Origin: Candidatus Methylomirabilis limnetica | GTDB taxonomy: Bacteria > Methylomirabilota > Methylomirabilia > Methylomirabilales > Methylomirabilaceae | DNA: 32,000 nucleotides | NCBI RefSeq assembly: GCF_003044035.1 | Contig: NZ_NVQC01000020.1 | Coordinates: 76,358 to 108,357 of the forward strand | Reading direction: 5' to 3' | In this document: piece by piece, positions 1 to 32,000 of the stretch | Layout: the number at the start of each line of letters is the position of its first letter | How positions within the stretch are numbered: position 1 is the stretch's first letter | Notes under the pieces: generated by a model | What the model was told of the DNA's origin: nothing | The model's input: only the letters and a program-made list of their open reading frames with translations | Database searches by the model: none | Translations under genes and position numbers: made by a program

Positions 1-99
1 CGACGCGATCTGAACTGTCCGGTCTGTGGTGATCATCCCACCATTACCGATCTGATCGATTACTACGAGTTTTGTGGAGTTCCCGGCGGTGGTCACTGA
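1..99 (+). CDS. 3' end of a ThiF/MoeB-type E1-like adenylyltransferase (partial, runs off the window start)
   Basis: Frame 1 reads [31 protein letters not shown]-stop (TGA 97-99). The CPxCG zinc knuckle and the ID..FCG tail are typical of MoeB/ThiF C-termini. The gene sits beside sulfur-carrier pathway genes. Confidence 0.5.
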
Positions 100-118
100 G
101 ACCGCGAACGGCGCAGCC

Positions 119-1135
119 ATGATCCGAATGATGGGCCTGGGTCTCGTTGTCGGGGCAGCCTTCGGGTACGCCCTGCAGCGTGGGCGCTTTTGCATGAACT
201 CTACGTTCCGCGATATCCTGCTGGCGCGGGATCTCACCCTGCTACGGGCCTACATCCTGGCTCTTTTGATTCAGATGGTCGGGGTCAGGGCGATGGCGAC
301 GTTGGGTCTGTTCGGGCTGGGCGTCACACCATTTTTTTGGGTAGCGACGTTGTGCGGCGGGTTCGTGTTCGGTATCGGAATGGCCTTTTCCGGTGGGTGA
401 GGGAGCGGCAGTACTTACCGGTCCGGTGAGGGGATGGTGGGTTCGATTATTGCGCTGCTCGGTTTTGTATTTGGGATCACGATGACCAATGACGGCGTTT
501 TAGAGCCGGTGCAAGTCGTCTTGCGGAGCTCCGTGGTTGAGATCGATGGGCAGCCCGCAACGCTGGATCGCCTCTTGGGCGTGAATCCATGGATACTGGT
601 AGTAACCTTCGTCATAGTTGGCGGTTGGTGGCTTCTGAAAAGCCCGGCCGGCGGCTACCAGAGAGGGTGGAGTTGGACAAGGAGCGGCATCACCATCGGT
701 CTGATAGCCACGGCTGCCTGGCCGATCTCAGCCCTGACCGGAAGGGAGTACGGTCTTTCGATCACCGAGCCGATCCGAACGATCTCGGGGTTCCTGTTCA
801 CCGGTGAGACCTCCCTGCTCACCTGGGGGAGTTTCATGTGGGTGGGGCTCATTGCGGGCGCATACGTGGCGGCGAGGTCACATGGAGAGTTTGCCTGGCG
901 CGCCCCTGGCGCTCAGCGTCTTCTCCAGGCTCTCGGGGGTGGTCTGCTGATGGGCGTGGGGGCCGGCATTGCGGGTGGATGCAACATCGGTCATGGGCTG
1001 ACTGGAGTTCCACTCTTTGGACTGAGCAGTGTGACGGCGACACTCGGTATTATCCTGGGAGTATGGGTCGGAGTCTATCTGTTGTTTGGTAGCATTGCGT
1101 TTGAGCGTGGGCCGCGAAACGCCCAGCGGGCGTAG
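119..1135 (+). CDS. yeeE: YeeE/YedE-family sulfur-compound (thiosulfate-type) transporter, one reading frame interrupted by a single in-frame TGA at 398-400
   Basis: ORFs 74..400 and 434..1135 share a frame and only the TGA separates them. Family motifs are present: QRGRFCMNSTFRD, GIGMAFSGG[TGA]GSGSTYRSGEG and GAGIAGGCNIGHGL. The protein is multi-TM and hydrophobic. The start is probably ATG 119 (MIRMMGLGL); GTG 74 would overlap the upstream gene. Confidence 0.75.
414..430 (+). promoter_or_regulatory. Candidate bacterial SECIS-like hairpin 13 nt downstream of the in-frame UGA
   Basis: CUUACC (414-419) pairs with GGUGAG (425-430) as 6 bp including one G-U pair, with apical loop GGUCC (420-424). 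It is a 17-nt element at about the spacing of the minimal E. coli fdhF SECIS, whose loop also contains GGUC (from memory). Confidence 0.3.
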
Positions 1136-1167
1136 AGTCTTCCGAACGTGGTGGCGATCGTAAAATC

Positions 1168-1434
1168 ATGGGGGCAGCGATGACGAAGTACTCCCTTGAT
1201 GTGACTGGAGAGATTTGTCCGTATCCTTTGATGTTGACCAAACAGAAAATGGGGAAACTTACAGCCGGTGATCAACTAGTGGTAATTGTCGATTACGCGA
1301 AATCGGTAGAAGATATCCCCAGATGGGCGAAGGAGGAAGGTTATGCGGTCCTCGCCATTTCGGAAGTTGGTAGAACTCAATGGGAAATCGTCCTGGAAAA
1401 AGTCTCACCTGCATTATTGGAGGAGGGGAAATGA
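1168..1434 (+). CDS. TusA/SirA/YeeD-family sulfurtransferase
   Basis: LDVTGEICPYPL contains the CPxP active-site motif. The protein is about 85 aa and lies directly downstream of yeeE, as in yeeE-yeeD pairs. An alternative start is ATG 1180. Confidence 0.8.
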   Translation: MGAAMTKYSLDVTGEICPYPLMLTKQKMGKLTAGDQLVVIVDYAKSVEDIPRWAKEEGYAVLAISEVGRTQWEIVLEKVSPALLEEGK

Positions 1435-1676
1435 GTGGGGCGCCTGAGCAGATAGCCGAGTCCCTTGATCTGAAGGGGGAGGTATGCCCCTACACGTTTG
1501 TGAAGACCAAATTGGCGCTGGAAGAGCTACAAAGCGGTCAGGCGCTGATAATCATAGTGGATAACCCTAGTTCTGCTGAGAACGTTCCCAGGAGTTTACG
1601 CAGTGAAGGGCATATAGTTGCGGATGCGACGAAGTTGAATGACACTGACTGGGCGATCACGGTAATAAAGGCCTGA
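1431..1676 (+). CDS. Second TusA/SirA-family sulfurtransferase
   Basis: LDLKGEVCPYTFV carries the CPxx motif. ATG 1431 overlaps the upstream stop (ATGA) and follows GGAGGAGGGG. Confidence 0.8.
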   Translation: MSGAPEQIAESLDLKGEVCPYTFVKTKLALEELQSGQALIIIVDNPSSAENVPRSLRSEGHIVADATKLNDTDWAITVIKA

Positions 1677-1728
1677 CCCGTAAGGTGAAGGTGGGCCGGG
1701 GACGAGAAGGCCGACAAAGAGGACATGG

Positions 1729-2664
1729 ATGAAAAAAGTCGATATTCTTGATGCGATCGGGCACACGCCGCTGATCGAACTGTCGCGGATGAGTCCCAAG
1801 AAAGAGGTTCGGATCTTCGCCAAGCTGGAGGGAGTGAACCCGACCGGCAGCTTGAAGGATCGAATAGCGAAGTACATGATCGAGCAGGCCGAGCGGAGCG
1901 GCGAACTGACGAAGGGCCAAACGATTCTGGAGCCAACGAGCGGCAACACCGGTATCGCCTTGGCCATGATCGGGCGGAGGAAGGGGTACAAGGTCAAGGC
2001 GGTGATCCCGGAAAACGCTACCCCGGAGAGACGTCAACTCCTTGAGATCTTCGGCGCCGAGTTGATCTATTCTGATGGGACCAAAGGGAGTAATGGGGCT
2101 ATTGAGTTGGCTCAAGAGCTTGTGGCGCAGGATCCAACCCTCTACATGCCCTTTCAGTACGGTAATCCGGCCAACCCTCTGGCCCACTACGAAACGACCG
2201 GGGTGGAGATCCTGAACGACCTCCCGGAGGTTGATGTCTTTGTGGCCGGCCTTGGGACCGGCGGAACCCTGATGGGCGTGGGGAGACGGCTGAAGGAGCG
2301 TAACCCCAAGACCAAGGTCATTGCCGTGGAGCCGAATCCGGGCGATCTGGTCCAGGGGCTTCGCAGTCTTGATGAGGGTTTCATTCCACCGATCCTTGAC
2401 ACCAGCCTCTTGGACGGCAAAATAATGGTCGATTCTCGCTGTGCCTTTGCCGCTACCAAAGATCTGACCAACAAGGAAGGGATCTTTGCCGGCGTGTCCT
2501 CTGGGGCTGTCGTTCATGTGGCGATCCGGACGGCGCATCGAATGGAGAAGGGCAACATCGTGGTAATCCTCTGCGATGGCGGGTGGAAGTATGTGAGCCT
2601 GGGTGTCTGGCATAAGGAGTTTCCCGCGCTGGGCGAGAACATGTACAGTCACCTCTGGTGGTAG
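1729..2664 (+). CDS. cysM: Cysteine synthase, CysM/CysK fold-type II PLP enzyme
   Basis: NPTGSLKDR contains the PLP lysine and EPTSGNTGIALA is the Asn loop. The size is 311 aa. It is adjacent to a JAMM protease, as in the mycobacterial cysO-cysM-mec context. Confidence 0.85.
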   Translation: MKKVDILDAIGHTPLIELSRMSPKKEVRIFAKLEGVNPTGSLKDRIAKYMIEQAERSGELTKGQTILEPTSGNTGIALAMIGRRKGYKVKAVIPENATPERRQLLEIFGAELIYSDGTKGSNGAIELAQELVAQDPTLYMPFQYGNPANPLAHYETTGVEILNDLPEVDVFVAGLGTGGTLMGVGRRLKERNPKTKVIAVEPNPGDLVQGLRSLDEGFIPPILDTSLLDGKIMVDSRCAFAATKDLTNKEGIFAGVSSGAVVHVAIRTAHRMEKGNIVVILCDGGWKYVSLGVWHKEFPALGENMYSHLWW

Positions 2665-2689
2665 GCCTGTGGTGAGCCCTGTCGAACCG

Positions 2690-3154
2690 ATGATCCATAC
2701 GCAACCGGGGCTGAACGAAATCTTCGCTCACGCCGAGGAGGCATATCCTGAAGAGGCCTGCGGGGTCGTCATAGGGAAGCCAGGCGATCCGAGTACGAAT
2801 ATTATCCGCAGATGCGCGAATCTGGCGAACCAGTATCAGCAGGACGATCCAATTCGTTATCCGAGAGATGCAAGGACCGCCTATATCATGGACCCAAAGG
2901 ACCTTCTACGGATTCAGAGCGAAGCTGATGCCAAAGGTCTTGAGTTTGTCGTTATCTACCATTCACACCCAGATCATGAAGCCTACTTCTCTGAGACCGA
3001 TCGAGACTTGGCGTTGTTCGACGGTGAACCGTTGTGGCCGCAGATGCACTATCTTGTCGTGTCAGTGAAAAATGGGAAAGTGTTGTACTTCAAAGCATTC
3101 AGGTGGGACGCGATCAAAAAAGAGTTTGCAGAAGAACCATCTGCTGTCTTTTAG
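2690..3154 (+). CDS. mec: JAMM/MPN+ metalloprotease (Mec/CysO-hydrolase-like)
   Basis: EEACGVV supplies the catalytic Glu, and HSHPDHEAYFSETD matches the HxHx7Sx2D JAMM motif exactly. The start is uncertain (ATG 2690 or GTG 2669). Confidence 0.8.
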   Translation: MIHTQPGLNEIFAHAEEAYPEEACGVVIGKPGDPSTNIIRRCANLANQYQQDDPIRYPRDARTAYIMDPKDLLRIQSEADAKGLEFVVIYHSHPDHEAYFSETDRDLALFDGEPLWPQMHYLVVSVKNGKVLYFKAFRWDAIKKEFAEEPSAVF

Positions 3155-3245
3155 CTCAACGACTAGCTTCTCTTTCAGGGTTGCGTGGAGTAGTGAGAAG
3201 TGATGTGCAAAGCCTCCGAGGCCGAGATGGATGACCGTGCGATGA

Positions 3246-4202
3246 ATGGAAGTAATGGGCATGATGGACCTTGATACCGGGCAAATCACGCTCATAGCTA
3301 TCACGCTCTTTGCGGCCGCCGTCAATGGGGCGCTAGGGTATGGGTTTTCATCGCTGACCGTCCCGGTTGCCCTCATCTTCTATTCTAACAGGATCCTGAA
3401 TCCCGCCTTGGTATTGGTGGAGGTGGCCCTTAATAGCTACGTGCTGCTCGTCAATCGCAGTAGCATCCGGAAGATCTGGAAGAGGGTGCTACCGATCGTA
3501 TTTGGCCTTATTCCTGGTGTCATCGCGGGGAGTTATTTCCTCTCGATGGCGAACCCGGGATGGCTTAAGCTGATCACGTATCTCATCGTGCTGCCGTTGA
3601 TCCTGCTGCAGGCGGCAGGGGTCAGGCGGCCGATTCGGTCCGAACATCTCATTGGTGTCCCGTTCGGCGCCGGAGTTGGCGTTCTCTATTCAACAACCAC
3701 CATCTCTGGTCCTCCTTTGGCGCTCCTGTTTAACAACCAGGGCTTTGTCAAAGGCGAGTTTAGAGCCGCCCTTGGTCTGATCAGAATGGTCGAATCAACC
3801 GTGACAGCGACCGCGTATTACTTTCTAGGAGTGTATACTGCAGAGAGTACGGGGCTCCTGTCGTCGATCGTTCCGAGCGTCGCGATCGGGATTCCGATAG
3901 GGGCCTACATCATCAGACGCATGAATGCTGAAACGTTCAGAAGAATCTGTATGAGCTTCGATGCCTGGGTGGTGGGCTTTGGATTATCGAAGGTATTTAT
4001 CGAGCTGGGATTGATCGCAAGCCCGCGTGCCTACGGTGTCTGGCTGGCTGTTATCATGATCGATCTCTTTTTACTCTACGGCTTCTTTACGAGGGGGCCG
4101 GAGATCTCGGCGGCCGCCTTGGCTGTCGATGCCCCTGATGGGGGTTCCAGGCTCATGCATCAAAAAACGCCGACCATAACCCAGGACGATCTGCCTGCAT
4201 GA
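3246..4202 (+). CDS. TauE/SafE (DUF81) family sulfite/anion exporter-like membrane protein
   Basis: The protein is multi-TM and Gly-rich, with the N-terminal pattern AAAVNGALGYGFSSLTVPVAL typical of TauE/SafE. It sits in a sulfur context. Confidence 0.65.
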   Translation: MEVMGMMDLDTGQITLIAITLFAAAVNGALGYGFSSLTVPVALIFYSNRILNPALVLVEVALNSYVLLVNRSSIRKIWKRVLPIVFGLIPGVIAGSYFLSMANPGWLKLITYLIVLPLILLQAAGVRRPIRSEHLIGVPFGAGVGVLYSTTTISGPPLALLFNNQGFVKGEFRAALGLIRMVESTVTATAYYFLGVYTAESTGLLSSIVPSVAIGIPIGAYIIRRMNAETFRRICMSFDAWVVGFGLSKVFIELGLIASPRAYGVWLAVIMIDLFLLYGFFTRGPEISAAALAVDAPDGGSRLMHQKTPTITQDDLPA

Positions 4203-4250
4203 GTGTATCGCCCGGTAGCGAGCGAGCGGTGAATGATGGGGAGGGCAATA

Positions 4251-6002
4251 ATGAATGATGCGGGCGAAAACAGGCCGTCCTGGGCTAGTGAGGAGGAGAT
4301 CGATACCTTCGATCAGTTCGTCCAAAGGTTCTGGAATGGGGAGATCTCACCAGACGAGTTCAAGCGGTTCCGCCTGCAGAACGGGGTCTACGGACAGCGG
4401 CAGGAAGGGGAACAGATGCTCCGGATCAAGATCCCGTGGGGCGGTCTCAGCTCGGATCAACTGGAGCTGCTCGCCGAGCTGGCGGCGAAGGCTCCGAAGG
4501 GGGTAGGTCACGTGACTACCCGCCAGAACATCCAGTTCCACTTCATCAAACTCGACCAGGTGACAGGACTGACGAGGAGCCTGGCCTCAATCGGGCTGAC
4601 GACCAGAGAGGCCTGCGGAAACACCGTTCGCACCGTTACGGTCGGGCACTGCGCCGGGGTCTGCCCTCAAGAAGTGTTCGACGTTACCCCGTATGCCGCT
4701 ACGATTACGCGATTTCTCCTGCGCAATCCGATGAATCAGAACCTGCCCAGGAAGTTTAAAATCGCGTTCTCCGGCTGTCCCGACGACCTTGGTCTCACCC
4801 CTATCCAGGACATCGGTGCCCGTGCTGCGCTCCGATTGACAGCAGGAAAGGAGGAGCGGGGCTTTCAGCTTTATGTCGGGGGCGGCCTAGGCCCCACGCC
4901 ACACCTCGCGGAGTTGCTCGAGGAGTTTACGCCGGCGAATCGGCTCCTGCCGACAGTGGCCGCTATTGTGCGCGTATTCGACCGCCTCGGTAATCGTGAC
5001 GATCGACACAAGGCCAGAATGAAGTTCCTGTTGAACAAGCTGGGGATCGAGCAGTTTCGATTACTGGTGTTCCAGGAGCGGACCGGACTCGAATCAACAA
5101 TGGCCGGACAGTTTCCCCCTCTTGTCAGTTGGGAGGAGATCCCGCCTCATCGTGCATCACCTGTTTCGGCGGGTCCCATCAAAGAGTCGGACGATCCTGC
5201 CTACCGGGGGTGGCGGACCACCAATGTGCTGAAGCAGAAGCAGGCCGGATACCTGATGGTTCATGTTCGCCTCGAACTCGGAGACGTCACCTCAGTACAG
5301 CTTAGAAGCCTTGCCTTCGCGGCGCGTGAGTTCGGCGATGGCACAGTCCGCAGCACGAACCAGCAGAACTTCGCCCTCAGGTGGATTCCCTCTGAGCGCC
5401 TCCCTGCGCTCTATCGGTTGCTCCACGCTGTCGGCTTGGCTGCCCCGTCGGCTGAACGGTTGGCAGATATTACCGCTTGTCCAGGCGCTGATACCTGCCA
5501 GCTCGGAATCACCTCCTCTCGCGGCTTGGCGGCTGCCCTGGGAGCCCTCTTCGATGATGAACTGAGGGATCTGGCGGATGAGGCGGGGATTCGGATGAAG
5601 ATTTCTGCCTGCCCAAACTCTTGTGGCCAGCACCACCTTGCGAATATCGGGTTTTATGGCGGCGCCAAAAAGTTCAACGGCCGGCAGGTGCCGACCTACG
5701 AGATGTTGCTGGGTGCGAGTTTGGCGCCGGGCCAGGCGCAATATGGCAAGCCGGTGGCACGGATCCCGGCAAAGAATATCCCGGGTGCGGTGGAGGCGGT
5801 CCTCCGTCTGTATCAGAAAGAGCGACAGGATGGCGAATCGTTCAACGGCTTTCTGGATCGCTATGGGTTGGAGACCGTGAAGATAGTCCTGGCGCCCTTT
5901 ACAGACCTGCTGCCGGTCTCTGAGGCGCCGGATCACTATCTTGACTATAACGCTGAAGAGGCGTTTTCCGTCCAGACCGGGCCTGGCGAGTGCGCTGCGT
6001 AA
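4251..6002 (+). CDS. sir: Ferredoxin-dependent sulfite reductase (NirA/Sir siroheme-[4Fe-4S] hemoprotein)
   Basis: TTRQNIQFH is present, and the cluster cysteines are TACPGADTC (Cx5C) and SACPNSCGQH (Cx3C). The start is probably ATG 4251 after GGGGAGGG; the ORF is open from 4233. Confidence 0.85.
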   Translation: MNDAGENRPSWASEEEIDTFDQFVQRFWNGEISPDEFKRFRLQNGVYGQRQEGEQMLRIKIPWGGLSSDQLELLAELAAKAPKGVGHVTTRQNIQFHFIKLDQVTGLTRSLASIGLTTREACGNTVRTVTVGHCAGVCPQEVFDVTPYAATITRFLLRNPMNQNLPRKFKIAFSGCPDDLGLTPIQDIGARAALRLTAGKEERGFQLYVGGGLGPTPHLAELLEEFTPANRLLPTVAAIVRVFDRLGNRDDRHKARMKFLLNKLGIEQFRLLVFQERTGLESTMAGQFPPLVSWEEIPPHRASPVSAGPIKESDDPAYRGWRTTNVLKQKQAGYLMVHVRLELGDVTSVQLRSLAFAAREFGDGTVRSTNQQNFALRWIPSERLPALYRLLHAVGLAAPSAERLADITACPGADTCQLGITSSRGLAAALGALFDDELRDLADEAGIRMKISACPNSCGQHHLANIGFYGGAKKFNGRQVPTYEMLLGASLAPGQAQYGKPVARIPAKNIPGAVEAVLRLYQKERQDGESFNGFLDRYGLETVKIVLAPFTDLLPVSEAPDHYLDYNAEEAFSVQTGPGECAA

Positions 6003-6070
6003 TCATCGGATCAAGAGAGTGCCGTAGTCGGCTGGGAAGGTCGGTATGAACAACAATGAGAGGAGAGGGA

Positions 6071-7051
6071 ATGGGGAGACGGGTCGTTAAGCTGGCGCCA
6101 TGGATAACCGGGCTAGCCTTGGTAGTAGGAGTCACGTGGATCGGCCAGGCCCACGCATACGAAGCATGGGTGACGAATCAGGAAGACCATACCGTCACCG
6201 TGATCGATACCGAGACTAATACGGTCCTCGACACGATCACGCCGGGCGGCAAGAAGCCCCATAACGTCGCCTTTTCACCGGACGGCGCCCATGCCTTTGT
6301 CGCGAATGTGGCGTCCAACGACGTGAACATGATCGAGACAAAAACGAGAAAGGTGATCGCGACATTTCCCGCCGGGATCAGGGCGCATGGCCTTGCCGTT
6401 GCCCCCGATGGTAAGCAGCTCTGGGTGGCGAACCCGGGATCAAACGATGTGACAGTCATTGATCTTCAACTCCGGCAAACGATCGACACGATCCCAGTCG
6501 GGAAAGCCCCCGCGCTCGTAGTCTTTGATCCGAAAGGCGCGAGAGCCTTTGTCAGCAACGGGGGATCCGGGGACCTTTCTGTGATCGATGCGAAGAGCCG
6601 GAAGATCATTACCACCATCGAGGCAGGCAAGGGCGCCATGGGGACAGATATCACATGGGACGGAAAGCTTCTGCTGGTTACAGCGGGGGATGTCGATCGA
6701 ATCGACGTGATCGATGCGATTAGTCACCAGGTCAAGGCGAGGATCCCGCGAGAGGGCGAACCGCATGGCCTTGTGCTGTCGCCTGACGGGAAGCGAGCAT
6801 ACGTTGGGAGCCGCAAGGCGAATGTGGTGTCGATTGTCGATTGCAAGCAGTTGAAGATTATAAAAGATATTCCAGCAGGCAAGCGGATCGACATCATCAC
6901 GATTACGCCGGATGGCCGTCGCCTCTACGTGACCAGCCGTGACACCAATACCGTGATCGCCATCGATACGCTAACAGAGAAGGTTGTCGCTGAGATTCCG
7001 GTAGGAAAAGACCCTCACGGGATCGCTGTACTTCCTGCGAGCCATCACTAA
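6071..7051 (+). CDS. Secreted YVTN-type beta-propeller repeat protein
   Basis: A signal peptide is present (LALVVGVTWIGQAHA). About 40-aa units recur, such as V(T/A)N..s..V(T/S)VID and P.G.A..PDGk. The start is probably ATG 6071 after GAGGAGAGGGA. Confidence 0.7.
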   Translation: MGRRVVKLAPWITGLALVVGVTWIGQAHAYEAWVTNQEDHTVTVIDTETNTVLDTITPGGKKPHNVAFSPDGAHAFVANVASNDVNMIETKTRKVIATFPAGIRAHGLAVAPDGKQLWVANPGSNDVTVIDLQLRQTIDTIPVGKAPALVVFDPKGARAFVSNGGSGDLSVIDAKSRKIITTIEAGKGAMGTDITWDGKLLLVTAGDVDRIDVIDAISHQVKARIPREGEPHGLVLSPDGKRAYVGSRKANVVSIVDCKQLKIIKDIPAGKRIDIITITPDGRRLYVTSRDTNTVIAIDTLTEKVVAEIPVGKDPHGIAVLPASHH

Positions 7052-7071
7052 GATTACTAAGATACAGATAA

Positions 7072-7135
7072 CCCCCCCCAACCCCCCCTTTGTAAGGGGG
7101 GGGAGAGAGAAGGGGGGGTAAGAGGGGAACTGGGG
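7072..7135. repeat. Nested C8/C7 - G8/G7 hairpin followed by two more G4 runs; terminator-like structure and G-quadruplex-capable tract
   Basis: C8 is at 7072-7079, C7 at 7082-7088, loop TTTGTAA, G8 at 7096-7103, G7 at 7112-7118, G4 at 7124-7127 and G4 at 7132-7135. The element begins 21 nt after the YVTN stop codon. Confidence 0.5.
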
Positions 7136-7220
7136 ACTTTCGAAGTAATGGCATGGTCGCAGCCTCGCGTGTAGCTGCGCGAATTATTTCACGTGCGTTG
7201 ACATATTCCAATAAGGAGGA

Positions 7221-7982
7221 ATGATGGAAAGACAATCGGGAATTCAGAGCGCAGAGAGCATTATTGAACTGAACGAGCGGTTCCGGGGGGCCGGGCCGGA
7301 GGTGGTGCTTCGGTGGGCGATCGACACCTTCGCTCCCAAGCTGGCGCTCGCCAGCAGTTTTGGGGCTGAAGATATGGTTTTAATCGATATGCTGTCGAAG
7401 CTCGAGCCGGCGACCACGATTTTCACCCTGGACACAGGTCGGTTGCATGAGGAGACGTACGACATAATGGAGCGGACCCGAGAACGGTACAAGGTTGCGA
7501 TTGAGAGCTACTTCCCGGGGCGAGACGCCGTAGAGGCGCTAGAGCGCGAGCGCGGGTTTTATTCCTTCCGGCAGAGTATCGAGGAACGGAAGTTCTGCTG
7601 TCGCGTCCGAAAGGTGGAGCCGCTCGGTCGAGCGCTGCTAAACGTTGATGCGTGGATCACCGGGCTCCGGCGGGAGCAGGCAGCGACCCGCACCGGCATC
7701 GACGCTGTTGAGATTGATGCGAGCCATGGCTCAATCGTTAAGATCAATCCGCTCGTCGATTGGACCGAGTCGCAGGTCTGGGCGTATATCCGCGAGCACG
7801 ATGTGCCCAGCAACGCTCTTCATGACCAGGGCTTTCCCAGCATCGGCTGCGCGCCATGCACGAGGGCTATCAAGCCGGGCGAGGATGTACGAGCTGGACG
7901 ATGGTGGTGGGAAAACCCGGAGACCAAGGAGTGCGGGCTGCATCTGGAGAGCGGACACGGCGATCATGGCGCACGCGGCTAA
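7221..7982 (+). CDS. cysH: Assimilatory APS (adenylyl-sulfate) reductase, Fe-S type CysH
   Basis: The C-terminal ECGLH motif is present. The cysteines FCC...GCAPCT fit the CC...CxxC cluster that is diagnostic of APS-specific rather than PAPS-specific enzymes. The SD is AAGGAGG. Confidence 0.85.
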   Translation: MMERQSGIQSAESIIELNERFRGAGPEVVLRWAIDTFAPKLALASSFGAEDMVLIDMLSKLEPATTIFTLDTGRLHEETYDIMERTRERYKVAIESYFPGRDAVEALERERGFYSFRQSIEERKFCCRVRKVEPLGRALLNVDAWITGLRREQAATRTGIDAVEIDASHGSIVKINPLVDWTESQVWAYIREHDVPSNALHDQGFPSIGCAPCTRAIKPGEDVRAGRWWWENPETKECGLHLESGHGDHGARG

Positions 7983-7995
7983 GGCGAGGGGTACG

Positions 7996-9210
7996 ATGTC
8001 GACAGGAGAGCACACGATGCAGAAATCGATTGAATCGCCGGAGACAGAGGCGCCGACACAGATCCTCCCTCACGGTGGGCGGCTCGTCTCTCGGATACTT
8101 ACAGGAGAGGCCAGGGCCGACGCGATAGGTAGGGCGCAGGATCTCCCCGCGATTTCCTTGAACGCGAGGGCCGTGTCCGACGTGGAATGCCTGGCCACTG
8201 GCGTCTTTAGCCCGCTCGAAGGGTTTATGGATCGGGGTGACTACGAGGGGGTGGTCAATGAGATGCGCATGAAGAACGGCATACTGTGGACGCTTCCGAT
8301 CACCCTGGCCGCGCCCAAAGAGGAAGCGGCCGGGCTACGGGAGGGGGGAGAGGCGGCCTTGCTGGACTCGGACGGTGAGCTGCTTGGCCTCCTCTCAGTG
8401 CAGGAGATCTTCCCCTACGACAAGCGCGCGGAGGCGTGCCTGGTATACGCTACAGAAGAGACGCGCCACCCTGGCGTGCAGTACCTGTACCAGCGGGGAG
8501 AGCTCTTGGTGGGCGGGTCGATCAGCATGGTTCGCCCCCCGTCGTTACCGGGATTCGAAGACTATTACTGCGTGCCGGCTGAGACGCGGCGACGGTTCAA
8601 GGAGCGTGGATGGCAGACCGTAGTCGGGTTTCAGACCCGCAACCCGATTCATCGGTCGCACGAGTACATCCAGAAATGCGCGTTAGAGTTGATGGACGGC
8701 CTGCTGATCCACCCGCTGGTCGGTCGGACAAAGCTCGACGATGTCCCATCAGAAATCCGTCTTCGATGCTATCGCGCGCTTGAGGAGTGCTACTTCCCGA
8801 AGGAGCGCGTCATGCTGAGCGTCTTCCCTGGCGCTATGCGATATGCGGGGCCGCGCGAGGCGGTCTTCCATGCCCTCGTGCGCAAGAACTATGGATGTAC
8901 CCACTTCATCGTTGGGCGGGACCCCGCAGGGGTAGGCGGCTTCTATCATCCATACGCCGCCCGTGACCTCTTCCTGCGGCTGTCACGCGACGAATTGGAC
9001 ATCACCCCGCTCTTCTTCGATGAGGCCTTCTTCTGCCGTCGCTGCGATGGGATGGCCTCGTCCAAGACCTGCCCACATGAGGCGTCCGAGCGGGTGACGC
9101 TGAGTGGCACGCGCGTTCGTGAACTCCTTCGGAGCGGTGAGGCGCTACCAGAAGAATTTACGCGGCCGGAGGTCTCCGAGATCCTGGCGGAATGGATGCA
9201 GGGTGAATAA
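7996..9210 (+). CDS. sat: Sulfate adenylyltransferase (ATP sulfurylase, Sat type)
   Basis: QTRNPIHRSHEY and GRDPAGVG are the HxxH and GRD-type signatures of homo-oligomeric ATP sulfurylase. The 7645-7995 part of the ORF overlaps cysH and is treated as a non-coding extension. ATG 7996 follows AAGGCGAGGGG. Confidence 0.9.
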   Translation: MSTGEHTMQKSIESPETEAPTQILPHGGRLVSRILTGEARADAIGRAQDLPAISLNARAVSDVECLATGVFSPLEGFMDRGDYEGVVNEMRMKNGILWTLPITLAAPKEEAAGLREGGEAALLDSDGELLGLLSVQEIFPYDKRAEACLVYATEETRHPGVQYLYQRGELLVGGSISMVRPPSLPGFEDYYCVPAETRRRFKERGWQTVVGFQTRNPIHRSHEYIQKCALELMDGLLIHPLVGRTKLDDVPSEIRLRCYRALEECYFPKERVMLSVFPGAMRYAGPREAVFHALVRKNYGCTHFIVGRDPAGVGGFYHPYAARDLFLRLSRDELDITPLFFDEAFFCRRCDGMASSKTCPHEASERVTLSGTRVRELLRSGEALPEEFTRPEVSEILAEWMQGE

Positions 9211-9873
9211 TCAGTTCTTTGGCGGCTTCGGTAGGCGGATGGTGGGGTAGTTGGCTGTCAACCAGTGGCCAATTCCCCCCGGGACATTGCCGGCCCTTGG
9301 GAAGCCGTGGTGAAGCAGGATGCTGGCCGCCGTGCTGCTGCGCACACCTTCTTCGCAGATCAGGACGATGTGTCGACGGCGATCGAGTCCGTAAGTCTGC
9401 TGCCAGATTTCTGCAAGCGAGATGAGCAGCGAGCCTTTGATATAGCCCAGCTCCCACTCGAACGGCTCCCGCACGTCGATCAGTATCAGTTCATCGTCCG
9501 GAGCGTTCAGGCGTTGCCAGAGATCCGAGACAGACACTTGTGACAGTTGGACCAGCGGCAATCCTGCGTGGTCCCACGCCTCGGCGCCTCCAGTGACGAT
9601 TCCCTGGAGAGGATTTCGATCCACCCACTGGAGCGCATCAGCCGCGGCCTCAGCAACACCCTCCTCGCCGGAGAGGAGTATGATCGGGGGACCGGGTGGG
9701 ATCGCGGTCGCGACGCGCTCAGAGAGGCTTTTACGACTGAAGACGATGTTGATACTGCCCGGAATATGGCGTGACGCGAACTCCTTGTGCGGGCGCAGAT
9801 CGATCAGCAGCACGCCTTCGTCTAATGCGCTCTTTGCCTGATGTGGCGTCAACGTCGGTATCTCGCTTGGCAT
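9211..9873 (-). CDS. Tandem-rhodanese sulfurtransferase
   Basis: There are two rhodanese modules. The C-terminal module has the active loop LICEEGVRSS (Cx5-R/S-type), while the N-terminal module has Ser in place of Cys (LLSGEEG). The ORF is open to 9972, but MPSEIPTL (9873) is the likelier start. Confidence 0.75.
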   Translation of the reverse strand: MPSEIPTLTPHQAKSALDEGVLLIDLRPHKEFASRHIPGSINIVFSRKSLSERVATAIPPGPPIILLSGEEGVAEAAADALQWVDRNPLQGIVTGGAEAWDHAGLPLVQLSQVSVSDLWQRLNAPDDELILIDVREPFEWELGYIKGSLLISLAEIWQQTYGLDRRRHIVLICEEGVRSSTAASILLHHGFPRAGNVPGGIGHWLTANYPTIRLPKPPKN

Positions 9874-10149
9874 CGCGCTCACGCTGGTTGAGGGAAGATT
9901 ACTTTGCACATTGTGCCTTACCTCCGTGTGGAGCTTCTCCTGTGTGGAGTATACCCTGACTACGCTTGTCAATGCTATTAGGGCACACCGGCTGTTTCGT
10001 GACCGAGTAGAGGGATCCCTCTGAGGGGTGTCTTGGAGCTTTACAGTCCGGTTGAAACCCTTTATACTTCACTGCGTACGAAGGGTTCAAGCGGAATGTG
10101 GTCGAATATGTATTCACATGGAATCTAAGATCGCTCTTCGAAAGACGCA

Positions 10150-10389
10150 ATGGCGAAAAAACGCATACACTTAACGTTTACCGGTAAGCTGGCCGAGGAG
10201 CCGATCCTGTGGCAGCTTAGTCAGACCTTCAACGTGGTCTTCAATATTCGCCAGGCCGACTTTACCGAGGGAATCGGGTGGATCATGGCGGAGCTTGAGG
10301 GAGACCCTCAGCCGCTTGAGAATGGGATTACGTGGCTGGAGGATCATGGTGTCCATGTGGCGCCCATCGAGCAGGACGTCGTCTCTTAA
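10150..10389 (+). CDS. Stand-alone NIL-domain protein (paralog 1)
   Basis: The protein is 79 aa. The pattern LTF.g....EPILwqLsq.F.VvfNIrqA......G....eLeG.......gi.wL...GV.V matches the NIL domain known from MetN C-termini. Confidence 0.6.
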   Translation: MAKKRIHLTFTGKLAEEPILWQLSQTFNVVFNIRQADFTEGIGWIMAELEGDPQPLENGITWLEDHGVHVAPIEQDVVS

Positions 10390-10620
10390 GGAGATCGAGT
10401 CCTTGATTGTTGCTTGATAGGTAGCTGCTCAGGTGTTTAGGCTGAAGGCTGTAGGCTGTTAGCCGTTGCGCATGGACCAAATCAAGGCGCCTAGAACCTT
10501 TTCGGTCTCCATCATTTTCGCGTCGCATTCGGAAAACGCCTGGCTCATCGGTGCGCGTTCCTACAGTCTAAAAGATTACAGTCTATCTACCTAAGTAGTT
10601 ACCGGTGAAGGGACCATGTG

Positions 10621-10857
10621 ATGCCAAAACGGATGATCACACTCATCTACCCACAGGCACTGATCAAAGAGCCGGTGATCTATCGTCTTGCGCGTGAATT
10701 TAAGCTCATTCCTAATATTCGCCGGGCGCGAGTGACGGAGCAGGCAGGCGAGGTCATGCTGGAGTTGGACGGCGAGGAGGAAGCGTTGAATAAGGGGATT
10801 GCCTACCTGGCCGGTTTAGGGATCAGGGTGGAGCCGACTCCGGAGAAGGGACGCTGA
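10621..10857 (+). CDS. Stand-alone NIL-domain protein (paralog 2)
   Basis: The sequence LIYPQALIKEPVIYRLAREFKLIPNIRRARVTEQAGEVMLELDGEEEALNKGIAYLAGLGIRVE has the same architecture as 10150..10389. Its stop is 1 nt before the ThrC-like ATG. Confidence 0.6.
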   Translation: MPKRMITLIYPQALIKEPVIYRLAREFKLIPNIRRARVTEQAGEVMLELDGEEEALNKGIAYLAGLGIRVEPTPEKGR

Positions 10858-10858
10858 G

Positions 10859-12121
10859 ATGGCGCAGGTGAAAGGATTGAAGTGCAGGGAGTGCGGCAGA
10901 CCATATCCCGCTGAGCCTCTGCATGTCTGTGAGTTCTGTTTCGGGCCTCTTGAGGTCGATTACGATTACGACGCACTCCGCGGTACGCTGACCAGAAAAG
11001 CGATCGAGGCTGGACCGCCCAGCATCTGGCGATACAAGGCGCTGCTGCCGATCGAGGGAGAGCCCGTGGTCGGGAAACATTGCGGGATGACGCCCCTCGT
11101 GAGGGCCAAGAACCTGGCGCGCGCGTTAGGCATGCGGGAGGTCTATGTCAAAAACGATACCGTGAGCCATCCCACCTTTTCATTTAAGGATCGGGTGGTG
11201 GCGGTAGCGGTGACTAAGGCCGTGGAGTTTGGCTTCAAGGTGGTGGCCTGTGCCTCTACCGGCAACCTGGCAAACTCGGTGGCGGCCCACGCCGCCGAAG
11301 GGGGGCTTCGAAGCTTCGTCTTTGTGCCGTCCGACCTGGAGCAGGGCAAGGTGCTGGGCACCCTGATCTACAACCCAAAGCTGGTGGCCGTGGACGGCAA
11401 CTACGATGAGGTCAACCGTCTGTGCAGCGAGATTGCCGATAAATATGGATGGGCCTTTGTGAACATTAATATCCGGCCTTACTACGCTGAGGGCTCCAAA
11501 ACCTTTGGGTACGAGATCGCAGAGCAACTTGGCTGGCGTGCGCCCCAGCACATCGTTGTGCCGGCCGCGGGGGGTTCGCTGGTCACGAAGATCTTGAAGG
11601 GGCTTAAGGAGTTCGATCGACTCGGCCTCCTGAATGGCGGCTGCGCTACGCGGATGCACGTGGCCCAGGCGGAAGGGTGTGGCCCCATTGTGACCGCTAT
11701 CAAGGCGAACAGCGAGATCATTAAACCGGTCAAGCCAAAGACAATCGCCAAGTCGCTCGCCATCGGGAACCCGGCGGACGGCTACTACGCCTACAAGGTC
11801 GTCAAGGAGAGTGGTGGCCACGGGGAACATGCCACAGATGAGGAGATTGTGGAGGGTATGAAGCTGTTGGCCAGCACTGAAGGGATCTTTTCCGAGACCG
11901 CCGGCGGGGTGACGATAGCGGCGGCCAAACGGCTGATCGAGCAGGGGCGAATCCCCAGGGACGAAAGCCTGGTCCTCTGTATCACCGGCAACGGGCTGAA
12001 GACCCAGGAGGCAGTCGCCTCATCACTGAAGGTTCGGCTGCACATCAAACCGACCCTTCGAGCGTTTGATGAAGCGATGGTCTCTCATGGAATCGACGTC
12101 ACGTCGAGAACAATGGACTAA
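10859..12121 (+). CDS. Threonine-synthase-family PLP enzyme with N-terminal Zn ribbon (candidate carrier-dependent homocysteine/Cys synthase)
   Basis: CRECG...CEFCFGPLEV forms the zinc ribbon, HPTFSFKDR contains the PLP lysine, and the protein has a ThrC-like fold at 420 aa. A MoaD/ThiS-like carrier follows directly. Confidence 0.8.
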   Translation: MAQVKGLKCRECGRPYPAEPLHVCEFCFGPLEVDYDYDALRGTLTRKAIEAGPPSIWRYKALLPIEGEPVVGKHCGMTPLVRAKNLARALGMREVYVKNDTVSHPTFSFKDRVVAVAVTKAVEFGFKVVACASTGNLANSVAAHAAEGGLRSFVFVPSDLEQGKVLGTLIYNPKLVAVDGNYDEVNRLCSEIADKYGWAFVNINIRPYYAEGSKTFGYEIAEQLGWRAPQHIVVPAAGGSLVTKILKGLKEFDRLGLLNGGCATRMHVAQAEGCGPIVTAIKANSEIIKPVKPKTIAKSLAIGNPADGYYAYKVVKESGGHGEHATDEEIVEGMKLLASTEGIFSETAGGVTIAAAKRLIEQGRIPRDESLVLCITGNGLKTQEAVASSLKVRLHIKPTLRAFDEAMVSHGIDVTSRTMD

Positions 12122-12175
12122 AGCACGAAAACACGAGAGCGTATACGGCGAGCTATTATCGAAAGGAGCAGATTG

Positions 12176-12454
12176 ATGGGTGTGAAAGTGCGCATCCCGA
12201 CCCCTTTACGTGGTCTGACCAGCGGTCAAGGGGAGGTTGAGGGGCAAGGGGACTCTATTAATGAGCTGATCGAGAATCTGGAGCAGTCGTACGCTGGCCT
12301 GAGGGAGCGGATCTACGATGACTCCGGCAGCGTCCGCCGCTTCATCAATATCTATGTGAATGAGGAAGACATCCGATTTCTGCAGGGGGTCTCGACGCAG
12401 CTCAAGCCAGGCGATCTTGTATCAATCGTTCCGGCCATCGCTGGTGGTTGCTGA
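12176..12454 (+). CDS. MoaD/ThiS/CysO-family sulfur-carrier protein with a C-terminal GG-Cys
   Basis: The size is about 92 aa. FINIYVNEEDIRFL...PGDLVSIVPAIAGGC-stop is a beta-grasp carrier signature with one residue after the di-glycine. Confidence 0.8.
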   Translation: MGVKVRIPTPLRGLTSGQGEVEGQGDSINELIENLEQSYAGLRERIYDDSGSVRRFINIYVNEEDIRFLQGVSTQLKPGDLVSIVPAIAGGC

Positions 12455-12463
12455 GAGGAGCTC

Positions 12464-13018
12464 TTACTTCGAGGTCAGATTAAACCGTTTGATAATCTCA
12501 GCGCTGAGGTCGAGGTTCTTGTCAAAGTACAAGACACCAGGGCGCCGCGCCTCCAGGATGACGGAAAACCCTTTTTCGGTGGCGTAGGCTTTCAGGATGA
12601 GATCGATCTGGCTGGCGAGTTTCTGGATGCTCTCTGTCTCGGCATTTTTCAGTTCCTCCGTCTTATCTTCTAGTAGGCGTTGAAAGTTTGCTTCGTCGCG
12701 CTCCAGCGTTGCGGCACGGTGCTGCCGCTCCGCGGGGGTGAGTCGGGACGTTGCCGCCTCAAGATCCTTCCGACGCGCGAGTAGCTTTGCCTCCTCGGCC
12801 TTCATCTCTTTCGTCAGCTTCTCGGCAAGTTTCTCCAGCCGCGCCTTGGTGGCTTTACCGGCTTTGGACCCAATGGCTACCTCTCGGAAGTCCAGTATGC
12901 CAATCTTTAGAGGTTCTCGGCCGGATGCTGCCAATGGAACGGTAAGGATGAGTCCGGTGCTCAGACAGACGACGGAGCACCGGGCAAAGAAATCCGTAAT
13001 ACCTGACCTTCTTGTCAT
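12464..13018 (-). CDS. OmpH/Skp-family periplasmic chaperone
   Basis: The protein has a signal peptide, a long charged coiled-coil region (KARLEKLAEKLTKEMKAEEAKLLARRKDLEA...) and the C-terminal GFSVILE...VLY..n.DLS..II motif. Confidence 0.7.
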   Translation of the reverse strand: MTRRSGITDFFARCSVVCLSTGLILTVPLAASGREPLKIGILDFREVAIGSKAGKATKARLEKLAEKLTKEMKAEEAKLLARRKDLEAATSRLTPAERQHRAATLERDEANFQRLLEDKTEELKNAETESIQKLASQIDLILKAYATEKGFSVILEARRPGVLYFDKNLDLSAEIIKRFNLTSK

Positions 13019-13551
13019 TGTTTCCTCTCGTGGCGAAGTTCTTCCAGCCGTCGCTTCATACTGTCCACCGCCTGCTTCGTCTTAGCCTGTAAGGCAGGAG
13101 ATCCCTCCTGAGCGATAGACGCCGTTAACTCTTCCAAGTGGGAGGCGTAGAGGTGTGAAATATCGGTCAGTCGCCTCACCAATCCCTCGCCAATAGGGTC
13201 GGGATTGCCGCGCTCATGGTAAGTGACGCCTGCTGAGTCGAGTTGGAAGTGCTCCACCCAGTGAAGTGCTCCCTTATACCAATGCAATCGAAGGAGTTGG
13301 GCCTGGCACCGCCGGTTTACCGGCTCTAGCCGCAAAAGATCAGTGGCCTCGAGATCTGCCGGTTCCCGTTGTAACTCCGGGGCTCTGGTGATCTCATACG
13401 CATGGCGCCAACTCATGCCGACCGTAAGCAGATCGTACATCGTGCCATAGAGGAGCGGTGCTTTGTAATCAGCAGCCCGGCTGACTGCCGGGTAGGTGAA
13501 CAATAGACACGCGCAGATGGCAAAAGGTGCAAGCAGCCGCTTCATTCCCAT
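13015..13551 (-). CDS. Hypothetical secreted protein
   Basis: A signal peptide is present (MGMKRLLAPFAICACLLFTYPAVSRA). Its stop overlaps the skp start (ATGA). I recognise no family. Confidence 0.45.
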   Translation of the reverse strand: MGMKRLLAPFAICACLLFTYPAVSRAADYKAPLLYGTMYDLLTVGMSWRHAYEITRAPELQREPADLEATDLLRLEPVNRRCQAQLLRLHWYKGALHWVEHFQLDSAGVTYHERGNPDPIGEGLVRRLTDISHLYASHLEELTASIAQEGSPALQAKTKQAVDSMKRRLEELRHERKQ

Positions 13552-13616
13552 GAGCTAAGTTACTGTCCTTATCCGGCATCTGCCGGCTGGAACGCGAGGC
13601 CAGGAACCTGGTTCAG

Positions 13617-14069
13617 TCAGAGGGCCAAGCGGCCAGGCAGAGGCGTTGGTGGCATTGGGGCTGACTGCGACCGGGGGGTGGCCCGAAGCCGGCGGTCGGT
13701 CTGCTCAAAGATGAGAGGTGGCCACCAGGTTGACCAGGTCAAGACGCCCGACAAATCGCCTTGGGTCAGGACTTCCACCTGCGATTGTTCGGCCCCCATG
13801 TCCCGAACAGCGACGTGAACGATCTCCCCCATGCTCTGTTCCCGGTACGCGGTGGAGAAGTACATGAGACGCGGATTTGAATGACTCGGCACCAGGTCGG
13901 TCGGAAAGAAGTTGAGGTCTCGAAGCGCCTGGTTCACGACTACGAGAATTTCCATGGCAGGGCGCGGGTAGGATTTGACCTCTCGGCTCGCGCCGGGAAA
14001 GCCTGCGCAGCCCGCCATCGCCAGGAAGAGCAACAACATCAGATATTGTCGGTAGTTTCGGTAGCTCAT
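13617..14069 (-). CDS. Hypothetical lipoprotein
   Basis: The lipobox LAMAGC follows a hydrophobic N-terminus. I recognise no family. Confidence 0.45.
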   Translation of the reverse strand: MSYRNYRQYLMLLLFLAMAGCAGFPGASREVKSYPRPAMEILVVVNQALRDLNFFPTDLVPSHSNPRLMYFSTAYREQSMGEIVHVAVRDMGAEQSQVEVLTQGDLSGVLTWSTWWPPLIFEQTDRRLRATPRSQSAPMPPTPLPGRLAL

Positions 14070-14089
14070 AGCGTATCCTTATGGCCCGC

Positions 14090-14521
14090 TCAGGTCGAGC
14101 GCTTGAGAACCACGGCAATCTCGCCCTGGATCCGTTCGGAGGCGGGGCGATCACCGAAGGTCCCGACACGAACCCGAACCGAGGTCACATCTCTAGTGAC
14201 CGGTAAAACGGTGACCGTGACGGACGTACCGTCTAATTTCACTCCAACTGCCTTGGCGCTGATCTGGTCTTTCTGCGTTTCTGAGACGGCGACATGCATC
14301 GTCCTTAATGCGTGGAGTGTTGCGTCCCATACCGTGTTGTAAGGAGCGGCGTGGACCTGCTCCATCTCACCCCTGGCATAGTTGGTCCCGGCTACGCCAC
14401 CGGTCGCACCCACACCCATGAGGACCATGGGGCACCCTTGCAGGGCCCCAGCCAGTACCAGGAGGAGCATCAGTGCGATCCATTGAGACGCAACAGCCTG
14501 GCTCATTACCCTTCTCCTCAT
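14090..14521 (-). CDS. DUF3568-like lipoprotein
   Basis: The lipobox is ALQGC. The sequence GATGGVAGTNYARGEMEQVHAAPYNTVWDATLHALRTM...VRVRVGTFGD resembles the DUF3568 pattern as I remember it. Confidence 0.5.
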   Translation of the reverse strand: MRRRVMSQAVASQWIALMLLLVLAGALQGCPMVLMGVGATGGVAGTNYARGEMEQVHAAPYNTVWDATLHALRTMHVAVSETQKDQISAKAVGVKLDGTSVTVTVLPVTRDVTSVRVRVGTFGDRPASERIQGEIAVVLKRST

Positions 14522-14634
14522 ACGTCTCTGTCTGCACCGTCTTGCTTAGCCAGCCACCAGGCCAGCAGGATCGTCAGTGCCATTAACACTGGTGTGATGC
14601 CATATGCGAGGGCAATGATTACGATCTGTCGCAT
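14518..14634 (-). CDS. Unlisted 38-aa single-TM ORF, translationally coupled to the DUF3568-like gene
   Basis: Hand translation gives MRQIVIIALAYGITPVLMALTILLAWWLAKQDGADRDV-stop. The TGA (14520-14518) overlaps the ATG (14521-14519) of the next gene. The ORF is below the 60-aa cutoff of the ORF track. Confidence 0.35.
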   Translation of the reverse strand: MRQIVIIALAYGITPVLMALTILLAWWLAKQDGADRDV

Positions 14635-14665
14635 ACCTGTCTTCCCACCAAGGGTGATCTGCAGA

Positions 14666-15658
14666 CTATGCGGCGCTTGCCACAGGGCTTGTATGCGAGG
14701 ATAGTCCGTTCTCCATGCTGGCGCGTTCTCTAATGAGCTCCTGAGGCAGGCCGAAATTCACCTCCTCCCTGATCGATTCGATCTCCTCGATATCGGTCAC
14801 GCCCAACTTCCTGAAATAGCTGACGACTCCCTGGACCAAATGCTCGGGGGCTGAGGCGCCCGCTGTGACCCCAATGACCCGCGTGTCCTCAAGCCACGCA
14901 GGATTGATCTCGCTGACATCATCGATCAGGTAGGCCCGAACCCCTACCCCTTTGGCGACCTCGATCAATCGCTTGGAGTTAGAGCTGTTCTGTGAGCCGA
15001 GGGCCAGAATGAGGTCAACACGTGAGGCCAGTTCTTTCAGTGCGGTCTGCCGGTTCTGAGTCGCATAGCAGATATCTTCCTTAGATGGAAAGGCCAGATC
15101 CGGAAACTTCCGTCTGAGGGCCTCGATGATCCCAGTAGTGTCATCCAGGCTGAGCGTGGTTTGCGTGATGACCGCCACTTTGGTGGGATCGGGAACGTTT
15201 AGCTCCTCCAACTGCTCCGCTGACCCAATCACGGTGATGGCGTCCGGTGCTTCTCCCGTCGTTCCGATCACCTCATCGTGTCCTTTATGGCCGACCAGGA
15301 TGATAGAGTGGCCTTCCTTGGCGAACTTAATCGCCTCGTTGTGGACCTTGGTGACCAAGGGACAGGTGGCATCGACGACCTTTAACTGTTTGGCAGCGGC
15401 CTGGGTACGCACCTCCGGTGAGACCCCGTGGGCGCTATAAATAACGAGCGCACCATCGGGAACCTCATCGAGTTCATCGACGAAGATTGCCCCCTTTTGC
15501 CGGAGTTCATCCACCACGTGCCGGTTATGAACGATCTCCTTCCGGACATACACCGGCTCGTCATACAAATCGAGAGCGATCTTGACCACATCGATAGCGC
15601 GGTCTACTCCGGCGCAGAACCCTCTCGGCGCGGCGAGAATCAGCTTTTCAACGGCCAC
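14666..15658 (-). CDS. ispH: 4-hydroxy-3-methylbut-2-enyl diphosphate reductase
   Basis: APRGFCAGVDRAI, VHN and a conserved layout across the whole length are present. There is a short C-terminal extension. Confidence 0.9.
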   Translation of the reverse strand: MAVEKLILAAPRGFCAGVDRAIDVVKIALDLYDEPVYVRKEIVHNRHVVDELRQKGAIFVDELDEVPDGALVIYSAHGVSPEVRTQAAAKQLKVVDATCPLVTKVHNEAIKFAKEGHSIILVGHKGHDEVIGTTGEAPDAITVIGSAEQLEELNVPDPTKVAVITQTTLSLDDTTGIIEALRRKFPDLAFPSKEDICYATQNRQTALKELASRVDLILALGSQNSSNSKRLIEVAKGVGVRAYLIDDVSEINPAWLEDTRVIGVTAGASAPEHLVQGVVSYFRKLGVTDIEEIESIREEVNFGLPQELIRERASMENGLSSHTSPVASAA

Positions 15659-15821
15659 CAGAATACCTCGCGACTCATATAGCTTCCTTTACCCTTAATT
15701 GATGTGGAGTACGGACATGGCAGACATCATAGCAGGGGAGAGCCACGCTGTCAAAACGTCGCCTTCTCCCAAGAATAGATTGACGCGCAACCCGTTCATC
15801 GGCATGTCATTCCAAATGTAG

Positions 15822-15842
15822 GGGCGGGGTTAATCCCCGCCC
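15822..15842. repeat. GC-rich 8-bp hairpin element (GGGCGGGG-TTAAT-CCCCGCCC)
   Basis: Positions 15822-15829 pair perfectly with 15835-15842. The element is intergenic and belongs to the same class as the other small hairpins in this window. Confidence 0.45.
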
Positions 15843-16054
15843 GTTGATCGGGAGGGCGTAAGGTCCTCCCCTCCATCTCCTGGTACATGCTCTCCGCCAT
15901 AATCGCGATCCTCTTGCCTTTGAGCCCCATCGAATTCTCCTGAAGTAGCGCGCCGACGCGTCAGGTGACCTTCGCAACGCCATCACCATCGCCCGCTTTC
16001 GCTCTGCCAGTCAGGGGAGAGTCGCGCGCTGGGGTGTGGCTGTGGGAATGAGCC

Positions 16055-16083
16055 TTGACAGCGGTATGATCGAACGATATAAG
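16055..16083 (+). promoter_or_regulatory. Sigma70-like promoter for the HAD hydrolase gene
   Basis: TTGACA (16055-16060) is followed by a 17-nt spacer and TATAAG (16078-16083), about 40 nt upstream of ATG 16122. Confidence 0.35.
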
Positions 16084-16121
16084 GGCATGGGTAATGTGAT
16101 CTCCATCCAAGGGGGGGAACG

Positions 16122-16817
16122 ATGGCGCTAAAGGCCGTCTTGTTCGATGCCGGCAACACCGTGATGCTCATCAACTACGGCGTAGTGGTCGAGGCTTTGG
16201 CGGCCGAGGGGTTAGATGTCGAGGAATCGGCAGTGCGGGAGGCGGAGTATCGCGCCCGAGTGCGTCTCGATTCGATCCTGGCCCAGCGCAACTCCACCGA
16301 AGCGCCGCAGATCTTCCAGACGTATATGCGCTTTGTCTGTGAGGGCTTGGGTGTGCCCTGGGGGGCAGCCGCCGAGTCGGCCCTTTGTCGGATCTCCGAG
16401 TACCACCGGGAGTATAACCTCTGGAACCAACCCAATCCTCAAGCCCATGCTGTCCTTCAGGCGCTGCAAGGCCACGGGCTTACGCTTGGCATGGTCTCGA
16501 ATTCGAACGGTTGGGTCGAGCGGCTTGTGATGGAGAGCGGGCTGCGTTCGTATTTTCATTTCGTGATTGACTCGCGGCTGGTTGGGGTGGAAAAGCCTGA
16601 TCCCAGGATCTTTCAAATCGCGCTGGACCAAGTCGGGATCAGTCCCGCCGAGGCCCTCTACATCGGCGACCTCTACTCCATCGATGTCGTGGGGTCGAGA
16701 GCGGCAGGCATGCGCGCGATACTGCTCGATCCTGCCGGCCTGTGGGACCATGTGGACTGCCCCAAGGCACGCGACCTGTCAGAAGCCGCCGACCTGGTCC
16801 TGATGCAGCTTTTGTAA
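16122..16817 (+). CDS. HAD-superfamily hydrolase (subfamily IA, REG-2-like variant)
   Basis: Motif I is VLFDAGNTV, motif II is VSNS, and motifs III/IV are KPDPRIF...IGDLYSIDVVGSRAAGM. Confidence 0.75.
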   Translation: MALKAVLFDAGNTVMLINYGVVVEALAAEGLDVEESAVREAEYRARVRLDSILAQRNSTEAPQIFQTYMRFVCEGLGVPWGAAAESALCRISEYHREYNLWNQPNPQAHAVLQALQGHGLTLGMVSNSNGWVERLVMESGLRSYFHFVIDSRLVGVEKPDPRIFQIALDQVGISPAEALYIGDLYSIDVVGSRAAGMRAILLDPAGLWDHVDCPKARDLSEAADLVLMQLL

Positions 16818-16849
16818 ACTACAGCCTCGTCAAGAGCCCACCGCCAATC

Positions 16850-17539
16850 TCAGTCTTCCTGCTCACTGAATAAAAATCGCCGCGTATGGGGAGCCACGGA
16901 GGTCTCGGTGGTTGCCAGATCGTGCTGAAGCCTGGTCAGGTCCTCTGGTGTATCCACGTCGAACCAGGGCGGGAGGGTTGCAACCTGTAAGCGTTGCGCC
17001 GCAGCGCGGCGGAGTGTCTCGTCGAGGACTTTGGGGCCACTCCACGGTATGTCATCGAAGAGCGCTCGGCAGGGGCGCTTGAGCCCGATAAGGTAATAGC
17101 CTCCGTCCTCTGCGGGACCGAGCACAAGGTCTGTGGTCCCACTCTGAAGTCGCGTGACCGCATCCAGCAGGTAGGGCGTGGGCAGGGTCGGGCTGTCGCT
17201 GTCGATAAGGATGGCCGCCGGGTGGCCTCGTTCCAGGAGGATCGCAGAGAGCCTGTGAAGCCGGTCTCCAAGGCTTGAACCGGCTTGCGGAATCAGCGTA
17301 AAGGCCTCCGGCAAAAGCTCTAACATCGATTGCCTTGCCTTAATAGGTGTGTAGGCCAGGTACGGGTCAATTTCATGGAGCCTGGCCACCTGCAGCAGCT
17401 TATCCAGCAGGAAGCACCGGTACAGTTCGGCCGCGCTCTCATAGCTTAATGGCGGTACGAGGCGCGTCTTGACCTGGCCTGGTTCTGGTGCCCTGGCCAT
17501 CACCGCGAGAGCATATTGTCGCATAGGACTAGCAGTCAT
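16850..17539 (-). CDS. DUF2064 / TIGR04282-type glycosyltransferase-like protein
   Basis: VMARAPEPGQVKTRLVPPL, LIDSDSPTLP, GPAEDGGYYLIGL and WFDVDTPEDL match the family pattern as I remember it. Confidence 0.7.
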   Translation of the reverse strand: MTASPMRQYALAVMARAPEPGQVKTRLVPPLSYESAAELYRCFLLDKLLQVARLHEIDPYLAYTPIKARQSMLELLPEAFTLIPQAGSSLGDRLHRLSAILLERGHPAAILIDSDSPTLPTPYLLDAVTRLQSGTTDLVLGPAEDGGYYLIGLKRPCRALFDDIPWSGPKVLDETLRRAAAQRLQVATLPPWFDVDTPEDLTRLQHDLATTETSVAPHTRRFLFSEQED

Positions 17540-17851
17540 AATAAAGTTCCGTGAATCGCGTGATACCCCGAAGCGCTGTCAGGCACAGGACGTTAGCGAC
17601 TTGAGCTGTTTGGATGCTGCGCCCTCCCATGAGCTCACAGAGTACCCAGGCGTAGGGGCCAAGAGCCGGCAACGCCGCCGACGGCTCCCGCCATCACTCA
17701 TTGCCGTCTCGAAACCCGCTGCTGCGCCTACATTCCGTGTCACCTCACGGCGCGGAGCGTTGCATCGCATCGACCGATTACTTATCGGTAGGAGTAGGCA
17801 CCTTCGTTACAACAAGAGTAGCGGACCCTCTCTCGCTTGTCAATTAGACCT

Positions 17852-17869
17852 GCCTGTCGGCAGACAGGC
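17852..17869. repeat. 7-bp hairpin element GCCTGTC-GGCA-GACAGGC
   Basis: This is a perfect inverted repeat lying 3 nt upstream of the left 52-nt direct repeat. Confidence 0.4.
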
Positions 17870-17871
17870 GT

Positions 17872-17923
17872 CGCCAGCGATTCGAAGGCGTACGATGACA
17901 GAGCGGCCGCTGCAAGGAGACGG
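17872..17923 (+). repeat. Left copy of a 52-nt imperfect direct repeat (candidate island boundary)
   Basis: In an ungapped hand alignment it matches 31811-31862 at 44 of 52 positions. The 17-nt perfect core is ACGATGACAGAGCGGCC (17892-17908 = 31831-31847). Confidence 0.6.
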
Positions 17924-17997
17924 GTTCATCTGGGAGGTGCGCAGGAAACTGGACGAGTCATAATCGCCATCCCCCGCTTTTCGATGTCAAGCATCCC

Positions 17998-18026
17998 TTG
18001 ACAAGCAAAAACAGCCCTCCTACACT
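17998..18026 (+). promoter_or_regulatory. Sigma70-like promoter upstream of the esterase gene
   Basis: TTGACA (17998-18003) is followed by a 17-nt spacer and TACACT (18021-18026). The -35 box is embedded in the inverted repeat TGTCAAG-CATCC-CTTGACA. Confidence 0.3.
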
Positions 18027-18091
18027 TTCGACCACCGAAAGTAATGCCGTATCAAACAAAGCGGCAAGCGAACGAGACTGTGGAGGAAAAT

Positions 18092-19111
18092 ATGCCTGCC
18101 ATCCCGGAACGACAAGCCCTGCGCCAGGTTATCGTCGACAGCCTCTGCTTGCGCGATAACCCCCTCGGCGATCCGCATGTACGCCGCTTTCCGGTGTACG
18201 TGCCGCCGCAGTACGACACAGAACACGAGCGGCGCTTTCCGGTCGTCTGGCTGCTGGCGGGCTACGGCGGCTGGGGCGAACAGAAGGCCACGGCGGTGCG
18301 CGCCTGGGAGGAACCGCTGCCCGATCAGCTCGATCGACTCATGCGCGCGGGCGACTTGGAACCGGCGTTGGTCGCGTTTCCCGATTGTTTCACCCGCTTT
18401 GGCGGCTCGCAGTACCGCAACTCATTGGGGACGGGGCGCTATGGCGATTACCTCGCCGACGAATTGGTCAGCGCTGTCGACGCGCGCTTTCGTACCCAGG
18501 CCGACCGCGATCGTCGAGCGGTGATGGGCAAGAGTTCCGGAGGGTACGGCGCGCTCATGATGGCGATGCTGCGCCCGGACGTCTTCGGTCTGTGTTGCGC
18601 GACGGCCGCGGACAGCTACTTTCCGCTCTCATGCGTGCAAGATTTCGGTAAGGCGCTGCAGGTCTACCACCGCCACGGCGGGCCGGAAGGGTTCGTCGCC
18701 GCGTTTGCCCACAAGCGGACCCGCACGCCCGCGGAGTTGAGCGCCATGATGGTGCTGGCCTACGCGCAGTGCTACTCGCCGAACGCGCAAGTGCCTGTCT
18801 ACGGTGCCGATCTGCCCTTCGATCTCGACACCGGCGAGATGATCACGGCGACGTGGCGACGTTGGCTAGCCTGCGATCCGGTGTCGATGGTCGAGGGCCA
18901 TGTTGAGGCGTTGCGCGGCATGCGCCTGCTCTTCCTGGACGCCGGCACCAGCGACGAGTGGTTCCTCAACTTTGGCCATCGGGTCCTGGCGAGCCGCCTG
19001 AGGCACCACAATATTCCGTTCGAGTTCGAGGAGTTCGATGGCGGCCACATGGGCGTCGGTTATCGCGTCATCGACTCGTTGCGCCACATCACTGCCGCGC
19101 TGCGCCGGTAG
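18092..19111 (+). CDS. Alpha/beta-hydrolase, putative esterase (esterase D / enterochelin-esterase-like family)
   Basis: FPVVWLLAGYGG is present, the nucleophile elbow is MGKSSGGYGAL (GxSxG), and there is a C-terminal GGH. ATG 18092 follows GGAGGAAAAT; the ORF is open from 18044. Confidence 0.7.
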   Translation: MPAIPERQALRQVIVDSLCLRDNPLGDPHVRRFPVYVPPQYDTEHERRFPVVWLLAGYGGWGEQKATAVRAWEEPLPDQLDRLMRAGDLEPALVAFPDCFTRFGGSQYRNSLGTGRYGDYLADELVSAVDARFRTQADRDRRAVMGKSSGGYGALMMAMLRPDVFGLCCATAADSYFPLSCVQDFGKALQVYHRHGGPEGFVAAFAHKRTRTPAELSAMMVLAYAQCYSPNAQVPVYGADLPFDLDTGEMITATWRRWLACDPVSMVEGHVEALRGMRLLFLDAGTSDEWFLNFGHRVLASRLRHHNIPFEFEEFDGGHMGVGYRVIDSLRHITAALRR

Positions 19112-19317
19112 CGATTGGGCGGCGGCAGAGGCCTAGGCGTTTTAAGTTGGATATTCCGTGAATCGCCTATTAGTCATTGCTGTTTGTAATGAAATCTTAT
19201 AGTTTACGGTAAGTTATTGTTTCGTCTTGACCGTGTAGAAGAATTTGTGCTGTACTTATCCGCCTCGTTAGGCGCACCCAGAACCGTCGCGCAGCCCGAG
19301 TCCCCAAGAGGTAACAC

Positions 19318-20917
<1,600 letters not shown>

Positions 20918-20928
<11 letters not shown>

Positions 20929-22345
20929 CTGGCAGCGCTATCGAATAGGTGAGTTAGGGAAAGTTCTGACTGGACGAACTCCGCCGGGTACACACCCGGA
21001 CTATTTCGGAGATTGCATGCCGTTCCTTACTCCGACTGATATGGACGGCAGAAGGAAAGTTGAAACAACTGGACGCTCACTCTCTCAACTAGGCGTGGAT
21101 CGCCTAAGGCAGGCAATCGTTCCACATGGGGTAGCGGTGTCATGCATCGGATGGCAGATGGGCAAGCCGCTGCTTGTTGATCGACCGGTGATCACGAATC
21201 AGCAGATCAACTCGATTGTCGCGGATAGAACACGTATCGAGGAAACGTTCCTGTACTACGCACTTTTGTCTAAACGGAACGAGATCTTTGCTCTGGGAGC
21301 CGGAGGGTCTAGAACACCTATCCTCAACAAATCCGGCTTTGAGAGCATCACGATTGAGGCACCGCCGCTCCCCGAACAGCGCGCCATCGCCCACATCCTT
21401 GGCGCGCTGGACGACAAGATCGAGCTGAACCGGAGGATGAACGAGACGCTGGAGGCGATGGCGCGGGCGCTCTTCAAGTCGTGGTTCGTGGCCTTCGACC
21501 CCGTCCGCGCCAAGGCCGAAGGGCAAGCACGCCAGGATGGCGCGCGCAGCGGGCAACCAAGGAAGCCACTGAATGTGGCTTCCGACTTGCCCTGGCCTGG
21601 AGCGCAGGCAGGAGTCGGAGCGGAAGGCGACCCCGGCCTCCCCCAGCCCCTCGCCAACCTGTTCCCGGATTCCTTCCAGGACTCGGAGCTGGGGGAGATT
21701 CCGATGGGGTGGCGGGCAGGGCGACTCGACGACGTTCTGGCCGAGCTCGTTTCAGGGGCACGACCCAAGGGCGGCGCCGTGGAGGAGGGGGTACCCAGCA
21801 TCGGGGCCGAGAACGTCATCGGCTTGGGGCGCTACGACTTCTCCAAAGAGAAGTACGTGCCGCAGGAGTTTTTTGAGCGGCTCAAGCTCAATGGTGCCGC
21901 AGTGCGGGCTGGGGACGTGCTGCTCTATAAGGACGGCGCCCAGATCGGACGCAAGACGTACTTCGATTGCGATTTCCCGCACGCTGAGTGTGCGATCAAC
22001 GAGCACGTCTTCATCCTTAGGCCGAGGAGGTCCGAGGAGCAAAGGTTTCTCTTCTTCTGGCTCGATCAAGCATCGATGACACAGGAGATCGTCAGCCTGA
22101 ACTCGAACTCAGCGCAGCCTGGCATCAACCAGCCCGGAGTGCGCGGACTGCCAGTCCTCCTTCCAAAAGATGAGGTAGTCGACGCGTTCGACCAGCTGGT
22201 GGCGCGCCTGACCGCACGCCTGTTTGCCAACTGCAAGGAGTCCCGCACCCTCGCCGCCCTGCGCGACACGCTGCTACCCAAGCTCATCTCCGGCGCGCTG
22301 CGGATTGACGTTGCAGAGCGGCTTATCAAGGAGCCGACCATATGA
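20918..22345 (+). CDS. hsdS: Type I R-M specificity subunit (two TRDs)
   Basis: ATG 20918 overlaps the hsdM end by 11 nt. The central conserved helix is [41 protein letters not shown] and the distal one is [19 protein letters not shown] precedes each. Confidence 0.85.
21561..21583. repeat. Perfect 9-bp hairpin (GGAAGCCAC-TGAAT-GTGGCTTCC) inside an extra segment of about 105 nt in the hsdS inter-TRD linker
   Basis: Read directly from the sequence. The surrounding [35 protein letters not shown] lies between KAEG and DPGLP, which are normally contiguous in HsdS linkers (from memory). Confidence 0.45.
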
Positions 22346-23490
22346 ATGCACCCGATGATCTTTCCGCGCTTCACGAGAAACCCTTCGCCGACGCCGTGGT
22401 GAAGTTCGAAGAGTTGCTCGCCCAGAGCGGCCGAGCCTTCTTGATTGGGGCTGGGTGCAGCAAGTGTGCAGGACTGCCACTCACAGCCGAGCTCACCAAA
22501 GAAGCCCTCAGCAGTGACGTGCTCGACGACACGACGAAAAAAGTTCTTGCTGCGCTTCGTGATCTCTTCGCGGGCGCTGCCGACGCGAACATCGAGGACT
22601 ATCTCAGCGAACTCATTGATTTGCTGGCGATCGCTGAACGCCGGACCTCACGAGGTGCGACACAGAAGGATGTCACTCTCGGGGGAGTCTCCTATGGCGA
22701 AGCGCAGCTGCTAACGGCGGCCGATCAAATCAAGCGGGGAATCGCTGGAGTCATTGAGAGGAAGGTGTCGATCGAAACCCACCAGAGCTTTATTAGAGCT
22801 GTGCATCGCCCCCTGCGGCCAGGAAAACCTACGTCCGGTCAGACAGTGGACTACCTCGTCTTGAACTACGACACCGTACTTGAGGACGCGCTAGCCTTGG
22901 AGCGCGTCCCGTTCGCGGACGGGCTCGACGGAGGCGTGACTGGTTGGTGGAGTCCTCAGACATTCGATCGCGATGGGCTGGCCGCCCGTGTGTTCAAGCT
23001 GCACGGATCGATCAACTGGTGCGAGTTCCCAGATGACCCTTTGCCGCGGCGAGTCGGAGATCGACTTCAGATCGCGGGAGCCAAAGAGCGTCGAATCCTC
23101 ATCTGGCCGGCTTCTACCAAATATCGTGAGGCGCAGCTTGATCCGTACGCGCAACTGGCAGAGCGCGCGCGCCGCGTGCTCCGGCCAAGCGCCGGTTCCC
23201 AGTGCGTTCTGTTCGTCTGCGGGTATCGCTTCAGCGACGCTCACATCAATCTTGAGCTTGATCGCGCGCTTCGAGAATCGGGAGGAAAACTCACGATTGT
23301 TGTCTTCACTTCTGACAACGGGCCGTCTGGCCAGTTGGCAACGTGGCATAAGGACGCCGCCGTAATGGAGCAGGTACTTGTGTTCGCCAACCGAGGGTTC
23401 TTCCACGGCACCCAGTCAGCGCCCACGACGACGGACCTCCTCTGGTGGAAGTTCGAGAACATCACTCGGCTGCTTGGGGGTGAGCGATGA
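22342..23490 (+). CDS. SIR2-like (SIR2_2 / DHS-like NAD-binding) domain protein, defence-type
   Basis: FLIGAGCSKCAGLP is a GAGxS motif, LVLNYDTVLE is an NYD motif and FKLHGSINW supplies the catalytic His. ATG 22342 overlaps the hsdS stop (ATGA). Confidence 0.8.
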   Translation: MNAPDDLSALHEKPFADAVVKFEELLAQSGRAFLIGAGCSKCAGLPLTAELTKEALSSDVLDDTTKKVLAALRDLFAGAADANIEDYLSELIDLLAIAERRTSRGATQKDVTLGGVSYGEAQLLTAADQIKRGIAGVIERKVSIETHQSFIRAVHRPLRPGKPTSGQTVDYLVLNYDTVLEDALALERVPFADGLDGGVTGWWSPQTFDRDGLAARVFKLHGSINWCEFPDDPLPRRVGDRLQIAGAKERRILIWPASTKYREAQLDPYAQLAERARRVLRPSAGSQCVLFVCGYRFSDAHINLELDRALRESGGKLTIVVFTSDNGPSGQLATWHKDAAVMEQVLVFANRGFFHGTQSAPTTTDLLWWKFENITRLLGGER

Positions 23491-25244
23491 ACGCCGACAA
23501 ACGCAATCCGGCCGATCCGATTGAGAACCTGGCTATCGGCAAGATCATTGAAGTAGACGGATCCCACGTCATTGCGGAATTGGACCGCGGACTGACAGAG
23601 CTTTCTCGTGTGTATGCAGGGGAGACGTATCCAATCGGCCAGTTCGGCTCGATCGTGCGAATCCACTTCGGTCGCCGACTGATCTACGCCCTCGTGGGCC
23701 GACTCAGGATGAAGGCGGAGTACGAGTCTGAACGCGGCATCCCGTCTCAAGCCTCAGCCGATGAGAGAGTCGTCGAGGCCGACTTGTTCGGGGAGGGCGA
23801 GTGGAGCCAGGATGCGGCCGGCACCACGAAGTTAGATTTCGAGCGGGGCGTCGCGACGTATCCCCTGCCCCAACAGACGGTATATCTCACGCCCAAGTCG
23901 GAATTGCGCTCCATCTACGGGTATAAGAAGGGCGCGGTCATTCAGCTCGGCGAGCACGTTGGGTCAGGCGGCGCGCCGTGCTTTGCGGACATGAATGAAC
24001 TGCTCGGCAAGCACACTGCGGTCCTCGGTGCAACCGGAGCCGGAAAGTCCGGAGCGGTCGCAGCAATCGTTCACAGCATTCTTGACCGAGGGGCGGTTGC
24101 TGGCCACGCGAGCTGGAAACCGCAGATCGTCGTGCTCGACCCGCACAACGAATATGGCAAGGCGTTCACGGACCACAGGAGACTCTCGACGGACGAGGGC
24201 ACTCTTTCTCTCCCCTACTGGCTGTTGGACCTGGATGAAACGATCGGTCTCTTGGTCGGCAAGGCTGAGGACGCGGCTACGTCACAGTCCAACATCGTCA
24301 AGAATGCGCTGCTCACCGCGAGGATGTATTCCGCGTCGAAAGTTCTAAAGCTCGATGCGGCGAAACTCACGGTCGACGCGCCCATTCCATACTTTCTCGG
24401 TGAACCATCGGGTTTGGATGAGTTCGGTGCGATCAATGGCGTGAAGTATGAGACGGGTCTCGTCGGAGCGATCAATGCACAGAGACCAGACAACAAGGAC
24501 AAGAAGGCCCACGAGGGCTACAACAAAGTCCTGAGAAAGCTCGACTCCCTGATGAAGGACGAGCGCCTTGCGTTCATGATGAAGTCTTGGAGTGGAGCCG
24601 GCGACCCGATGACCGATGTGTTAGCTCAGTTTCTTGGTGACGGTGTTCCGGTGCGAATCGTCGACTTATCTGGAGTGCCAAACGAGGTGGCAGGGACCGC
24701 GAGCGCCGCGATAGCTCGAACCCTCTTCTCTCTAAAGGTCTGGCAGACGGCTGACGAGCGGGCGATGAGTCCGGTCTTGCTGGTTTGCGAGGAAGCCCAT
24801 CGCTACGTGCCAAATAGTGGCGAGGCGCAATACAGTGCAGCTCAGGGTGCGATCAGGCGAATCGCGAAGGAGGGCCGCAAGTACGGCATTGGATTGATGC
24901 TGGTGTCACAGCGCCCAAGCGAGGTTGAGGCGACCGTGTTGTCGCAATGTAACTCGTGGCTCGTGCTTCGCATCACGAATGAGGCTGACAGAGAACACGT
25001 CAAGGGGATTCTTCCTGATTCGATGGCTGGCCTCACGAAAATGCTGTCTGGACTTCGTCGACAGGAGGCTATTTTTGTTGGGCAGGCGGCCATGCTGCCA
25101 TCCCGAATTATGATCAGGGATCTAGCGGACGAACAGCTGCCTAAGTCGAACGACATCGACTTTGACAAGGGTTGGCAGAACGTCGGTATGTCCGCAGAGC
25201 AATTGGGGGTCGTCGCCAGTCGTTGGCGGTATCAGAAGCGATGA
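23487..25244 (+). CDS. HerA/FtsK-like (DUF87) hexameric ATPase
   Basis: An N-terminal HAS-barrel-like segment is present ([16 protein letters not shown]...GSIVRI). Walker A is GATGAGKSG, Walker B is [13 protein letters not shown], and [11 protein letters not shown] is also present. ATG 23487 overlaps the SIR2 stop (ATGA). Confidence 0.85.
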
Positions 25245-25561
25245 GCGGCAACTTCAGCGAATCCGTCGTCAAACAAGCCGCCCTGGCCTGGTTCGAAAGC
25301 CTCGGCTGGCGGGTCACGCACGGCCTCGAGATCGCGCCCGGCGAGGCCGGAGCCGAGCGGAATGACTACGGGCAGGTCGTCCTGGCGCAACGCCTGCGCG
25401 ATGCACTCGCGCGGCTCAACCCGGTGCTGCCCGCCGAGGCGCTGGAAGATGCCGTCCGCAAGCTGACGTGACCCGAAGGCGCGGAGCTTATCGTGCGCAA
25501 CCGCGCCCTACACCGCCTGCTCGTGGATGGCGTGACGGTCGGGTACCGCGAGGTGGCGGGC
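25241..25561 (+). pseudogene. hsdR: hsdR 5' remnant no. 1 (about 107 codons, with an in-frame TGA at 25469-25471)
   Basis: [25 protein letters not shown]...[18 protein letters not shown][stop][27 protein letters not shown] is collinear with the N-terminus of the full copy at 28453, and by eye roughly 80% identical in nucleotides. Similarity ends near 25561. Its ATG overlaps the HerA stop (ATGA). Confidence 0.75.
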
Positions 25562-25622
25562 GACGTCGGCGATTGGGCAAGCAGCGGGGACGGCGACACG
25601 TGCACCGCCCGTGAGGCATGAC

Positions 25623-27029
25623 ATGACAACACCGGAACAGATTGACCTCTGGCGCCAATCGCCCTCGGAGCGCCAGCGCCTGGAGTTCAAGGAGGCGAAG
25701 GCACAGTTCGACAACCGCCGGCTCTATGAGTATTGCGTGGCACTGGCAAATGAGGGTGGCGGGCATCTTCTGCTCGGCGTCGCGGACAAGCCGCCGCGCA
25801 CGGTTGTCGGCACGCAAGCTTTCAACGATCCCGTCGCGATGGCGGAGAAGCTGTTCCAGGCCGTAGGTTTTCGGGTGGATATCGACGAAGTGGCGCATCC
25901 GCACGGTCGGGTGCTGGTGTTCCACATTCCGTCGCGGCCGCGTGGCACCGCGTATCACCTGGACGGCAAATATCTGATGCGCACGGGTGAGGCGCTGGTA
26001 CCGATGAGCGAGGACCAGTTGCGGCGCATCTTCGCCGAGGGCGAGCCGGACTGGCTGGAAGAGCACACCAGAACGGGCCTCGACGCCCAGGCGGTGATCG
26101 AGTTGCTCGATACGCAGACGTTCTTCGAACTGCTGAAACTGCCGTACCCGACCGAGCGTGCCGGCGTCATCGACCGCCTCACACGCGATCGGTTGACCGA
26201 CGCGGCGAACGGCACATTCGCGATCCGCAGGCTTGGCGCTCTGCTGCTGGCGAAACGCCTTGACGACTTTACTGACCTAGCGCGCAAGGCGGCGCGCGTG
26301 GTGGTGTATTCCGGGGCATCCAAGCTGGAGACCCGGCTCGACCAGATTGGCGCCAAGGGCTACGCAGTGGGTTTCCAGGGGCTGGTGCGTTTCGTGATGA
26401 CGCAGTTGCCGCAGAACGAGGTCATCGAGGACGCACTGCGCAAGGAAGTGAAGCTCATTCCCGAGATCGTGATTCGCGAGCTCGTCGCCAATGCGCTGAT
26501 CCACCAGGACTTCACCATTGGCGGCGCATCGGTGATGGTCGAGATTTACAGCAACCGCGTCGAGATCTCCAACCCAGGCGAGCCGATCGTGCCGGTGGAA
26601 CGCTTCATCGACGGCTATCAGTCCCGTAACGAACGGCTCGCCGATCTGATGCGCCGGATGGGCATTTGCGAGGAGAAAAGCAGCGGCATTGACCGCGTGG
26701 TTCAGGCGGCCGAGGTATATCAATTGCCGGCGCCGGATTTTCGCGCCGGGCATCGGCGCACCGTTGTGACAATCTTTGGCCTGAAGCCGTTCGAAGAGAT
26801 GGATCGAAATGACCGGGTGCGGGCCTGCTACCAGCACTGTGCCTTGAAGTGGGTGATGTCCGAGCGGATGACCAACCAGTCGCTGCGTGATCGCTTCCGG
26901 CTTGCGGAGGATAAGGCGGCGATTGCGTCACAGATTATCGCGGCGACCATCGAGGCGGAGATGATCAAACCGGACGAGAGCGTAGGTACGTCGCGAAAGT
27001 TCGCCCGTTACCTGCCCTTCTGGGCATAA
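25623..27029 (+). CDS. AlbA_2 (Schlafen-like, divergent AAA_4) plus HATPase_c_4 domain protein, often annotated as RecG-like/transcriptional regulator
   Basis: The N-terminal region ESERLEFKEAKAQFD...ALANEGGGHLLLGV is AlbA_2-like. The C-terminal region IRELVANALIHQDF...VEIYSNRVEISNPG is a GHKL-like fold, with a wHTH-like tail. The alternative start is GTG 25611. Confidence 0.65.
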   Translation: MTTPEQIDLWRQSPSERQRLEFKEAKAQFDNRRLYEYCVALANEGGGHLLLGVADKPPRTVVGTQAFNDPVAMAEKLFQAVGFRVDIDEVAHPHGRVLVFHIPSRPRGTAYHLDGKYLMRTGEALVPMSEDQLRRIFAEGEPDWLEEHTRTGLDAQAVIELLDTQTFFELLKLPYPTERAGVIDRLTRDRLTDAANGTFAIRRLGALLLAKRLDDFTDLARKAARVVVYSGASKLETRLDQIGAKGYAVGFQGLVRFVMTQLPQNEVIEDALRKEVKLIPEIVIRELVANALIHQDFTIGGASVMVEIYSNRVEISNPGEPIVPVERFIDGYQSRNERLADLMRRMGICEEKSSGIDRVVQAAEVYQLPAPDFRAGHRRTVVTIFGLKPFEEMDRNDRVRACYQHCALKWVMSERMTNQSLRDRFRLAEDKAAIASQIIAATIEAEMIKPDESVGTSRKFARYLPFWA

Positions 27030-27132
27030 GAGTTATTTAAGGGCAAACTTGGAATACCACCACTTCAAGACAACAGGTCCTTTAGAATCCATATGTTGCT
27101 TATTTAAGCGTTTGCCGGAAAAGACCGACTGA

Positions 27133-27327
27133 ATGACCTCTTTCACCGAATCCGTCGTGGAGCAAGCTGCGCTGGGGTGGCTCGAGAGCGTCGGCTGGGC
27201 GGTCAAGTACGGCCCTGAGATTGGGCCTGGGGGCCAGAGGCCGAGGGGCCAGCTCCGACAGTATGATTGCGCACACCTGGAAAGGATTTTTAGCGGCGTG
27301 GTCCGGAGGACGTTGCGGATTTCTTAG
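27133..27327 (+). pseudogene. hsdR: hsdR 5' remnant no. 2 (only about 34 codons are HsdR-like)
   Basis: [34 protein letters not shown] parallels [36 protein letters not shown] of the full copy. After that the ORF is unrelated sequence ending at 27327. Confidence 0.55.
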
Positions 27328-27490
27328 GAATGGTAGCTGTATGGATAGCTTTACGGGCAGACGTTCGAGAGACACTTAGGCGGGCGCCTTCAATAGCTGA
27401 TGAACTGGACACCGCCGTCCAAAGCAGCGACTGTCTTTGCGCAGGATCTTTCAGGTAGGGGTTAGTTTCGACTAATGGCTTTTTACGCAT
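27290..27490 (-). CDS. Small ORF (66 aa) with a class-I Fic-antitoxin-like SxxxEG motif
   Basis: The sequence is [40 protein letters not shown]..., where S-SAI-E-G fits [S/T]xxxE[G/N]. It is divergent from the RhuM-Fic gene. No clear SD is present, and the start was chosen at the internal ATG 27490. Confidence 0.3.
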
Positions 27491-27578
27491 GACTATTTTG
27501 TACCACACACGGGGCGGTTGGTCACTACGAAAGCGCAATCATGAGCATTGCTCAATTCACCAAATCTGAGGTGTCTGC

Positions 27579-28452
27579 ATGACCAATTCCTCGAACGCGA
27601 TCCCCGGCGGCGAAGTCGTCGTCTACCAGGCGCCGGATGGTCAGGTGAGGGTCGAGGTGCGGCTGGAGCGGGAGACGGTCTGGCTGTCGCTGAACCAGTT
27701 GGCGGAGCTGTTCGGCCGCGACAAGTCCGTGATTTCACGGCACTTGCGGAACGTGTTCGAGTCTGGGGAGCTGGAGCGGGCGGCAACTGTTGCAAAAAAT
27801 GCAACAGTTCAAACCGAGGGGGGCCGCGGGGTCGTCCGGGAGATAGAGTTCTTCAACCTCGACGCCATCCTGTCGGTCGGATACCGAGTCAATTCCAAGT
27901 GCGGCACCCAGTTCCGCATCTGGGCTACGACCACTCTGCGCGATCATCTGCTGCGCGGCTACACGCTGAACGAGCGGCGCCTGCGGGAGCGGGGCTTGAG
28001 CGAGATCGAGCAGGCGGTTGGGCTCCTGGCACGCACCTTGACGACTCATGCCCTCGTCACGGACGAAGGGCGAGCCGTGCTGGACGTGGTGCAGCGCTAC
28101 ACCCGCTCCTGGCGCCTGTTGCTGGAGTACGACGAAGAGCGGCTGGCCGAGGTGCCGGGGAGTGCCGTGACGCCGACCGCGGCGCTCTCCCTGGACGATG
28201 CGCGGGCCGCCGCTGCAAGCTTGCGGGACGACCTCGTCGGCCGCGGCCAGGCGGGGGCGCTCTTCGGGCAGGAGCGCGGTGACGGTCTGGCGGGGATCCT
28301 CGGTGCCATGCCTTGTTGCTCCGCGCCGACGGGAACCCGCGACTCGCGGACAACGCGATGGTGGCACTGGCTCTGCTCATCGCCGAAAGCGATCCGGCGC
28401 AGAAGGATCTCATGATCCGGCTCGTGCTGAACCTCCTGGAGGACGACCCGTC

Positions 28453-28456
<4 letters not shown>
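27579..28456 (+). pseudogene. RhuM-family / Fic-DOC fusion gene with the Fic core deleted and a frame change
   Basis: The N-terminus has RhuM features (LNQLAELFGRDKSVISRHL, VGYRVNSKCGTQFRIWATTTLRDHLLRGY). The frame changes near 28305-28315. The tail in the other frame ([47 protein letters not shown]) ends in a TGA that overlaps the hsdR ATG. No HPFxDGNKR motif is found in any frame. Confidence 0.55.
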
Positions 28457-31631
<3,175 letters not shown>

Positions 31632-31666
31632 GCGGCGCGTCCAAACAATAACTCAGTAAATAGGTT

Positions 31667-31682
31667 AAATAGGGACAGACAC
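31667..31682 (+). repeat. 16-nt perfect direct repeat AAATAGGGACAGACAC, copy 1 (copy 2 at 31876-31891)
   Basis: The match is exact as read from the sequence. The two copies bracket the right 52-nt repeat. Confidence 0.5.
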
Positions 31683-31810
31683 TATTATCGTGACAATTCG
31701 TGGTGCTCGCGGTCATGCTCGCGCCTTCCACGGATTGCTCGAACCGTCGCATTCGGCCACCCGTATCATGTGACGCAACGAGGGAATGATCGCCAGGCGG
31801 TATTTCGGAA

Positions 31811-31862
31811 CGACAGCAATCCGAAGGCACACGATGACAGAGCGGCCACTGCGAAGAGACGG
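31811..31862 (+). repeat. Right copy of the 52-nt imperfect direct repeat
   Basis: See 17872-17923. It lies 180 nt after the hsdR stop, in AT-rich sequence (about 35% GC in one hand-counted block). Confidence 0.6.
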
Positions 31863-32000
31863 AAGAAAATAGAGAAAATAGGGACAGACACAATACCGTC
31901 CGGCACATAATTTGCCCGGTTTGATTAAGGATCATATCTGAAGGTGGGGAAAAAGCAACAGCAACAGGATTTACCGGTTACGAAGGATTGCGGAGGGGTT

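Follow-up and report, generated by a model that had tools for sequence, protein, structure and literature searches.

How can an in-frame stop codon lie within a sulfur-transporter gene that is otherwise undamaged? The question is raised by a TGA at positions 398-400 of a 32,000-nt stretch of DNA from Candidatus Methylomirabilis limnetica (hereafter, the window), in which all features described below are encoded on the plus strand. The open reading frames 74..400 and 434..1135 both lie in frame 2, and their coordinates and translations confirm the preliminary description of this DNA, in which they were taken as one frame split only by this TGA. The TGA is the sole stop interrupting a full-length YeeE/TsuA-like gene of 338 codons at 119-1135, in which it occupies codon 94. 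The ATG start at 119 is backed by homologues, while gene callers begin the N-terminal piece at GTG 89 (GTG 74 being the start of the longest open reading frame) and predict two products across the locus, 89-400 and 434-1135.

When read through, the gene encodes a product (...GIGMAFSGG[UGA]GSGSTYRSGEGMVGS...) that, with cysteine as a placeholder for the UGA, matches the Sulf_transp profile PF04143 end to end (positions 1-310 of 310; 265.5 bits against a cut-off of 27; E 1e-78). It also aligns with the YeeE/TsuA structure from Spirochaeta thermophila (StYeeE; 6LEO) over residues 5-324 (E 4e-51). The best-matching NCBIfam models are the TsuA equivalogs NF052577 and NF041049, whose cut-offs are both missed (241.3 versus 400 and 205.8 versus 645, respectively), and by its sequence, the protein is TsuA-like and belongs to no curated equivalog. 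Because of these scores below the curated cut-offs, the substrate is assigned by analogy: the product of 119-1135 is most likely a YeeE/TsuA-type inner-membrane sulfur transporter with thiosulfate as its substrate. Assignment to the YedE/FdhT type was rejected, given low scores (101.7 versus 350 for NF033796 and 46.9 versus 200 for TIGR04112), partial coverage, and an unlike gene context.

In StYeeE, three cysteines line the transporter pathway, and the middle one, C91 (C94 in E. coli YeeE), is essential (PMC7449682; PMC11073785). All three positions are kept in the read-through product: C25 in the GRFCMN motif (codon 191..193), the cytoplasm-side relay cysteine, aligns to StYeeE C22; the UGA-encoded residue, the proposed selenocysteine U94 (398..400), aligns to C91; and C288 in the AGGCNIGHG motif (980..982), the periplasm-side thiosulfate-binding cysteine, aligns to C293. 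The two outer cysteines, which had been recognized from their motifs in the preliminary description, are both found in the sequence, and its further claim that the UGA sits at the exact site of the key YeeE cysteine holds in the alignment to the essential C91 (PMC7449682). The local sequence GG-UGA-GSG (G-U-G-S-G) also fits GUxSG, a listed selenocysteine (Sec) motif.

A single third-position change turns either cysteine codon into TGA, and lesions do exist in this contig, in which the hsdR gene of the window is apparently frameshifted; the TGA might accordingly reflect a sequencing or assembly error at a TGC or TGT codon or a recently inactivated pseudogene. Independent assemblies argue otherwise. 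The TGA is present in two loci that are 100% identical to the window, L161 (ERZ4201063, with ~709x coverage) and L163 (SRR28254494), as well as in L164 (JGI 3300036986) and L162 (SRR35119657), which differ from the window by 1 and 57 mismatches, respectively, and the A at position 400, for which support had been sought, is thereby corroborated. The TGA moreover recurs in 23 loci with protein identities down to ~50%, and each of the 16 unique TGA forms in the main clade is a 338-codon open reading frame free of indels and of a second stop. The gene is also conserved across the UGA, with pN/pS values of 0.14 for codons 1-93, 0.06 for codons 95-105, and 0.19 for codons 106-338; judged by these ratios, purifying selection acts on all three segments, including the 11 codons that separate the UGA from the next possible start. 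With strong selection on both sides of the TGA and an absence of additional stops or frameshifts in these forms, error and decay are effectively refuted already. A reassignment of UGA in the genetic code was likewise rejected because TGA terminates 5 of the 17 genes in the window.

Across 160 related loci, the codon in the UGA column is TGA in 23, TGC in 97, and TGT in 40. The TGA forms come from 9 species-representative genomes, all or nearly all of them metagenome-assembled genomes (MAGs) of Methylomirabilota (NC10), and from 14 metagenome contigs, whereas TGC or TGT is found in 6 NC10 loci and in every other phylum sampled. A natural series of putative Sec forms and Cys forms with 78-95% identity is contained within one phylum. 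In addition, ~36 clusters of shorter proteins (217-236 aa) start just after the UGA site, and these are gene-caller truncations. The alternation of Cys and UGA codons that the preliminary description proposed to look for is therefore present in this column, while the compensatory covariation that it expected in a downstream hairpin is not seen within the main clade, where the stem is invariant.

The hairpin in question, CUUACC-GGUCC-GGUGAG, was located as described at 414-430, 13 nt past the UGA. This proposed minimal bacterial SECIS (bSECIS; hairpin A) consists of the stem CUUACC/GGUGAG and the loop GGUCC, and in the window, a seventh pair (G420:C424) can reduce the loop to GUC. Its apical loop begins 19-20 nt past the UGA and opens with GG(U), and its energy is -8.5 kcal/mol in the context of 401-433, compared with only -5.7 to -6.9 for the bare 17-mer. 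The bSECIS consensus of Zhang and Gladyshev (2005), summarized in PMC13188914 (Fig. [quoted passage not shown] Hairpin A fits this model with its stem of 6-7 bp, its GGUCC or GUC loop, its spacing of 19-20 nt, and its energy of -8.5 kcal/mol in 401-433. An alternative or extended structure at 413-442 (hairpin B) also fits the model at -12.6 kcal/mol. It uses the same 5′ arm, which it pairs with UGGUGGG (435-441) to leave GGUGAG as the apical loop, and it is the RNAalifold consensus. In isolation, hairpin B is thermodynamically favored over hairpin A (pair probability of 0.87 versus 0.12), and variants with Leu106 form it as a 10-bp version at -7.1 to -12.5 kcal/mol; it is not kept in the loci L012, L014, and L102. 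Hairpin B may be the true SECIS, and because the two hairpins share a 5′ arm, are mutually exclusive, and rank in favor of B in isolation, we leave the exact SECIS between them.

Taken by itself, the hairpin is unremarkable. The 81-nt region at 390-470 folds no better than its shuffles (z = -0.34), ~11% of arbitrarily chosen positions in the window are followed by a comparable hairpin 16-37 nt downstream, and Rfam returned nothing relevant for the whole window at gathering thresholds or for 340-540 at E values up to 10. It is the comparison among relatives that goes beyond chance: the TGA recurs at this one codon, the hairpin co-varies with the presence of the UGA, and synonymous variation falls to its lowest level in the gene at this site. 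An identical hairpin A is carried by 21 main-clade TGA forms (-5.7 to -6.5 kcal/mol), while the synonymous changes ACU>ACG/ACC, GGU>GGC, and UAC>UAU leave the 6 NC10 Cys forms with a weaker one of -0.6 to -3.2 kcal/mol. Three TGA lineages have distinct stems, with a loop that starts at the same nucleotide and with GG: besides that of the main clade, the L012/L014 lineage has UCUCCU(A)CC-GGUC-GGGGGAGG (-7.8 kcal/mol) and the L102 lineage has GCCUUCC-GGGCGGG-GGAAGGC (-11.8 kcal/mol).

Codon usage at the hairpin points in the same direction. The lowest synonymous diversity of the whole gene is found in intervals starting at codons 97-103, where the hairpin lies (pS of 0.17 versus 0.45-0.48 elsewhere), and of the Thr codons in the window, ACT is used least (7%). 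Hairpins that reach -5.7 kcal/mol or better occur in 90% of the 21 unique TGA forms versus 5% of the 125 unique Cys forms, and the observed set of codons has a probability of ~0.0007 given the protein sequence, with the qualification that such percentages and p-values overstate independence since the TGA forms share ancestry. Among the 21 TGA forms, RNAalifold and a count of base pairs found no compensatory pair changes in the main clade because its stem is invariant; the conserved YRSGEG residues dictate most of the hairpin and leave few free positions.

If the UGA instead acts as a stop, the transporter could be assembled from two polypeptides, one of 93 residues that ends at the UGA and one of 233 residues that restarts at ATG 434 (or GTG 437). 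Gene callers predict precisely these two products, all relatives have an in-frame ATG, TTG, or CTG followed by GTG past the break, and some members of PF04143 are encoded as two half-size genes. We nonetheless consider a split transporter very improbable. At residue 94 of 338, the break interrupts a conserved loop motif (GGCxSG..YR.GEG) and lies away from the mid-protein repeat boundary, and the essential central cysteine would be absent altogether. Translation would skip the 11 codons that lie between the UGA and the restart, and yet these have a pN/pS of 0.06 and vary almost only at third positions, with the addition of an AGC>TCC serine switch: Ser96 is encoded by TCC in L014 and by AGC elsewhere, which is a synonymous change of two steps. 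Codon 106, the site of the putative restart, is CTG in L094 and L095, no promoter-like site is found between the halves, and the hairpin is linked to the TGA forms.

We therefore favor, with a probability of roughly 80%, the reading of the locus as one intact transporter gene in which the UGA at 398-400 is decoded as selenocysteine in the position of the central cysteine. The selenoprotein proposal of the preliminary description is supported in this respect because the UGA falls in the C91 column and alternates with Cys codons, the independent assemblies agree, the gene is undecayed, the hairpin tracks the TGA, and synonymous variation is constrained at the hairpin.

The identity of the inserted residue is a separate matter, as DNA cannot tell the insertion of Sec from that of Cys. 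The same SECIS could serve a tRNA-ReC/SelC*-type tRNA, or Cys-tRNA-Sec when selenium is scarce, and the product would then be chemically equal to an ordinary Cys-containing YeeE. Decoding of this type is known, with SelB- and SECIS-dependent insertion of Cys at UGA described from several phyla (PMC13582414, citing Vargas-Rodriguez 2018). Canonical use of tRNA-Sec is far commoner, however, and it is hard to see what a lineage that inserts Cys would gain by keeping a UGA and a SECIS when, as the Cys-form relatives illustrate, a single mutation yields TGC. Many predicted selenoproteins are reported from Methylomirabilota, whose predicted use of Sec extends to Sec-type hydrogenases and to a MAG with 63 predicted selenoproteins. 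Cys insertion thus strikes us as improbable, and selenium is probably the element inserted. No selA, selB, selC, or selD was seen in the window or in the 164 fetched loci, a search that extended over ~42 kb of this genome, and ARAGORN detected no tRNA-Sec in the window and 160 loci. In a screen of the window and all fetched loci for a second in-frame TGA aligned to a homologue Cys, the YeeE site was the only clean case; the other matches were dismissed as off-frame, low-complexity artefacts of GC-rich DNA.

The gene lies in a cysteine-biosynthesis and sulfate-assimilation cluster that includes two TusA/YeeD-like genes, cysK/M, a JAMM gene, a ThiS-ThiF fusion, sulfite reductase, cysH, and sat. 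Immediately upstream is the 3′ end (1..99, ...CPVCGDHP...) of the ThiS-ThiF fusion gene (8518-9666 in L161; PF02597 and PF00899), in which a sulfur-carrier protein is joined to its own activating enzyme. Downstream are a TusA/YeeD(TsuB)-like sulfur-carrier gene with a CPYP motif (1180..1434; PF01206, E 1e-22) and a second TusA/YeeD-like gene with a CPYT motif (1431..1676; PF01206), whose start overlaps the stop of the first (ATGA). The best NCBIfam match of both is TsuB/YeeD, at scores below its cut-off (66.6 and 51.5 versus 147.5), and the first is presumed to act as the transporter's partner in the cytoplasm. These are followed by a cysteine synthase of the CysK/M type (1729-2664; TIGR01136 cysKM, 352.7 bits versus a cut-off of 344) and a JAMM/Prok-JAB peptidase identified by profile match (2669-3154), both of which are probably downstream consumers of the imported sulfur.

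These features suggest a pathway in which the UGA at 398-400 would be decoded co-translationally as Sec by tRNA-Sec and SelB, recruited by a bSECIS hairpin within the next ~35-45 nt, with 414-430 as its minimal form. Sec94 would then stand in for the essential middle cysteine of the relay C288 -> U94 -> C25 at the narrow center of the transporter, where thiosulfate, the probable substrate, would be handed from the periplasmic site via Sec94 to C25 and onward to one of the two TusA/YeeD-like proteins encoded downstream, which would accept it at its active cysteine. The adjacent cysteine synthase and the ThiS-ThiF/JAMM sulfur-carrier pathway would be supplied with sulfur from there. Sec94 probably has a chemical role in this sequence of steps. 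Compared with a thiol, a selenolate is the stronger nucleophile and is ionized at neutral pH, and, more speculatively, it could accelerate the relay step or render it covalent by way of a short-lived Se-S bond.

The preliminary description was not aware of YeeE as a catalogued selenoprotein family. Two reviews, however, already count YeeE/YedE (PF04143, motif GUxSG, example WP_012471001.1) among the predicted selenoprotein families (PMC9312934, 2022; PMC13188914, 2026), although the names YeeE, YedE, and COG2391 are absent from the main text of the two primary papers cited for this listing. The gene in the window is thus an added member of a listed family, with both the family and the principle already known. 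Compared by listing and by the GUxSG motif, the two share the same Pfam family and the same Sec position, and both are purely computational predictions from a Sec/Cys pair with a downstream stem-loop. What sets our case apart is its setting among cysteine-biosynthesis and sulfate-assimilation genes and, unlike annotated selenoproteins, the presence of the NC10 genes as two fragments in the protein collection that we searched.

Among characterized proteins, the closest comparison is with StYeeE (6LEO and 6LEP; YeeD complex 8J4C and 8K1R) and E. coli YeeE, with which the read-through product shares a full-length alignment and the three pathway positions. As in the StYeeE system, a gene for a TusA-like YeeD/TsuB partner is adjacent; the window differs in having UGA in place of the middle Cys codon and two TusA-like genes instead of one. 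YedE/FdhT with YedF (NF033796, TIGR04112; Lin et al. 2015, PMC5322559) likewise shares PF04143, the pairing with a TusA-like protein, and a link to selenium. In that case, however, selenium is the proposed substrate of YedE, whose own definition does not include a Sec residue, and the neighbors of the gene in the window are sulfur-assimilation genes rather than selD or fdh.

The minimal SECIS of E. coli fdhF is a hairpin of ~17 nt with a GGUC-containing loop ~11 nt past the UGA. The structure in the window resembles this type as a stem-loop within the coding sequence, directly past the UGA, with a small loop that opens with GG(U). It differs from elements of this type in that the main-clade form is without a bulged U and has a short stem of 6-7 bp that includes a G-U pair, and also in the competing longer hairpin and the lack of an Rfam match.

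A more far-reaching version of the Sec reading, which we regard as doubtful, combines an altered transport mechanism with an ancestral origin of Sec in the NC10 YeeE clade. Sec94 may bond covalently, either in a transient Se-S link to the sulfane sulfur of thiosulfate or in a selenenyl-sulfide with C25, and in both cases a passive relay would become a redox-gated or catalytic pore; alternatively, the clade may import a species that contains selenium or both S and Se, such as selenosulfate. In the evolutionary part of this proposal, Sec appears to be ancestral, with a subgroup resembling Methylomirabilis oxyfera having reverted to Cys and retained decayed relics of the SECIS. If true, a membrane transporter would offer a clear example of a series from Sec to Cys in nature.

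For annotation, the preferred reading of a single selenoprotein gene means that this gene and the roughly three dozen related clusters, which are currently split into products of ~100 aa and ~233 aa, should be merged and marked as selenoproteins. To our knowledge, selenoproteins are rare among membrane transporters, and no member of the YeeE/YedE family has been verified experimentally. Here, Sec would occupy the one residue found to be indispensable by crystal-structure work, and together with the Sec/Cys series, it would offer a clean system for distinguishing thiosulfate transfer in YeeE by hydrogen-bond hand-off from transfer by covalent chemistry. A function in sulfur assimilation would also be added to the large selenoproteomes reported for the groundwater phylum Methylomirabilota. 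By implication, sulfur uptake in these methane- or nitrite-linked bacteria would hinge on the supply of selenium.

The yeeE gene is carried by two ORFs (74..400 and 434..1135) that lie in one common frame, interrupted solely by TGA 398-400. With a Cys placeholder in place of the TGA and translation begun at ATG 119, the start common to homologues, the read-through product of 338 residues matches the whole Pfam PF04143 (Sulf_transp) profile (265.5 bits, E 1e-78), and it aligns over residues 5-324 with the crystallised Spirochaeta thermophila YeeE (StYeeE, 6LEO; E 4e-51). Residue 94, encoded by the UGA, aligns with StYeeE C91 and C25 aligns with C22, both in an N-terminal block without gaps, while C288, the cysteine of AGGCNIGH, aligns with C293. 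The preliminary description had placed UGA 398-400 at a conserved YeeE cysteine within a single frame, and the alignment bears this out by putting it on C91; the hairpin it reported 13 nt past the UGA (CUUACC-GGUCC-GGUGAG) is located at 414-430 and is referred to here as hairpin A. By best match, the product is TsuA-like (TsuA being another name for YeeE), yet it falls under the curated NCBIfam cut-offs; the same comparison rules out a YedE/FdhT-type identity.

The TGA is found at the equivalent position in all four copies of the window DNA from other assemblies: L161 (ENA ERZ4201063, contig NODE_111, 107.6 kb, k-mer coverage ~709), which overlaps the window over 11,135 nt with 0 mismatches; L163 (Logan SRR28254494; 7,407 nt, 0 mismatches); L164 (JGI 3300036986; 1,862 nt, 1 mismatch); and L162 (Logan SRR35119657; 7,105 nt, 57 mismatches). 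The A at position 400, which had been flagged as needing support, is thus present in other assemblies, one of them at ~709 k-mer coverage, and a base-calling or assembly error behind the TGA is excluded. Reassignment of UGA is also ruled out, since TGA is the ordinary stop of 5 of the 17 window genes.

The closest proteins and loci to the window YeeE belong to Candidatus Methylomirabilota (NC10), chiefly groundwater MAGs. When this site was aligned across the full set of 160 related loci, drawn from species-representative genomes and metagenomes, we observed the Cys/UGA alternation that had been proposed as a check, with 23 TGA codons versus 137 cysteine codons (97 TGC and 40 TGT). The TGA forms fall into three lineages: a main clade whose proteins are 78-95% identical to that of the window, the deeper-branching pair L012 and L014 (56-58%), and L102 (~50%). 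TGC is found in six NC10 loci (L001, L002, L003, L007, L084 and L088; 83-88%). In L102 (position 491, OBEQ012196087.1), the first relay cysteine is missing, with QRGPFGMTT in place of QRGRFCMN.

In the protein collection searched, NC10 YeeE genes are represented by fragments. The TGA forms appear as ~36 clusters of 217-236 residues, and all clusters inspected start at or just past Met/Leu106 with MVGS, VGS or MGS, save one that starts at a later Met; these starts are gene-caller restarts past the TGA. An exhaustive query by residues 1-93 also recovered the divergent cluster representatives P0122, P0138 (corresponding to L102), P0155 and P0255, whose C-terminal ends lie exactly one residue short of the Cys column, a hint of more TGA lineages. 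P0122, P0155 and P0255, predicted proteins with divergent YeeE-like sequences, are 91-97 residues long, end in ALSGG, GWALG and VWAKG, respectively, and are possibly N-terminal pieces of further Sec lineages outside the studied clade.

Judged from its sequence, translation of yeeE continues across the UGA. Each main-clade TGA form is a 338-codon ORF without indels or a further stop. Among 16 unique sequences of 74-99% nucleotide identity, pN/pS (Nei-Gojobori) is 0.14 for codons 1-93, 0.06 for codons 95-105 and 0.19 for codons 106-338. The alternative is a genuinely split transporter made as two polypeptides, in which codons 95-105, running from the UGA to the first possible restart codon, would go untranslated, yet this stretch has the pN/pS of 0.06 and 5 of its 6 variable sites are synonymous third positions; Ser96 in L014 has switched from AGC to TCC. 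A split would also leave a transporter without its essential central cysteine, and the break cuts the conserved GGCxSG..YR.GEG loop rather than a domain boundary, with no promoter-like site found between the two halves.

The hairpin by itself is weak evidence, and the comparative evidence is much stronger. The 81-nt region around it shows no folding advantage over shuffled sequences (z = -0.34), an equivalent hairpin occurs at ~11% of arbitrary window positions, and an Rfam search gave no match for it. Across the 21 main-clade TGA forms, the hairpin A 17-mer is invariant save for loop position 5, a Ser third position, with energies of -5.7 to -6.5 kcal/mol and no compensatory base pairs within the clade. 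In the NC10 Cys forms, it is weakened in 6/6, to -0.6 to -3.2 kcal/mol, through synonymous substitutions: all six carry ACG/ACC for ACU, L003 also has GGC for GGU, and L084 also has UAU for UAC. Codons 95-105 of these six loci otherwise retain most of the SECIS sequence, with 1-3 disrupting synonymous changes. Among window genes, ACT is the rarest Thr codon (7%) and GGT makes up 17% of Gly codons; given the peptide sequence, the hairpin A codon set has a probability of ~0.0007. In L012/L014 and L102, the stems differ, while the loop starts at the same nucleotide, 19 nt past the UGA, with GG: the L012/L014 hairpin is UCUCCU(A)CC-GGUC-GGGGGAGG (-7.8 kcal/mol; -21 extended in L014), and that of L102 is a perfect 7-bp stem, GCCUUCC-GGGCGGG-GGAAGGC (-11.8 kcal/mol). 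At this site, 90% of the 21 unique TGA forms have an uninterrupted hairpin with an energy of -5.7 kcal/mol or lower, versus 5% of the 125 unique Cys forms, counts that are not independent because the sequences are related. The lowest synonymous diversity in the whole gene among TGA forms falls in sliding windows starting at codons 97-103, with pS of 0.17 in codons 95-105 versus 0.45-0.48 elsewhere; the dip in Cys forms is shallower (0.31 versus 0.42). The bacterial SECIS consensus has a loop of 3-9 nt with G at its first two positions, a spacing of 16-37 nt and an MFE of -7.5 or lower (PMC13188914), and hairpin A fits it: its loop lies 19-20 nt from the UGA, and 401-433 folds at -8.5 kcal/mol. 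The proposed tie between a SECIS-like hairpin and Sec is supported by this fit, by retention in TGA forms and by weakening in Cys forms.

Hairpin B (413-442) is longer, has GGUGAG as its apical loop, shares the 5' arm of A and is mutually exclusive with it; in isolation, B is preferred thermodynamically (-12.6 kcal/mol, pair probability 0.87). Hairpin A is nevertheless favoured as the candidate SECIS because only a loop at its position is common to all three TGA lineages, and because B would tolerate or prefer the common codon ACC, which is absent from every TGA form. Roughly half of the TGA forms, L094/L095 among them, have Leu instead of Met at position 106 (AUG to UUG/CUG), which adds a pair and makes B a continuous 10-bp stem reaching -12.5 kcal/mol; RNA structure may tune this amino-acid change at codon 106.

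Within the NC10 YeeE clade, Sec may be ancestral and Cys derived, as a neighbour-joining tree without support values nests the NC10 Cys forms in a clade with deeper TGA branches. These Cys forms look like Sec-to-Cys reversions with SECIS relics.

In StYeeE, C293 on the periplasmic side binds thiosulfate, which is proposed to pass to C91 and from there to C22; C91A and C293A lose function, whereas C22A still complements, and in E. coli YeeE, replacements at the equivalent cysteine positions abolish function (PMC7449682). The TusA-like partner YeeD (also TsuB) docks on the cytoplasmic face of YeeE, where its CPxP cysteine adjoins C22 as a fourth cysteine that takes up and then decomposes thiosulfate (PMC11073785). 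The window has the same arrangement, with the transporter gene followed by two TusA/YeeD-like genes (1180-1434, +, CPYP; 1431-1676, +, CPYT). The window YeeE would import thiosulfate or a closely related sulfur anion to supply cysteine synthesis, and would carry selenocysteine as the middle residue of its relay. We infer that a selenolate could give this residue a lower pKa or make it more nucleophilic; it could also form a transient Se-S bond, or a selenenyl-sulfide with C25 analogous to the C22-C91 disulfide in the StYeeE crystal.

Past the TusA/YeeD-like genes lie those for a cysteine synthase (CysK/M) and a JAMM peptidase and, farther downstream, TauE, sulfite reductase, a beta-propeller protein, CysH and ATP sulfurylase. 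On the other side, a 382-residue ThiS-ThiF fusion lies directly upstream of yeeE (3' end at window 1-99), preceded by another PALP enzyme and an Rrf2 regulator; this group is at L161 7101-9666. Taken with CysK/M and JAMM downstream, it resembles a cysteine pathway of the CysO/MoeZ/Mec type connected to the transporter. Two small NIL-domain ORFs are followed by a PALP enzyme with a NinF-like N-terminal zinc-ribbon (10859-12121) at window ~10150-12121 (+; L161 19717-20702), and a two-domain rhodanese gene, likewise sulfur-related, lies nearby on the opposite strand (9211-9972).

Farther along, a type I restriction-modification operon encloses a defence island (19318-28415, +), with four genes between hsdM/hsdS (19318-22345, +) and hsdR: a SIR2-HerA pair (SIR2 protein, 22342-23490, +; HerA ATPase, 23487-25244, +), a Schlafen/AlbA_2 + HATPase_c_4 protein (25611-27029, +) and a RhuM/PDC-S23 protein (27579-28415, +). 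The restriction subunit hsdR (28198-31631, +) is split across two overlapping reading frames, 28198-29451 (+) and 29091-31631 (+), which match PADLOC REase_I profile positions 4-282 and 281-1024, respectively, and thus point to one frameshift near 29320-29390 (pseudogene, slippage or assembly error).

No sel genes or tRNA-Sec were found in the ~42 kb of this genome examined, and a screen of neighbouring genes found no second Sec/Cys pair. Sec use at the level of the phylum rests on literature reports: Sec-type group 4b hydrogenases in Methylomirabilota and a Methylomirabilota MAG with 63 predicted selenoprotein genes. SECIS-dependent insertion of Cys at the UGA by tRNA-ReC is a formal alternative to Sec. 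In two prokaryotic selenoproteome reviews, "YeeE/YedE family protein, PF04143" appears among the predicted selenoprotein families (PMC9312934, PMC13188914), and the 2026 review gives its motif as GUxSG, with WP_012471001.1 as example (PMC13188914); the literature searched held no experimental confirmation of any Sec-YeeE. The window likewise reads G-U-G-S-G and is therefore of a kind already known. The candidate selenocysteine-containing sulfur transporter of the preliminary description is supported by the C91 column, the Cys/UGA alternation and the hairpin comparison, and the window YeeE is, on its predicted product, a further member of this catalogued family of predicted selenoproteins. The value of the finding lies in an annotation correction and in a natural Sec/Cys series at a residue critical to the mechanism of a transporter of known structure, with the candidate Sec-YeeE found in a phylum already reported as selenoprotein-rich.
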